64,000 nucleotides of DNA. Source: Squalus acanthias. Lineage: Eukaryota. Made by a program: the position numbers and the translations under genes. The notes under the pieces are model-generated. The model had not been told where the DNA came from and searched no databases. It saw nothing but the letters and a program-made list of their open reading frames with translations. This document shows, piece by piece, positions 1-64,000 of the stretch (its first letter is position 1; the number at the start of each line of letters is the position of its first letter). Location: the NCBI GenBank assembly GCA_030390025.1, contig CM059431.1, positions 95,172,001-95,236,000 of the forward strand, written 5' to 3'.

Positions 1-720
1 CACCAGGCACTAACCTTTTCAAACATTAGTTAAATTCCCATTTTTTCTTCCAAGAGGGAAGTGGAGCACTAAATGAAGTGCTCCACTTGCCTCTTGGAGC
101 GCAAGAGGTGGGAAATGTCCCGATCTGGGGCAAAGTGCTCAGCAGCGCCACAAGTGGCCAAGCATGGCACTGCCGCATTGCTGTGGCTCTTCCCTGCATT
201 AAAGGGAAGGGCTCCACACTGCGAGCTCTGCAGGTTTATTTTTAGATATGTGGGCCACCGGGGAGCGGGAGTGCCACGCGATAAGTGAGGCACTCATGCA
301 GAGTGCTGGGCTGACCGATCGCGGCATGAACGCCACAGCCGGTGGCCGAAAATAAATATTTTTTAAAAATCAGCAGATTTTTTTGGCTGACTGCCCACCA
401 TGCCTTTAAGTTGTGCCCCGCGAGCGGCCAGCCTCTGTGTTTGCGACCCCTGCAGCAGTCGGTAACATCGCCTGCTGCTGCGGGGCGTGATTGCGAATTT
501 TTCTTCTGAGGCGCTACCGGGACGCTGCGCCCGGTGATGACATCATAATCTCTGGGCGCAGAAGATCAGGGCGCTACCCGGGCGTGCCACCGCTAACCTC
601 CCACGGAATTTCGCAGGAGGCGCGATTATCGCCTCGGGGGGGGGAGGGGGAGGCGCAAAGCCATTCATGCCCCATTAGCGCCTCCCACCGGAGGCGCAAA
701 CAAGGGGAATTTCACCCCCA
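1..720. mobile_element. GC-rich Harbinger-type MITE, right part (family shared with 31089-31980, 46636-47396, 50995-51350)
   Basis: Ends GCCCCATTAGCGCC...GGAGGCGCAAAC...GAATTTCACCCCC, matching the termini of the other copies; left end not identified. Confidence 0.65.
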
Positions 721-721
721 A

Positions 722-962
722 AGAGACTTCTTGCTACCTTTGAAACCCTATGGCGTGAACAGCCTTGGAGAAGCCATCTTTATGATTCCTCATTAACATT
801 CACGCTAACTTTTAGACATGGGGCTAATGTGCGAAACTCTGTACGTTTGATTAGGGTGTTTAAGATAAATATTCAACGATAATAAATGAAGCGAATTATC
901 AGACATATTACTGTCTCTAGTTGCATGAATCTGTTTAAAAATGGTAAAGGACTTATCTAACA
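722..962 (+). mobile_element. 3' part of the 5' LTR of a degenerate provirus
   Basis: AATAAA at 881-886; ends ...CTAACA at 962, 3 nt before a PBS-like sequence. Confidence 0.55.
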
Positions 963-965
963 GTT

Positions 966-983
966 TGGCAGCGTCAGGCAGGA
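966..983 (+). promoter_or_regulatory. Primer-binding site, tRNA-Ser-like
   Basis: TGGCAGCGTCAGGCAGGA resembles the complement of the tRNA-Ser 3' end (TGGCGTAGTCGGCAGGA); lies between the LTR CA and the gag ATG. Confidence 0.55.
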
Positions 984-1746
984 GATAAGACTAGTAATTG
1001 TTTGAATGTCAAATCTGGGCTGGGACAGCTCTGATTTAGTAAGAACCATATGGTAGTAAAAGCGATAAAGTTGTTCTTCTCGGATATTTGAACAATGAAT
1101 AAATTAGAGGAGTATGTAGCCCAATATCTCGCAAAGGATGGTGGTGGATCCCTAAAGATTGGAGGTCTTATGGGTAAAGCAAATCCCCTAGGCTGATTGG
1201 TGGAGATACTTAAGAAGATTTTTTTTAGCAAACCCAGGAAGGACCGAACTAAGTCTGCGAAAATACAAAGATTGTTTACTGTGGTCAGAGCTTTGTCAGA
1301 TACAAATAAAGGTTTAGAAAAAGAGTGTAAGATGTTGAAAGATATCTCCAAGAAGGAACAGGAGGAGAAGGAACAATTGTTCGGGCAAACAATGTTATCT
1401 GTGTGGAAGCTTTGATAGAGAGAAGTCAAAAATGTGTTGGAACGAAGTGTACTGGAATTGCAGAATAATCTGGGTGAGGTAGAATTAGAGAGAGATAACA
1501 TGAAGAGTAGCTTTAGATAAACGATACAAACCTACAGGAATTAGGGCCGAGGGACTCACAACATACGGTTTCAGTTTTAGATGCCGAGCCGGTATCATTA
1601 AAAGAGACCCCTCCTCCATCTTACCATCAACCCAATCTCTATCTCTTGTCTACCACGCTCAGTCGGCAAGTTGCTCAGGCAGATGATTGCAATGATACCA
1701 GGCAGACCACCACCGTAACCCGACACCTTAAGCCTGAGAAAATATT

Positions 1747-2758
1747 GGGGGCGATTATCAGCAGCATGTTCAGGCACTGAAGAGTCTCCGAGGTGGCCAA
1801 GGTGGGGTCTTGAGCTGAAACGTCGGTTTAGCATGGTAAAGGAGTTGAAGCCTGTGCTAGGAACAGCCGCCCAGAGGCTCGTTAAGGGGGTGATTGCCAC
1901 TTAAAATGCCTGTTATCGCTCATTAAGTAGGCTGCATGGCATTTTGGTGGCTAGTGCTTCAACTAACGCCCTCTCCTAACAGCAACCAGCTGTTTGGGAG
2001 TAAACAAGGCATTAATGTGGCTTTCAAGTGCTACTTAAAGTGATACTCACCATTTCATGTTCACTTGCTGCTGGAGCTGTGCAGAGGACCTCTGAAACTC
2101 ATCGGAAAACTGTCTGGGACACTTTGTCAAGACTTCACCAACACTCGAGCAACATTTATTCTGCAAATTCTCTGACGACTTCATCTAAAAAGAGTAAGTG
2201 CTGTGCTACTCCACCTTATATGAGATACCAGGAGAAAGGGAGTGCTTGGTCATGGGCATCTTGCTTGGGGTTCCCCTTGGTCTGGACGAGGAAGGGGAGG
2301 AGGACATGAGGCCAGGCAGAGTAGCACCAGCTGCTGCAGCAGCGAGGGACAGGAGGGAAATGTGGCATCCTTCCCCCCTGTGGGTACAGGCCATCCCTCC
2401 TCCTCTGGACCTCCTCCACCAGGACCTCTAGTGCCATGTCTGAGAACTTGTGAGTCCTCTCCCTCGGTCCCTGAGTCATCCTGCAATGTGTCGCTGTGTG
2501 CCAGCCAGAGCACTCCACAGTGGAATTGGGTGCGAGGAGCCCACATATACTGCTCCACGAAAATTGCGTCTAAGCAGCACTTGACTGCTAAACCTGCAGG
2601 TTTCTGGTTTAGCACCTCCAGGCAAGTTCAAATTATGGTAATCAGCAATTAGGACCAAAATTGTGTGCTAAATCCGGACTTTCAAACAGGTGTGGTGTGT
2701 CCTTTTAGCACAGCACCCATTAAGCACCTGTTTTCACCCTTTGACCAAAATAACCCCA
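1747..2758. mobile_element. Internally deleted Harbinger derivative
   Basis: ATT TSD (1744-46 and 2759-61), GGGG-starting degenerate TIRs; nuclease-like N-terminus on + (MGILLGVPL, ~2252) fused to Myb N-terminus on - (RERTHKFSDMALEVLVEEVQRRRD). Confidence 0.7.
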
Positions 2759-3312
2759 ATTATGTTTTATGAAAGAATTAGGTCCCTTTCCACACAGTAA
2801 GGGTATTAATGATCTCATCAACTGGCTGCACAGGCATAATAGCTTGAGAATTACTAATGACCTCACCACGACTGACATCAAGTGGCTTGTCGAGAAGGGT
2901 ATGGGTACTACCCACTATAGGTGATGCTCAGTAACGAAATGCAGGGGCGGGAATTATTTGTCCCTAGTCGGGGAAGTGGTGCTCCAAGAGACTGGGTCCA
3001 ATGAGGAGATTATAGCACTTGGAGGTATTGCTCAGAGATCTAATGAGAATCACCACTCATATGATGACTGCCTTGGTTTAACTGGTCCCACTACCACCAT
3101 GGCGATAAGGACCACCTCCAGTATACTGGCCTCATGTTGGAGGGTGTGAAATCTTCCGGCTAAATGGTCTCAGATATTAGGCCCATGATGCTAAGTCTTC
3201 CACTTGAGATGAGCCACAATTGTATGGGGACTCCTTTGGAGGTAGAGGGAGAAATCATGACAGGCGTGGACACTACCGTCAGGGGCACTCCTATTCTGAG
3301 TTGAGGGACCAA

Positions 3313-3625
3313 TTAAGAGAACATAGAACGTAAGAACATAAGAAACAGGAGCAGGAGTAGGCCAATCGGCCCCTCGAGCCTGCTTCGCCATTCAATAAGA
3401 TCATGGCTGATCCAATCTTGACCTCAACACCACTTCCCCGCTCTCTCCCCATACCTATTGACTTCCTTGTAGTTCAAATGTCTGTCAATCTCCGCCTTGA
3501 GTATATTGAATGACTCGCCTCCACAGCTCTCTGGGGTAGAGAATTCCAAAGATTCATGACCCTCTGAGAGAAGAAATTCCTCCTCATCTCAGTCTTAAAT
3601 GGGCGACCCCTTATTCTGAAACTAA
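3313..3625 (-). mobile_element. CR1 LINE 3' fragment
   Basis: (AGAACATA)-type tail and CR1 3' UTR/RT C-terminus in reverse orientation. Confidence 0.9.
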
Positions 3626-3748
3626 TAGATTAAAATAGGTGCCTTCGCAGTCAAGGCACTGGCCATGGCCCCCCCATGGGACCGTGCACTTCCACAATGA
3701 CAGGCTCCAGCCCCTTCCACCAGTCTACCATGGTGCCTGTTTAAGTTA

Positions 3749-3828
3749 GACCAGAGGGGATGCCCATTGTGCCATCATCTATAGGGGGAGATCAACGAGC
3801 GATGTTAATAGATGCAGGGTTGTCAGTT
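3749..3828 (+). pseudogene. pro: Retroviral-type aspartic protease N-terminus
   Basis: DQRGMPIVPSSIGGDQRAMLIDAGLSV; LIDAG sits at the position of the L-I-D-T-G catalytic motif; truncated by a CR1 insertion. Confidence 0.6.
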
Positions 3829-4305
3829 CATAACATAAGAAATAGGAGCAGGAGTAGGCCATACACCCCTCAAGCCTGCTTCAATAAGATCATTGCTGAA
3901 CTTCTACATCAACTCCACTTTTCCGCCCTATCCCCATATCCCTTGATTCCTGGGATCTTAGTGCCCAAGAATCTATCGATCTCTGTCTTGAATATACTCA
4001 ATGACTGAGCATCCACAGCACTCTGGGGTAGAGAATTCCAAAAATTCACAACCCTCTGAGTGAAGAAATTTCACCTCATCTCAGTCCTAAATAGCCGACC
4101 CCTTATCCTGAGACTATGACCCCTAGTTTTAGACTCTGCAGTCAGGGGAAACAACCTCTCAGTATTTACCCTGTCAAGCCTTCTAAGAATTTTATACGTT
4201 TCAATGAGATCACCTCTCATTCTTCTAAACTCCAGAGATTATAGGTCCATTCTACTCAATTGCTCCTCATAGGACAGCCCTCTCATCCCAGAAATCAATC
4301 TAGTT
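3829..4305 (-). mobile_element. CR1 LINE 3' fragment
   Basis: TRLISGMRGLSYEEQLSRMDL and CR1 tail on the - strand. Confidence 0.9.
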
Positions 4306-4481
4306 TGTTGGGTGGCTGCTGCTTGTGCTGCAATGGAAGCTGAGACATCGTCCATCAGACGTTGCATGATGGTGGGGTCCACAAGTGTGTTGATGTCCAT
4401 CAGTTCCATGCTGGAAAGGATGGGCTCCAAATTCTGCGCAAAGCCCTGTGCCAAGTTGGTGCCGGACTCCTCCATGCTCCT

Positions 4482-6169
4482 TGTAAGGGTTTTTGTCTCT
4501 CAGCCTGTGAGATTCGTGTGGCTCTGTGCAGCCCGGGTGCTAGTGCAGGTTTAGGCCTTGTTGCCTGTTCTGGTCTCCAGCCAGTCTGGGAGCACTAGAC
4601 ACACCTGTGAGTGGTTCGACCCACTCGCCCTTACGGTTCTAGACACTGGACTTAGATGCGAGAGCAGTAATGGAGATGAAACTCAGGTAGACTCGGTTGA
4701 ATGGTACGAAATGGAAAATCTTTATTGCATAATACTTAAGATTACGAAATACATGTCATAAGCACAGATTAATGACAGTACAATCTTACACGCAGTTATA
4801 TAACTAATTTCGGGGAAACGAGGAACGAACGACACATCGTAAATGGGGGCACACATTACAATTATCCTTAATACTTGAAACCCTCCCCTATCAATATCTG
4901 TCCTAAGCTAGATTCGTAGGATTCGAGACTCATGCTCACCACTCGTGATAACTCGGAGAATTCCGAAAACTCTGATCGGATGTTTTTCACCGCAGCGCCC
5001 ACGTGTCGATCAGGGGGTCTCCTGGCCCCACTTGTTTACTCGTTTCTGCTCCGGCTAGCAGGCTGGAACGTCTGCTGTCATGAAGATCTGTGTTGTCCTC
5101 GGAGTTCCGACTCTACTCAAAAAAGAGTCTTCCTGTGCCCTCACACCGGATGCAATAGAATTCGAAGAATAATCTTCCTGGCAGTTCTGTAAAACTCGAA
5201 GAAGTCTTCCTGGCAAGGAAAATGTCTATTCGACCTACAGGCGCGGTCGGGGCTTACTGACCGTGGCGATAAGTATGTTCTTCTTCTCTTCTCATCTCAT
5301 CTCATCTCATCTCGGGCCTTCGATTCCAACACCGTTTACCGACTTATCGGAATGGTGCGCCCGCTTCAAGGCTTCAGAGCCCAGTTCTACACAGGTCTTC
5401 ACGACACGACACGAGGTAGATTCGAGCGGATCGTAAAGTTCAACAGTCTTTTGAAAAGAGACACGAGGCAAGCAGGAACAAGACGGCGAGTCAAGAGCAC
5501 AGGAGCAGCCACGAGGATAAGAGTCAACCGAATAAGAGAAAAATGGACGGTTTGGAGCTTGCAATTATAGTGCAAAAATCTTCCGTTTCCCGCCCAACCT
5601 TAATGTCTTTTCTTTTGTTAGGGTTTGGCGCTCAAATGTCCTGCACAGGGTGATCTTCGCTTCAATGGGTTTCGGGGCTACTCGCAAATGTCTGAGTACC
5701 TGTCAATACCCCTCCCATTGTTTAATCGGTCGGTGTTCTCCCCGGAGGGGTTTTGGGGCCTCCAAGTGTCCTCTGTAACTACCCGCTAACGGCTCTCTCA
5801 TCGTAGAGTCGTTGGGATTCTACATATTAATGTCTTTGGATGGGCCCCCGACTACTCGGTACAATAGCCCTCATTCGCACCTGGGAGACCGACTCCAGTA
5901 TCTATGTGTATACTGCAAACCCATGATGTCTCGTGCATTATCCTCAATGTGCTGAGTCTTAATCGATCTTGCACAAATGTTTACTGAAACGCCATCCTGT
6001 CTGCCTGTTGAAGTCTAGAATGTTCTGCCACGAGGTGCGGCGGCCATTCCACAGCTGCCTGTGTCCACCTTGAAAACCCGACAGCATTCCGCTGAAACAA
6101 AAGCTGTTTGAACGAAACTATGTGTTTTTCTCCTTATTAATAAAATCGCGATATATTGCGAATTCTACA
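4482..6169 (-). mobile_element. Solo LTR, 1688 bp
   Basis: TGTA...TACA termini, 4-bp TSD TCCT (4478-81 and 6170-73); removal restores Myb frame RSMSRSMEES; AATAAA on - at 4721-26; CpG-rich. Confidence 0.85.
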
Positions 6170-7526
6170 TCCTTGACATTGAACGCAGGCTTTCTGGCAG
6201 GCTTCCCAATGCACCAAGCATTTCGGTGTGTACACTCCTCAGCCTTTTTCTGTAGCCTGGGCCATCAAAGTGCTCATTTGAGTCCTCTGCAGCAGAACCC
6301 GTGTGCAACCTCACCCTCCGGCAAGCTTGCACCTGCGCTATCCTTGCCCACTGCCCTGGCTGCAGCGAACTTGTGCCCGGGGTCACACCACGTGCAGATT
6401 CGACCTCTCTGCTATCCTCTAAAGTACGCGCAATGTCAATATCTGAGCTGGTGACTGCGATTGTGAAATCGAGTGACAGTGTGTTCTCATCATCACTGTT
6501 TTCCTGCTCTTCCACAACTGTCTGGGCAGGTTACAGTTCTTGGGTATCTGAAGTGAAAAAGGGCCAAGGGTTGGGTTGTGGTGAGGGGGGAGGAGAAAGT
6601 AAGAGATTTACACCATCTGCAGCTTATAAGTCAGAAGAGAGTTAAAGATGAAGGAAAAGTGGGATGTGAGGAGGAGGATTAGGTATGAGGATACCATCAT
6701 CTTCAATGGATTCAGTCCTGCCAGTGGCCGCGGCCTCAACAATGGCACTTCCCATAATGGCCAGCACCGTCTCCTCCATGGGGGTTGGAACATGCAGGTG
6801 CGCCTCTCCCCCTCCGGGTAGTTCCTACTGCCTCTGATTGTGCACCACCTTCTCCTGCAAGAGAGAGGGAAGTGTGTCAGTGAGTGTCATGCAATATGTT
6901 TGGGTCCTGATTGATAGATTGTTGGTAGGTGAGTGATGGGGGAGTGGTGAATTGAACAGGGGCTGAGGCTAGTGGTGCAGATGGTAGGATATGGCATTTG
7001 AAGATGCATTCACTGACCTTGATCACTCGTGTGAGGTCAATAAACTTCTTGCGACACTGCATCCAGGTCCTTGGGGCTAAACTCCTGGCATTGACCTCTG
7101 TGGCTATCTGTTCTCACTGCCTTCTCATCATGTGTCTGGAGGGCCTCCTGGCTCCCTGAGGATGCAGTGCATCTCTCCTCCTTTCCTCCTCCTCCACCAA
7201 GACCTCCAGTGCAGCATCCGAAAACCTGGGTGCCCGTGCTCTCTCCCATGGTCAGCCATTCTATACTCTTTCCCAGGTCAGATTCAGTTGCAGAATGAAT
7301 CCCAGCACCTGTTGCAGCCATAATGCACCCCACCCCTTTAACAGGTGCAGGGTATCTTTAAGTAGTGCAGGCTAGCTTTAAGTAGTGCAAGCTACTAACG
7401 ATATTGGGCCCCCTGCTGATGCGTGCAGCCAATGAACAGCGCAGTTAGCACTGGCTGCACACAGAAATCATTGTAATGAGTAGGCAGCACGAAGTTGGTG
7501 TGCTACCTGCATTACACTGAACGGAC

Positions 7527-7810
7527 CCTGGCCAAAAAAGCCATTCATTGGTCCAGGCAACGGGCGGTCGAGGGGGTCGTTCGGCCCGATTGCCTGCCTC
7601 TCTTCCGCGGCCATGTTCGCGCCCGGGTGGCCCTGGAGATGGAGCACGCGGTGTCCGCCGGCACGCTTGAGTTTTTCCACGACTGGTGGGCGCCGCGGGG
7701 ACTGGAGTACATCGTCACCCCGGGCTACCAAATTTTAATTTAATTTGTTAAGTTTCATTTAAGGTTTTATTGATTTACAGTTCATTTGGTTTTGTGCCCA
7801 CATAAAAGAG
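7527..7810 (+). mobile_element. Tx1-type (L1 clade) LINE 3' end
   Basis: 14-bp TSD TACACTGAACGGAC (7513-26 and 7811-24); LAKKAIHWSRQRAVEG...DCLPLFRGHVRARVALEMEHAVS matches the Tx1 ORF2 C-terminus. Confidence 0.85.
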
Positions 7811-7889
7811 TACACTGAACGGACGAGGGTTAATCACACATCGCGATCCCCACGCCCGTTTCGCGGGCTATCCAATTTAACCCCCAGTA

Positions 7890-8311
7890 TGTCTCAAAAT
7901 ACTGATATAACACCTTTTGAAGCTATAACAGGAAGCAGAATATGTCTACCAGAACATCTTTATGCTACCCCGATGCGACATACGTTACAGCAAACCGTTG
8001 CAACGGAACAGTGGATCAATCAGTTAGTGGAGTATGTGAGGAAGGCACAGAATTAAGTATCAGTTGTTAGTGGTCAGACCCAGAGAAAGATGCAATTGTA
8101 CTATGAAAGGGATGTTACCCCTCATTAAGTAGGCAATAGGGTGATGGTACAGCAGATCTCCGAGAAGAAACCATTCCCGGAGCCAACTTGGGAAGGATCA
8201 TTTTATATTGTGCAGAAGGCAAGCCCTTCAGTACATCTGATCCATGTGAACAAAGATAAAGGGGGAATGGATAAGCGGCTGCAAGCATTGCAACTGAAAT
8301 CTTTTAAGTCC
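7890..8311 (+). pseudogene. pol: Integrase C-terminal region of the provirus
   Basis: ITPFEAITGSRICLPEH, then the GPY/F-like PTWEGSFYIVQKASPSVH...ALQLKSF. Confidence 0.7.
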
Positions 8312-8316
8312 ATTGA

Positions 8317-10075
8317 TCATAGAATCATAGACTAATACAGCACAGAAGGAGGTCATTCGGCCCATCGTTCTTTGAAAGAGCTATCTGATCGAAGTTTTCA
8401 AGATATTAAGGGGAACAGCTAATGTAGATAGAGCGAAACTATTTCCGCTGGTTGGGGATTCTAGGACTGGGGGTATGGTCTAAAAATGAAAGCCAGACTT
8501 TTCAGGAGAGAAATTAGGGGAAACACTTCTACACACAAAGGGTGGTAGAAGTTTGGAACTCTCTTCTGCAAACGGCAATTGATGCTAGATCAATTGTTAA
8601 TTTTAAATCGGAGATTGATATCATTTTGTTAATCAAAGGTATTAAGGGATATGGGCCAAAGGCGGGTATATGGAGTTAGGTCACAGATCAGCTATGATCT
8701 CATTGAATGGCGAAACAGGTTCGAGGGGCTCAATGGCCTACTCCTGTTCCTATGTTCCAATTAGTCCCACTCCCCTGCTCTTTCCCCATAGCACTGCAAA
8801 TTTTTCCACTTCAAGCATTTATCCAATTCTCTTTTGAAAGTTATTATTGAGTCTGCTTCCACCACCCTTTTGAGCAGTACATTCCACATCATAAAAACTC
8901 ACTGCATAATTATTACTTTTTCATGTTGCCTCTGGATTTTTTTGCCAATTACCTTAAATCTGTGTCCTCTGGTTAGTGACACTTCTGCCAATGGAAATAA
9001 TTTTGCATTATTTACTCTATCAAAACCCTTCATGATTTTAAACACCTCTATCAAATCTTTCCTTAACCTTCTCTGCTCTAAGGAGAACAACCCCAGTTTC
9101 TCTAGTCTCTCCATGTAACTGTATTCCCTCATCCCTAGTACCATTCTAGTAAACCTCCTCTGTACCCTCTTTAAGGCCTTGACATCCTTCCTAATGTGTG
9201 GTGCCCAGAATTGGGCACAATACTCCAGCTGGGGCCTAACCAGTGTTTTATAAAGGTTTAGCCTAATTTCTTTGCTTTTGTACTTGATGTCTCTATTTAT
9301 AAAGTCAAGGATCACGTATGCCTTTTTAACAGCCTTCTCAACTTGTCCTGCCACCCTCAAAGATCTGTGTACATACACCCCCAGGTCTCTCTGTTCCTGC
9401 AGCCCTTTTTAAAATTTTACCATTTAGTTTATATTAACTCTCATTATTCCTACCAAAATGAATCACTTCACACTTCTCTGCGTTAAATTTCATCTGATAT
9501 GTCTTTGCCCATTTCACCAGTCTCTGTTCTCCTGGAATCTGTTCCTATCCTCCTCACTGTTTACTACATTTCTGAGTTTCGTGTCATCTGAAAACATTGA
9601 AAATATGCCTTGTATATCCATGTCCAGGTCATTAATAGATATCTAGAAGAGCAGTGGTCCCAACACCAACTCCTAGGGGACACCACTACACACTTCCCTC
9701 CAGTCTGAAAAACAATCATTTACCACTACTCTCTGCTTTCTGTCCCTTAGCCAATGTTGTACCCACGCAGCCCTTGCCCCTTTAATCCCATGGGCTTCAA
9801 TTTTGCTAACAAGTCTATTATGTGGTACGTTATCAAATACCTTTTGTAAGTCCATATACACATCAACCACACTACCCTCATCAACACTGTCCGTTACTTC
9901 ATCAAAGAACTCAAATAAGTTAGTCAAACAAGATTTGCCTTTAACAAATCTGTGCAGGCTCATTAACTCATATTTTTCCAAATGCCAATTAATTTTGTCC
10001 CAGATTAATGTCTCTAAAAATTTCCCACCACTGTCATTAGTCTGACTGGCCTGTAGTTGTTGGGTTTATTCTCCT
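8317..10075 (-). mobile_element. CR1 RT fragment with a nested + strand CR1 3' end (8386-8756)
   Basis: KGKSCLTNL, VYMDLQKVFD, LYKTLVRPQLEYC motifs; (CATAGAAT) tail. Confidence 0.9.
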
Positions 10076-10568
10076 TGAAAGTTTTTTTTTTCTCTTTTCC
10101 CAGTTCCTACATTCGGTACATTTTGATTAAATTCTAACCCGGAGAGTTCAATTTATTGCAAGAGTTGCATTGATTTATTTTTACTGTAATTTACATTATA
10201 GCACTGTTAACATGCACTCAATTTTTTTTCCGAAAGGGTAGAAGGCTATTTTGGGGAATTACATAGGCCAGAACTTTCCACACCTGGGCAGGTTGGGTGT
10301 GGGCAGTCGCAACCCGATTCTTCATTCCATGCCACTCCTCAGAGCGTCTTTGCATGAATGGGGCCTATTAAAGCTTCCCTGCGCGTTACCCAGCCCAATT
10401 AAATGGTGCGGGTCTGATGATGTCAGCGATGATGCGTCTTCAGCTGGGATATTTAAAGGAGCCATGGCCACAGTGCATTTGAAAACAGAAAAAAGAAAGA
10501 TGAAGGTTCATCTAGGAGTGTGCAGGCAGCACACTGCACAATTAGACAGCTGGAAAGAGTGCCAAATA

Positions 10569-13388
10569 TGACCGCAATGAGGCACCCAGGTTCTCAGATG
10601 ACTCCCTCCATATGCTTGTGGAGGGAGACAGAGCACGCAGGGAGGTGCTCTTCCCTTCTAATGGATGGAAGAGACCTCTCCAGGAGACAACAAGAGCCTG
10701 ACTCCAAATAGCAGAGGAGGTGAACAGCAGGGATGTGGTCAGGAGGACCTGGGTGCAGTGCCGGAAACACTTCAATGACCTCATTAGATCAGGAAAGGGG
10801 AATACAAAGCCACACTCAACTTCATAAGAACATAAGATATAAGAGCAGGAGTCGGCCATATGGCCCCTCGAGCCTGCTCCGCCATTCAATAAGATCATGG
10901 CTGATCATCGACCTCAACTCCACTTTCCTGCCCGATCTCCATATCCCTTGATTCCCCTAGAGTCCAAAAGTCTATCTATCTCAGCCTTGAATATACTCAA
11001 AGACTCAGCATGCACAGCCCTCTGGGGCAGAGAATTCCAAAGATTCACAACCCTCTGAGTGTAAAAATTCCTCCTCATCTCAGTCTTAAATGGCCTACCC
11101 CTTATCCTGAGACTATGCCCCCTAGTTCTAGACACTCCAGCCAGGGAAACAACCTCTCAGCACCTACCCTGTCAATCCCCTTCAGAATCTTGTATGTTTC
11201 AATGAGATCACCTCTCATTCTTCTAAACTCCAGAGAGTATAGGCCCATTCTACACAATCTCTCATCATAGGACAGCCCTCTCATCCCAGGAATCAATCTA
11301 GTGAACATTCATTGCACCAACTCCAAGGCAAGTATATCCTTCCTTAGATAAGGAGACCAAAACTATGCACAATATTCCAGGTGTGGTCTCACCAATTGTA
11401 GCAAGACTTCCTTACTCTTCTACTCCAACCCCCTTGCAATAAAGGCCAACATGCCATTTGCCTTCCTTATTGCTTGCTGTACCTGCATGCTAGCTTTCTG
11501 TGTTTCTTGCATGAGGACACCCAATTCTCTCTGAACACCAACATTTGAAAGTTTCTCACCATTTAAAAAATATTCTGTTTTTCTATTCTTCCTACCAAAG
11601 TGAATAACTTCACATTTCCCTACATTATACTTCATCTGCCATCTTACTGCCCACTCACTTAGTCTATCTATATCCCTTTGCAGACACTTTGTGATCTCCT
11701 CACAGCTTACTGTCCCACCTAGCTTTGTATCATCAGCAAACTTGGATACATTACACTCAGTCCCTTCATCTAGATCATTAATATAGATTGTAAATAGATT
11801 GTAAATAGTATCCTGCTATGCCTCTCATCACATTCCCATCACTCTGCCTTCCCAACCCTACTCCTGCACATCCTTACTCACATCAACATACCTTGCACGT
11901 CCACCCATCCCTCTCTCTACCTACATTATCACATCCCCATCTGACTAGCCACCCCTCACATTCACCCTCATCCTAATGCAATCATAACAACACACAAGGA
12001 GGCCACTTAGCTTAGGCACCACACTCCATCATAGTCTCCCTCTAAAGATCTAACCCATCCATTCCTTACACTCATTCCATCACACTCACTCAAACTTCTC
12101 TTCTTTCCCTCCTTACAGGAAAAGAGAGCCCACAATAAGAGAACCGGAGGTGGAACGCCATCATTGGCGACCCTAACAACAGCAGAGGAGGCTGCCTTGG
12201 AGGTTTCTGGAGTCGCCGAGCAGCTGGAGGTAGGAGACAGAGAGAGGGGGACATCTCAGCAACTTGGTGACAGAATTACATATCATACAGCTACATGGCA
12301 TACATCAGTCACTCATGGGCACTGATGTCAGCAGCCACTGAATGGTCATCATATGCATAATGGTATATGCACCTATTCTTCATATGACATATCTAACTCA
12401 TCTCTTTACTCTCCCACAGGTCCATCAAGAGCACCCCCCCCCCCCCCACCCCCCACTGTCCCGGAGGAAGAGGAGGATGACTCCTCAGAGGAGCCTCCAG
12501 CCTTTGAGGGTGCATCGTCACCCGACAAGTGCACCCAGCATCAGTGCAGAAACGCAGACCTGGGTGGATCCCACACGAGATAGAGTAGTGTTGTCACCTG
12601 GTGTCTCACTCACGAGTGAGCAAGAGCTGATGTTGGAGACAGGGACAGCAGTGGAGAGTCCTCACCGGAGGGCGCAGGATGCTCCCAGCTCTGCTCAGCT
12701 GCATACAGACGCTGAGCCTCAGGGGGCCATCCAGAAAGAGGGTGATCCTGGAGGTGCAGGAGGCTTTGACAGGTTTTGCGAGCGCGATGTCTGCAAATGT
12801 TCAGAGAATGGAGGAGTCCCTCTCTAGTATCAGCACCACCGTGTCACAGGCAATGGGGACTTTGGGCTCTTCCATGGATAGGATGGCCACCTGCATGGAG
12901 CAGCTAATGCGCCAGTCACAGGAGCACATGGTCTCTGTGGAGAATAGATGGCAGAGGCTCATAGACCTCCTCTCTAGGAGGGATGTCAACGTAGACGTGG
13001 GTCCTCATGGGCCCACTGATGTGCAGCAAGGTGCTCTCCAGCTCCTTGCTAGCAGGGAAGTGTGGGTGGCCATGAGAGGGATGGTGGTGAGAGGGGACAT
13101 GGAAGTGTGGGCTCCTCACAAAGTGCTCACACTTCTCCCCCTGTTGCCACCCCCTCAGTCAGAGCCCCAGAAGCCTCCTCGATCGCGATGGCCGAGTCTG
13201 CCTCTGCACAGTCGCAGGAGGAGCAGACTTTGGTGGGACCATCAGAGGCTCCAAAACCCAGAGGACGTCTGCCAAAAGCGTCTAAGTAGTCGCAGCAGGG
13301 AAGTGAGCTGGCTGCCTCTTCTCTGCTGAAGCCACAGGGGTAGCACCTCGTAGAAGAACATGTAAGAGAAAGATGAAACACAAGTAGA
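10569..13388 (+). pseudogene. Harbinger Myb/SANT-like DNA-binding protein, 3 exons (~10569-10797, 12119-12267, 12420-13388)
   Basis: APRFSDDSLHMLVEG...IAEEVNSRDVVRRTWVQCRKHFNDL; polypyrimidine-CAG acceptors before exons 2 and 3; stops and frameshifts. Confidence 0.8.
10823..11810 (-). mobile_element. CR1 LINE 3' fragment in Myb intron 1
   Basis: MKYNVGKCEVIHFG, RRMRGDLIETYKIL, CR1 tail. Confidence 0.9.
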
Positions 13389-13639
13389 TTCGCAAGGGTA
13401 GCCACTTGGGTGTTTTGTTAAATGATTCTATAAAGTTTCCGTTACCATAATGTTACACATAAAAATCTTTATTTTCACCACTTTCCAGTCATGGACAAAT
13501 TTGATTGCACCTTTGGAAGTGGCTTAGTGAGTTGGAGTGAATGGTGAGACATAACTGTACCTCCAGCAATGGTGGTGAGTGTGAAAGGAATGGCTTGGTC
13601 ATTGTAGGGATGCTTTATGGTGTTGCTGTGGGATGGTGC

Positions 13640-16441
13640 CAACCTGGCACAGCATGTGGCAGCCATATGGGTATAATGCGTAAAAGTTAAGTAAATCTGG
13701 CCATAATGAGCCCATCCCTGGCCTCCGGGGCAGCAATGTGCTCGGGTACTGGTGGGATCTGGACCGCAGCTTCCTCCTGCTCCTCCTCCTCCTCTGATGA
13801 TGAGGCTGTGCACTCAGTGCCTTGCTCCTCATGCAGCGTTAATCTTCGCTGCTGCACTATGTTGTGCAGTCCATGACGATTCTGGAGACCCTGGCTGGTG
13901 CGTACTGAAGGGTTTGCATCCCAGAGTACTTAAGGAGGTGGCCTTGGAAATAGTGGATGCATTGACGATCATTTTCCAACATTCCTTAGACTCTGGATCA
14001 GTTCCGATGGAGTGGAGGGTGGCCAATGTAACCCCTCTTTTTAAAAAAGGAGGGAGGGAGAAAGCAGGGAATTATAGACCGGTCAGCCTGACATCGGTCG
14101 TGGGTAAAATGATGGAAGCAATTATTACAGATGTCATAACAGACCATTTGGAAAGTGGCGACATGATAGGTCCAAGTCAGCATGGATTTGTGAAAGGGAA
14201 ATCATGCTTGACAAATCTTCTGGAATTTTTTGAGGATGTTTCCAATAAGGTGGACAGGGGGGAACCAGTAGATGTGGTGTATTTGGACTTTCAGAAGGCC
14301 TTCGACAAGGTCCCACACAAGAGATTGGTGAGCAAAGTTAAAGCACATGGGATTGGGGGTAATGTGTTGACGTGGATTGAGAACTGGTTGGCACACAGGA
14401 AACAAAGAGTAGGAGTAAATGGGTACTTTTCAGAATGGCAGGCAGTGACCAGCGGGGTACCGCAGGGTTCGGTGCTGGGACCCCAGCTGTTTACATTATA
14501 TATTAATGATTTGGACGAAGGGATTAAATGTAATATCTCCAAATTTGCGGATGACACTAAATTGGGAGGCAGTGTGAACAATGAGGAGGATGCTAAGAGG
14601 CTACAGAGTGACTTGGACAGGTTGGGTGAATGGGCAAATGTATGGCAGATGAAGTACAATGTGGATAAATGTGAGGTTATCCACTTTGGTGGTAAAAATA
14701 GAGAGGCGGACTATTACCTGAATGGTGGCAGATTAGGGAAAGGGGAGGTGCAACGAGACCTGGGCGTCATGGTACATCAGTCACTGAAGGTGGGAATGCA
14801 AGTGCAGCAGGCAGTCAAGAAAGCAAACGGAATGATGGCCTTCATAGTAAGGGGATTTGAGTACAGGAGTAGGGAGGTGATGCTGCAGTTGTACAGGGCC
14901 TTGGTGAGGCCACACCTGGAGTATTGTGCGCAGTTTTGGTCTCCTAACTTAAGGAAGGACATTCTTGCTATTGAGGGAGTGCAGCGAAGGTTCACTAGAT
15001 TGATTCCTGGGATGGCCGGACTGACATATCAAGAAAGATTGGGTCAACTGAACTTGTATCCTCTGGAGTTCAGAAGAATGAGGGGGGATCTTATAGAGAC
15101 ATTTAAAATCCTGACTGGTTTAGACAAATTAGATGCGGGCAGAATGTTCCCAATGTTAGGGAAAACTAGAACCAGGGGTCACAGTCTAAGGATTAAGGGG
15201 AAGCCATTTAAGACTGAGCTGAGGAGGAACTTCTTCACCCAGAGAGTGGTGAATCTATGGAATTCTCTTCCACAGAAGGTTGTTGAGGCCAGTTCGCTAA
15301 ATATATTCAAAAGGGAGTTAGATATAACACTCACAACTAGGGGGATCAAGGGGTATGGCGAGAAAGCAGGAATGGGGTACTGAGGTAGCATGTTCAGCCA
15401 TGAACGCATTGAATGGCGGTGCAGGCTCGAAGGACCGAATGGTCTACTCCTGTACCTATTTTCTATGTTTCTATGTTTCTATATGTCAAGGCATCTGAAG
15501 TGTATTTTCAGCATGCCTATCGTCTGCTATATGACACAGCTGGTGGAAATGTGGCTTTCACTATATCTCTCCTGGGCCTCAGTACCTGGCCTCCTCAAGG
15601 GTGTCATGAGCCACGTCTTCAGTGGATAGCCCTTGTCTCCAAGCAGCCAGCCAGGAAGTCTGTTTGGAGGAGCGAAGAGCGAAGGGAGGGTGGACTGGTG
15701 CAGGATGAGTCATGGCAGCTGCCAGGGAATTTGGCGCACATATGCATGATAATCTTCCTATGGTTTCAGACGAGCTGCACATTGAGGGAGTGGAAGCCCT
15801 TGCAGTTGACAAAGACTCTTGGGTTATGATGGGATGCCCTGATTGCCACATGTGTGCCGTCAATGACACCCTGCACCCGTGGGAAGCCAGCCAGAGCGAC
15901 ATAGGCCAGCGCCCACTCAGTAACACTGGCTTCATCAGTGGCAAAGTTGATATAATTGGCAGACTTGTCAAATGGGGCATCGGTGGCCTGTGTGATGCAT
16001 CTGTGGGCGGCCGACTGCAAGATGCCACAAATGTCTGCTGCAGATCCCTGGAAGGAGCCTGAGGTGAAGAAGTTGAGGGCAATGGTGACTTTGACAGCCA
16101 CTGGTAAGGCATGTCCACCAGGTCCTCTGGGCTGCAGGTCTTGGTCCAGCAATCTGCAAATGTCTGACGACCTGGCGTGATAGCCTGAGTCTCCTTTGGC
16201 ACTGCTGCTCAGTCATGTTGAGGAAGCTCATCCTCTGCCCGTATACCCTGTGCTGGGGGCATTGCTTCTGGCGCAGTGCAGCCCTGCGCTGATGCCCTCT
16301 GTCCTGTGCAGCATCAGGTGGTTGAGGAGAAGGTTGGTGATGTTGTTGTTGGTGCTGCTGGTGTGCCTGGTGCTGCTGGTGTTGGGGCTCATCATGGTCA
16401 GATTCTGAGGACCAAGGTGAGACAGTATAAACGATAGCCAT
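13640..16441 (-). pseudogene. Harbinger DDE transposase (HARBI1-like), split by CR1 13906-15481
   Basis: [61 protein letters not shown]; frameshifts; 3' end approximate. Confidence 0.9.
13906..15481 (+). mobile_element. Young 5'-truncated CR1 with an uninterrupted RT frame
   Basis: About 490 aa without a stop (NYRPVSLTS, YLDFQKAFD, GVPQGSVLGP, KFADD) ending at 15383; (TTCTATGT) tail. Confidence 0.95.
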
Positions 16442-16973
16442 GCTGATGGAATAGATGGCAGGTCAAGTAGAGATGACAGAAGCAATCTGTCAATGGTGTA
16501 GTAGACTCTAACAATGAGGTGAGACTGGATGGCAAAATTGCTGGAAACACTTGCAGCCAGTAGAAATCTAGATCTGTGCTGGCAATGCTGTCAGCAACAG
16601 CTTCTGCCTGAGGAAAGTGATCAGCTGTGAGGTGGGAGTTTTTATTGTACTTTCCATGCTGTGCACTAATCAGCTGAATCAATGGCCACTCAACTTCCGC
16701 CTCAGGTTGACAGACGTGGTTCCCGAGCTGTGTGATTCCTGTGGTCATCCAGTGAAATTCGAAAGGTACAGGTTAAAAAGACTCTTAAGGGTTTGACAAG
16801 TACCTAATAATGACTTGAATTAGCTCGCCCGCCTCTGCCGTTTGGGTCACTGCCGTGCCAACAAACGCGTCCAGGAATACGGCAGGTTCCCAACTCGCTA
16901 CAAGATTTTTCAAAATTCCCACCCGACCCGTCTCCGATCGCGCCCACACGAACCCCAGAAAATTCCAGCTATA

Positions 16974-17845
16974 GTTGCCGTTTGAACTTTTCACAGCACT
17001 TTTTTTTTATTGCCTTAGCAGCTTGTCTACAACTGCTAATATACTGACTGGCTCCTCCCACAAACCCAATTTTTTTCACAGTGGAGAGGTAAGTAACCCC
17101 TTCTGTTTGCCACATTGAATTAATGAATGTCAGGAAATGCTATACCAGGTTTTTGACGTATCGGCTTGAAGCGATATCACCATGCTAACTACTGCGAAAG
17201 CTCTTGTGCAACAAATTCTTTCTACGTGGGAGTTTGAGGTGATCAGTGGGGATAAGGGAGACAATTGGCAGTACAAGGTGATCTGATATTAATCTGTGGA
17301 ATAATGCACTAGAATTTAAAAAATATCTTTTGTCATCATTTATGACAATTGTTTGAATTACAGACTTATGTTAAAAAGGGAAAGAGAGGGAGGATCGGAT
17401 ATTAACAAAGAACAGATATTACCGTATGGTTTTTTTCTTCTTATGTGGATGCTGTTAAAGATCAAGTCGCTGAGGTGGTTGTTCAACAAGAAGCTATCAA
17501 GACTTATAAATATATCCATTTAGGTGTACTGATCCACAACCGTCGCAAATCATAGAAGAAGTGTATGGCACAGAAGGAAGCCATTCGGCTGACCGTGTCT
17601 GTGCCAGCCAAAAAAGAGCTATCCAGCTGGCACAGACATGATGGGCCACCCATCAACCAAATGGGCCGAATGGCAAATCAGACAACTTCTGGTGACTGCG
17701 ACTCTCCACAACTAATACAACCCCTGAATATTTCGAACTGTACTATGACCTTCTGTAATTAAGGACTCCGTAAGACTGATAATAGCGTGATCGTAATACG
17801 CCTGGGGAATGCAGTAAAGGTTGAGTGTGTTTGCTTGAGTCTAGA
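16974..17845 (+). pseudogene. Possible degenerate env/accessory region of the provirus (continues from 10076-10265)
   Basis: Lies 3' of integrase once insertions are removed; hydrophobic stretch and Cys/N-glycosylation-motif fragments (LNISNCTMTFCN, VKVECVC); no diagnostic motif. Confidence 0.3.
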
Positions 17846-17855
17846 AGGGGAGGGT

Positions 17856-19152
17856 TTTTTTTATTCATTCATGGGATGTGGGCGTCGCTGGCAAGGCCAG
17901 CATTTATTGCCCATCCCTAACTGCCCTTGAGAAGGTGGTGATGAGCTGCCTTCTTGAACTGCTGCAGTCCGTGTGGTGAAGGTGCTCCCACAGTGCTGTT
18001 AGGGAGGGAGTTCCAGGATTTTGACCCAGCGACGATGAAGGATCGGTGATATATTTCCCAGTCAGGATGGTGTGTGACTTGGAGAGGAACTTGGAGGTGG
18101 TGGTGTTCACCACCTGCCCTTGTCCTTCTAGGTGGTAGAGGTCGCGGGTTTGGGAGGTGCTGTCGAAGAAGCCTTGGTGAGTTGCTGCAGTGCATCTTGT
18201 AGATGGTACACACTGCAGCCACGGTACGCCGGTGGTGGAGGGAATGAATGTTTAAGGTGGTGGATGGGGTGCCAATCAAGTGGGCTGCTTTGTTCTGGAT
18301 AGTGTCGAGCTTCTTGAGTGTTGTTGAGCTGCACTCATCCAGGCAAGTGGAGAGTATTCCATCACACTCCTGACTTGTGCCTTGTAGATGGTGGAAAGGC
18401 TTTGGGGAGACAGGAGGTGACTCACTTGCCACAGAATACCCAGCCTCTGACCTGCTCTTGTAGCCACAGTATTTATGTGGCTAATCCAGTTAAGTTTCTG
18501 GTCAGTGGTGACCCCTAGGATGTTGATGGTGGGGGATTCAATGATGGTAATGCTGTTGAATGTCATGGGGAGGTGTGTAGACTATTGTTGGAGATGGTCA
18601 TTGCCTGGAACTTGTATGGCATGAATGTTACTTGTCAGCCCAAGCCTTAATTTTGTCCAGGTCTTGCTGCATGCGGGCACGCTTCATGATCTGAGGAGTG
18701 CGAATGGAACTACACACTGTGCATTCATCAATGAACACTTCTGACCTTATCATTGAGGGAAGGTCATTGATGAAGCAGCTGAAGATGTTTGGGCCTAGGA
18801 CACTGCCCTGAGGAACTACTGCAGCAATGTCCTGGGGCTGAGATGATCGGCATCCAACAACTACAACCATCTTCCTTTGTGCTAGGTATGACTCCAGCCA
18901 GTGGAGAGCTTCCCCTGATTCCCATTAACTTCAGTTTTACTAGTGCTCCTTGATGTCACACTCGGTCAAATGCTGCCTTGATGTCTTCTTCTAATTAGTG
19001 TTCAACATAGAGGAGCACTGATTTATCAGCTGAGAGAGGGCAGTAGGTGGTAATCAGCAGGAGGTTTCCTTGCCCATGCTTGACCTGAAGCTATGAGACT
19101 TCATGGGGTCCGGAGTCAATGTTGAGGACCCCCAGGGCCACTGCCTCCTGAC
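17856..19152 (-). mobile_element. Zenon-like CR1-group LINE, internally deleted (EN fragment joined to RT and 3' end)
   Basis: Reverse-complement similarity to ~40020-40180 and ~41510-42630. Confidence 0.85.
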
Positions 19153-19155
19153 CTG

Positions 19156-19344
19156 GGATACAGTAGCATAGTGGTTATGTTACTGGACTAGTAATCCAAA
19201 GGCTTGGACTAATGATCCAGGGACGTGAGTTCAAATTCCACCACGGCAGCTGGGGGGTTTAATTAAATAAATCTGGAATAAAAATCTGATATCTGTAATG
19301 GTGACCATGAAACTATCGGATTTTGACTAAAAAAAAAATCTGCT
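19156..19344 (+). mobile_element. tRNA-derived SINE/LINE head, same as 39382 onward
   Basis: A box TAGCATAGTGG, arms TGGACTAGTAATCCA and TGGACTAATGATCCA, B box GAGTTCAAATTCC. Confidence 0.8.
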
Positions 19345-19906
19345 TCATCCAATGGCAGAGTACGGACTGTTCACTGAATAGAGTCATCCAATGGCAGAGT
19401 ACGGACTGTTCACTGAATAGAGTCATCCAATGGCAGAGTACGGACTGTTCACTGAATAGAGACATCCAATGGCAGAGTACAGACTGTTCACTGAATAGAG
19501 TCATCCAATGGCAGAGTACGGACTGTTCACTGAATAGAGTCATCCAATGGCAGAGTACGGACTGTTCACTGAATAGAGTCATCCAATGGCAGAGTACGGA
19601 CTGTTCACTGAATAGAGTCATCCAATGGCAGAGTACAGACTGTTCACTGAGTAGAGACATCCAATGGCAGAGTACGGACTGTTCACTGAATAGAGTCATC
19701 CAATGGCAGAGTACGGACTGTTCACTGAATAGAGTCATCCAATGGCAGAGTACGGACTGTTCACTGAATAGAGACATCCAATGGCAGAGTACAGACTGTT
19801 CACTGAATAGAGACATCCAATGGCAGAGTACAGACTGTTCACTGAATAGAGACATCCAATGGCAGAGTACAGACTGTTCACTGAATAGAAACATCCAATG
19901 GCAGAG
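19345..19906. repeat. 39-bp minisatellite, ~14.4 copies
   Basis: Unit TCATCCAATGGCAGAGTACGGACTGTTCACTGAATAGAG, head-to-tail, near-identical. Confidence 0.98.
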
Positions 19907-19926
19907 CTAGTAACCTGAGAAATCCA

Positions 19927-21945
19927 GGGGGAAATTTTAACCTGGAGGAGCGCTTGGGTGGGGGGTTAAAACTGGCAAAAATGGGAACAGGTCGGGAAGC
20001 AACCTCCAATTCGTCGACTTGCGCGTTTAACCCGAGTGTGTTAGGATGGTTGGGAGAAGCTGGTTGCCTATTAACATATGGTAATCGCTCAATTGGAGCG
20101 ATATTTCAACATGGTTTTAAATTTAATGTCGCATCCACGGATTCCCGGGCTTCCTGAAACTTGTCATTGAAAGCAAGGCGAGAACACAACGGCAATTGAG
20201 GGGAATGATTAAAACTCATGGAAATACTACAATAAATACTCAGTACTCACAGCGTCATTGACTGCACACACGTGGCAACCCACGTACCCCCAGATCAACT
20301 AGGAGTATTCGTGAACTGCAGGGGCTTCTACTCCATCAATGTGCAGCTGGTGTGCAAGCACAGAATGATATTTCTGCAGGTGTGTGCAAGGTTCCTGGGG
20401 AGCTGCCATGATGCTTGTCCTACAGCAGTCCAAGCTTCCTGACCTCTTTGGGCTTGGAAGCACACTTAAAGGGTGGCTGCAAGGAGACATCTGCAGCCTC
20501 CTAGAAGAAGACCTGCTCCCTTCTGGACCTGGTGGCCACTTCAAACTTGGCTGCTAACAGAAACTCAACAAATGAAGCCCAACAGCACTATAATGAATGC
20601 TATATGATCACCAGATGTGTGATCAATCAAGCCATCGGCATGCCATGAAGATGCTCTTCAGGTGCCTAACATTTTCTCATACACCGATGTGCATACCCCT
20701 GTGCAACTACAAAGCTTTACTCTTTTCCTACCACTGCTACATGATGCAATCCCTGTGGCTTCAGCAGAGGTAGAGGCAGGCTGTTCAGATCCCTGCTCTG
20801 ACTGTTGAGATGCTCTTGGCTGACGACCTCTGTGTTTTAGAGCCCGTGAGGGCCTCGCCAAAGACTGCTTCACCTGCACCTGTGCAGGGGCAGACTCGGC
20901 CATCAGGACATGAGGAAGCAGGTGGGGTACTGACTGAGGGGGGATCAACGGGTGAGAAGTGGAAGCGCTTTGGGTGGAGTCCCCACTTCCATGTCCCCTT
21001 TCCTCATCATCCCTCTCCTGGGCCAGGCACACTTCACTACTACTGCTCTGCTGGAGAGCACTTTGGTGCTTTAAGGCCAAGGCGAAAGTATCAGTCATCC
21101 TATTTAAAGCGGCAGACCTGTTGGCATCCAAAGTGTGCATAGTCATGATCAAGGCGTGCATGGACTCATTTGATTGCTGGGTTTGATGTTCCACAGAGTT
21201 GGCTACTCTATCCATGCAAGAAGACATCGAGGCATCTAGAAGTAAAGGGCATTAAGGGTTACGGGGAGCGGGCAGGAATTTGGACATGAGTCTAGGTTCG
21301 GATCGGTCATGGCCCTGTGGGTAGTGGAGCGGGCCCAGGGACTGTGTAGCCTGATTCTGCTCCTATTTCGTGTGTGCAATTCTGTTAGATGCAGGAGATG
21401 GTTCTGTGATAGATAGTAGATTGGCGGTTAGGATCAGATCAGCCATGATCTTATTGAATGGCGGAGCAGGCTCGAGGGGCCGATTGGCCTACTCCTGCTC
21501 CTATTTCTTATGTTCTTATGTTCTAAGGCAGACTGCTACATTCCCTCTGCAACCATGGTCCGTGTGCTTGGAAGATCTGTCAGTATATCACACATTCTCT
21601 GCTGCTCCTCAATGAATCTGCTATTCATCGATGTCCCCCAGGTTACAGCATCAGTGTCCAGCTGAGCAGAGCTTGGCGAGCGCTGTGCCCTCTGATGTGG
21701 ACTCTCCACAGCTGTCCCTGCCGCCACCAGTTGCTCTTGCTCACTTGTGAAGTGTGAGTCACCAGGTGAAAATTATCTGTCTAACTGGTCCCACCGAAGA
21801 GCAAGTATCTGAGCTGGTGCATGGTAAGCATGAGTCCTGTGACGGTGCACCCATAGAAGGAATCAGCTCCTCTGAGGATTCGCCGTGCGCGAGGTCCATG
21901 GACTCCTGTTGCACGTGTGAAGGCCCTGGCGGAAGAAAAGATATT
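19927..21945. mobile_element. Deleted Harbinger (nuclease remnants on +, Myb exon 3 on -), with CR1 3' ends at 21235-21523
   Basis: GGGGGAAATTTTAAC terminus; RGFYSINVQLVC-like segment near 20340; ORF 20658-21227 resembles the translation of 12800-13380. Confidence 0.75.
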
Positions 21946-21972
21946 TAATTGATAGCCTGACCCAGAGTCATT

Positions 21973-23860
21973 GTCCTAAAAATTTCTTGGTGTAGTGACG
22001 GCCTTTAAGGCCAGTTTGCTGAAGAAATGGCGGCTGCCTTGCTTCCACCCACTTCCAGCGTGAGACAGGCGGCCGCCATTTTGGTGAGGGCCATAGCGTT
22101 GCCGTTGAAAGCGCTGGCCTCTCAAATGTAAATTAGTAGATCGTGACGTTAATTAGAGTGCAATGCCTGACTTGACGCTATGACTGCTAATTTGGACGTT
22201 TTCGCTCTCCTTTACACCTCTAACCCTAACCACAAACAGAAAAGCGTGCATGAAGCAGTCCTACAGAGACGCTGTCATCGCTTCTCAAAGGAACACACAC
22301 ATCTTTCAGGTAAGTTTGGATTTAAGCATTTGGACTGTTTTTTAAATATTTTCTTGAAGTAGTGGTTTGGTGCAATAGATTTAAATGGTTTTTAAAGTAT
22401 GCAGGGAGTGCAGGGCATGCTGCTGGATGCTTGCAAGGCTTTGGATGGTAAAGGAAGGCCTCTGAGAAGACAGAAAATGCTGGAAGTACTCAGCAGGTCA
22501 GGCAGTATTCGTGAAGAGAGAAACAGAGTTAACGTCTCAGGCTTAGATGCTGCCTGACCTGCTGAGTATTTCCAGCATTTTCTGCTTTTATTTCAGAATT
22601 CCAGCATCCCCTCGCAGAGGGAAGAGGAAGACGCAGAAGAGGAAGAAGCAAAAAAGGAAGGAGAAAGGGAGGAAGCGGAAGGAAAGAGGCAATCCAGACA
22701 GCCCCTTTCTGGCCAGGATATCTGGGATCGAATCATTTGCCTGTGGTACCAGTGACCACAACCCCAATTCTCCTTTCAACTTTAGCCCCACACCTTACCT
22801 TCCCTCTGTTACTGACTATCACAGCGTCCTCCTGGCCACAATGCTGAAATAAAAGCCACCACAAAGCAAACTTTCCAATCCAACTTTATCCAAATATGCA
22901 TCCAATATGACATCAAGAAATCAACTAATCACCCTTGTGCATTCCCTTAGTGAGTGTCTTGTGTGTGCCTTTGCCTGTCCTAGTGCTCATACGCAGTGCT
23001 ACTCCAATGGTTGCAGCATGGCTGGTGGAAGGCTGCTGACTTTCAGTGGGGGGACACTGCAAATGGCCTTGTGGGTCGACCTCAAGAAGCTAGTGGCTGG
23101 GAGTGTGAAATCGAGTGACCGTGTTTCTTTTTCTTCTTCTTCTTTTCCTTCTTCTTCTTATTTTCTTCTTCTTCACTCTCCTCTCCCTCTTCTGTTGACC
23201 CATTGGCTGGGCAGGCTGCATTTCTTGGTGTCTGAAATGAGGAAGGCACAAGGGTAGAGTTGTGGTGAGAAGAGGGTGGGAAAGCAAGAGCTGCATGCTT
23301 ACACCATGTGCACCTTATAAATCTGGAGGTATTGTGGGATGGGGGCAGTGGGATGTGAGAAGATGGATAATGAATGTATGAGGATCTAATATCCTTTCAG
23401 CCCTGTGTGTGCAAGACCTTGGGTGCCGCTTCCCTGGCTTGTTGAACCATTTGTGTTAGTGCTAAAGCACTTGTACCTTTTTTTTTAGGTGCGAAAGGCA
23501 GTTCAGCTTTAAGAACTGAAGAGTGCCATTTCAGAATTATTTTTAATTTTTTTTCAGAAGACAGTTGAGCTCTAAGGGCTAAAGACTGCCTATTTTAAAT
23601 TAGTTTTATTTTTTTCATTTTAGAAGGCAGTTATCCTTTAAGGGATCGACATCGCTTTCTAAAATGATAGGCTAGCTTTAAGAGCGGATGCTGCGACCAC
23701 ACTACATTTGGCCTCCTGCTGAGACTACTGCCCAAAACAACGCATTGCATGGTAGGTTTGCACTGCGCTAATTTAAATCAGCAGGCAGCAACAAAATGCG
23801 GGCGGCCATTAACTTCAGCCAGCGGTGGCATCGGCAGTTTCCTAATTGAATTTCTAGCCC
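21973..23860. mobile_element. Non-autonomous Harbinger derivative, copy A
   Basis: ATT TSD; termini GTCCTAAAAATT / AATTTCTAGCCC; reverse-complement similarity to ~35270-36677. Confidence 0.75.
22468..22600. repeat. Short palindromic interspersed element
   Basis: CAGAAAATGCTGGAAGTACTCAGCAGGTCAGGCAG pairs with CTGCCTGACCTGCTGAGTATTTCCAGCATTTTCTG; absent from the matching region of copy B. Confidence 0.8.
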
Positions 23861-24084
23861 ATTATTTTCCCCGCAGAAATCTAGAGCTTCAAATCTGTTT
23901 GAGAGCATAAGTTGCTCTGGATGCTCCTGTTCTAACCTTTCATTCCTGCCTTTTTCCATAACGTGAGTAGTCACCCATTATTCCTCCTTTAATACCTGCT
24001 CCCTACCTCTCATCACTGTGGCTGCTCTCTCAAACTCTTAATCGAAAAATGACTCTCTGATGTGTCAGATTGTCCCCATCTTTT

Positions 24085-25478
24085 TGTTTCATTCATGGGA
24101 TGTGGGCGTCGCTGGCAAGGAGCATTTATTGCCCACCCCTATTTGCCCTTGAGAAGGTGGTGGTGAGCTGCCTTCTTGAACCGCTGCAGTCCATGTGGTG
24201 AAGGTACTCCCATAGTGTTGGTAGGGAGGGAGTTCCAGGATTTTGTCCCAGCGACGATGAAGGAATGGCGATATATTTCCAAGTCAGGATGGTGTGTGAT
24301 TTGGAGGGGAACTTGAAGGTGATGGTGTTCCCATGTGCCTGCTGCCCTTGCTCTTCTAGGTGGTATAGGTCGTGGGTTTTGGAGGTGCTGTCGAAGAAGC
24401 CTTAGTGAGCTACGTCAGTGCATCTAATAGATATTACACACTACAGCCACTGCAGTAACATTCGCGCCACACAAGTGCCAGACAATGACTATCTCCAATA
24501 AGCGAGAGTCTAACCACTAATCCTTGACATTCAATGGCATAACCATCACCGAATCCCCCACCATCAATATCCTGGGGGTCACCATTGACTAGAAACTTAA
24601 CAGGACCAACCACATAAATATTATGGCAACAAGAGCAGGTCAGAGGCTGGGTATTCCGCAGGAATGTCTCACATCCTGACTCCCCAAAGCCTTTCCACCA
24701 TCTACAAGGCACCAGTCAGGAGTGTGATAGAATACTCTCCACTTGTCTGGATGAGTGCAGCTCCAACAACACTCAAGATGCACTGCAGCAACTCACCAAG
24801 GCTTCTTCGACAGCACTTCCCAAATCCGCGACCTCTACCCACCTAGAAGGACAAGGGCACCAGGTACATGGGAACACCACCACCTCCAAGTTCCCCTCTA
24901 AGTCACACACCATCCTGACTTGGAAATATATCACCGTTCCTTCATAGTCGCTGAGTCAAAATCCTGGAACTCCCTCCCTAACAGCACTGTGGGAGTACCT
25001 TCACCACTTGGACTGCAGCGGTTCAAGAAGGCGTCTCACTACCACCTTCTCAAGGGCAATTAGGGATGGGCAATAAATGCTGGCCTTGCCAGCGATGTCC
25101 ACATCCCAGGAACGAAGTAAAAAAATTGTGGCTGGTCCAGTTAAGTTTCTGGTCAATGTTAACCAGAATGACCAATGGATGTTGATGGTGGGAGATTCGG
25201 CAAAGGTAATGCTGTTGAATGTCAAGGGGCGGTGGTTAGACTCTCTCTTGTTGGAGACAGTCATTGCCTGGCACTTGTGTGGCGTGAATATTACTTGCCA
25301 TTTATCAGCCCAAGCCTGACTGTCATCCAGGTCTTGCTGCATGCGGGCATGGACTGCTTCATTATCTGAGGAGTTGTGAATGGAACTGAACACTGTGCAA
25401 TCATCAGCGAACATCCCCACTTCTGAACTTATGATGGAGGGAAGGTCATTGATGAAGCAGCTGAAGATGGTTGGGCTA
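24085..25478. mobile_element. Zenon-like LINE fragments: - (24085-24453), + (24454-25125), - (25126-25478)
   Basis: Shared 3' end GGGCAATAAATGCTGGCCTTGCCAGCGA; RT motif SEVGMFADDC. Confidence 0.85.
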
Positions 25479-25494
25479 CTCAACAACAACAACA

Positions 25495-27022
25495 ATTTAC
25501 ATAGGATTACGGCACAGAAAAAAGAAGGCTGAGGGGTGACCTAATAGAGGCCTATAAAATTATGAAAGGATTTGATAAAGTGGATACAGAGAGAATGTTT
25601 CCACTTGTGAAGAAGAGCATAACTAGAGGCCATCAATATAAGATAGTCACCAAGAAATCCAATAGGGAATTCAGAAGAAACCTATTTACCCAAAGAGTGG
25701 TGAGAATTTGGGACTTGCTACCACAGGGAGTGGTTGAAGTGAATAGTATAGATGCATTTAAGTGGAGGCTAGATAAGCATATGATGGAGAAGGGAATAGA
25801 GGGTTATGCTGATAGAGTTAGATGAGGAAAGACGGGAGGATGCTCAAGTGGAGCATAAACACCGACATGGACTGGTTGGGCCGAATAGCCTGTTTCTGTG
25901 CTGTATATCCTATGTAATTCTATGTCATAGAGAACCAAGCAACAACAACAAGAACAACAACGTGTATTTATTTAGCGCCTTTAATGTAGTAAAATGTCCC
26001 AAGATGCTTTGCAGGAGCGTTATGGATTTTGTGGCGGGGACTGAAGACAATGGCTTTGGTCTTCCCAATATTTAAGCAGAATACAGAGAGTACAGAGGAG
26101 AACTGAAAAAAGAAGTAAGTGGTGGCGGGGTGGGGGTGGGGCAAAGTGAGTGTATAAGAATAGATTAGCAAGACATAAAAGGGAACACAAAAGTCTTTTA
26201 TAAACATATAAATAGTAAAAGGGTAGTCAAAGGAAGGTACGGCCGATTAGGGACCAAAATGGAGATCTTCTTGTGGAGGCAGAGGATATGGCTGAGGTAA
26301 TAAAGGAATACTTTGCAACTGGCTTCACAAATGAAGTGGATGCTGCCAATGTCACAGTAAACGAGGAGGTGGTAGAGAAATTGGATAGGATAAAAATTGA
26401 TAAAGAGGTACTTAAAAGTTTGGCAGTGCTCAATATAGACAATTAACCTGGTCCGGATGGGATACATCCTAGATTGCTGAGGGAAGTAAGGGTGGAAATC
26501 ATTGAGGCTCTGGCCACAATCTTCCAATCCTCCTTAGATATGGGGGCAGTGCCAGAGGACTGGAGGGTTACAAATGTTAAACCCCTGTTTAAAAAAGGAG
26601 AGCGGGATAAACTCAGAAACTACAAGCCACTCAGCTTAAAGTCGGTGGTAGGGAAACTTTTAGAGATAATAACCCGGAACAAAATTATTTTGCATTTGGA
26701 AAAGTATGGTCTAATAAGTGAAAGTCAGCATGGATTTGTTAAAGGCAAATCGTGTTTAACTAACTTTATCGAGTTCTTTGATGAAGTAACTGAGAGGGTT
26801 GATGAGGGTCGTGCAGTTGATGTTGTGTATATAGACTTCCAAAAGGCATTTGATAAAGTACCACATAATAGACGTGTTAGCAAAATTGAAGCCCATGGAA
26901 TTAAAGGGGCAGTGGCAGCATGGATACGCAATTGGCTAAGAGACAAAATGCATTGTGTAGTGGTGAACGGTTGTTTTTCAGACTGGAGGGAGCTATACCG
27001 TGGTGTTCCCCAGGGGTCAGTG
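25495..27022 (+). mobile_element. Two CR1 fragments (25495-25925, 26075-27022) separated by an L2-tail remnant on -
   Basis: RT motifs SQHGFVKGKSCLTN, YIDFQKAFD, GVPQGSVL; CR1 tail. Confidence 0.85.
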
Positions 27023-27300
27023 TTAGATGTTAAGCCGAGATGCCTGTTCCTTCAGCTGGACATAAAAGCTGCCACTGCACTATTTGAAGAAGAATGTGGG
27101 GTTCTCCCAATGTCCTAGCAAATATTCCTCTCTCAAGTAACACCACAAAATAATATCAAATTTACTTTGTTACATTATCTGTTGTTTATGGGATCTTGCT
27201 GTGTGAAAATCGAATACCATGTATGCCTACCACACTTCAAAAGTAATTAATTGGATGTGAAGCATCTGGGGATGTGATAAGGTACTACATAAATTCAAGT
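27023..27300 (+). mobile_element. Deu-domain SINE fragment (SacSINE1/AmnSINE1-like)
   Basis: Similar to 38645-38972 (GCACTATTTGAAGAAG...TGGGATCTTGCTGTG...ACACTTCAAAAGTA). Confidence 0.65.
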
Positions 27301-28249
27301 TAATTTGTTAATTCTTTCTTTCCCCCTCTGATCCTAAACCATTTTTATGCTGTAATAAAAAATGATCACAGATATATAACCTCTAAAAATGATTACATAG
27401 CCTATAAAAATGATCATTAATCTTTACAACTCTCTGATTTTGGTAAGCTTTTGCTGCATTCATAAATAAATCGTATTCACAGCAATTTTTACATCATCTT
27501 CTGCAATATTTTTTATCAATAATATTCGTTAAAAGACTCCCAAATCTGATCAATTGCTGCAGATGATCTGTCACCCTTCCTGAAAAATGATAATCACAAA
27601 AATACATTCAATTGTCATTTAATGAAAATCATTTTTTTTTATATCTTCACAGATGATTCTTCTCATCCATATCTTCAGAGTTTTCATTATAAGGTACTGT
27701 CATCATTTTGGAAGAAGACAGGAATATCACACAACTGAAGACAGGAAGCAAACCCCGGCAACACTGACAAGTTATCTAGAATAAAATTTGATGAATGTAC
27801 AAAGGACCTATCCTTGAGAAGTGCTTTGCAAGCAGAAATTCCAGTCAACCCATCAGCCATGGCCTCTTATCACCCTCCCGACATGCCCAGAAGATACAGG
27901 AGAAAGGAAATGACCTGATATATTAGGTCATTCAACCCTTCAGTGAAATTGTGCAGTCTGCTCTCACCCAGCTGCATAATGAACTCTGTGCAGTTCGGCT
28001 GGACACAGTTGATCGAACCAGTAGGCATGTAATTCGTCCGTTCAGCATACGGGTCAGACAGCCAACTACTCTCCTTCTCATAGGATATTGTTATCAGAGC
28101 TTTGAAAATCTTTCCTGGTGATAAATCTATTTAAAGCAGAGCAGACATATATTTGATAATTGTGATTGCAATATGTCACAATTTGTGTTCATTAGCACTT
28201 ATGGTATTTGCCATTACTTTGGATCATCTATATGACATCAGACATCTTT

Positions 28250-29165
28250 ACAACAACAACAATAACAACTTGTATTTATGTAGTACCATGAATGTAGTAA
28301 AACGTCCCAAAGTGCTTCACAGGAGAGATATAAAACAAAATTTGACACCTAGCCACATAAGGAGATATTGGGACAGGTGACCTAAAGCTTGGTCAAAGAG
28401 GTAGATTTTAAGGAGCGTCTTAAGGGAGGAGAGAGGTCGAGAGGCGGACAGGTTTAGGGAAGGAATTCCAGAGCTAAGGGCCTTGGCTGCTGAAGGCACA
28501 GCCATCATTGGTCGAGCAATTAAAATCAGGGATGCGCAAGAGGCCAGAATTAGAGGAGCGCAGATATCTCGTGGGGTTGTGGGGCTGGAGGAGATTACAG
28601 AGATAGGGAGGGGCGAGGCCATGGAGGGATTTGAAAACAAGAATGAGAATCTTAAAATCGAGGCATTGCTTATCCGGGAGCCAATGTAGGTCAATGAGCA
28701 CAGGGATGATGGGTGAACAGGACTTGGTGCAAGTTAGGACACGGGCAACCGAGTTTTGGTTGACCTCAAGTTTACGTAGGGTAGAATGTGGGAAGCCAGC
28801 CAGGAGTGCGTTGGAATAGTCAAGTCTAGAGGTAACAAAGGCATGGATGAGGGTTTCAGCAGCAGGTGAGCTGAGGCAGGGGCAGAGACGGGCGATGTTA
28901 CGGAGGTGGAAATAGACAGTCTTAGTTATGGTGCAGATATGTGATTGGAAGCTCATTTCAGGGTCAAATATGACACCAAGTTTGCGAACAGTCTGGTTCA
29001 GCCTCCGACAGATGCTAGGGAGAGGGATGGAGTCGGTGGCTAGGAAACGGAGTTTGTGGTGGGGACCGAAGACAATGGGTTCGATTTTACCAATATTTAG
29101 TTGCAGGAAATTTCTGCTCATCCAGTATTGGAGGTCGGACAAGTAGTCTGACAATTTAGAGACAG
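28250..29165 (-). mobile_element. L2 LINE 3' fragment
   Basis: WMSRNFLQLNIGK, LIHAFVTSRLDYSNALLAG, DLHWLP; (TTG)n tail. Confidence 0.9.
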
Positions 29166-29489
29166 TACTGGTTTCTCTTGGGACTAGGGCATCAAAGGAT
29201 AATACTTTAATACAATAGTGCTAGTTAAACACCAATTAGAGCAATTATTGGTGTATGAATATAATTTGAATAAGAAAGATTATTATCCCTTGTTTCACAT
29301 CAAGCACGTGCTTTCAATTAGTTTAGATGTTGCATTTAATAGATCCCTCTCTGGCTGATTCCATAGTCATGTCAATAAATGGCAGTGCTAACAGTCGCAA
29401 GCGATCCCACAAACTTTGACACAGGCAAATGTCAGCAGTAATGCCTTAATGAGCTGCTTTGCATAAATGTTTAATCCAAGCAGGGCAGG

Positions 29490-30725
29490 AAAATAGATAA
29501 GGGAGAACCAGTAGATGTGGTGTATTTGGACTTTCAAAAGGCTTTCGATAAGGTCCCGCATAAGAGATTAGCATGTAAAGTTAAGGCACATGGGATTGGG
29601 GGCAAGGTATTGACGTGGATAGAGAACTGGTTGGCGGACAGAAAGCAGAGAGTAGGAATTAATGGGTCTTTTTCTGAGTGGCAGGCAGTGACTAGTGGGG
29701 TACCGCAGGGATCGGTCCTTGGACCCCAGCTATTCACAATATACATTAATGATCTAGATAAGGGAATGAAATGTAATATCTCCAAGTTTGCAGATGACAC
29801 AAAGCTGGGTGGGCGTGTGTGCTGCGAGGAGGATACCGAGAAACTCCAGGATGATTTGGACAGGTTGGGTGAGTGGGCAGAAGTGTGGCAGATGCAATAT
29901 AACGTGGATAAATGCGAGGTTATCCACTTTGGTGTCAAAAACAGAAAGGCAGACTATTATCTGAATGGCAATAGATTGGGAGAAGGGGAAGTGCAACGAG
30001 ACCTGGGTGTCCTTGTGCACCAGTCGCTGAAAGTAAGCATGCAGGTGCAGCAGGCGGTGAAGAAGGCAAATGGTATGTTGGCCTTCATAGCGAAAGGGTT
30101 TGAGTATAGGAACAGGGATGTCGTGCTGCAGTTGTACAGGGCCTTGGTGAGACCACACCTTGAGTACAGTGTGCAGTTTTGGTTGCCTTATCTGAGGAAG
30201 GATGTTCTTGCCATGGAAGGAGTTCAGCGAAGATTCACAAGGCTGATACCTGGGATGGCAGGAATGACATATGAGGAGAGATTGAGTCGATTGGGCTTAT
30301 ACTCGCTGGAGTATAGAAGAATGAGAGGGGATCTCATCGAAACATATAAAATTCTGACAGGTCTGGACAAACTAGATGCAGGAAGAATGTTCCCGATGGT
30401 CGGAGAGTCCAGAACCAGGCGTCATAATCTAAGGATAAGGGGTAAGCCATTTAGGACAGAAATGAGCAAGAATTTCTTCACCCAGAGAGTGGTGAACCTG
30501 TGGAATTCTCTACCACAGAAGGTAGTTGAGGCCAAGTCATTAAATATATTCAAGATTGAGTTAGATATATTTCTTAAAGCTAAAGGTATCAAGGGATATG
30601 GGGAGAAGGCAGGTACAGGGTACTGAGTTTCGATGATCAGCCATGATCTCATCGAATGGCGGAGCAGGCTCGAGGGGCCGAATGGCCTACTCCTGCTCCT
30701 ATCTTCTATGTTTCTATGTCTATGT
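29490..30725 (+). mobile_element. Young 5'-truncated CR1 with an open RT frame
   Basis: 369-aa uninterrupted ORF 29517-30626; (TTCTATGT) tail; closely similar to 48697-50995. Confidence 0.95.
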
Positions 30726-31088
30726 TGTCTGCAGGTCAGGCTCCAGTATACAGCACAACTCAGTAACTATCTCCCTGTGGAACCATAGTGAAGGGAGGTC
30801 TCATCCTGCATCTGGGTCGTAGGATGTAATTCCTGGGACACCTGCCTCTCTTCCTTCCTCAGGTATTCCTAATATGTTTTGAATATTTTGCCTAAATATC
30901 AACTTGCTTAAAGTCAGACTATTGTAAATAGCCTTATTGTCTCTTGCTATTATATACTATCTTATCTACTTCAATTTTGTAAGCAATGTCTTATTCAAAA
31001 ATAACCATTTTGATTACACAACATGGTGTCAGCAGATACGGCTGCATTCTGTAAATGATGGGAATATCTTTCACTTTATAGAATCTTA

Positions 31089-31980
31089 GGGGGAAAAATT
31101 CAGTATCGCCCCGTTAGGGGCGCGATTATCGGCTGGTCGCAAAGTTTAGCGCCTGGCGCTAACTATCACCTCCGACTGCAAACTTGGCCTCTATCGCCCC
31201 TGTAGGTGATTGGAGTGCTAAATCAGGTGCTTCACACCTATCTTAAGGCGCAAAGGCCGAGGAGCGAGGCGCTACCTCAGAGCGCTGGCGAAGCTCATCT
31301 GATGTCAGTCAGCAATGGAACACAGACACAATGGCTCCGGCCAGTTCTTAAAGGGGAGGGTTGATCTTGCTCTCCATCCACAACCTGCTCATTGCAGCCT
31401 TGAATCTCGGCCTGGAGAGACCTGTACATCAAATCTGTTGGAAAGAACAATGGAGAGTCCCAGGGAAAGAGCTCAGAGTGCAGCCCCCACAATCTCTTTT
31501 AAATCGATACAAGGAAGGGCAAATAAAAATGAACCTGCAAAGTGCTGCTCAGTACCCAAAACTCCTTCACACAGCGTTGAATCTCTCCAGAAGCCTCTCT
31601 CTCTCTCTCAGAATGCGTGGTGCAAAAATGTCACCAACAAAAAAAGGCAGGAAGCATTCGCCTTTAAATAGCGCTCCCCTAGTCCCTTCCTGACTGCAAA
31701 ACGCTCCTCTCAACCTGTCGTTGCTAGCGGCAGGTGGTAAGGCAGGGGGCGCCACTCAATATCCGGTCCGGGGCGCTACCGGGGCGTTGCGCACTCGACT
31801 GACGTCATGATCTGTGGGCGCAGGTGATCGTGGCGGTAGTGTTTAGCGCTGCCGCAAAATGTCTAGTTAATTTCACGAGTGGCGCAAACATAGCCGCGCA
31901 CGGGCGCTAGTTGCTTTGCGCCCCATTAGCGCCCTCTTAAGGCGCTAACGGGAGGCACAAACCAACTGAATTTTCCCCCC
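31089..31980. mobile_element. Harbinger-type MITE
   Basis: TIRs GGGGGAAAAATTCAGT / ACTGAATTTTCCCCCC; probable TAG TSD (left boundary +/-1); inserted in a CR1 tail. Confidence 0.85.
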
Positions 31981-32840
31981 TAGAACAGTACAGCACAGAA
32001 GGAGGCCATTCAGCCCATTGAGACTGCACCAGCTCTTTCGAAGAACAATCCAGTTAGTCCCAATTGCCTGCTCTTCCCCCATATCCCTGCAATTTTTTTC
32101 TATTTCAAATATTTATCCAATTCCTTTTTGAAGGCTACTATGGAATCTTTATCCATCACCCCATCACCCAGTGCATTCCAAATCTGAATCACATGTTAGG
32201 TAAAAAAGGTTTTTCCTCATGTCGCCTCTGGTTCTTTTGCTAATCACCTTAAATCTGTGCCCTCTGGTTATCAACCCTTCAGCCACTGGAAACAGATTCT
32301 CTTTATTTACTCTATCTAAACCCTTCATGATTTTAAACACCTCTATCAAATCTCCTCTTAGCCTTCCCTGCTCTAAGGAGAACAACCCCAGCTTCTCCAA
32401 TCTATCCACGTAACTGTTTGATTTGCTTTGCTACTACCATACAAAAGTTGAAGACTGTAATCCCACATCCCTGGAACCATTCTGTACCCTCCTAAAGCCT
32501 TCATGACCTTCTTAAAGTGTGGTGCCCAGAACTGAACACAATACTCCAGCTGGGGCCGAACTCGTGCTTTATTTAGGTTTACCTCACACTTTTCTGCGTT
32601 GAATTTCATCTGCCATGTGTCCCCCTATTCCACCAGCCTGTCTATGCCCTCTTGACGTCGATTATTATCCTCCTCACTGTTTACTACACTTCCAAGTTTC
32701 GTGTCATCTGCAAATTTCCAAAATTGTGCCCTGCACCCCCAAGTCTAAATTATTAATGTATTTCAAAAACAACCGTGGTTCTAGTACTGAACCCTGGGGA
32801 ACTCCACTGTATATCTCCCTCCAGTTCGAAAAACAGCCAT

Positions 32841-34255
32841 AGGAGGGAGACAGAAAGCAGGAAACTATAGACCAGTTAGCCTAACATCTGTTATTGGGAA
32901 AATGCTGGAGTCCTTCATTAAGGAAGCAGTAGCAGGGCATTTGGAAAATCATAATGCAGTCAAACAGAGTCAGCATGGTTTTATGAAAGGGAAATCATGT
33001 TTAACAAATTTGCTGGAGTTCTTTGAGGATGTAATGAGCAGGGGTGGATAAGGGTGAGCCAGTGGATGTGGTGTATTTGGATTTCCAGAAGGCATTCGAT
33101 AAGGTGCCACATAAAAGGTTACTGCATAAGATAAGAGCTCACGGAGTTGGGGGTAATATATTAGCATGGATAGAGAATTGGCTAACTAACAGAAAGCAGA
33201 GAGTCGGGATAAATGGGTCATTTTCCGGTTGGCAAACGGTAACTAGTGGTGTGACACAGGGATCGGTGCTGGGGCCCCAACTATTTGCAATCTACATTAA
33301 TGACGAGTGTAATGTAGCCAAGTTTGTGGATGATACAAAGATGGGTGGGAAAGCAAGTTGTGCAGAGGATTCAAAGAATCTGCAAAGGGATATAGACAGG
33401 ATAAGTGAGTGGGCAAACATTTGGCAGATGGAGTATAATGTGGGAAAGTGCGAGGTTATCCACTTTGGCAGGAAAAATAAAAAAGCAAATTATTATTTAA
33501 ATGGAGAGATTACAAAGTGCTACAGTTCAGAGGGACCTGGGGGTCCTTGTGCATGAAACACAAAAAGTTAGCATGCAGGTACAGCAAGTAATCAAAAAGG
33601 CAAATGGAATGTTGGCCTTTATTTCAAGGGGGTTGGAGTATAAAAGCAGGGAAGTCCTGCTACAACTGTATAGGGTATTGGTGAGACCACACCTTGAGTA
33701 CTGCGTACAGTTTTGTCTCCTTATTTAAGGAGGGATATACTTGCATTGGAGGCAGTTCAGAGAAGGTTCACGATGTTGATTCCTGAGATGAGGGGGTTGA
33801 CTTATGAAGAAAGGTTGAGCAGGTTGGGCCTATACTCATTGGAATTTAGAAGAATGAGAGGTGATCTTATTGAAACACATAAGATACTGAGGGGGCTCGA
33901 CAAGGTAGATGCAGAGAGGATGTTTCCCCTCGTGGAGAAATCTAGAACTCAGGGGCATAGTTTCAGAATAAAGGGTCGCCCTTTTAGAATTGAGATGAGG
34001 AGGAGTTTCTTCTCTCAGAGGGTCGTAAATCTGTGGAATTCTCTGCCCCAGAAAGCCGTGGAGGCTGGGTCATTAAATACATTTAAAGTGGAGATAGACA
34101 AATTTTTGCAAGATAAGGGAGTGAAGGGTTATGGGGAGCGGGCTAGGAAGTGGCTTTGAGCCCTAGATCAGCCATGATCTTATTGAATTGCGGAGCAGGC
34201 TCAAGGGGCCAAGTGGCCTATTCCTGCTCCTATTTCTTATGTTCTTATGTTCTTA
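32841..34255 (+). mobile_element. 5'-truncated CR1 with frameshifted RT
   Basis: ORFs 33044-34159 carry RT motifs; (TTCTTATG) tail. Confidence 0.92.
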
Positions 34256-34260
34256 TTCAC

Positions 34261-34805
34261 TGTTGGTGAAAAATTAATTCACTCGAGTCTGTCTTAAAGT
34301 AAAAGATCACAGTTTAATATTCAGAGCGCTCTGGGAGAACGGTCACAGCCTGCGGTCTCATGACCCGCTTCTCAATTTAACAATGGCAGCCAAGCTTCTT
34401 TATACACTTCCAAAAGCCAGAAAATACAAACCTCAGCACAGTTAGGGTTAGGGTTACATCATGAGTGACCCTTAGGTTGTCTAAAAACAACTTGATCAGA
34501 ATTTTACACTGTTAGCGAAACTTATCCTTTACTTCTGCTTTTTGTCAACCAAAAAAGGTTTCATTCTTACAAATATTCGAGGTTAGTTTATAGAAAAACA
34601 ATGATTCATATTTTTGTTCTGCAGTGTCTGCATTATCTATACTGCAGCCTAAGCAAGTTGGTCTTTTATCTAATTAAACCCCTGTCTCCATGCCTTCGGG
34701 AGATACTTTGACCTTTACTATAGTCCTTTAAGCAGTTCAACTAATCTTAAACATTACAACTGATTTGCCCTTACATTATTACAATTCATTTTTTTAACTC
34801 TTACA
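34261..34805 (-). mobile_element. Solo LTR, 545 bp
   Basis: TG...CA termini, 5-bp TSD TTCAC (34256-60 and 34806-10); TATAAA (~34400) and ATTAAA (~34315) on - in U3-R-U5 order. Confidence 0.85.
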
Positions 34806-34899
34806 TTCACTACAACTCTCTGTTTTCTAGCCCTTAGCGAATTTTGTATCCATGCTGCTACTGCCCTTTTCATCCCATGGACTTCAATTTCACTAATCC

Positions 34900-35504
34900 A
34901 ATTGGCTCAACAGGCCAGGGAAAGGGCACCCAGGGTCCCGGACACAACACTCGAGCTTTGTGCAGGGGGTCAACACTGGAAGAGAGGTCAAGTGCCCAAG
35001 AGGTCAAGTGCCCAAGAAGTTTCATGACCTCAGATGAGTGACCAAGGTCAGTGAATGCATCTTCAAAAGCCGTCTCCTACCAACTGCACCACTAGCCTCA
35101 CACACTGCTCAATGCATGACCACCCACACCGCCACCCCCACCCCCCCACCACCATCACTCACCTACCAACAATCTCTACCAAACACAAGGCACACCTCAC
35201 ATTCCTAGCTTCACCACACCCCCTTGGAAGAGTCGGTGCAGGCCATTCTTGGCAGGGGCATGGCTGAGCCCTTGGCCAGCGGTGGGGCTGAAAAAATACA
35301 AGATGCTGGTATCCTCTTATGATATCCTCCTTCTCACATCCCACTTTCCCCTCATCCCATAATCTCTTATGATTTACAAGTTGCATATGGTGTAAGCATG
35401 CACCTCTTGCTTTCCCCCCTCCTCTCACCACAAACCTACCCTTGTGCCTTTCTTATTTCAGCCTGTCCAGCCAGTAGTTGACCAAGAAGAGGGAGAGGAG
35501 AGTA

Positions 35505-35535
<31 letters not shown>

Positions 35536-36677
35536 AGAAGAAACACCGTCATTCGATTTCACACTCCTAGCCATCAGCTCCTCGAGGTCGTCCTGCAAAC
35601 CCATCTGCAGTGACCCACACTGAAAGTCAGCAGCCTTCCACCAGCCATGCTGTAGTCACTGGGGTAGCACTGCGTAAGAGCACTAGGATAGGCAAAGGCA
35701 CACGCAAGACACTCACTAAGGGAATGCATAAGGGTGATTAGTTGATTTTTTGATGTAATATTGGATGCAAAAATGGATAAAGTTGGATTGGAAAGTTTGC
35801 TTTGTGGTGGCTTTTATTTCAGCAATGTGGCCAAGAGGACGCTGTGATGGTCAGTAACAGAAGGAAGGTAAGGTGTGGGACAAATGTTGAAAGGGGAATT
35901 GGAGATGTGTTCATTGGTACTGCAGGTGGATGATTTGATCCTGGAAATTCCTGGCCAGAAAGGGTCTGTCTGGGTTGCTTCCTTCCTTTCGCTTCCTCCT
36001 CTTCTGCTTCCTCCTCTTCCGCTTCCTCCTGCTCCTCCTCCTCCACCTCTTCCTCCTCCTCCTTCCTCTGCGAGCAGCTTGTCCCCTTTGCTGCCTCTGC
36101 TCCATCTCCATGTCATGCTGCAGCCCAAGGGAGACTGCAAATAGAGCCCCCAGGACTGGGAGCAAGTGGTGTTCTCAGAGGCCTTCCTTTAAGAGCCAAT
36201 GCCTTGCAAACATCCAACAGCACTCCCTGCACTCCCTGCACACTTTAACAACTTTATAAATATTGTACACCAAGCCAGTACTCCAATAAAATGTAAAGAA
36301 ACCAGTACAAAAGCAAAAATCTAAACTTACCTGAAAGTTGCATGTGTCCCTTTAAGAAGCGTTGATAGGGGGTCCGTCATACAGCTGCATGCACATTCTG
36401 CTGTGCATGCTTTGGGAAGAGCATTAAAAGGAGCAACGTCATCCAAAATAGCAGGTTGTGCATCAATTCAGCAATTCAGCATTGCACGCTGATTGACATC
36501 ACAATCTGACTAATTTCCATAACTGGAGTGAGCGCAGGCAATGGCAGCACTACTGACCTGCCCAAAATGGTGGCCGCCGCGTTCCGCACCGGAAGTGGGC
36601 AGAAGCAAGGCAGCCGTCATTTTGTTCATCCAAACTGGCCATAACACCCAGCGCAAATGGGCCAAATTTCATGGGCC
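34900..36677. mobile_element. Non-autonomous Harbinger derivative, copy B (inverted relative to copy A)
   Basis: Terminal AAATTTCATGGGCC; same internal junctions as 21973-23860; Myb exon-1 remnant at 34905-35047. Confidence 0.75.
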
Positions 36678-37319
36678 ATATACACACATGAACCACACTG
36701 CCCTCATCTACCCTCTCTGTTACCTCATCAAAAACTCAATCAAGTTAGTCAAACACGATTTGCCCTGAGCAGATCCGTGCTGGCTCTCCTTTATTAATCC
36801 ATGCTTGTCCAAGTGGCTGTTAATTTTCTCCCGGATTGTTGTTTCTAAAAGCTTCCACACCACCGACTGGCCTGTAATTGCCAGGTCTATCCTTCTCCCC
36901 TTTTTTGAACAAGGGTGTAACATTTGCAATACTCCAGTCCTCTGGCAGCAGCCCTGTATCTAAGGAGGATTGGAAGAGTGTGGCCAGCACCTCCGCAATT
37001 TCTACCCTTACTTCCCTCAGCAACTTAGGATGCATCCCATCCGGACCGGGTGACTTATCTACTTTAAGTACTGCCAGCCTTCCTAGTAACTCCTCTTTAT
37101 CTATTTTTATCTCATCCAGTATCCTAGCAACCTCCTTGTTTACCATAGCTTTGGCAAAGTCCTCTTCCTTGGTAAACACCGATGCAAATTACTCATTTAG
37201 TACCTCAGCCATGCCTTCTGCCTCCAACAATAGATCTCCATTTTGGTCCTTAATCAGCCCCACCACTCCTCTGACAACCCTTTCACTTTTAATATGCCTG
37301 TGGATGACCTTTGGATAAT

Positions 37320-37333
37320 CCAGCAGAGGGCAC
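37320..37333 (+). promoter_or_regulatory. CTCF consensus match
   Basis: CCAGCAGAGGGCAC; motif match only. Confidence 0.35.
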
Positions 37334-37356
37334 TATGTCCCTAGTATAGAGATATC

Positions 37357-38080
37357 AGGGTGGAGTTTCCGCTTTGGTCGCAATCGGCGACCCGGGTGCA
37401 ATTTGTGCCCAAAGTTGCGTTAGTTTTAAGTGTTTTTTTCTCAAGTTACTGCTCAAACTCATTTGCATATCGCCAAATGTAAAATCTGCCATGAACCAGT
37501 GGAATCAGGCAATGTTTTAGATCACAATTTTTGTTTTTAAATTTTGCTTTAAAAAGTATTCTTTGATATATTTAAGAGTGGCATCTTGGTGCAGTTTGAT
37601 TAATCGAGCGGAAAGTGGGTTTATCACAAAAAATAAACATTTTAATCACAGTGTCTAGTCTACCACCTGGGAGTACCCGATTTTAAATAACTCAAAATGT
37701 ATTTTAAAAACTATACAGAACCATTTGCTAGTTATATTGGTGCACAGTAGTCAGATTCTTTGTAAATTAGAAAAAAATGTCATATTCAAAAGCTTTTAAA
37801 CCATGCCTGTTAGTGTCTTTGTACCTAAAGAAACATTAGTTTTTAGAGCCTCCTCGAAGGCTTGCAAACGAGCGCAATTAGCCAAAACTCGCCATGGTGA
37901 TTAATTCAATTTGGGGACGTGGCAGGTTTTGTGGGTGGGGTTGGCTTCTAGCGCGATGTTTTTAAAACTAGTACAAAAGATTGCTGAAACATGATTTGTG
38001 CTGAATATAATTTGTGCCTTTGCGCTGGTTTGGCCGATTTCGGCGAATAAACCAACGCAACCGAGTGGAAACTCCAGGCC
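37357..38080. mobile_element. Harbinger-type MITE
   Basis: ATC TSD; TIRs AGGGTGGAGTTTCC / GGAAACTCCAGGCC. Confidence 0.8.
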
Positions 38081-38340
38081 ATCATCGGTAAAGTAATTGC
38101 TCTTTTTGGGCAGGCTTCATTATCAACTAATCACTTATAAGAATATTTTGGCAGGTCAGATATATCAGGCTGTTTATTAAGGTGCACTATACCTGGATGC
38201 AGCAGCTAATTCAGCATAATTTTTAAAAACTTTTGCCAAGCACTGCCAGCCAACCTATTATGCAGCAATGCACCGTATAACTTCCTCACCTCTTCCACCT
38301 CATCTCCAGTGCCTGTTATCAGTATGTTAATGACCATGAA

Positions 38341-38496
38341 CAACGTTCCCTCTAAGCTGCACGGCCATGCACCTCTCTGCCGGTCCCGCTCAGCCTGGGA
38401 CCGGCTTTTTCAATGTTAAATTTTACGCATACTGTGAATGGGCCTCGCAGCCCCTTAAAGAGGCCCTGCACACAAAAAAAATTAACAGGATCATTG
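38341..38496. mobile_element. Small hAT-type MITE
   Basis: CAA...TTG degenerate 15-bp TIRs; 8-bp TSD ACCATGAA / ACCATGAC (7 of 8). Confidence 0.6.
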
Positions 38497-38644
38497 ACCA
38501 TGACCCTGGTAAATGGGTCCCGCATCCGAGGTGCATGTAAGGAGTGTGCGGTCCTCCCACCGAAGGTTCGCCCTCATTGGTGCCGATGCTGTGCTCTTTG
38601 AGTTATATTTCAAGTATGGTTTAACACCTCTCACTTTATTCATG

Positions 38645-38972
38645 TTTCAGATGAGACGTTAAACTGAGGCCCCATCTGCCCTCTCAGGTGGACGAAAAAG
38701 ATCCCATGGAACTATTTGAAGAATAGCAGGGGAGTACTCATAGTATCCTGGCCAATATTTATCCCGTAACCAACATCACTAAAAAAAAGATTAACTGGTC
38801 ATTATCTCATTTCTGTTTGTGGGACCTTGCTGTGTGCTAATTGACTCGTGTACATGTGTTTCGTACATTATAACAGTAACTACACTTCAAAAAAGTACTT
38901 TATTGGCTGTAAAACACTTTGGACGTCCTGAGATTATGAAAGGATTGTGAAAGGCACTATATAAATTCAAAT
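38645..38972 (+). mobile_element. Deu-domain SINE with L2-like tail
   Basis: TTTCAGATGAGACGTTAAAC...CCTGGCCAATATTTATCCC...AAAGGCACTATATAAAT. Confidence 0.75.
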
Positions 38973-38981
38973 GTGTTAGTT

Positions 38982-39059
38982 CTATCTATCTGTCTGTCTG
39001 CCTCTTCTATCTATCTATCTATCTATCTGTCTGTTTGTCTATCTATCTATCTATCTATC
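38982..39059. repeat. (TCTA/TCTG)n microsatellite
   Basis: Read directly from the sequence. Confidence 0.95.
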
Positions 39060-39066
39060 ACACTAT

Positions 39067-39360
39067 GGCCGGAATTTTCCGAGGTGGTAGCGGGCGTGAT
39101 CGGTGGTGGGTCGGGTGGGAAACCGCTGTCATCCACCCCCCACGTGCCTTTCCCCCAGGCGCGTATGTCATCGTGGAGCCGACCTGACTGGCAGCGGTGG
39201 GCAACCCAATTGAGATGATTAACAGCTAGCTGTCAGACGCTTGACAGGCTTTTTAAACTTACTTTTTTAATTTCCCTGCATGGCCACGGCAACCACGCTG
39301 CTCGGGAAGCACGTCTGTCAACCTGAGGCGGGAGTTCCGTGGCCATCGCTCCAGCTGATT
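39067..39360. mobile_element. Harbinger terminal fragment
   Basis: GGCCGGAATTTTCC...GGGCGTGATCGG...GGGTCGGGTGGGAA matches the reverse complement of the 16970 end. Confidence 0.7.
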
Positions 39361-39381
39361 ATTTGACTGCATCAAATGTTC

Positions 39382-42300
39382 AGTGGTAGTTTAGTGGTAA
39401 TGTCACTGAGCTAGTAATCCCGAGGTCTGGACTAATGATCCAGAGTTGTGAGCTCAAATCCCACAAAGGCAGCTGGGAAATTTAAATTCAGTAAATTAAA
39501 TAAATCTGGAATAAAAAACTATCAGCAGTAATGGTGACCATGAAACAATCGGATTGTCGTAAAAACCCATCTGGTTTACTAATGTCCTTCAGGGAAAGAA
39601 ATCTGCTGTCGTTACCCTGGTCTGGCCTATACATGACTCCAGACTCACAGCAATGTGGTTAACTCTTAACTGCCCTCTGAAATGGCCTAGCAAGTCACTC
39701 AGTTGTAACTAACTGCTACGAAACATAATAAGAATGAAACCGGACGGACCACATGGCATCGACCTTGGCACCGGCTACGGACACGACAATGGCACACCTA
39801 GCCCAGTCGACCCTACAAAGTCCTCCTAACCAACATCTGGGGACTTGTGCCAAAATTGGGAGAACTGTCCCACAGACAAGACAAGCAACAGCCTGACATA
39901 GTCATACTGACAGAATCGTACCTTTCAGCTAATGTCCCAAACTCCTCCATCACCATCCCTGGGTATGTCCTGTCCCACAGGCAGGACAGATCCACCAGGG
40001 GTGGTGGCACAGTGGTATACAGTCGAGGAGGAGTGGCCCTGGGAGTCCTCAACATTGACTCCGGACCCCATGAAGTCTCATGGTTTCAGGTCAAGCATGG
40101 GCAAGAAAACCTCCTGTTGATTACCACCTACTGCCCTCCCTCAGCTGATGAATCAGTACTCCTCCATGTTGAACACCACTTGGAAGAAACACTGAGAGTA
40201 GCAAGGGCACAGAATGTACTATGGGTGGGGGACTTCAATGTCCATCAGCAAGAGTGGCTCGATAGCACCACTACTGACCGAGCTGGCTGAGTCCTGAAGG
40301 ACATAGCTGCCAGTCTGGGCCTGCGACAGGTGGTGAGAGAACCAACACGTGGGAAAAACCTACTTGACCTCGTCCTCACCAATCTACCTGTCGCAGATGC
40401 ATCTGTCAATGACAGTATTGGTAGCAATGACCACCGCACAGTCATTGTGGAGACAAATCCCGACTTCACACTGAGGACACCCTCCATCGTGTTGTGTGGC
40501 ATTACCACCATGTTAAATGGGATAGATTCTGAACAGATCTAGCAGCTCAAAACTGGGCATCCAAGAAGCACTGTGGCCCAACAGCAGCAGCAGAATTGTA
40601 TTCCACCACAATCTGTAACCTCATGGCCTGGCATATCCCTCACTCTACCATTACCACCAAGTCAGGGGACCAACCCTGGCTCAATAAGGAGTGTAGAAGG
40701 GCATGCCAGGAGCAGCATCAGGCGGACACCTAAAAATGAGGTGCCAACTTGGGGAAGCTGCAACACAGGACTACATGCATGCTAAAAAGCAGAAGCAGCA
40801 TGCTATAGAAAGGGCTAAGCGAGCCCACAATCAACGGATCAGATCAAAGCTCTGCAGTCCTGCCACATCCAGTCGTGAATGGTGGTGGACCATTAAACAA
40901 CTAACGGGAGGAGGAGGCTCCATGAATATCCCCATCCTCAATGATGGTGGAGCCCAGCACGTGAGTGCAAAAGACAAGGCTGAAGCGTTTGCAACCATCT
41001 TCAGCCAGAAGTGCCAAGTGGATGATCCATATCGGCCGACTCCTGAGGTCCCCTCCATCACAGAAGCCAGTCTTCAGCCAATTCGATTCACTCCACGGCT
41101 GAGCGCACTGGATACATCAAAGGCCATGGGCCCCGACAACATCCCGGCTATCGTGCTGAAAACTTGTGCTCCAGAACTAGCCATGACTCTAGCCCAGCTG
41201 TTCCATTACAGCTACAACACTGGCATCTATCCAACAATGTGGAAAACTGCCCAGGTATTTCCTGTCCACAAAAAGCAGGACAAAATCCAATCTGGCCAAT
41301 TACTGCCTCAACAGTCTACTCTCAATCATCAGCAAAGTGATGGAAGGTGTCATCGACAGTGCTATCAAGCGGCACCTACTCACCAAAAACCTGCTCACTG
41401 ATGCCCAGTTTGGGTTCCGCCAAAACCACTCGGCTCCTGGCCTCATTACAGCCTTGGTCCAAACATGGACAAAGGAGCTGAATTCCAGAGGTGAGGTGAG
41501 AGTGACTGCCCTTGACATCAAGGCTGCATTTGACTGAGTGTGGCATCAAGGAGCCCTAGCAAAACTGAAGTCAATGGGAATCGGGGGAAAACGCTCCACT
41601 GGCTGGAGTCATACCTAGCACAAAGGAAGATGGTTGTGGTGGTTGAAGGTCAATCATCACAGCCCCAGGATATTGCTGCCGGAGTTCCTCAGGGCAGTGT
41701 CCTAGGCCCAACCATCTTCAGCTGCTTCATCAATGACCTTCCCTCCAACATAAGGTCAGAAATGGGGATGTTCGCTGATGATTCTACAGTGTTCAGCGCC
41801 ATTGACAACTCCTCAGATAATGAAGCAGTCCATGCCCTCATGCAACAAGACCTGGACGACGTTCAGGCTTGGGCTGATAAGTGGCAGGTAACATTCGCAC
41901 CACATAAGTGCCAGGCAATGACTATCTCCAACAAGCGAGAGTCTAACCACCTCCCCTTGACATTCAATGGCATTACCCTCGCTGAACCCCCACCATCAAC
42001 ATCCTGGGGGTCACCATTAACCAGAAGCTTAACTGGACCAGCCGCATAAATACTTTGGCAACAAGAGCAGGTCAGAGTTTAGGTATTCTGTGGCGAGTGT
42101 CTCACCTCCTGACTCAACAGAGCCTTTCCACCATCTACAAGGCACAAGTAAGGAGTGTGATGGAATACTCTTCACTTGCCTGGATGAGTGCAGCTGCAAC
42201 AACACTCAAGAATCTTGACACCATCCAGGACAAAGCAGCCCGCTTGATTCGCTCCCTCCACCACTGGCGTACCGTGGCTTCAGTGTGTACCATCTACAAG

Positions 42301-42630
42301 ATGCACTGCAGCAACTCGCCAAGGCTTCTTCGGCAGCACCTCCCAAATCTGCAGCCTCTTGTACCTAGAAGGACAAGGGCAGCAGGCGCATGGGAACACC
42401 AGCACCTCCAAGTTCCCCTCCAAGTCACACACCATCCTGACATAGAAGTATATCGCCGATCCTTTGTCGTTGCTGGGTCAAAATCCTGGAACTCCCTACC
42501 TAACAGCACTGTGGGAGTACCTTCACCGCACGGACTGCAGCTGTTCAAGAAGGCGGCTCACCACCACCTTCTCAAGGGCAGTTAGGAATGGGCAATAAAT
42601 GCTGGCCTTGCCAACGATGCCAACATCCCA
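39382..42630 (+). mobile_element. Near full-length ORF1-less CR1-group (Zenon-like) LINE with a tRNA-derived 5' head
   Basis: Pol III A/B boxes at the 5' end; a single EN-RT ORF from ATG 39734 to stop 42585 with several disruptions; short 3' UTR. Confidence 0.85.
39734..42585 (+). pseudogene. APE endonuclease plus reverse transcriptase (disrupted)
   Basis: NIWGL, DIVILTES, VGDFNVH, LDLVLTN, SNDH; GPDNIP, QFGFR, ALDIKAAFD, GVPQGSVLGP, MFADD, WNSLP. Confidence 0.9.
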
Positions 42631-42631
42631 T

Positions 42632-44935
42632 AAACTGCAGAGTACACTATCTATCCCCCGAATTATCAAATCCCCTATGCCTATAACATTTCTTTTCTGC
42701 CCCTTCCCCCCCATTGGACTGCCTCCTGCTCTACATTGCAATGGTTAGCATTCTGCTCATCCTCTCTGCAGCCTTCATCCTTATCCTCACAGGTAGCTAG
42801 TAGAATGTACCTGTTGGATAGGACCAGTGTCTTTGGTACTTCCTCCTCTACCTCCTCTAGGTTCCCCTTACCCTGCTAACTGGCAGTCGCACTCTCCCCT
42901 TCCTGCATCTGTGCTTTTCTCTGAGGTGTGACTGTACTCTGGAGAAAACTATCCAGATATTCCTCCCCCTCCTTTATGTGTCAGAGTGTCTCTAATGCAC
43001 ACTCCAGCTCAAGGACTCTGAGCTGGAGTGTCTCAAGGTAAAGACATTTCCTGGAGATGTGGCAATCTGTGACCGTCTTGCTGTCCACAAACTCCCACAT
43101 ACTGCAGTCCTGACACACTACATTTGCTGACATTTCTAATCTTTATTAATTGTTAGCATTAATGTATTTGTAGAGTTAATAGAATCACTTGAAGTCTAGT
43201 ATTAAATAGTTGATGGATTAGTTTGATTTTGAATTAATTGGTAATTAATTATGCTGATTATTTATGTATAGCAGATGCTTATTAATGCAAATTGGATCCT
43301 TTTAATGTTAGTTTCCTGCATTTAGTTTATTTTATCCCCATATATCTATTTAGCCTCTTAGGTCTATTTGTTTACCAAAAGAATATTATCTTCTTAATAC
43401 TTAAGATTCTGAGGGACAAAATCAATCTCCACTTGGAGAGGCAAGGATTAATCAGGGTTAGCCAACATGGCTTTGTCAAGAGAAGATCATGTCTGACTAA
43501 TTTGATTGAATTTTTTGAGGGGGTGACTAGGTGTGTGGATGAGGGTAACGCAGTGGATGTGGTATACATGGATTTCAGTAAGGCCTTCGATAAAGTCCCG
43601 CACAGGAGACTGGTCAAGAAGGTAAGAGCCCATGGAATCCAGGGTGACTTGGCACATTGGATACAAAACTGGCTCAGTGGCAGAAGGCAGAGGGTGATGG
43701 TCGAAGGTTGTTTTTGTGACTGGAAGCCTGTGGCCAGTGGGGTACCACAGGGATCGGTGCTGGGTCCCTTGCTGTTTGTGGTCTACATTAACGACTTGGT
43801 TATGAATGTAAAAGGTATGATCAGTAAGTTCGCGGATGATACAAAAATTGGTAGGGTGGTAAATAGCGAGGAGGGTAGCCTCAGTCTGCAGGACGATATA
43901 GATGGGTTGGTTAGATGGGCGGAACAGTGGCAAATGGAATTTAATTTGGAAAAGTGCGAGGTGATGCACTTTGGAGGGACTAACAAGGCAAGGGAATACA
44001 CAATGAATGGTAAGACCCTAGGCAAGACGGAGGGTCAGAGGGATCTTGGTGTGCAAGTACACACATCCCTGAAGGCGGCGGAACAGGTGGATAAGGTGGT
44101 AAAAAAGGCATATGGGATACTTGCATTCATTAGCCGAGGCATAGAATATAAGAGCAAGGAGGTTATGATGGAGCTGTATAAAATACTGGTTAGGCCACAT
44201 CTGCAATACTGTGTGCAGTTCTGGTCGCCACACTACAGGAAGGATGTGATCGCTTTGGAGAGGGTGCAGAGGAGATTCACCAAAATGTTACCCGGGCTGG
44301 AGTGCTTCAGCTATGAAGAGAGACTGGGCAGATTGGGTTTGTTTTCCTTGGAGCAGAGGAGGCTGAGGGGGGACATGATTGAGGTGTACAAAATTATGAG
44401 GGGCATAGATAGGATGGATACTAAGGAGCTTTTTCCCTTAGTAGAGGGGTCTATAACAAGGGGGCATAGATTCAAGGTAAAGGGCGGGAGGTTTAGAAGG
44501 GATTTGAGAAATAACTTTTTCACCCAGAGGGTGGTTGGAGTCTTGAACTCACTGCCTGAAAGGGTTGTGGAGGCAGGAACCCTCACAACATTCAAGAAGC
44601 ATTTGGATGAGCACTTGAAATGCCATAGCATACAAGGCTACGGACCAAATGCTGGAATATGGGATAAGATTAGACAGGGCTTGATGGCCGGCGCGGACAC
44701 GATGGGCCGAAGGGCCTCTATCCGTGCTGTATAACTCTATAAATGATAAATTAAGCACTTGGCTCTAATTCCTCAGGCTCCGCTAACTATGATAACTGTG
44801 CTGACTATGATGTCACTTTTTGAGTTTTTGCCTCTGTTTGTCTGGTATCTGCCATTCTGGGTCTCCTGATAGGCTCTGCTGCTGCCGGCTCTCACTTTCT
44901 GTTTGAATGTGCTGCTCGGGGTTTCCTGCTACGCT
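42632..44935 (-). mobile_element. CR1 5' part (5' UTR plus ORF1 zinc-finger/esterase start), interrupted by 43403-44740
   Basis: - strand MSANVVCQDCSMWEF near 43130 and VIGIGDLIIRGID (GDS-I-IR-like esterase block). Confidence 0.65.
43403..44740 (+). mobile_element. 5'-truncated CR1 with an open RT frame
   Basis: SQHGFVKRRSCLTN, YMDFSKAFD, KFADD uninterrupted within ORF 43292-44734. Confidence 0.95.
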
Positions 44936-45960
44936 TTACATATATCACAGGCTCTAATGTATACCTCCAGATTCTAAATCATGTCGCAAGCTCTAATGTA
45001 TATCTACAGATTCTAATGTATGTCACATGTTCTAATATATGTCACATGTTCTAATGTATGTTTCCAGATTCTACTGTATGTCGCAGGTTCTAATGTATGT
45101 TTTTTTTATTCGTTCATGGGATGTGGGTGTCGCTGGCAAGGCCAGCATTTATTGCCCATCCCTAATTGCCCTTGAGAAGGTGGTGGTGAGCCGCCTTTTT
45201 GAACCGCTGCAGTCCGTGTGGTGAAGGTACTCCAACAGTGCTATTAGGTAGGGAGTTCCAGGATTTTGACCCAGCGACGATGAAGGAACAGTGATATACT
45301 CCAAGTCAGGATGGTGTGTGACTTGGAAGAGAATTGGAGGTGGTGGTATTCCCATGCACCTGCTGCCCTTGTCCTTTTAGGTGGAAGAGGTTGCGGGTTT
45401 GGGAAGTGCTGCCAAAGAAGCCTTGGCGAGTTACTGCAGTGCATCTTGTAGATGGTGCACACTGCAGCCACGGTACGCCGGTGGTGGAGTGAATGAATAT
45501 TTAAGGTGGTGCCAATCAAGCGAGCTGCTTTGTCTTGGATGATGTTGAGCTTCTTGAGTGTTGTTGGCATCTTGAGTATGTTTCCGGATTCTAATGTTTC
45601 TCATAGAATCTGATGTATGTCAGAGGTTCTCATGTATAGCTCCAGATTCTAGTTTATGTCTCCATGTTCTAGGTTATCTCGCAGGTGCTAATATATATCT
45701 CCAGATTCTAATGTACATCACAGGTTCTAAAGTATATCATAGGTTCTAATGAATGTTTCCATATTCTACAGTATATTGCAGGTTCTAATGTATGTCGCAG
45801 GTATTAACATATGTTTCCGGATTCTGATGTTTGTCACAGATTTTAATGTATGTCAATAGTTCTAATGCAAATCTCTAGATTCTTATGTATGTCACAGGTT
45901 CTAATGTTTATCTCCAGGTTCTAATGTATGTCACAGATTCTAATGTATATCGCAAGTACT
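44936..45960. repeat. Degenerate ~19-bp minisatellite (CAGGTTCTAATGTATGTCA-like), split by a Zenon-like 3' fragment at 45102-45570 (-)
   Basis: TTCTAATGTA recurs at ~19-bp spacing; related short patch at 51665-51790. Confidence 0.85.
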
Positions 45961-46635
45961 AATTTATTAACCCAAGTGACAATTAATTTTGTCTCGGATT
46001 ATTGCCACTAAATGTTTCCCCACCACTAACATTAGGCTGACTGGCCTGTCATTGCCAGGTTTATCTATATTCTCTTATTTGAAAAATAATGTAACATTTG
46101 CAATCCTCCAGGCCTCTGGCACTGGTCCCATATATAAGGAGGATTAGAAGATTGAGGCCAGAGCCTCCACAATTTCCACTCCTATTTTCTTTAGCAACCT
46201 CAGATGCATCCCAGCTGGACTGGTTACTTTTCTGCTTTGAGCATTGTCAATATTTTAAGTACCTCCTCTTTATATATTTTTAGCCTACACAATTTCTCTC
46301 CTACCTCCTCCTTTACTGTGACATTGGCAGCATCCTCTTTAGTGAAACAGATGCAAAATGCTAATTTAGTGCCTCAGCCAAGCCTTCTGCCTCCACAAGA
46401 AGATTTCCTTTTTAGTCCCCAATTGGCCCCACCCTTTACTATGTATATGTTTAGAAAAAACTTTTGGGTTCCTTTTTATGTTACCCGCTAATCTATTCTC
46501 ATATACTCTCTTTGTCCCTCTTATTTCCTTTTTCTGTGCTCCTCTGTACTTTTCGTATTCAGCTTGGTTCTCTACTGTATTATGAGCCTAACATTTATCA
46601 TAAGTCTCCTTTTACTGTTTCATTTAAATCTCTAT

Positions 46636-47396
46636 GGGGGAGAAATTGAGTATCGCACTGTTTGGGAAGATAACTTTAGCAGTAACGAAAAAGTAGCGCC
46701 AGGCGCTACGCCAGTGAATCCGACATGAGCTTCGGGTTTAGCGCTCCGGGAAGGAAGTGGCGCACTAAATCAAGCGCTACCACTTCCCTTGGAGTGCTAA
46801 AGTTCAGCAAGAGGAGCGGTAGCGGTGCAGCGCAGCCCAATGTCGAGGGAAGCGCTGCCGGGAACGGAGGCTCCTTCCCTCCCTTAAAGGGAAGGGCCAT
46901 TGCTACAGGCTCTGCATTAAATTGATGTCCCTCGTCGCCGACGGCAGCCGAGATCCACGACGATCAGCCCCCAAGCACTCTAACAGAGCGCACGGCTGAT
47001 CAATCGCGGCACAGGAAAAAGTTGAAAAAACAACCTAAGGGGTGAAAACAAATTTTTCATTGACATGAGCGGCCTTACCTTTAAATACCGCTCCCCAAGC
47101 AGCCGGCCTCCCTAACAACGCCTCCTGCAGCTGTCGGTGTTATTGCCCAGCGATGTTGCAGGGGGCGGAACCGAAGTTCAGATCCAGGATGCTACTGGGG
47201 CGCTGAGCAGCCAGATAACGTCACGATCTCCGGGAGCAGGAGATCGTGGCGCTAGTGGTTACCGCCGCCGCAAACCTCCATGTCAATTTCGCGGGTGTCA
47301 ATACTATCGCCACGCCCGGTCGCAAGGCCGGTAGCGGCTCGTTATCACCCCCCGGAGGCGCTAACGGGAGGCGCAAAGGAGGCGAATTTCTAGCCC
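46636..47396. mobile_element. Harbinger-type MITE
   Basis: TIRs GGGGGAGAAATT / AATTTCTAGCCC; body similar to 31089-31980. Confidence 0.8.
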
Positions 47397-47653
47397 TCTA
47401 TCTTTAGTCATCCTGGCAGCTCTAGCTTTGAAGGCCCTTGCCTTCTACTCTCGTGGGAATGTGGGAATGTACCCGAGCTATCTCCTATTTGAAAGCTTCC
47501 TATTGATCATTTACACTTTTACATACCAATCTTTGATTCCCATCCACATAGACAAGATCCCCTTTCAACTATCTGAAATTAGCCTCCACTAGTTGAGTAT
47601 TTTCACGTTTGATTGTTCCTAGTTCTTTTCCATAACTACTCTAAATCTAATTA

Positions 47654-48149
47654 CAGGAAACTCTTGTTTAACCGGCACCTAAATATCCGGAATTCTCTCT
47701 TAACCGGCAAAAATCATACTCCGAAAACTCCTCTCAAATAACCGCCAATGTTGCCGAGTCTGAGTCCGAGTCTCCCGCAAACGCCGAGTTAGTCAGTGGG
47801 GGTAGTTCTCCAAAGTGCCACTACTCGGCCTCCTGGCGCTGTCGGAAGTCCGAACACTGCAGTAACAGGAGTCTGATTCTCCCGCGCTGCCGGGAGTCTC
47901 ACTTACTGTTAAGTAATTAAAGAGTTATGGATTACCCTCAACTGGCAGTACTGTACTTAATCAAGCATCTTGCACCATCCATTTAACACAACATTCTGTA
48001 GGTGAGTAACGAAATACTGTATACTGCACATTTCTTGATTTTTTTATGTTAAAAATAGCCTCGGTAGATATAACTCTCCGTTATCCGGAACTTTCGATCA
48101 ACCGGCACCACGCCGGTCCCGTCGGTGCCGGATACCAAAGAGTTTCCTG
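47654..48149. mobile_element. Tc1/mariner (Tigger/pogo-like) MITE
   Basis: TA TSD; 26-bp TIRs CAGGAAACTCTT...CCGGCACC. Confidence 0.9.
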
Positions 48150-48696
48150 TATATTGTGATCACTGTTTCCCAAATGTTCCCTCAGTGAAACATGCTCCAC
48201 TTGCCCCATTTCATTCCCCAGAACTAGATCTAGCACTGCTTCCTTCCTCATTCAGCTGGAAACATACTGATCAAGGAAGTTCCTTGTACATGTTTCAGGA
48301 TTCCCTCATCCTCTTTGTCCTTTACACTGTTATTGGTATAATTGATGTCCCCCATTATCACTACTCTGTAGTTCTTCAAACTTTCTCAAATTTGCCTGCC
48401 TGGTGGGACGGTAACCGAGGCAATGTCAGGGCGCGATCGGCAGTGCTCTGCGGAGTGCTGCTGCCTTTCAATGCCCCTCCCCTTCAGTTAAAAGGGTGGG
48501 CTGCTGCGCAGGCTGCAGAGCCTCCGATGGCCCCAACTAGGCCACCAGGGTGGTGTGGTGCCATGGCAGCAGCCTGGCGCCGAGACGCGGTGCCGGGATG
48601 CACGATGGTGGCCAGAACCACACCACGGCCCAACAGGGAGGGTCGACCTAGAGGTCGGCCAAAAAAAGAAAGTGGCAGTGCCGGTCGCGGCCACAC

Positions 48697-50995
48697 ATAC
48701 ATAGAAACATAGAAGATAGGAGCAGGACTAGGCCATTCGGCCCCTCGAGCCTGCTCCGCCATTCGATGCGATCATGGCTGATCATCCAAATTCAGAACCC
48801 TGTCCCTGCTTTCTCCCCATATCCCTTGATACCTTTAGCCTTAAGAAATATATCCAACTCCTTCTTTAATATATTTAATGAATTGGCCTCTACTGCCTTC
48901 TGTGGTAGAGAATTCCACAGGTTCACCACCCTCTGGGTGAAGAAATTCCTCCTCATTTCTGTCCTAAATGGTTTACCCCTTATCCTTAGACTGTGACCCC
49001 TGGATCTGGACTCCCCGACCATTGGACACATCCTTCCTGCATCTAGTCTGTCCAGTCCTGTCAGAATTTTATAAGTTTCAATGAGATCCCCTCTCATTCT
49101 TCTATACTCCAGCGAGTATAAGTCCAATCGACCCAATCTCTCATATGTCATTCCTGCCATCCCAGGTATCAGCCTGGTAAATCTTCGCTGAACTCCTTCC
49201 ATGGCAAGAACCTCCTTCCTCAGATAAGGCGACCAAAACTGCACACAATACTCAAGATGTGGTCTCACCAAGGCCCTGTACAACTGCAGCAAGACATCCT
49301 TGTTCCTGTACTCAAACCCTCTCGCTACGAAGGCCAACATACCATTTGCCTTCTTAACCGCCTGCTGCACCTGCATGCTTACCTTCAGCGACTGGTGCAC
49401 AAGGACACCCAGGTCTCATTGCACTTCCCCTTCTCCCAATCTATTGCCATTCAGATAATAATCTGCCTTCCTGTTTTTGCCACCAAAGTGGATAACCTCG
49501 CATTTATCCACGTTATATTGCATCTCCCATGCTACTGCCCAATCACCCAACCTGTCCAAATCATCCTGGAGTTTCTCAGTCATCCTCCTCACAGCACACA
49601 TGCCCACCCAGCTTTGTGTCATCTGCAAACTTGGAGATATTGGCCTGGAAATTCGGGTGGCCGGCTTGCCGCGGGGGTAAGGATCGCGCGCGCTCTTACC
49701 TACCGCGCCTGCCATTGTGTTTCGGGCCCACAGGAACTTCGGGTCCTGGGCCGCTCCCTGGTGCCGGTGCGCAGTGCTTGCGTGTCCCAGGGCGCAGTTA
49801 GTGCGATGCGACTCCTGGGATCACGTTGGCCATGGAGAGCCAATGGCAGCAGACCATCTTTCATTCATAGATTTGACAGGAGACCTGTCAAATCTATGAA
49901 TACCAATCGCCCCCAAAAGAACAGCTAAACCTCAAATAATTTTTTTTTAAAAACCATCACATTAATAAAATAACTATAGTTAAATAAATTAACCACTTTA
50001 AACAAAAATTTAAATTTTTGAAAAAATTTAAATTCTTTTTAAAAGTTATAAAAATAAACTTACCTTTCTTTAAAGTCTCTAAAAAAGATAAACCTGTCGA
50101 AAAAATTTTAAATTATACTTAATTAACTACTTACCTTGTTCAAAAGGGGTCTTACGCCTCCTTTTTACTTGTGTAAAATCTTCCATACTTACCCTCGCGT
50201 TGAAACCTGAAAAAAAACCTAAGTGCGCTGCGTGCGCACAGCCTCTAGTGCGCACGCGGTTCACCTAGGAACCGCCCCCTTCGCCATACCGGAAGTGCCG
50301 GTTTCCCGCGCATGCGCAGTGCATGCAGGAAACCGGCACTTCGGGACTGAATACGGGTGAGTACGCAGCGGGTACTCTCCTGTATTTGGCCGAATTTTTT
50401 GGCCATTACATCTAGTTCCCTTGTCTAGATCATTAATATATATTGTGAATAGCTGGGGTCCAAGGACCGATCCCTGCAGTACCCCACTAGTCACTGCCTG
50501 CCACTCGGAAAAAGACCCGTTTATTCCAACTCTTTGCTTTCTGTCTGCCAACCAGTTCTCCATCCAAGTCAATACCTTGCCCCCAATCCCATGTGCCTTA
50601 ACTTTACATGCTAATCTCTTATGCGGGACCTTATCGACAGCCTTTTGAAAGTCCAAATACACCACATCCACTGGTTCTCCCTTATCTATTTTGCCAGTTA
50701 CATCCTCAAAAAATTCCAGTAGATTAGTCAAGCATGATTTACCTTTTGTAAATCCATGTTGACTTTGTCCGATCCTGTCACTGTTTTCCAAGTGCTCTGT
50801 TATTACATCTTTTATAATGGACACTAGCATTTTCCCCACTACCAATGTCAGGCTTAAACCGGTCTGTAATTCCCCGTTTTCTCTCTACCACCTTTTTTGA
50901 ATAGTGGGGTAACATTAGCTACCCTCCAATCCATGGGTATTGTTCCAGATTCCATCGAATGTTGGAAGATGATCAGCAATGCATCCACACCTCCC
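48697..50995 (-). mobile_element. Young CR1 RT fragment interrupted by a MITE
   Basis: ORFs 48792-49400 and 50261-50845; CR1 tail. Confidence 0.93.
49642..50404 (-). mobile_element. Harbinger-type MITE, hairpin family, copy 1
   Basis: ATT TSD inside the CR1 coding sequence; TIRs GGCCTGGAAATTCGG / CCGAATTTTTTGGCC. Confidence 0.92.
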
Positions 50996-51350
50996 CTTTA
51001 ACTACCACCCCGCGAGCAGAGGTCGGCCCGGCTTGCGACCCGCGAGGCTGGCGCTGACATCGCCTGTGGCAGCCTCGCGGGGCACAGCTGAATTTCTGCA
51101 GTGGGGTGGTAAGGGGCCTTGGCAGGGCGCTAATGGGTCGCGGTGCATGGTGATGACGTCATCGCCGGTGGCAGAGGCCCGGGGCGCTACCGGCGGGGCC
51201 GCGGCGCTATTGGGTAGCGCCTCAGCAACGCCCCGCCAAATTTCTCGGGAGGCGCTTTTTTCGCCCCCGCCGGGCGATAAACACTTTGCACCCCATTAGC
51301 GCCCTCCGGAGGAGCTAACGACAGGTGCAAAGGAGCCGAATTGCTAGCCC
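50995..51350. mobile_element. GC-rich MITE, right half
   Basis: Ends CCCCATTAGCGCCCTCCGG...GAATTGCTAGCCC. Confidence 0.7.
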
Positions 51351-52104
51351 ATTGTTTCTTCTGTGATTCAAATAGATTGTCCCCTTGTTCTAACGTAAGT
51401 CTTTAAATTCTAAAGTTATGGCGCTATTGTTTTAGTCCAAATTGTCTGGAGGAGTTCTGCTCATTGTTAGAGCCACAGCAGCAGACCAGATTTGAGCAAG
51501 GACCATGCTTAGCATTACTGAGAAGGTGAACACAGCCCCCTCAATTGCTTTTGCCATTGGTTGAATGTATTTCAAGATATATCTGGGGACTTTTGGCAAG
51601 TCACTAATCTATCCTCGGTGTGCCCACATTATCAAGTTTGATACTGGTCAGAGGCACTTGAATGAATGTCCTAATGTTAGTTTCCATTTTCTAATGTACG
51701 TTTCCAGGTTTTGAATGTATGTTTCTAAATTCAGAATGTATCTGCGGGTTCTAATATATGTTTCCAAGTTGCTCTATATGTCTCCATGACGCTGCAGGAT
51801 TACACCATGGCACTTTGTTTAAATATCTAACTCTTGCTGCTAATTTTCCTTTCCCACATTCTGCCACAATAATTTCAAGTTAAGTCTGTTTTTTATTATG
51901 GAGTGCTGTCCAGCCTGTGTTTGTTATTCAAAGAATTTTCAATGTGACATACTTCTGCATATTGTAACAACAATTTGGAGTATTTAGTCAAGTTTTAGTT
52001 TAAAAACCTGAAACAAAATACACAGAAATGAATAGAATGCAAATATTGTTAATATTTAATGATCAAAACCAGTCCAGGAGATCCAGTGTTGTTTAAAAAG
52101 ACAT

Positions 52105-54040
52105 TTACCTTCTACATGATGCAATTTCTGTGACAGTCAAGAACTGGTCCGTTTTCCTTTTGAAGGCAGAGGGCTGGATTTTGAATGACCCATGGAGTCG
52201 GGTTTGGAGGCATGTGGGGGGCTAAATTTGCGGGGTCGGGGGTCCCGACCCCATCCCGACTCCATCCCGCCTCCACGCAATTTTGACAAAATCAGTCGCG
52301 GGGTTCCCGACTCCGTCCCGCCTCCAAGAGGCGGGAGAGGCCATTAAAGCCCTTAACAAGCCCTAAATTGGCTCTGTAATGCCATTTTGAAACGTTTTAG
52401 CTAGTTTAAACCTTTTCCGATGTGAAGTACGCCTGATGTGAAATACTCCAGTGAAACCTGGCGGGAGCACAAGTGGATAGCTGACTATCAGCTGCAGGTC
52501 CACTATTACAACGGAGATGTGATGAAGGTAGTAGTAGTATTAGGTGTGAAAGTCGCCTCTGATGCTGCTGCATTGAATGTCTTCAGAGACTGCGTGGCCT
52601 TTGCTGTGAGAGGACTTGGATGCAAAAAAATTCTCTCTCTCTCTCTCTCTCTCTCACACCAACAGCCAGACAGTCTCTGAGACCAGGCAGTCAGCAATGA
52701 TGACATCATCAGAGGCGACTTTCAGACTGAAAGCACTAATTAGTTCATGGGTTCCCACATGCTGGAACTCAATTGCCCAATTAAGTGAAAATTGCATCAG
52801 GCATCCACATTAATCTGGAGTTGGGGGGGAACACGAAATGCGGATGACATGACCCCAACCCGACCCCAAGACAAAATCCAGCCCAGAGAGTCAGCACCCA
52901 CCACATCAGCCAGCAATGTCTTCCAGAGGCTCACAATTCTCTGGGAAAAGAAGAACAGCTTGAGACGCAGTCTATTCCTACTCTTACATAGTTTTAACTC
53001 ATGTTCTCTGATCCTCCCCAATCTGTTAAACTGAAATAATCTATCAATAGGCGCACTATCCAGCCCTTTAATTCTTTTATAAACCACGATCAGGTTGCCT
53101 CTAAGTTTAAGTTGCTCTAAAGTAAATAGACCAATGTTTTTAAGTCTATTTTAGTAGCTGAGTTCTTTAAGCTCGGAATCATTCTCATAGCTCTCCTTTG
53201 GACCTTTTCCAAGGCGCTATAGCATCCACCACGTTAGATTTAGCTACAGCTTCTCTACATTGGTCATGAACTTTCAGTGAGGTGCGCACAAAAACACCAA
53301 GATCTTTTTTCTCTCTCAGCCTCTTATTTCCTGTAAATCATATGTGCATTCTGTGTTGGCCCTACCAACCTGCATGACATGAAATGTATCTAAATTAAAT
53401 GCCATTTTCCATTGTGTGGCCCACTCCCCGAGCACATCGAAAACTTTTTGCATTTGTTTGCACTCCACTACTGTCTTAACCCTTGCACAGATCTTGGTGC
53501 CATCTGCAAACATACACAACATATTCCCAACACTACTGTCCATAGAATCATAGATTCATAGAAAGTTAAAGCACGGAAGGAGGCCATTTTGACCCATCGT
53601 GTCCGCGCCGGCCGGTCATTAATAAAGACAGTGAACAGTAGCGGGCCTAGGATCAATCTCTGGGGGACCCCATGAGTGACGAGCCTCCAAGCTGAACCAC
53701 ATCCATTAAATGCAACATTCTGGCTGTGGGATTGAAGCCAATTCCAAATCAAGAATATCAAATTCCCACTGATACCACAAGATTCTAGCTTGTATAGTAA
53801 CCTAGTGTGAGATACCTTATCAAAGGCTTTCTGAAAGTTCAGGAAGACAATGTCCTTCATCCACTACCCTAGTGACTTCCTCAAACAACTCTATCAAATT
53901 TGTACGACACAACTTATTTCTTTGAAAGTCATCTTGTGAATTTCTAATGGCCTCTCCCTTCCCCATTGATCATAAAGGGTGTCTCTTATGATCCCTTCTA
54001 TCATCTTCCCAATAATGGATGTCAGGCTGATAGGCCTGTA
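52105..54040 (-). mobile_element. Old divergent CR1 RT (continues ~60750-61010); hosts a MITE and a ~75-bp CR1 tail at ~53541-53615
   Basis: YRPISLTSIIGK, FLNFQKAFDKVSH, MFADGTK, FFSQRIVSLWKTL. Confidence 0.8.
52171..52884. mobile_element. Harbinger-type MITE
   Basis: Perfect 13-bp TIR GGGCTGGATTTTG; AGA TSD. Confidence 0.92.
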
Positions 54041-54383
54041 CATGGGAACATAGGAACTTAGGAACAGGAGTAGGCCATTTAGCCCCTCGACCCTTCCTGC
54101 CATTCAATGAGATCATGGCTGATTCGTGACCTAACTCCATATATCTGCCTTTGCCCCATATCCCTTAATACCTTTGGTTAACAGAAATCTATCAATCTCA
54201 GATTTAAAATTAACAATTTGCAGAAGTGAGTTCCAAACTTCTACCACTCTTTGTGTGTAGAAGTGTTTCCTAATTTCACTCCTGAAAGGCCTGGATCTAA
54301 TTTTTAGGCTATGTCCCCGAGTCCTAGAATCCCCAACCAGCGGAAATAGTTTCTCTCTATCTACCCTATCAGTTCCACTTAAT

Positions 54384-55123
54384 GGCCCAAAAATTAGTGC
54401 TGCTACGCGAGAGTACGCACTGTGTACTCTCGCGTATTCTGTCTCCAATTGCCGGTTTTCTGCATGCACTGCGCATGCGCTGAAAACCGGCACTTGGTGA
54501 TTTCAAAAGGGGGCGGTTCCTAGGTGAACCGCGTGCGCGCTACAGGCTGCGCGCACGCAGTGCACTTAGTGCTTTGAACGCGCAGGTAAGCATAGAAGAT
54601 TTTACACATAAAGAAAGGAGGCGTAAGACCCTCTTTTAACAAGGTAAGTAGTTAATTAAGTATTATTTTGAATTTTTTTCAACAGGTATATCTTTTTTAG
54701 AGACTTTAAAGAAAGGTAAGTTTATTTTTATAACTTTTTAAAAGATTTTAAATTTTTTCAAAAATTTAATTTTTTGTTTAAAGTGGTTAATTTATTTAAC
54801 TATACTTATTTTATTAATGTGATTTTTTTTTAAATTTAATTGAGGTTTAGCTGTTCTTTTGGGGGGGTATAGTATTCATAGCTTTCACAGCCGTGCTGTG
54901 AAAACTATGAATGAAAGATGGTGTGCTGCCATTGGCTCTAACTGAGTCACGTGATCCCACAGCTCGCACGAATTAACTGCGCCTGTGGGATACGGAAGCC
55001 CTGCACAGCTGCTGTCCAGAACATCAAGTTCGTGCGAGCTGGGAATGAAAAAGCCAGCGCGCAGTGAGAGATCGCGGGGAAGCCTTACCCTCGCACGAAG
55101 GCTCCCTCACTAATTTTTGGGCC
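54384..55123 (+). mobile_element. Harbinger-type MITE, hairpin family, copy 2
   Basis: Perfect 16-bp TIR GGCCCAAAAATTAGTG; AAT TSD; reverse-complement homolog of 49642-50404. Confidence 0.92.
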
Positions 55124-55669
55124 AATATCTTGAAAACTTCGATCAAATCACCCCTTAACCTTCTAAATTCCAGGGAATACAACTCTAGTTTGTGTAATCT
55201 CTCCCCGTAATTTAACCCTTGGACTCCAGGTATCCTTCCAAGGTCAGTATATCCTTCCTAAGGTGTGGTGCCCAGAACTGTTCACAATACTCCAGGTGTG
55301 GTCTAACCAGGGTTTTGTATAGCTGCAGCATAACTTCTACCCCCTTGTATTCTAGTCCTCTAAATATAAAGGCCAGCATTCTGTTAGCCTTTTTGATTAT
55401 TTTTGTACCTGTTCATGACATTTTAATAATCTATGTACATGAACCGCCAAGTCTCTTTGGACCTCCACTTCTTCTAGATTTTCACCATTTAGGAAATACC
55501 CTGTTCTATCCTTTTTAGATCCAAAGTGGATGACCTCACACTTGCCTATATTGAAATCCATTTGCCACAGTTTTGCCCATTCACTTAATCTATTAATATC
55601 TCTTTGTAATTTTATGCTTCCATCTACACTGTTTACAATGCTGCCTATCTTTGTGTCATTGGAGACAGG

Positions 55670-55980
55670 GGACCTGAGACGGAGCGAGACCGGAGCTGAG
55701 GATATAAAGAGCGCGGCAGAGCGAGGCCAAAGAGCGGAGGCAGCGGACCTGAGAGGGAGCGAGAGTGGAGCCTGAGGATATAAAGAGCGCGGCAGAGCGA
55801 GGCCAAAGAGCAGAGGCAGCGGACCTGAGAGGGAGCGAGAGTGGAGCCTGAGGATATAAAGAGCGCGGCAGAGCGAGGCCAAAGAGCAGAGGCAGCGGAC
55901 CTGAGAGGGAGCGAGAGTGGAGCCTGAGGATATAAAGAGCGCGGCAGAGCGAGGCCCGAGAGCGGAGGCAGTGGACCTGA
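55670..55980 (+). repeat. Four 76-bp tandem monomers at the CR1 5' end, each containing TATAAA
   Basis: GGACCTGA starts at 55670, 55745, 55821, 55897 and 55973. Confidence 0.95.
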
Positions 55981-56209
55981 CAACAAAAACAAGGAGTGAC
56001 GTCACAGGAAAGCAGGGAAGTGATTGGTTGGTCAGTATTTCTCTCTTTATCTTGGGCATTGGTTTAAATTAAGAGCCGGGATTAAAAACTAAACGTTCAA
56101 AAAGAGGGAGCTGATTGGTGAGTATCTGGTAAGTGTTTTTACTTGGCTTTCTTAAAGTTTTTAAGTTTATTCCAGCTAGGTTAGTAAATAGTCTGTTAAT
56201 TAGAGGTAT

Positions 56210-56654
56210 AAAAATGAGAAGTCGCACAACACCGGGTTATAGTCCAACAGATTTATTTAAAATTACAAGCTTTCGGAGCTGTCGCTCCTTCTTCAGGTAG
56301 GGTAGCTGTGAGAGAATCTCCCAGAATTCACAATATAAACACAGAAAAAATGTATTCAAATCTTTCCCTACATCAAAGACACACTAAGAGCACAGCCAAG
56401 ACAATGAGATGTGTCCCAGGGGGTCCAACGTGTCAAAACACCTGCTGGCTGCATATCCTCTCCATTTGGGTTCGGTTCTTGTGTTAGTTTTTTTTTTAAA
56501 AACTGGAAAGACCGGCCATGATGTCAAGTCACGTTCTGTATCGTGACATGAACCTGATATCGCGATTGAGGCCATCCTCATGAGTGCGGAACTTGGCTAT
56601 CAGTTTCTGCTCTATGATTTTGCGCTGTCGTGTATCCCGAAGGCCGCCTTGGAG
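56210..56654 (-). mobile_element. Penelope-like element fragment (GIY-YIG C-terminus plus terminal repeat)
   Basis: LQGGLRDTRQRKIIEQKLIAKFRTHEDGLNRD; 12-bp TSD AATTAGAGGTAT (56198-209 and 56655-66). Confidence 0.85.
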
Positions 56655-56664
56655 AATTAGAGGT

Positions 56665-57618
56665 ATGGCAGGGCAGCTCACACCCGTGGAATGCACATCC
56701 TGTGCCATGTGGGAAGTCCTGGACACCTCCCGTGGTCTGGACGACCACATGTGCGGGAAGTGTCGCCAGCTCCAGCTGCTCGAGCACCGGGTTATGGAGC
56801 TTGAGCGGCAGCTGCAGTCACTGCTGTGCATCGCGAGGCTGAGAGCTACGTGGATAGCACGTTTTGGGAGGTGGTCACCCCGCAGCTTAAGAGTGTGCAG
56901 GCAGAGAGGGAATGGGTGACTGCCAGACAGAAGAGGAGGGCCAGGCAGGTAGTGCAGGAGTCCCCTGAGCCCATCTTGCTCACCGACCAGTATTCGGTGC
57001 TGAGTACTGGTGAGGGCGATGGTTCCTCTAGGGAGTGCAGCCAGAGCCAGGTCCACAGCACCATGGTAGGCTCAGCTGCAAAGGTGGAGGGGGGGAAGAG
57101 GAGAGGGAGAGCAATAGTGGCAGGGGATTCAATAGTTAGGGGAGCAGACAGGTGTTTCTGCCACCGCAGACATGACTCCAGGATGGTATGTTGCCTCCCT
57201 GGTTCCAGGGTCAAGGATGCCACTGAACGGCTGCAGGGCATTCTATGGGGGGAGGGTGAACAGCCAGAGGTTGTGGTCCATATCGGTACCAATGACATAG
57301 GTAGGAAGAGGGATGAGGTCCTGCAGGCAGAGTTTAGGGAGCTAGGAAAGAGGTTAAAAAGCAGGAACTCAAAGGTAGTAATCTCTGGATTACTACAAGT
57401 ACCACGTGCTAGTGAGTACAGAAATAGGAAGATAGAGCAGATGAATGCATGGCTGGAGAGATAGTGTAGGAGGGAGGGCTTTAGATTCCTGAGGAATTGG
57501 AACCGTTTCTGGGGGAGGTGGGACCTCTACAAGTCAGAAAGGTTGCACCTCAACGGGAACGGGACCAATATCCTCACGGGAGGGTTTGCTATTGCTGTTT
57601 GGATGGGTTTAAACTAGC
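56665..57618 (+). pseudogene. CR1 ORF1: zinc finger/coiled coil plus SGNH esterase (one frameshift, one stop)
   Basis: CTSCAMWE...CGKCRQL; VAGDSIVRG, VVHIGTND, LHLNGNGT. Confidence 0.88.
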
Positions 57619-58726
57619 TTGGAAGGGGGATGGGAACCTAAGTATAGAGTCAATAGGGAGGGAAGAAAAACTGGAATTGAAAAACAAAAACGTAGAAAGG
57701 GCTAACAAGGAACGGAAATACACATTAAATGGTAGGACACTGAGTAGTGTAGAGGAACAAAGGGACCTTGGAGTCCACAGATCCCTGAAGGTAGCAGGCC
57801 GGGTAGATAAGGTGGTTAAGAAGGCATATGGAATGCTTGCCTTTATTAGCCGTGGCATAGAATACAAGAGCAGGGGGTTATGCTTCAACTGTATAAAACA
57901 CTAGTTAGGCCTCAGCTAGAGTACTGCGTGCAGTTCTGGTCACCACATGACAGGAAAGATGTGATTGCACTAAAGAGGGTACAGAGGAGTTTACAAGGAT
58001 GTTGCTGGGAGTAGAGAATCTTAGCTATGAGGAAAGACTGGATAGGCTGGGTCTGTTTTCCTTGGAACAGAGAAGGCTGAGGGGAGACCTTATTGAGGTG
58101 TATAAAATTATGAGGGGCATAGATAAAGTGGATAGAAAGGGCCTATTTCCCTTAGCAGAGGGGTCAAAAACAGATTTAAAGTAATTGCTGGAAGGTTTAG
58201 AGGGGATTTGAGAGGAAATTTCTTCACCCAGAGGGTTGTGGGTGTCTGGAACTCGTTGCCTGAAAGGGTGGTAGAGGCAGGAACCCTCATCACATTTAAA
58301 AAGTACTTGGATGTGCACTTGGGATGCTGTAACCTACAGGGCTATGGATCAAGAGCTTGGAAGTGGGATTAGGCTGGATAGCTCTTTGTTGGCCGGTGCG
58401 GACATGATGGGCCGAAATGACCTCCTTCCGTACTGTAACTTTCTATGATTCTATGATTCATTGGCAAACTTGGATATGCAGCTCTCTATCCCATCATGTA
58501 AGTCATTAATAAATTCAGTGAATAGTTGAGGCCCCAACACAGATCCCTGTTGGATGCCTCTAGTCACATCCTGCCAATTAGAGTACCTGCCTATTATCCC
58601 TACTCTCCATCTGCTGCCGCTCAGCCAATCTCCGAACCAGATCAATAATTTGCCCTCAATTCCATGAGCTTCAACTTTCGCTAACAGTCTCTTATGAGGG
58701 ACTTTATTGAATGCCTCTGGAAGTCA

Positions 58727-58872
58727 AAGAAAAAAAGAAAGACTTGCATTTATATAGCGCCTTTCATGACCACCTGACGTCCCAAAATGATTTACAGCCA
58801 ATGAAGTACTTTTTGAAGTGTAGTCACTATTGTAATGTAGAAAACACGACAGCCAATTTACGCACAGCAGCT
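58727..58872 (-). mobile_element. Deu-SINE/L2-type tail fragment
   Basis: TTGCATTTATATAGCGCCTTTCA...AAGTACTTTTTGAAGTGTAG. Confidence 0.7.
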
Positions 58873-61049
58873 CCCTTTGGTCACTTCTTCAGAAAATTCA
58901 ATCAGGTTCATCAGGCATGACCTACCCTTTACAAATCCATGCTGGATCTCTCTAATCAGCTGAAAATTTTCAAGGTGTTCACTCCATCTTTACTTATAGA
59001 CTCTAATAATTTCCCAACAACAGATGTTAGGCTAACTGATCCATAATTCCCTGGTTTTCCTCTCTCACCTTTCTTGAATAGCGGAGTGACATAGGCAATT
59101 TTCCAATATAAGGAATGTTTCCTGAATCGAGAGAACTGTGGAAGATCATAGTTAGGGCATCTGCAATGTTCTCAGTTACTTCCTTTAAAACCCTGGGATA
59201 AAAACCATCCGGTCCTGGGGATTTATTACTCTTTAGTGTCATTATTTTCTTCATTACTGTTAATTTGCTTATGTTAATTTTCGTGAGTCCCCGTCCCAGA
59301 TTCAATATCACTTTCCTTGGGATGTTTGGCATGTTATCCTCTTCCTCTACTATAAATACTGACGCAAAGTAATTATTTAACATTTCTGCCATTTCCTTAT
59401 TTTCATTTATAATATCACCGTTGTCACTTTTTAAGGGGCCCACATTGCTTTTAACCACCCTCTTTTTCCTCTTGTAATTGTAAAAGTTTTTTGTGTTGAT
59501 TTTGATATCCCTTGGAAGTTTTTGTTCAGACTCCCTTTTTGTAGCTCTTGCTATCTGTTTTCTTACCCTTTCCTGTTCCTCGTATCTCTCCCATTCTCCA
59601 GGATCTGTGCTAATTTTTGTGTTCTTGTATGCTTGTTCTTTTCGTTTTATGTTGTCCCTTCCTTCTTTAGTCATCCATGGCTGTTTTATTTTTGCAAGTT
59701 ATACCCTTAGGGGTATAAACTGGTTCTGTATCAATTAAATTATTTTTTAAACACCTCCCACTGATCTTCTGTTGTTTTACCCATTAACAGATTTGCCCAG
59801 TTTACTGTGGACAGTCTCCGTCTCATCTCGTTGAATTCAGCCTTACTTAAATCTAGAATCTTAGAAGCTGTTTTGCAATTCTCCCTTTCAAACACAACAT
59901 TGAACTCAATCATATTATGGTCACTATTAGATAAATTTTGTGCACCGTTAGGCTGTTAACTAAATCTGGTTCATTGCTCATTAATTCTAATATTACCTAC
60001 CCCTTTGTGGGTTCTAGGATATATTGTTGCAGAAAACTATCCTGAACACACTCAAGAAATTTGCTACCTTTCTAACATGAGCTCGTCTGCTTATCCCAAT
60101 CTATATGGAAGTTAAAATCCCTCCCATTAAAACCACTAATCCCTTTACTACACGCTTGTCTAATCTCTGCATTAATACATTCTGCCACTTCACAGCTGCT
60201 ACCATGGGGCCTATACACAACTCCCACTACAGTTTTAAATCCTTTCTATTTCTTAATTCTACCCGTAAAGTCTCCACTGCCTGCTTACCTCTCGTTATAT
60301 CATCTCTTATCATAGAAGTAATTTCATTCTTAATCACTAATGCTGCTCCTCCCCCTCTGCCATTTTCCTTATCCTTCCTGTAGACCTTATAACCTGGTAT
60401 ATTCCACTCCCAGTCCTGACCATCTTGTAGTCTCGTCTCAGTAATGGCTACCATGTCATACCCTCTACGTTGAATTTGCACCTGCAATTCATTCAATTTG
60501 TTCCTTATACTCTATGTATTTGTATGAAGAACGCTTATTTGGGCCACACACCCTAACCTGTCCTGCTCTTATGTTGTTTTACTCACACATTTCTTATTTC
60601 TCTCTCCTGATTTAATTACTTTACATCTTTTAGTTTTCCCTCTACCTGTAGTGCCTAAAGCACAATTTCTAACTATTACTCTACTCTCTTCCTTTTAATT
60701 TGTTTTAGAATTATTATTTATACTACCTTTTCCACCTGAGCCCTCCTGCAGTTCCCTGGCTCTGATGTGTCCCCTTTTTTGAAAATAGAAACTACATGAG
60801 CTAGATTCCAGTTGAAGGGAACTATCCCTGATTCTATTAAACTATTGAAGATATGGTCAAGGGGTTCACAGAGCACCTCTCCCATCTCCTTAATCACCCT
60901 TGGTTAGATATTATCTGGATTTGAAGCATTATCAATGTTGAGCTTTCCTAATTTATTCAAAATGACATTACTGTCTATTTTAGTATTAATAATGCTACTC
61001 TCCTGCCGCCTTCATAGGCTTGACACCCTCTTAGTTAAGCCTACAACTT

Positions 61050-62822
61050 CCCTCTGTGGCTCTCTTAGCATCCTCCGAAGGGCCCAGCCTCTGCACTGAG
61101 CGACTTCTCATTCTCGGTGATTTCAGCCTCCATCTCAAGTCATCATGCTCTCTCTCCTTTGAGTTCACTGCCCTCCTATGCGCCCTAAATCTCTCCCACC
61201 ATATTAACTCCCCAACCCATATTCACGGCCACCCCCACGACTTTGCCATCTCACGTGGCATCGCTACTCCCATCTTGTCAATCACAGATAAGGCCATCTC
61301 TGAACCTCCTTGTATCCCTCTCCACCCACATCCCCCTTCCCCCTTCCCCGTCCCAACCCCCTTCCTTCTGTGTCCACCCCTGGAAAAAACTCTCCCCCAA
61401 GTCACTTACAACTGTAGCTTCAAATTCCCGATTTTCTAGCCGTTGGCTAGACATCATGACATTTCTGCAACTGAATCACATCCTTACCTCTACTTTTGAT
61501 GCCCTTGTCCCCATTAAAACCATTAATCTCTCTCACCTTGGTCATTCCCCCTGGTATGGCTCTCATCTCCGCTCACTTAAGTCCAAGAGACGCAGATATG
61601 AATATCTATGGTGGACAAATGGTTCATCGCCTGATCTGGATGGACCATATAAAGCACTACTAGGACCTTCTCTCCTCTGCCAATACCGTTCATTATTCCA
61701 GGAACATCCTGGCATACAAAGATAACCCCAGCTTCTTTTCTCCACTACAAAACATCTTCTTAAACCCCTCTCCCCTGTCTCCTTCCACCCTCATCTCCAA
61801 CAACAAGTACATACAGCTCATTGACTTCTTTGTCACAAAGATTGAGACCATCCGTTCAGCTGCCTCTGCCGCTTCCCTCACTCCCCCTAGCCCATCAGGT
61901 CAAACAACAATAACAACAACAAACTTCCCCATAGGTTCGCCCCGCCGGAACTTTAGTTTCTCACCTATCTCCCCTCATGCCTTCTCCGAACTCATCTTGT
62001 CCATGAGACACACCTCCTGCTCCCTTGACCCTATTCCCACCAAACTGCTGACCACCCAACTTCCCTTCCTGGCCCCCATGTTAGCTGATTTTATTAACGG
62101 TTCCCTCTCATCAGGTACTGTCCCCCTCCCCTTCAAATTTGCCATCATCACCCCTCTCCAAAAAGAAACAACCCTTGACCCCTCTGTCCTTGCAACCTAC
62201 CGCCCCATCTCCAACCTCCCTTTCCTCTCCAAAGTCCTTGCACATGTTATTGCCTCCCAAATTTGTGCCCATCTTTCCCACAATTCCATGTTTGAATCAC
62301 TCCAATCGGCTTTCCGCTGGTGAAACAATACTAAAACAGCCCTTATCAAAGTCACAAATGACATCCTATGTGACTGTGGCTGTGGTAAACTATACCTCCT
62401 CATCTTTCTCAACCTGTCTGCAGCCTTTGAGATGATTGACCACACCATCCTCCTCCAACTCCTCTCCTCCGTCGTCCAGCTCAGTGGGACTGCCCTCGCC
62501 TGGTTCCATTCCTTTCTATCCAGTTGTAACCAGAAAAGCACCTGCAATGGCTTCGCTTCCCACTTTTGCATTGTTTCCTCTGGAGTGCCCCAAGGATCTA
62601 TCCTTGGCCCCCTCCTATTTCTCATCTACATGCTGCATTCAGTGACATCAACCGTAAACACAACATCAGGTTCCAAAGTAGGCTGAGGACAAGCAGCTCG
62701 ATCTCACCATCACCTCTCTCGATCCCTCCACTCTCTCTGATTTGTCACACTACTTGTCTGACATCCAGTACTGGATGAGCAGAAATTGCCTCTAGCTAAA
62801 TATTGGGAAGACAGAAGCCATT
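61050..62822 (+). mobile_element. L2 LINE fragment (EN end plus RT), cut off at the MITE
   Basis: LILGDFSLH, CSLDPIPTKLL, YRPISNLPFLSK, GVPQGSILGPLLF. Confidence 0.88.
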
Positions 62823-64000
62823 GGGCTGGATTTTGAATGACCCATGGAGTCGGGTTTGGAGGCGTGTGGGGGGTTAAATTTGCGGGGTTGGGGGTCCCGA
62901 CCCCATCCCGACTCCATCCCGCCTCCACGCAATTTTGACAAAATCAGTCGCAGGGTTCCCGACTCCGTCCCGCCTCCAAGAGGCGGGAGAGGCCATTAAA
63001 GCCCTTAACAAGCCCTAAATTGGCTCTGTAATGCCATTTTGAAACGTTTTAGCTAGTTTAAACCTTTTCCGATGTGAAGTACGCCTGATTTAAAACACTC
63101 AGTGAAACCTGGCGGCAGCACAAGTGGATAGCTGACTATCAGCTGCAGGTCCACTATTACAACGGAGATGTGATGAAGGTAGTAGTAGTATTAGGTGTGA
63201 AAGCCGCCTCTGATGCTGCTGCATTGAATGTCTTCAGAGACTGCGTGGCCTTTGCTGTGAGAGGACTTGGATGCAAAAAAATTCTCTCTCTCTCTCTCTC
63301 TCTCTCTCACACCAACAGCCAGACAGTCTCTGAGACCAGGCAGTCAGCAATGATGACATCATCAGAGGCGACTTTCAGACTGAAAGCACTAATTAGTTCA
63401 TGGGTTCCCACATGCTGGAACTCAATTGCCCAATTAAGTGAAAATTGCATCAGGTATCCACATTAATCTGGAGTTGGGGGGGAACACGAAATGCGGATGA
63501 CATGACCCCAACCCGACCCCAAGACAAAATCCAGCCCAGAGAGTCAGCACCCACCACATCAGCCAGCAATGTCTTCCAGAGGCTCACAATTCTCTGGGAA
63601 AAGAAGAACTGCTTGAGACGCAGTCTATTCCTACTCTTACATAGTTTTAACTCATGTTCTCTGATCCTCCCCAATCTGTTAAACTGAAATAATCTATCAA
63701 TAGGCGCACTATCCAGCCCTTTAATTCTTTTATAAACCACGATCAGGTTGCCTCTAAGTTTAAGTTGCTCTAAAGTAAATAGACCAATGTTTTTAAGTCT
63801 ATTTTAGTAGCTGAAGTTCTTTAAGCTCGGAATCATTCTCATAGCTCTCCTTTGGACCTTTTCCAAGGCGCTATAGCATCCACCACGTTAGATTTAGCTA
63901 CAGCTTCTCTACATTGGTCATGAACTTTCTGTGAGGTGCGCATAAAAAGACTAAGATCTTTTTTCTCTCTCAGCCTCTTATTTCCTGTAAATCATATGTG
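62823..64000 (+). repeat. Direct duplicate of 52171-~53349 (MITE 62823-63537 plus its right CR1 flank)
   Basis: Near-identical by eye with scattered substitutions and small indels; runs off the window end. Confidence 0.95.

Follow-up and report, generated by a model that had tools for sequence, protein, structure and literature searches.

Autonomous LINEs are, by rule, Pol II transcripts, and to our knowledge the origin of SINE bodies is largely unknown. A locus in the shark Squalus acanthias touches on both matters. Specifically, within the window (the whole 64,000-nucleotide stretch of DNA that was analysed), a tRNA-related head is followed by a leader of about 270 nt, an endonuclease-reverse transcriptase LINE and a 3' tail that ends at 42634. 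Does the head drive transcription of the LINE, does it reflect exchange with a partner SINE, or does it stand in front of the LINE by accident? The preliminary description, made from the letters of the sequence, favoured the first of these possibilities; the analysis presented here partly confirms its observation, largely supports the structure it proposed and partly supports its interpretation. The available data are best explained, with a probability that we put at roughly 0.55, by a model in which the window holds a degenerate full-length copy of a single-ORF shark LINE that has 5' leader and 3' tail in common with a partner SINE, and in which head-bearing composites of the two recur.

Structure of the element

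The features on which this model is built are collected in Table 1. At the 5' end, the A box that had been placed at 39386-39396 (TAGTTTAGTGG) and the B-box-like motif that had been placed near 39450 (GAGCTCAAATCCC, 39450-39462) are both located on reading the sequence, about 50 nt apart, and both head copies of the window carry motifs that resemble the A box and the B box. Nearly all contig depth carries a T at 39453, with which the B-box-like motif reads GAGTTCAAATCCC. By these boxes the head is of the SINE type and tRNA-related, but its score under the tRNA model is low: against a gathering score of 29 bits, Rfam assigns 17.5 bits to the head at 39382 (E 0.16, in a 116-nt search) and 17.3 bits to the head at 19163 (E 0.19). 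The same model has no match at E<=1 in a 3.6-kb search, and ARAGORN finds 0 tRNAs in the whole 64-kb window.

Table 1. Coordinates of the element, of its parts and of related sequences in the window
Feature	Position	Strand	Basis or remarks
tRNA-related head	39382..39465	+	Sequence reading; Rfam tRNA model below gathering score
A/T-rich linker after the head	39466..39579	+	Ends in A run 39561-39565; common to the second head copy
Leader ("body") common to SINE form and LINE	39580..39707	+	Contig joints; whale-shark gene models
Short leader and probable N-terminal coding stretch	39708..39829	+	Three-frame translation; alignments of P0017, P0006 and P0152
Apurinic-type endonuclease block	39802..40467	+	Frame 1, one in-frame stop; Pfam; tblastn with P0012 residues 25-238
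Linker, reverse-transcriptase and C-terminal blocks	40485..42585	+	Frames 3, 2, 3, 2, 1; four in-frame stops
3' tail common to the SINE form	42535..42634	+	Contig joints land at 42535-42583; tails in the window
Second copy of head and linker	19163..19342	+	Ends in A10; no leader continuation, no tail
Internally deleted LINE fragment (f1)	17868..19162	-	Equivalent to ~40013-40188 plus 41514-42634
Four LINE-family 3' fragments, alternating orientation	24092..25476		0 T4+ on sense strands
LINE-family 3' fragment	45112..45566	-	Between two blocks of 19/39/58-bp satellite

Downstream of the leader, the earlier identification of an APE-RT element is borne out by Pfam, which detects endonuclease domains (Exo_endo_phos, 8.3e-07; Exo_endo_phos_2, 1.4e-06) and a reverse transcriptase (RVT_1, 7.7e-17, at 41630-42049), while tblastn aligns the element colinearly with the 962-aa protein P0012 over residues 25-958. 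With an endonuclease followed by a reverse transcriptase on one strand, the element is a non-LTR retrotransposon (LINE). The interval from the head to the ATG at 39734 is free of ORFs of at least 80 aa, in agreement with the ORF1-less structure described before. That ATG had also been thought to run straight into one APE-RT frame, which is not the case: its frame reaches a stop after 31 codons (39827-39829), the endonuclease lies in a different frame, and the coding part as a whole is broken into six blocks that occupy three frames, at least 5 frame changes and 5 in-frame stops being present. Because of these six frame blocks and 5 in-frame stops, the copy at 39382-42634 is a dead pseudogene, and its longest ATG ORF, at 232 aa, is not the intact ORF of an autonomous copy. 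A weak match to mir-1306 at 39943-40011 (21 bits vs 70, E 0.36) was dismissed as chance.

At its 3' end the copy reads ...CCCATAAA, without the GAATGAAT that precedes the terminal A run (A8) in the LINE fragment at 17868. Four other LINE-family tails in the window are 88-92% identical to its tail at 42535-42634. No target-site duplication was recognised around 39382-42634 and the two flanks are unrelated and not continuous with each other, as had been noted from the start.

A SINE form built from both ends of the LINE

The evidence for a partner SINE comes from contigs. Joints that lead from 39679 to 42543, from 39707 to 42547 and from 39707 to 42548 occur in contigs of 4/4 sequencing runs and of at least 3 organisms, and 8 of the 15 joints listed (4779 more exist) link 39605-39770 to 42364-42583. 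In the SINE-form contigs, the end of the leader (39679-39707) is followed immediately by the final ~90-100 nt of the LINE, and it is this switch to the LINE tail that sets the 3' limit of the leader stretch 39580-39707. A SINE thus built from LINE leader and LINE tail, with the ORF removed, exists. By its contig joints it is a short unit present in many copies that ends in the 3' tail of its partner LINE, and its body has its homologue in the 5' region of that LINE (39580-39707), as is the case in SINEs derived from bipartite LINEs. The preliminary description had seen in the LINE a likely parent of a SINE sharing its head: the form with leader and tail is found, and a tRNA-related head on it is suggested by the two head copies of the window, not by the SINE-form contigs.

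The step from 39707 to 39708 is not spanned by any of the 32 contig pieces listed (out of 427,369), which counts against the composite explanation. In contig record 17, the alignment ends at 39734 and leaves 87 nt of the contig over. A dip in contig depth is seen at 39710-39837 in three runs; contig depth cannot rank the parts of a gene.

Relatives in other sharks

Gene models of another species also place the leader ahead of the ORF. Of 15 close protein fragments compared, 6 reach the start of the endonuclease, all six being separate whale-shark gene models, and 4 of these 6 continue upstream into a homologue of 39579-39733 (P0006, P0152, P0060 and P0002). Specifically, P0006 and P0152 are colinear with the window from 39682, across 39682-39999 (E 8e-37 and 1.5e-31, respectively); P0060 matches 39581-39742 (E 1e-11) and is without about 39708-39822; and P0002 matches 39579-39617 weakly (E 0.007). 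P0017 begins at the equivalent of the ATG at 39734. Recurrence of the head-to-ORF junction had been proposed as a check on the element, and the leader-ORF part of that junction (39682-39740) does recur in 2 whale-shark loci, P0006 and P0152. Because four whale-shark models carry the leader upstream of the endonuclease, the junction of leader and ORF is a feature of the family, and since it recurs in another species, an isolated chimeric event does not account for it. P0060, in turn, has 27 N-terminal residues without a match to the head or the linker; this whale-shark copy therefore differs upstream of ~39580, a point against the composite explanation.

The LINE family is old and widespread in sharks, as follows from a sawshark protein that is 73% identical to the reverse-transcriptase block. 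The best long protein relatives are unnamed and 44-48% identical over this block, and the protein search yielded no intact close relatives, the close matches being fragments of 71-290 aa. Comparison of the leader, translated in the ATG frame, with longer proteins gave 2 candidates, neither of which scored. Matches to an 18-mer of the element were found at 26 loci in metagenome contigs, none of them homologous to the element by BLAST, and a 19-mer gave 2 bacterial MAG matches in genome contigs and 0 in viral contigs; both counts are close to the estimated chance level.

How head and LINE came together

The second head copy of the window bears directly on the joining of head and LINE. Its head (19163-19247) is 80% identical to the one at 39382, its linker (19261-19354) is 79.8% identical to 39494-39584, with the register lost after the A run, and a 39-bp satellite (19345-19906) follows it. 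The 5' end of the LINE fragment at 17868 abuts the 5' end of this head, head to head and with at most 1 nt between them, so that the reverse complement of the locus presents the head, at most 1 nt, and then the LINE from ~40013. The terminal A run of the fragment appears in complementary form as T8 at 17860-17867, and both A-rich 3' ends of the pair at 17868-19342 point outward.

Twin-priming 5' inversions of L1 were reportedly described by Ostertag and Kazazian in 2001. The shark locus has the same geometry, in which opposite segments meet 5' end to 5' end; unlike in L1, what is inverted is a tRNA head with its linker rather than coding sequence of the LINE. Around 17860-19342, no target-site duplication was recognised. 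If a single RNA was the template, ~435 nt are missing between the two segments; two template RNAs are possible.

One account of these arrangements is coincidental or secondary adjacency: the A-rich stretch 39561-39565, following a short tRNA SINE that was already in place, would have been the insertion site of the LINE, or head and LINE would have become neighbours by a later rearrangement. On this view the sequence from ~39580 onward is no more than the 5' UTR of the LINE itself, to which the head is unrelated. Several observations fit: homology between the two head copies stops around the A run, at ~39577-39584, a point at which A10 closes the second copy; P0060 is homologous to the window only from ~39581 onward; the A-rich 3' end of the LINE makes priming at an A/T-rich target plausible; and no target-site duplication brackets 39382-42634 with its unrelated flanks. 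However, a second chance event would be needed for the other head, which abuts a LINE-family fragment within 1 nt, an adjacency that by our own estimate has a chance of ~1 in 1000. The head copies, furthermore, align beyond the A run to ~39584, and no short SINE that stops at the A run is seen on its own. Of the explanations considered, we regard coincidence as the least probable.

The composite model accommodates both junctions. The partner SINE consists of the 5' leader of the LINE (39580-39707 as a minimum) and of its final ~90-100 nt; a tRNA-related head would stand in front, and head-bearing composites would arise repeatedly during target-primed reverse transcription. A composite RNA is one possible source of the joining of head and LINE; or the reverse transcriptase may change templates by way of the leader that LINE RNA and the abundant SINE RNA have in common. 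Alternatively, the copy in the window may descend from a fusion of tRNA and LINE, from which the SINE would have been born by internal deletion. We infer that the functional LINE is transcribed by Pol II like other LINEs. In favour of the composite explanation speak the SINE-type joints, the contiguity of leader and ORF, the second head-LINE junction and the decay of the window copy. There is no SINE tail at the boundary of head and LINE and no SINE remainder after 42634, and the locus is therefore neither a whole SINE beside a LINE nor a LINE inside a whole SINE. Against it stand the lack of a target-site duplication with flanks that do not continue each other, and the depletion of T runs, which a purely Pol II model does not predict.

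T runs and the question of Pol III

The sense strand of 39382-42630 has no T4+ run at all and 18 A4+ runs, as an earlier line-by-line scan had indicated (none, and well over a dozen), and the count of T4+ is also 0 over 3,253 nt. The contrast drawn before between this family and CR1 holds as well: T4+ is absent from all six other LINE-family fragments of the window and from 4,826 nt of LINE-family coding blocks, whereas the control CR1 copy at 13906-15383 has 5, and 23 other LINE-like coding blocks in the window have 74 in 20,020 nt (3.7 per kb; 22/23 with at least one). The first T4+ beyond the element is at 42693, 59 nt past its end. With A and B boxes at its 5' end and no T4+ before its 3' end, the element has the arrangement of a type-2 Pol III unit, which is necessary and insufficient for such transcription.

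These features are compatible with a LINE transcribed by Pol III, in which the tRNA-derived head would be a working internal promoter, a terminator-free RNA of ~3.3 kb would be both messenger and template, the SINE would be an ORF-less derivative by internal deletion, and selection would exclude T runs from the sense strand. The spacing of the two boxes and the single ORF with its short leader fit this proposal, as do the two heads of the window, both of which are joined to LINE-family sequence and neither of which is a stand-alone tailed SINE. The joint of the inverted copy, ~2 nt from the A box, likewise fits a template RNA that starts at the head.

The strength of the T-run argument depends on the null model. 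Synonymous-codon shuffles predict 3.15 T4+ vs 0 observed (P(0)=0.02), and the codon-aware test also finds TTT (13 vs 21.5 expected, P 0.003) and degenerate T5 motifs (3 vs 7.8 expected, P 0.037) depleted; mononucleotide shuffles predict 4.9 (P=0.004). When dinucleotide content is kept, however, 2.2 are expected and the absence is not significant (P(0)=0.076). The depletion is thus modest, with P about 0.02-0.08 by null model: codon shuffling, which had been suggested as a control, places T4+ below expectation. The absence of T4+ also has explanations compatible with Pol II. The family is T-poor (21% vs 24-28%) and perhaps of more recent origin than the control copies, whose composition has drifted towards that of the genome, and its fragments overlap the same 3' kilobase, hence they are not independent tests.

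Further points weigh against a Pol III LINE. Uncapped Pol III RNAs are poor messengers; both heads score under the Rfam threshold; and the window copy is a pseudogene with no intact close relative in protein searches. Human Pol III, moreover, is described as terminating at degenerate T-rich signals too (PMC3141230), and the absence of T4 therefore does not guarantee read-through over 3.2 kb. Pol III transcription of the LINE accordingly appears unlikely, if somewhat less so than coincidence. We are equally doubtful of its extension, by which the RNA would be translated at a low level and reverse-transcribed, making the element a protein-coding autonomous Pol III retrotransposon. Were it true that the head drives transcription of the full element, the Pol II rule for autonomous LINEs would be overturned, a question that is directly testable in shark tissue or cells.

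Relation to known systems

In the open-access literature (Repbase and Dfam being outside the scope of the search), no earlier account of a Pol III LINE or of a tRNA-headed LINE was found. Related chimeras are on record: retrocopies combining U6 and L1 are said to arise by template switching of the reverse transcriptase, in work attributed to Buzdin in 2002. For PittSINE, the acquisition of a tRNA head on a CR1 tail is described by Suh 2017 (PMC5729268). Like these chimeras, the shark composites carry the sequence of a small Pol III RNA on the 5' side of LINE sequence and in the orientation of the latter; unlike them, the joined part is a SINE head together with a leader that belongs to the LINE as well.

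Among elasmobranchs, the pairs treated in Ohshima 2013 (PMC3747384) include the V-SINE HE1 with the LINE HER1, SacSINE1 with a CR1-4_DR-like LINE, and SINE2-1_CM with CR1-2_CM. As in these pairs, a putatively tRNA-derived shark SINE has its 3' tail in common with a LINE, here one that may be of CR1 type. In the description given there, to which the comparison with the shark pair is confined, only 3' tails are mentioned as common (PMC3747384).

SINEs that combine 5' and 3' parts of a LINE, as descendants of bipartite nonautonomous LINEs, are represented by Bov-tA, WALLSI, CoeSINE4 and others in the account of Kojima 2018 (PMC5786205), which attributes LINE 5' contributions to the RTE and Vingi clades only. 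The shark SINE form resembles them in that it retains the leader from the 5' end of a LINE and the tail from its 3' end but has lost the ORF. In contrast to the RTE and Vingi partners of that account, the partner here is an endonuclease-reverse transcriptase LINE of ~960 aa with an A-rich ...GAATGAAT(A)n end; both the 5' leader and the 3' tail of a shark LINE, probably of a type other than those given by Kojima, are present in a tRNA SINE. The scheme outlined in the same paper (PMC5786205) has the head added to an already deleted LINE, whereas the shark copy, with a head on a complete LINE, represents an extra intermediate. Taken together, the shark pair offers a concrete system for studying the birth of SINEs, in which addition of a head onto a full LINE, followed by deletion, can be set against its addition onto a LINE that was already deleted.

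Results

The LINE copy runs from a tRNA-related head into its coding part and 3' tail (table), with matches to Exo_endo_phos (8.3e-07), Exo_endo_phos_2 (1.4e-06) and RVT_1 (7.7e-17) in Pfam. The head had been described as carrying an A box and a B-box-like motif, and both are present. ARAGORN made no tRNA calls across the window, and the Rfam tRNA model scored the head at 17.5 bits (E 0.16 in a 116-nt search; gathering score 29), with no match at E<=1 in a 3.6-kb search. A second head copy at 19163-19247, 80% identical to the first, scores 17.3 bits and has better boxes (TAGCATAGTGG and GAGTTCAAATTCC) than the element's own. Together, the low score, the lack of ARAGORN calls and the second copy indicate that the head is, by its sequence, a diverged tRNA derivative of SINE type rather than a tRNA gene. 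No ORF of at least 80 aa lies between head and ATG, so that this copy lacks ORF1, as had been proposed.

Features of the LINE copy, and whale-shark gene models related to it (window positions)
Feature	Position or extent	Strand	Remark
tRNA-related head	39382-39465	+	A-box-like and B-box-like motifs
A-box-like TAGTTTAGTGG	39386-39396	+	within head
B-box-like GAGCTCAAATCCC	39450-39462	+	within head
A/T-rich linker	from head to ~39579	+	
Leader	39580-39733	+	then ATG 39734
ATG	39734	+	precedes endonuclease domain
Endonuclease domain, reverse transcriptase, 3' tail	downstream of ATG 39734, in this order; tail ends 42634	+	
P0006	colinear from 39682 through endonuclease		E 8e-37
P0152	colinear from 39682 through endonuclease		E 1.5e-31
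P0060	matches 39581-39742, then endonuclease; without ~39708-39822		E 1e-11
P0002	matches 39579-39617 (weak), then 39761 onward		E 0.007
P0017	begins at equivalent of ATG 39734		
P0151	begins at equivalent of 39789		

The copy itself is a pseudogene. Specifically, the frame opened by the ATG ends after 31 codons and the endonuclease reads in another frame; the coding part, as delimited by alignment to a related 962-aa protein (P0012) and our own block definition, comprises six blocks in frames 1, 3, 2, 3, 2 and 1 with five in-frame stops, and the longest ATG ORF measures 232 aa. Given these frame changes and stops, the claim that the leader runs straight into one APE-RT frame fails for this copy and holds at best for the family. 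Upstream, a (TCTA)n-type microsatellite occupies 39000-39060, ~320 nt before the head, and the flank at 39190-39372 is a repeat with 77-85% identity to a minus-strand copy at 16656-16839, whose own continuation does not reappear after 42634.

With the endonuclease block as query, phmmer yielded 3,286 matches at E<=0.001, of which 120 reach E<=1e-10 and two reach E<=1e-30, the close relatives all being short fragments. Nine of 15 close relatives retrieved for upstream comparison start within the endonuclease or carry unrelated upstream sequence, as expected of 5'-truncated copies; the other six, separate whale-shark gene models, extend to the endonuclease start. A sawshark protein shares 73% identity with the RT block. 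The leader part of the head-to-ORF junction thus recurs in whale shark (P0006 and P0152), and the head part lies beyond the reach of protein searches, which are blind to the non-coding head.

Logan contigs from four runs that represent at least three coded organisms (two runs look like DNA, two are guessed to be RNA) were aligned to 39070-42900 at 80% likeness. Among the 15 joints listed, with 4,779 more beyond these, eight link 39605-39770 directly to 42364-42583, and the joints 39679 to 42543, 39707 to 42547 and 39707 to 42548 each occur in all four runs. These joints point to a SINE body that ends at ~39680-39707 and continues into the final ~90-100 nt of the LINE, in line with the predicted SINE relative. 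The tRNA head was not seen on SINE-form contigs among the pieces listed; in both window copies it is joined to the linker and leader start. The SINE-body stretch is thus also the LINE's 5' leader in at least one other species, and the whale-shark contiguity of leader and endonuclease, taken with the joints, indicates that LINE and SINE share both ends.

The element was sought in public DNA from prokaryotes, metagenomes and viruses, with matches at chance level only. The head/LINE boundary shows no SINE tail and no SINE remainder follows 42634, which rules out both a complete SINE beside the LINE and insertion of the LINE into a complete SINE. The window's one other head likewise has a link to the element's LINE family: its 5' end (19163) adjoins, within 1 nt, the 5' end (~40013 equivalent) of an internally deleted minus-strand LINE fragment, 17868-19162, which meets the plus-strand SINE head and linker (together 17868-19342). 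The A-rich 3' ends face outward (A10 at ~19331-19340; the LINE's terminal A8, present as its complement, at 17860-17867), a geometry suggestive of twin-priming inversion, possibly involving two different RNAs. A single head-bearing RNA that lost ~435 nt at the inversion could explain it, as could a LINE RNA and a SINE RNA used in one integration event. By our own estimate, such head-LINE adjacency would arise by chance in ~1 in 1000 cases; that the LINE by coincidence inserted where a short SINE ends in its A-rich stretch, which requires two coincidences in one window, is improbable.

Against a fixed head count the lack of any match of P0060 residues 1-27 to head or linker, the end of the two heads' homology near an A run (~39577-39584) and contig record 17, whose alignment ends at 39734 with 87 nt left over; a module boundary near 39580 is therefore possible. 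The best reading, to which we assign a probability of about 0.55, is a LINE/SINE pair sharing 5' leader and 3' tail, in which head-bearing composites arise repeatedly and the functional LINE would be transcribed by Pol II, like other LINEs. The composites could form in the course of target-primed reverse transcription, through strand transfer between LINE RNA and SINE RNA via the common leader, or could descend from an original tRNA-LINE fusion, ORF loss from which gave the SINE.

A 39-bp satellite (19345-19906; 14.4 copies, 97% matches) begins directly after the second head copy. The family's four 3' fragments at 24092-25476 alternate in orientation (minus, plus, plus, minus). Two of them, both with the 3' tail, adjoin by their 5' ends at 24450/24455, which suggests double-primed insertions from two RNA molecules. 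Related 19/39/58-bp satellite blocks (44941-45100 and 45576-45967) flank the 3' fragment 45112-45566, as if it had inserted into satellite, and could allow the family's target-site duplication to be read.

On the sense strand, 39382-42630 contains no run of four or more T (T4+) and 18 of four or more A (A4+); six other family fragments, overlapping one and the same 3' kilobase, also have no T4+, versus five in the control CR1 copy 13906-15383, as the preliminary description had reported. The strength of this absence varies with the null model: mononucleotide shuffles predict 4.9 T4+ (P 0.004), dinucleotide shuffles only 2.2 (P(0) 0.076) and synonymous-codon shuffles of 2,724 coding nt 3.15 (P(0) 0.02); the depletion is modest. 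Against the codon shuffles, TTT is depleted (13 versus 21.5, P 0.003) and A4+ enriched (18 versus 12.4, P 0.0125), an asymmetry between the strands for which avoidance of T does not by itself account; degenerate T5 motifs number 3 versus 7.8 expected (P 0.037). A window-wide tblastn search that used 23 long LINE proteins as queries produced 28 blocks: four clean family blocks contain no T4+ in 4,826 nt, and the other 23 contain 74 in 20,020 nt, with at least one in 22 of 23 (block 24980-25612, family mixed with other sequence, was left out). T runs are unusually scarce in this family, yet the signal is suggestive, not decisive, since the family is T-poor overall (21% versus 24-28%), may be younger than the control copies and is represented by overlapping fragments.

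Discussion

Transcription of the element by Pol III from its head would agree with the boxes at the extreme 5' end, the absence of T4+ over 3.25 kb, the single ORF, a tail that needs no polyadenylation and the tie of both window heads to LINE sequence. We consider it unlikely, as the T-run statistics are weak, the case for it is one of sequence features, and uncapped RNA is translated poorly. Pol III can, furthermore, terminate non-canonically at degenerate T-rich signals, according to PMC3141230. The original observation is real and partly beyond chance; its structural half (common head and leader, recurrent junction, SINE relative) is largely supported, and its Pol III half is unproven.

In the papers searched, no LINE is described that has a tRNA head or is transcribed by Pol III; the shark element may be catalogued in Repbase, Dfam or SINEBase. 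Shark SINE/LINE pairs with common 3' tails are described (HE1/HER1, SacSINE1 with a CR1-4_DR-like LINE, SINE2-1_CM/CR1-2_CM; PMC3747384), also from elephant shark (PMC1845163), and template switching has been proposed as the way in which a CR1 tail acquired a tRNA head (PMC5729268). SINEs with both 5' and 3' LINE parts are already known; Kojima's survey traces LINE 5' contributions to the RTE and Vingi clades only and proposes that the head was added onto an already deleted, bipartite LINE (PMC5786205). Judged by anatomy, the shark SINE form resembles those bipartite SINEs in deriving from both ends of its LINE; in contrast to that scheme, the head also sits on the full LINE. The element would thereby add to the bipartite-SINE scheme a SINE derived from both LINE ends whose head is carried by the full LINE as well.

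Follow-up and report, generated by a model that had tools for sequence, protein, structure and literature searches.

The locus and its gene

The window analysed here is a 64,000-nucleotide stretch of the Squalus acanthias genome, and its positions 39385-42639 (+) hold one old, decayed copy of a very abundant, ~3.3-kb LINE family with a single endonuclease-reverse transcriptase (EN-RT) ORF. Both the GAAT-T(n)A(n) with which other copies end and the ~7 nt (GGGAAC.) with which they begin are missing from it, and its EN-RT frame is interrupted by many stops and frameshifts. It opens with a tRNA-Thr(AGU)-like head (39385-39462, +), 5′-truncated by those ~7 nt, the family start being GGGAAC-GGTAGCGTAGTGG. 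The A box reported in the initial annotation is present as TAGTTTAGTGG, one base away from the position first given (39387-39397, +, not 39386-96); its family form TAGCGTAGTGG fits the textbook consensus, TRGCNNAGTGG. The B-box-like AGCTCAAATCC, placed by the same annotation near 39450, was located at 39451-39461 (+), 53 nt 3′ of the A box, and reads AGTTCAAATCC in the family; matching sequence contigs show C>T at 39453 relative to the window copy. The head is followed by a non-coding body (39463-39707, +; 3′ end ...CACTCAGTTGTA) which alignments show to be common with a partner SINE, and a TAA at 39706-39708 (+, codon column 106) closes the EN frame upstream and marks where the SINE-type body gives way to LINE-specific sequence. 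The EN-RT ORF spans 39709-42585 (+), stop TAG at 42583-42585 included. The 3′ tail shared with the SINE (42572-42639, +) comprises the last four codons of the ORF, its stop, AATAAA at 42594-42599 and a terminal ...CCCATAAAC.

Further pieces of the family lie nearby: a 5′-truncated copy with an internal deletion (17868-19149, −; 84-92% identity, no sense-strand run of four or more T), four rearranged 3′ fragments (24092-25476; two +, two −) and another 3′ fragment (45112-45566, −). A SINE-type variant consisting of head and part of the body (GGTTATGTTACTGGAC) occupies 19162-19322 (+), ending at an A-run followed by a tandem repeat. The window is dense in flanking repeats, and the ORF1 of esterase type at 56805-57461 is part of a different element.

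The ORF encodes both domains of an APE-type LINE, with Pfam matches to Exo_endo_phos and Exo_endo_phos_2 (PF03372/PF14529) on 39802-40287 and to RVT_1 (PF00078) on 41193-42046, and full-length relatives carry the same three Pfam families. Among 17 aligned copies, codon columns 107-1078 contain no stop common to half or more, nor any majority-common frameshift over the 972 codons; the 972-codon ORF, broken in the window, was intact in the family source. All 17 copies share the TAA at codon column 106, and head and SINE body fill the 325 nt upstream of the ORF, where most copies have common stops in the ORF frame, in agreement with the initial annotation that no ORF1 precedes the gene. Because the relatives are proteins of 930-1,050 aa on contigs of 3.1-3.6 kb, comparison with them indicates that the missing ORF1 is a clade trait and not an adaptation. 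The CR1 clade sensu stricto, with its ORF1 upstream of the EN-RT ORF, is thus not matched; the length of ~3.3 kb, one EN-RT ORF and a very short 3′ UTR are those of CR1-Zenon or RTE-like elements. The best homologues, at 36-44% identity, are unnamed, and protein names therefore gave no placement in a clade.

The ORF N-terminus carries a basic extension without an in-frame AUG and aligns with the Met-start of relatives, N- and C-termini both being alignable with full-length relatives. The ATG at 39734-39736 (+), first read as leading straight into the APE-RT frame, does exist, but it stands in the +1 frame relative to EN, with the same spacing in all 29 other copies, and opens a short ORF (~49 codons in the family) overlapping the start of an EN-RT ORF that has no AUG of its own. 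Inspection by eye revealed no slippery sequence at which a −1 shift could lead from the ATG frame to that of EN. RTE elements, too, have a short ORF upstream that overlaps the main one.

Because ARAGORN and Rfam results mostly fall below cut-off, the tRNA likeness of the head is best described as sub-threshold. ARAGORN called no tRNA in the window, two in 13 family loci (including tRNA-Thr(agt) in locus L052) and none in 45 relatives. Against the Rfam tRNA model (gathering score 29), the window copy scored 17.5 bits (E 0.7) and copy L055 22.3 bits (E 0.013), the latter with CUAGUAA as its anticodon loop and an insert of 22 nt; no tRNA match was obtained at the gathering threshold, nor in six whole loci at E<=0.1. 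An A box together with a B box is present in 10/29 copies, corresponding more or less to the copies whose 5′ end is complete; among the 45 relatives there is one such pair, a weak match.

One junction, one terminus and a partner SINE

The head is not a chance neighbour of the ORF: recurrence of the junction between them, proposed as a check in the initial annotation, was found genome-wide. A 24-mer across the head-body/ORF junction has 11,676 genomic sites at <=3 mismatches (control 4), and an EN-start 24-mer has 13,641 (control 0). Positions 39560-39900 were spanned by all 40 scored matches (of 9,536 candidates), the 39 non-self matches being 91-93% identical, and the identical junction was seen in 29/29 sampled copies, which are the best matches to the window copy and include three segmental duplicates. 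Fourteen of these 29 begin at the equivalent of 39384-39386, all with the sharp terminus GGGAAC; the remaining 15 are 5′-truncated at 39401-39567, forming with their common 3′ end the truncation series typical of LINEs (the fragments in the window hold 3′ parts only). The GGGAAC terminus is common to LINE and SINE copies and coincides with the tRNA-like +1. Target-site duplications reach at most 5 nt (CTTAT in L055), are not evident in other copies, and none is convincing. A linker 24-mer with 531 matches was discarded as a family marker, being specific to a subfamily. Extra 5′ G residues, considered as a cap signature, occur in 3/12 independent LINE copies and 0/~9 SINE copies; these counts are within chance for flanking Gs and therefore allow no inference about a cap. 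Summed contig depth carries on across the junction (0.58M, 0.46M and 0.80M in the three bins around it); because depth is not a copy number, it was left out of the argument.

We are almost certain that the unit consists of the tRNA-Thr-like head, a ~245-nt body, the 972-codon ORF beginning at the junction and a ~55-nt 3′ UTR. The SINE suspected in the initial annotation to share its head exists, and it equals the LINE minus the ORF, with head, body and tail alike: it is composed of LINE positions 1-326/329 (72-94% identity) joined to the last ~75 nt of the LINE, and the 5′-region majority sequences of the two differ at ~11 of 330 positions. Several distinct deletion joints (39605-39770 -> 42364-42583) were found in DNA contigs and in putative RNA contigs, one of which, 39770->42498, keeps ~60 nt of LINE-specific sequence, and several junction types are represented among 403 exact body-to-tail matches. 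Judged from these alignments, the SINE appears to be the LINE with its gene deleted. Like tRNA-derived SINEs (SINE2), the LINE family has A and B boxes in a tRNA-derived 5′ head; it is not, as they are, short (100-700 bp) and non-coding, being ~3.3 kb with a 972-codon ORF, but the ~400-nt deletion form is both.

Two other accounts of this structure have to be weighed. That there is no unit at all, and that an independent SINE lies beside the window copy, or separate small-RNA/LINE chimeras arose copy by copy, or a LINE inserted site-specifically into a SINE, might be suggested by the dense flanking repeats in the window; junction recurrence and the sharp 5′ terminus refute it, and we give it next to no credence. 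The junction is constant over 11,676 sites, which together with its identity in 29/29 copies also rules out a template-switch chimera with a copy-to-copy variable junction; the flanks of full-length copies are unrelated right up to GGGAAC and outside head and tail, 5′-truncated copies have no SINE body directly upstream, and the last ORF codons lie within the tail common to LINE and SINE. A more serious contender is that one template switch gave the LINE the 5′ portion of a SINE older than itself, and that copies with the head went on to spread as a new source, so that the LINE is not the SINE's parent. As expected of a 5′-truncated template, the LINE portion starts with codon 2 and has no AUG; divergence from the majority sequence is also greater in the SINE copies sampled (3.6-22%) than in the sampled LINE 5′ regions (0.9-6%; window copy 9.1%), an age comparison biased by the choice of LINE copies as best-scoring matches. 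The shark SINE HE1 also belongs to the old V-SINE superfamily (table in PMC3747384). On the other hand, the body/tail boundary of the SINE is the body/ORF boundary of the LINE, which deletion explains without coincidence; the independent deletion joints, including the one retaining LINE-specific sequence, speak for the LINE as parent, as does the finding of both head variants attached to the LINE (hand comparison over the first 46.1 Mb of contig 1 gave 13 and 5 pairs). We regard the template-switch origin as possible without expecting it to be correct. It bears on origin alone and would go with either Pol II or Pol III.

Runs of T on the sense strand

As first annotated, 39382-42630 (+; 3,249 nt, T 21.0%) contains no run of four or more T (T4+) compared with 18 A4+, 8 G4+ and 8 C4+, so that the window copy, like a type-2 Pol III unit, is free of T4+ from start to end. 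The same annotation was correct for the other family fragments in the window (seven pieces, 3,105 nt, no sense-strand T4+) and for the CR1-type copy at 13906-15383, which has five, and the family source sequence likewise lacks T4+. In the 29 copies (85,612 nt) we counted 14 T4+ versus ~118 expected from base composition, mostly private and none common to more than 3/29, and relative to that expectation the run spectrum from T1 to T4 declines as 1.13, 0.93, 0.49 and 0.13. In the window, 11 coding fragments from other LINEs hold 25 T4+ versus 24.7 expected, and 45 intact relatives hold 7-54 each, none of the 45 being without.

How far this exceeds chance depends on the null model. Zero T4+ in the source is improbable under base composition (P 0.004-0.009) and unremarkable against dinucleotide shuffles (mean 1.8-2.1, P 0.12-0.15). 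The codon-shuffle comparison proposed at the outset gave a divided answer: T4+ are within expectation (0 vs 1.55 per 2 kb, P 0.16), whereas runs of three or more T (T3+) are depleted beyond codon usage. The absence of T4+ alone is weak evidence, and since all copies descend from related sources, it comes close to a single observation. T3+ number 8-10 per element versus 21-23 in mononucleotide shuffles (P <=0.002; dinucleotide shuffles, P 0.06-0.10), and amount to 0.33-0.68 of the codon-shuffle expectation in the family, calculated on segments that overlap one another, versus 0.79-1.12 in 13 control ORFs. Depletion of T-runs beyond codon usage is specific to the shark LINE family.

Tails take the form GAAT-T(1-8)-A(n). 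A role of the 3′ T-run as a built-in terminator is not supported, since it reaches T>=4 in only 5/19 LINE copies (7/~19 SINE copies), leaving the LINE 3′ end without a fixed one. AATAAA and the A-rich end of the tail are also compatible with Pol II processing.

Polymerase, known relatives and meaning

The head suggests a mechanism in which the template RNA of new insertions would be started by the internal A/B-box promoter, i.e., by RNA polymerase III, just as SINE RNA is, and T-runs would be kept out of the coding strand; a Pol III start of a 3.3-kb RNA is possible only because the source has no T4+ terminator over that length. The protein would be made from the uncapped RNA by unconventional (non-AUG) initiation, in which the structured head and body may perhaps act as a site of internal initiation, or alternatively from other family transcripts, acting in trans through the common tail. 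Translation counts against the proposal, since an RNA without a cap makes a poor mRNA and the ORF has no AUG. Natural Pol III transcripts as long as 3 kb are not known, which also counts against it. So does the description of LINEs as Pol II products, and of Pol III as limiting element length, in the account of Kojima (2024, PMC10886601). We consider a Pol III start of the LINE template RNA plausible, with the balance about even. The whole proposition, that an autonomous retrotransposon is a protein-coding Pol III gene with T-runs kept out by selection, cap- and AUG-free translation and its own SINEs produced via internal deletion, seems to us rather unlikely.

The same structure might instead represent a Pol II element, in which head and body are an inherited 5′ UTR, a Pol II internal promoter starts at the same nucleotide by chance, and the paucity of T-runs comes from composition and codon usage. 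LINEs are Pol II transcripts in the cases described by Kojima (2018, PMC5786205; 2024, PMC10886601), the AATAAA and A-rich 3′ end would suit such a transcript, a protein-coding RNA normally needs a cap, and zero T4+ fits dinucleotide and codon-shuffle expectations. Harder to accommodate are the 5′ terminus common to LINE, SINE and tRNA-like +1, the A and B boxes intact in the family, and a T3+ depletion beyond codon usage that the 13 controls do not show; the missing AUG fits ordinary cap-dependent scanning no better. We would place the chances of a Pol II origin of the transcript somewhat short of even.

Chimeras of U6 or other small RNAs with L1 are reportedly one-off dead copies with variable junctions, unlike the shark family with one fixed junction in >11,000 copies and a source whose ORF was intact. 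What they share with it is a Pol III RNA sequence fused 5′ of a LINE, there by template switch (Buzdin et al. 2002, via PMC5499810). Compared by description, the shark and ray pair of HE1 SINE and HER1 LINE (Ogiwara et al. 1999, via PMC3747384) resembles ours as an elasmobranch tRNA-derived SINE with the 3′ tail of its partner LINE, although the descriptions read mention no SINE head and body on the LINE 5′ end. TRIMp3 LTR elements (Cassandra, Helenus, Ajax) likewise put a small-RNA-derived Pol III promoter on a normally Pol II-driven class, but as described they are non-coding and 311-1,263 bp long, while the shark LINE is 3.3 kb with its own EN-RT (Kojima 2024, PMC10886601). In the published papers searched, we found no description of a LINE that carries a tRNA-derived head.

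Kojima (2018, PMC5786205) has described SINEs whose bodies come from the 5′ regions of LINEs, in that account from RTE and Vingi clades only, with a SINE middle equal to the LINE 5′ region and a SINE tail equal to the LINE 3′ end. In the model given there, the small-RNA head is added after deletion, onto a Pol II-transcribed bipartite non-autonomous LINE, whereas in the shark family it is found on the full-length coding LINE. Similarly, Zenon, a single-ORF CR1 lineage of Lepidoptera, is a ~3.3-3.5 kb LINE (3,315-3,534 bp) with one EN-RT ORF, and its internally deleted derivative Persaeus joins the LINE 5′ and 3′ ends, with several origins and high copy number (PMC6740152). Compared with Zenon and Persaeus as described there, the shark family differs in that the tRNA-like head sits on the parent LINE itself. 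Because of this, the shark deletion derivative is a bona fide SINE.

LINEs are by textbook and recent-review division Pol II-transcribed and coding, and SINEs Pol III-transcribed, non-coding and under 700 bp. A coding LINE whose true 5′ end is the Pol III head of a SINE, and which numbers thousands of copies, makes this line less sharp. Annotators should also be aware that ‘SINE+LINE’ consensus sequences in libraries of shark repeats are not necessarily chimeras of assembly. The family offers a concrete parent-offspring pair for SINE origin, with the head first on a full LINE and deletion afterwards, and makes the question of a long, translated Pol III retrotransposon RNA directly testable. 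Should the LINE prove to be a protein-coding Pol III gene, the concepts of SINE and internally deleted LINE would merge, and the source of the conserved SINE body could be explained.

A head-bearing LINE unit and its boundaries

The LINE copy in the window (39385-42639, + strand) opens with a tRNA-like head, in which an A-box-like TAGTTTAGTGG lies at 39387-39397 (+) and a B-box-like AGCTCAAATCC at 39451-39461 (+). The non-coding body that follows ends in ...CACTCAGTTGTA at 39707 (+), at the junction with LINE-specific sequence, and leads into the endonuclease (EN)-RT coding region (+), its stop TAG at 42583-42585, and a short tail, GGGCAATAAATGCTGGCC...CCCATAAAC (+). Pfam places Exo_endo_phos and Exo_endo_phos_2 at 39802-40287 and RVT_1 at 41193-42046, all on the + strand, in a frame broken by many stops and shifts; this copy is a dead element.

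A query across the body/ORF junction (39560-39900, 341 nt) was run against the species' own 3.7-Gb assembly, where each of the 40 scored matches (from 9,536 candidates) spanned 334-341 nt of it; the window itself aside, the remaining 39 have 91-93% identity. Allowing up to 3 mismatches, a junction-centred 24-mer (9 nt of body, 15 nt LINE-specific) was found 11,676 times genome-wide (reversed control 4) and an endonuclease-start 24-mer 13,641 times (reversed control 0), thus most copies reaching the endonuclease start extend into the SINE-type body. The head-to-ORF junction pointed out in the initial annotation is therefore recurrent, and this continuity rules out chance adjacency of the head, chimeras arising repeatedly and independently, and site-specific LINE insertion into a SINE. 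Two further findings exclude such insertion: no body lies upstream of 5′-truncated copies, and the last ORF codons fall inside the tail shared with the SINE.

Of these matches, 29 were fetched with flanks; 14 begin at window-equivalent 39384-39386, 15 are 5′-truncated at various positions from 39401 to 39567, and 10 extend without interruption to 42600-42635. Flanks outside the unit ends are unrelated, save in three full-length copies on contig 26 (L038, L039 and L056, 17.5-18.1 Mb), which have both flanks in common and so represent segmental duplications, not independent insertions; their 3′ T/A tails are unlike (T4A6, T5A5 and T1A9). The family's 5′ terminus is GGGAAC-GGTAGCGTAGTGG, a few bases upstream of the start retained in the window copy, and SINE copies open with the identical terminus. 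At the 3′ end the family carries CCCATAAAC-GAAT-T(1-8)-A(n), of which the GAAT-T-A part is absent from the window copy. The tRNA-like +1 and the shared tail are the two ends of the transposing unit. LINE and SINE copies alike terminate in GAAT(GAAT)-T(n)-A(m), with 0 to 9 T and a roughly constant summed T+A length, a pattern that could come from a TTTAAA-like target or from priming on a U-run.

Better-preserved copies have the A box TAGCGTAGTGG, which we take to be a perfect fit to the consensus TRGCNNAGTGG, and the B box AGTTCAAATCC 53 nt past it; both boxes together occur in 10 of 29 family copies against 1 of 45 distant relatives (a weak match), and a tRNA-like head was seen in none of these 45 long relatives. 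Against the Rfam tRNA model the window-copy head reaches only 17.5 bits, and ARAGORN called no tRNA anywhere in the window. Copy L055 reaches 22.3 bits against a gathering score of 29 (E 0.013, search over 201 nt), with good D and T arms, an anticodon loop CUAGUAA (AGU, Thr) and a 22-nt insert resembling a second anticodon-type hairpin. ARAGORN gave calls in 2 of 13 loci, reading L052 as tRNA-Thr(agt) and L043 as a tRNA of undetermined type. The head is thus tRNA-derived in the manner of SINE heads, recognisable yet under curated thresholds.

LINE remains crowd the window, RVT_1 being matched by 12 of the 85 ORFs of at least 110 aa; nine of the 12 belong to other families, their RT 23-38% identical to that of the head-bearing family. 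An ORF at 56805-57461 (+) matches GDSL-lipase/OSK-type Pfam families (PF13472, PF17182), presumably as the esterase-type ORF1 of CR1-like LINEs, and is part of another LINE, not of the head-bearing family. A tandem array of ~39-nt units (CATCCAATGGCAGAGTACGGACTGTTCACTGAATAGAGT...) at 19330-19907, directly after a truncated SINE-type head and body, gives rise to spurious long ORFs on both strands.

The endonuclease-RT ORF and its relatives

In all 29 copies the EN frame (KVLLTNIWGLVPK...) extends upstream without a stop as far as the TAA of GTTG-TAA-CTAACC at the junction, and its upstream part encodes a basic extension (..ATKHNKNETGRTTRHRPRHRLRTRQ..) that contains no in-frame ATG. The ATG at 39734 lies in the +1 frame and opens a short ORF of ~49 codons that overlaps the main one. 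The closest proteins in a large collection (36-44% identity) are unnamed and 930-1,050 aa long, on contigs of 3.1-3.6 kb, so the clade has a single ORF and no ORF1. As the relatives' N-termini (e.g. M-ATKKNAKPRSNQRKNTRK...) align with the family's LTATKHN..., the shark ORF begins exactly at the junction, where relatives have Met, with the AUG missing.

ORF-frame codon columns were examined in an alignment of 17 near-complete copies. Stops common to at least half of them lie only in columns 0-106 (head/body), at the natural stop 1079 and beyond, with no majority-shared stop in columns 107-1078, and each of the 110 frameshifting indel events is common to at most 3-4 copies, indicating that the source element had an intact 972-codon ORF. 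The EN-RT encoded by this source was complete. In the 29 fetched copies no ORF is intact, and the longest open stretch is 685 aa.

The clade is widespread among eukaryotes, with intact single-ORF relatives (30-44% identity) on 3-6-kb contigs of environmental assemblies (L080-L159), in the transcriptome of a nucleariid and in a crab. In a sevengill shark, an NCBI gene model annotated as 'aldo-keto reductase family 1 member B1-like' (P0054) matches the LINE RT at 74% identity (37% of the query) and probably includes a LINE fragment. At least half of the stretch's sampled 31-mers are present in runs under four organism labels (A-D), and 14-46% in runs under three more (E-G), thus the family is common to several related species at near identity.

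Origin of the partner SINE

Alignment of 20 fetched loci shows LINE positions 1-326/329 joined directly to 3224/3226-3300 in the SINE, which thus amounts to the LINE without 2.9 kb. The pattern CACTCAGTT-N(0-14)-TAGGRATGGGCA, where the body end runs straight to the tail, has 403 exact occurrences of several junction types (control 0). Many different deletion joints were read in contigs of public runs, both DNA and presumed RNA, among them 39679-39707 to 42535-42583, 39605 to 42364, and 39770 to 42498, the last with ~60 nt of LINE-specific sequence kept. Majority sequences of the LINE and SINE 5′ regions are unlike at ~11 of 330 positions, and head 24-mers with at most one mismatch number 4,037 for the 'LINE-type' and 12,487 for the 'SINE-type' genome-wide. 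Position lists of EN starts and heads were compared by hand over the first 46.1 Mb of contig 1, where 13 of the 100 exact EN-start sites follow an exact LINE-type head, and five an exact SINE-type head, at a distance of 305-450 nt on the same strand, so both variants are present on LINEs.

Taken together, the alignment, the multiple joints and the two heads on LINEs favour repeated SINE-like births by internal deletion of the head-bearing LINE, and the SINE consists of deletion forms of this unit. That the LINE instead captured the 5′ part of a SINE once, early, is a lesser possibility, with which the greater divergence of the sampled SINE copies from their own majority agrees (3.6-22% vs 0.9-6% for the sampled LINE 5′ regions, the LINE sample being biased to best-scoring copies). 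The closest analogue in the literature covered is Zenon/Persaeus of Lepidoptera (PMC6740152), in which a ~3.3-kb LINE of the CR1 lineage with a single ORF has given rise to successful derivatives by internal deletion, these being without any Pol III promoter. Passages of an earlier survey limit LINE 5′ regions in SINE bodies to RTE and Vingi, propose that heads were added after deletion, and state that LINE sequences resembling the conserved SINE bodies had not been found (Kojima 2018, PMC5786205). The shark SINE HE1 and its LINE HER1, listed in a table row of PMC3747384, may be identical with the pair described here. Full-text literature searches turned up no LINE whose head is tRNA-derived; prior curation in Repbase or Dfam is possible.

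T-run avoidance and transcription

The run counts of the initial annotation hold, with 0 sense-strand runs of at least four T (T4+) in 3,249 nt vs 18 A4+, 8 G4+ and 8 C4+, as does the lack of sense T4+ in other family fragments of the window (seven, 3,105 nt). In the 29 copies together (85,612 aligned nt, T 20.4%), T4+ occurs 14 times vs 373 A4+, 227 G4+ and 247 C4+, and because these sites are scattered, any one common to at most 3 copies, we infer a source with zero T4+. Exact T-runs of 1, 2, 3 and 4 stand at 1.13, 0.93, 0.49 and 0.13 of base-composition expectation. In near-source copies, 0 T4+ compares with 4.3-4.8 in mononucleotide shuffles (P 0.004-0.009), 1.8-2.1 in dinucleotide shuffles (P 0.12-0.15) and 1.55 per 2 kb in synonymous-codon shuffles (P 0.16); being within the latter two expectations, the zero alone agrees with the codon-shuffled outcome that the initial annotation named as refuting its idea. 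Runs of at least three T number 8-10 per element vs 21-23 in mononucleotide (P <=0.002) and 12-14 in dinucleotide shuffles (P 0.06-0.10), and reach 0.33-0.68 of codon-shuffle expectation in five overlapping open segments (P 0.003-0.28).

Among controls, 11 other LINE coding fragments in the window hold 25 T4+ in 8,265 nt vs 24.7 expected, and 45 intact relative ORFs from metagenome contigs have 7-54 each, none being without any; relatives with T as low as 23.5-26% still match T4+ expectation. The T3+ codon-shuffle ratio in 13 control ORFs is 0.79-1.12. T-run avoidance is thus a genuine, family-specific trait; its statistical weight is moderate, and the evidence is worth little more than one sequence because all copies descend from related sources.

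New copies retain the SINE's exact 5′ terminus and do not carry the upstream flank along, so the template RNA would have to start at that shared terminal nucleotide. An internal A/B-box promoter is the known device for starting RNA at such a +1. We propose that Pol III would start the template RNA at the head's +1 from such a promoter, and that the absence and avoidance of T-runs would be a requirement of a 3.3-kb Pol III unit; for Pol III initiation itself we see the chances as evenly balanced. The main rival, Pol II transcription in which the head and body would merely ride along as a 5′ UTR, is plausible though somewhat doubtful, and it fits a recent paper in which non-LTR elements are classed as Pol II products and Pol III is said to limit length (Kojima 2024, PMC10886601). 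The main frame has no AUG. Translation might start at an in-frame ACG, the third codon after CTAACC, or follow a -1 shift out of the short ATG ORF, where no slippery site was seen, or the protein might be supplied in trans by other transcripts via the shared tail. Pol III transcription of this family is a live possibility, and the structural observation, a LINE with a tRNA-like head, is confirmed and extended.
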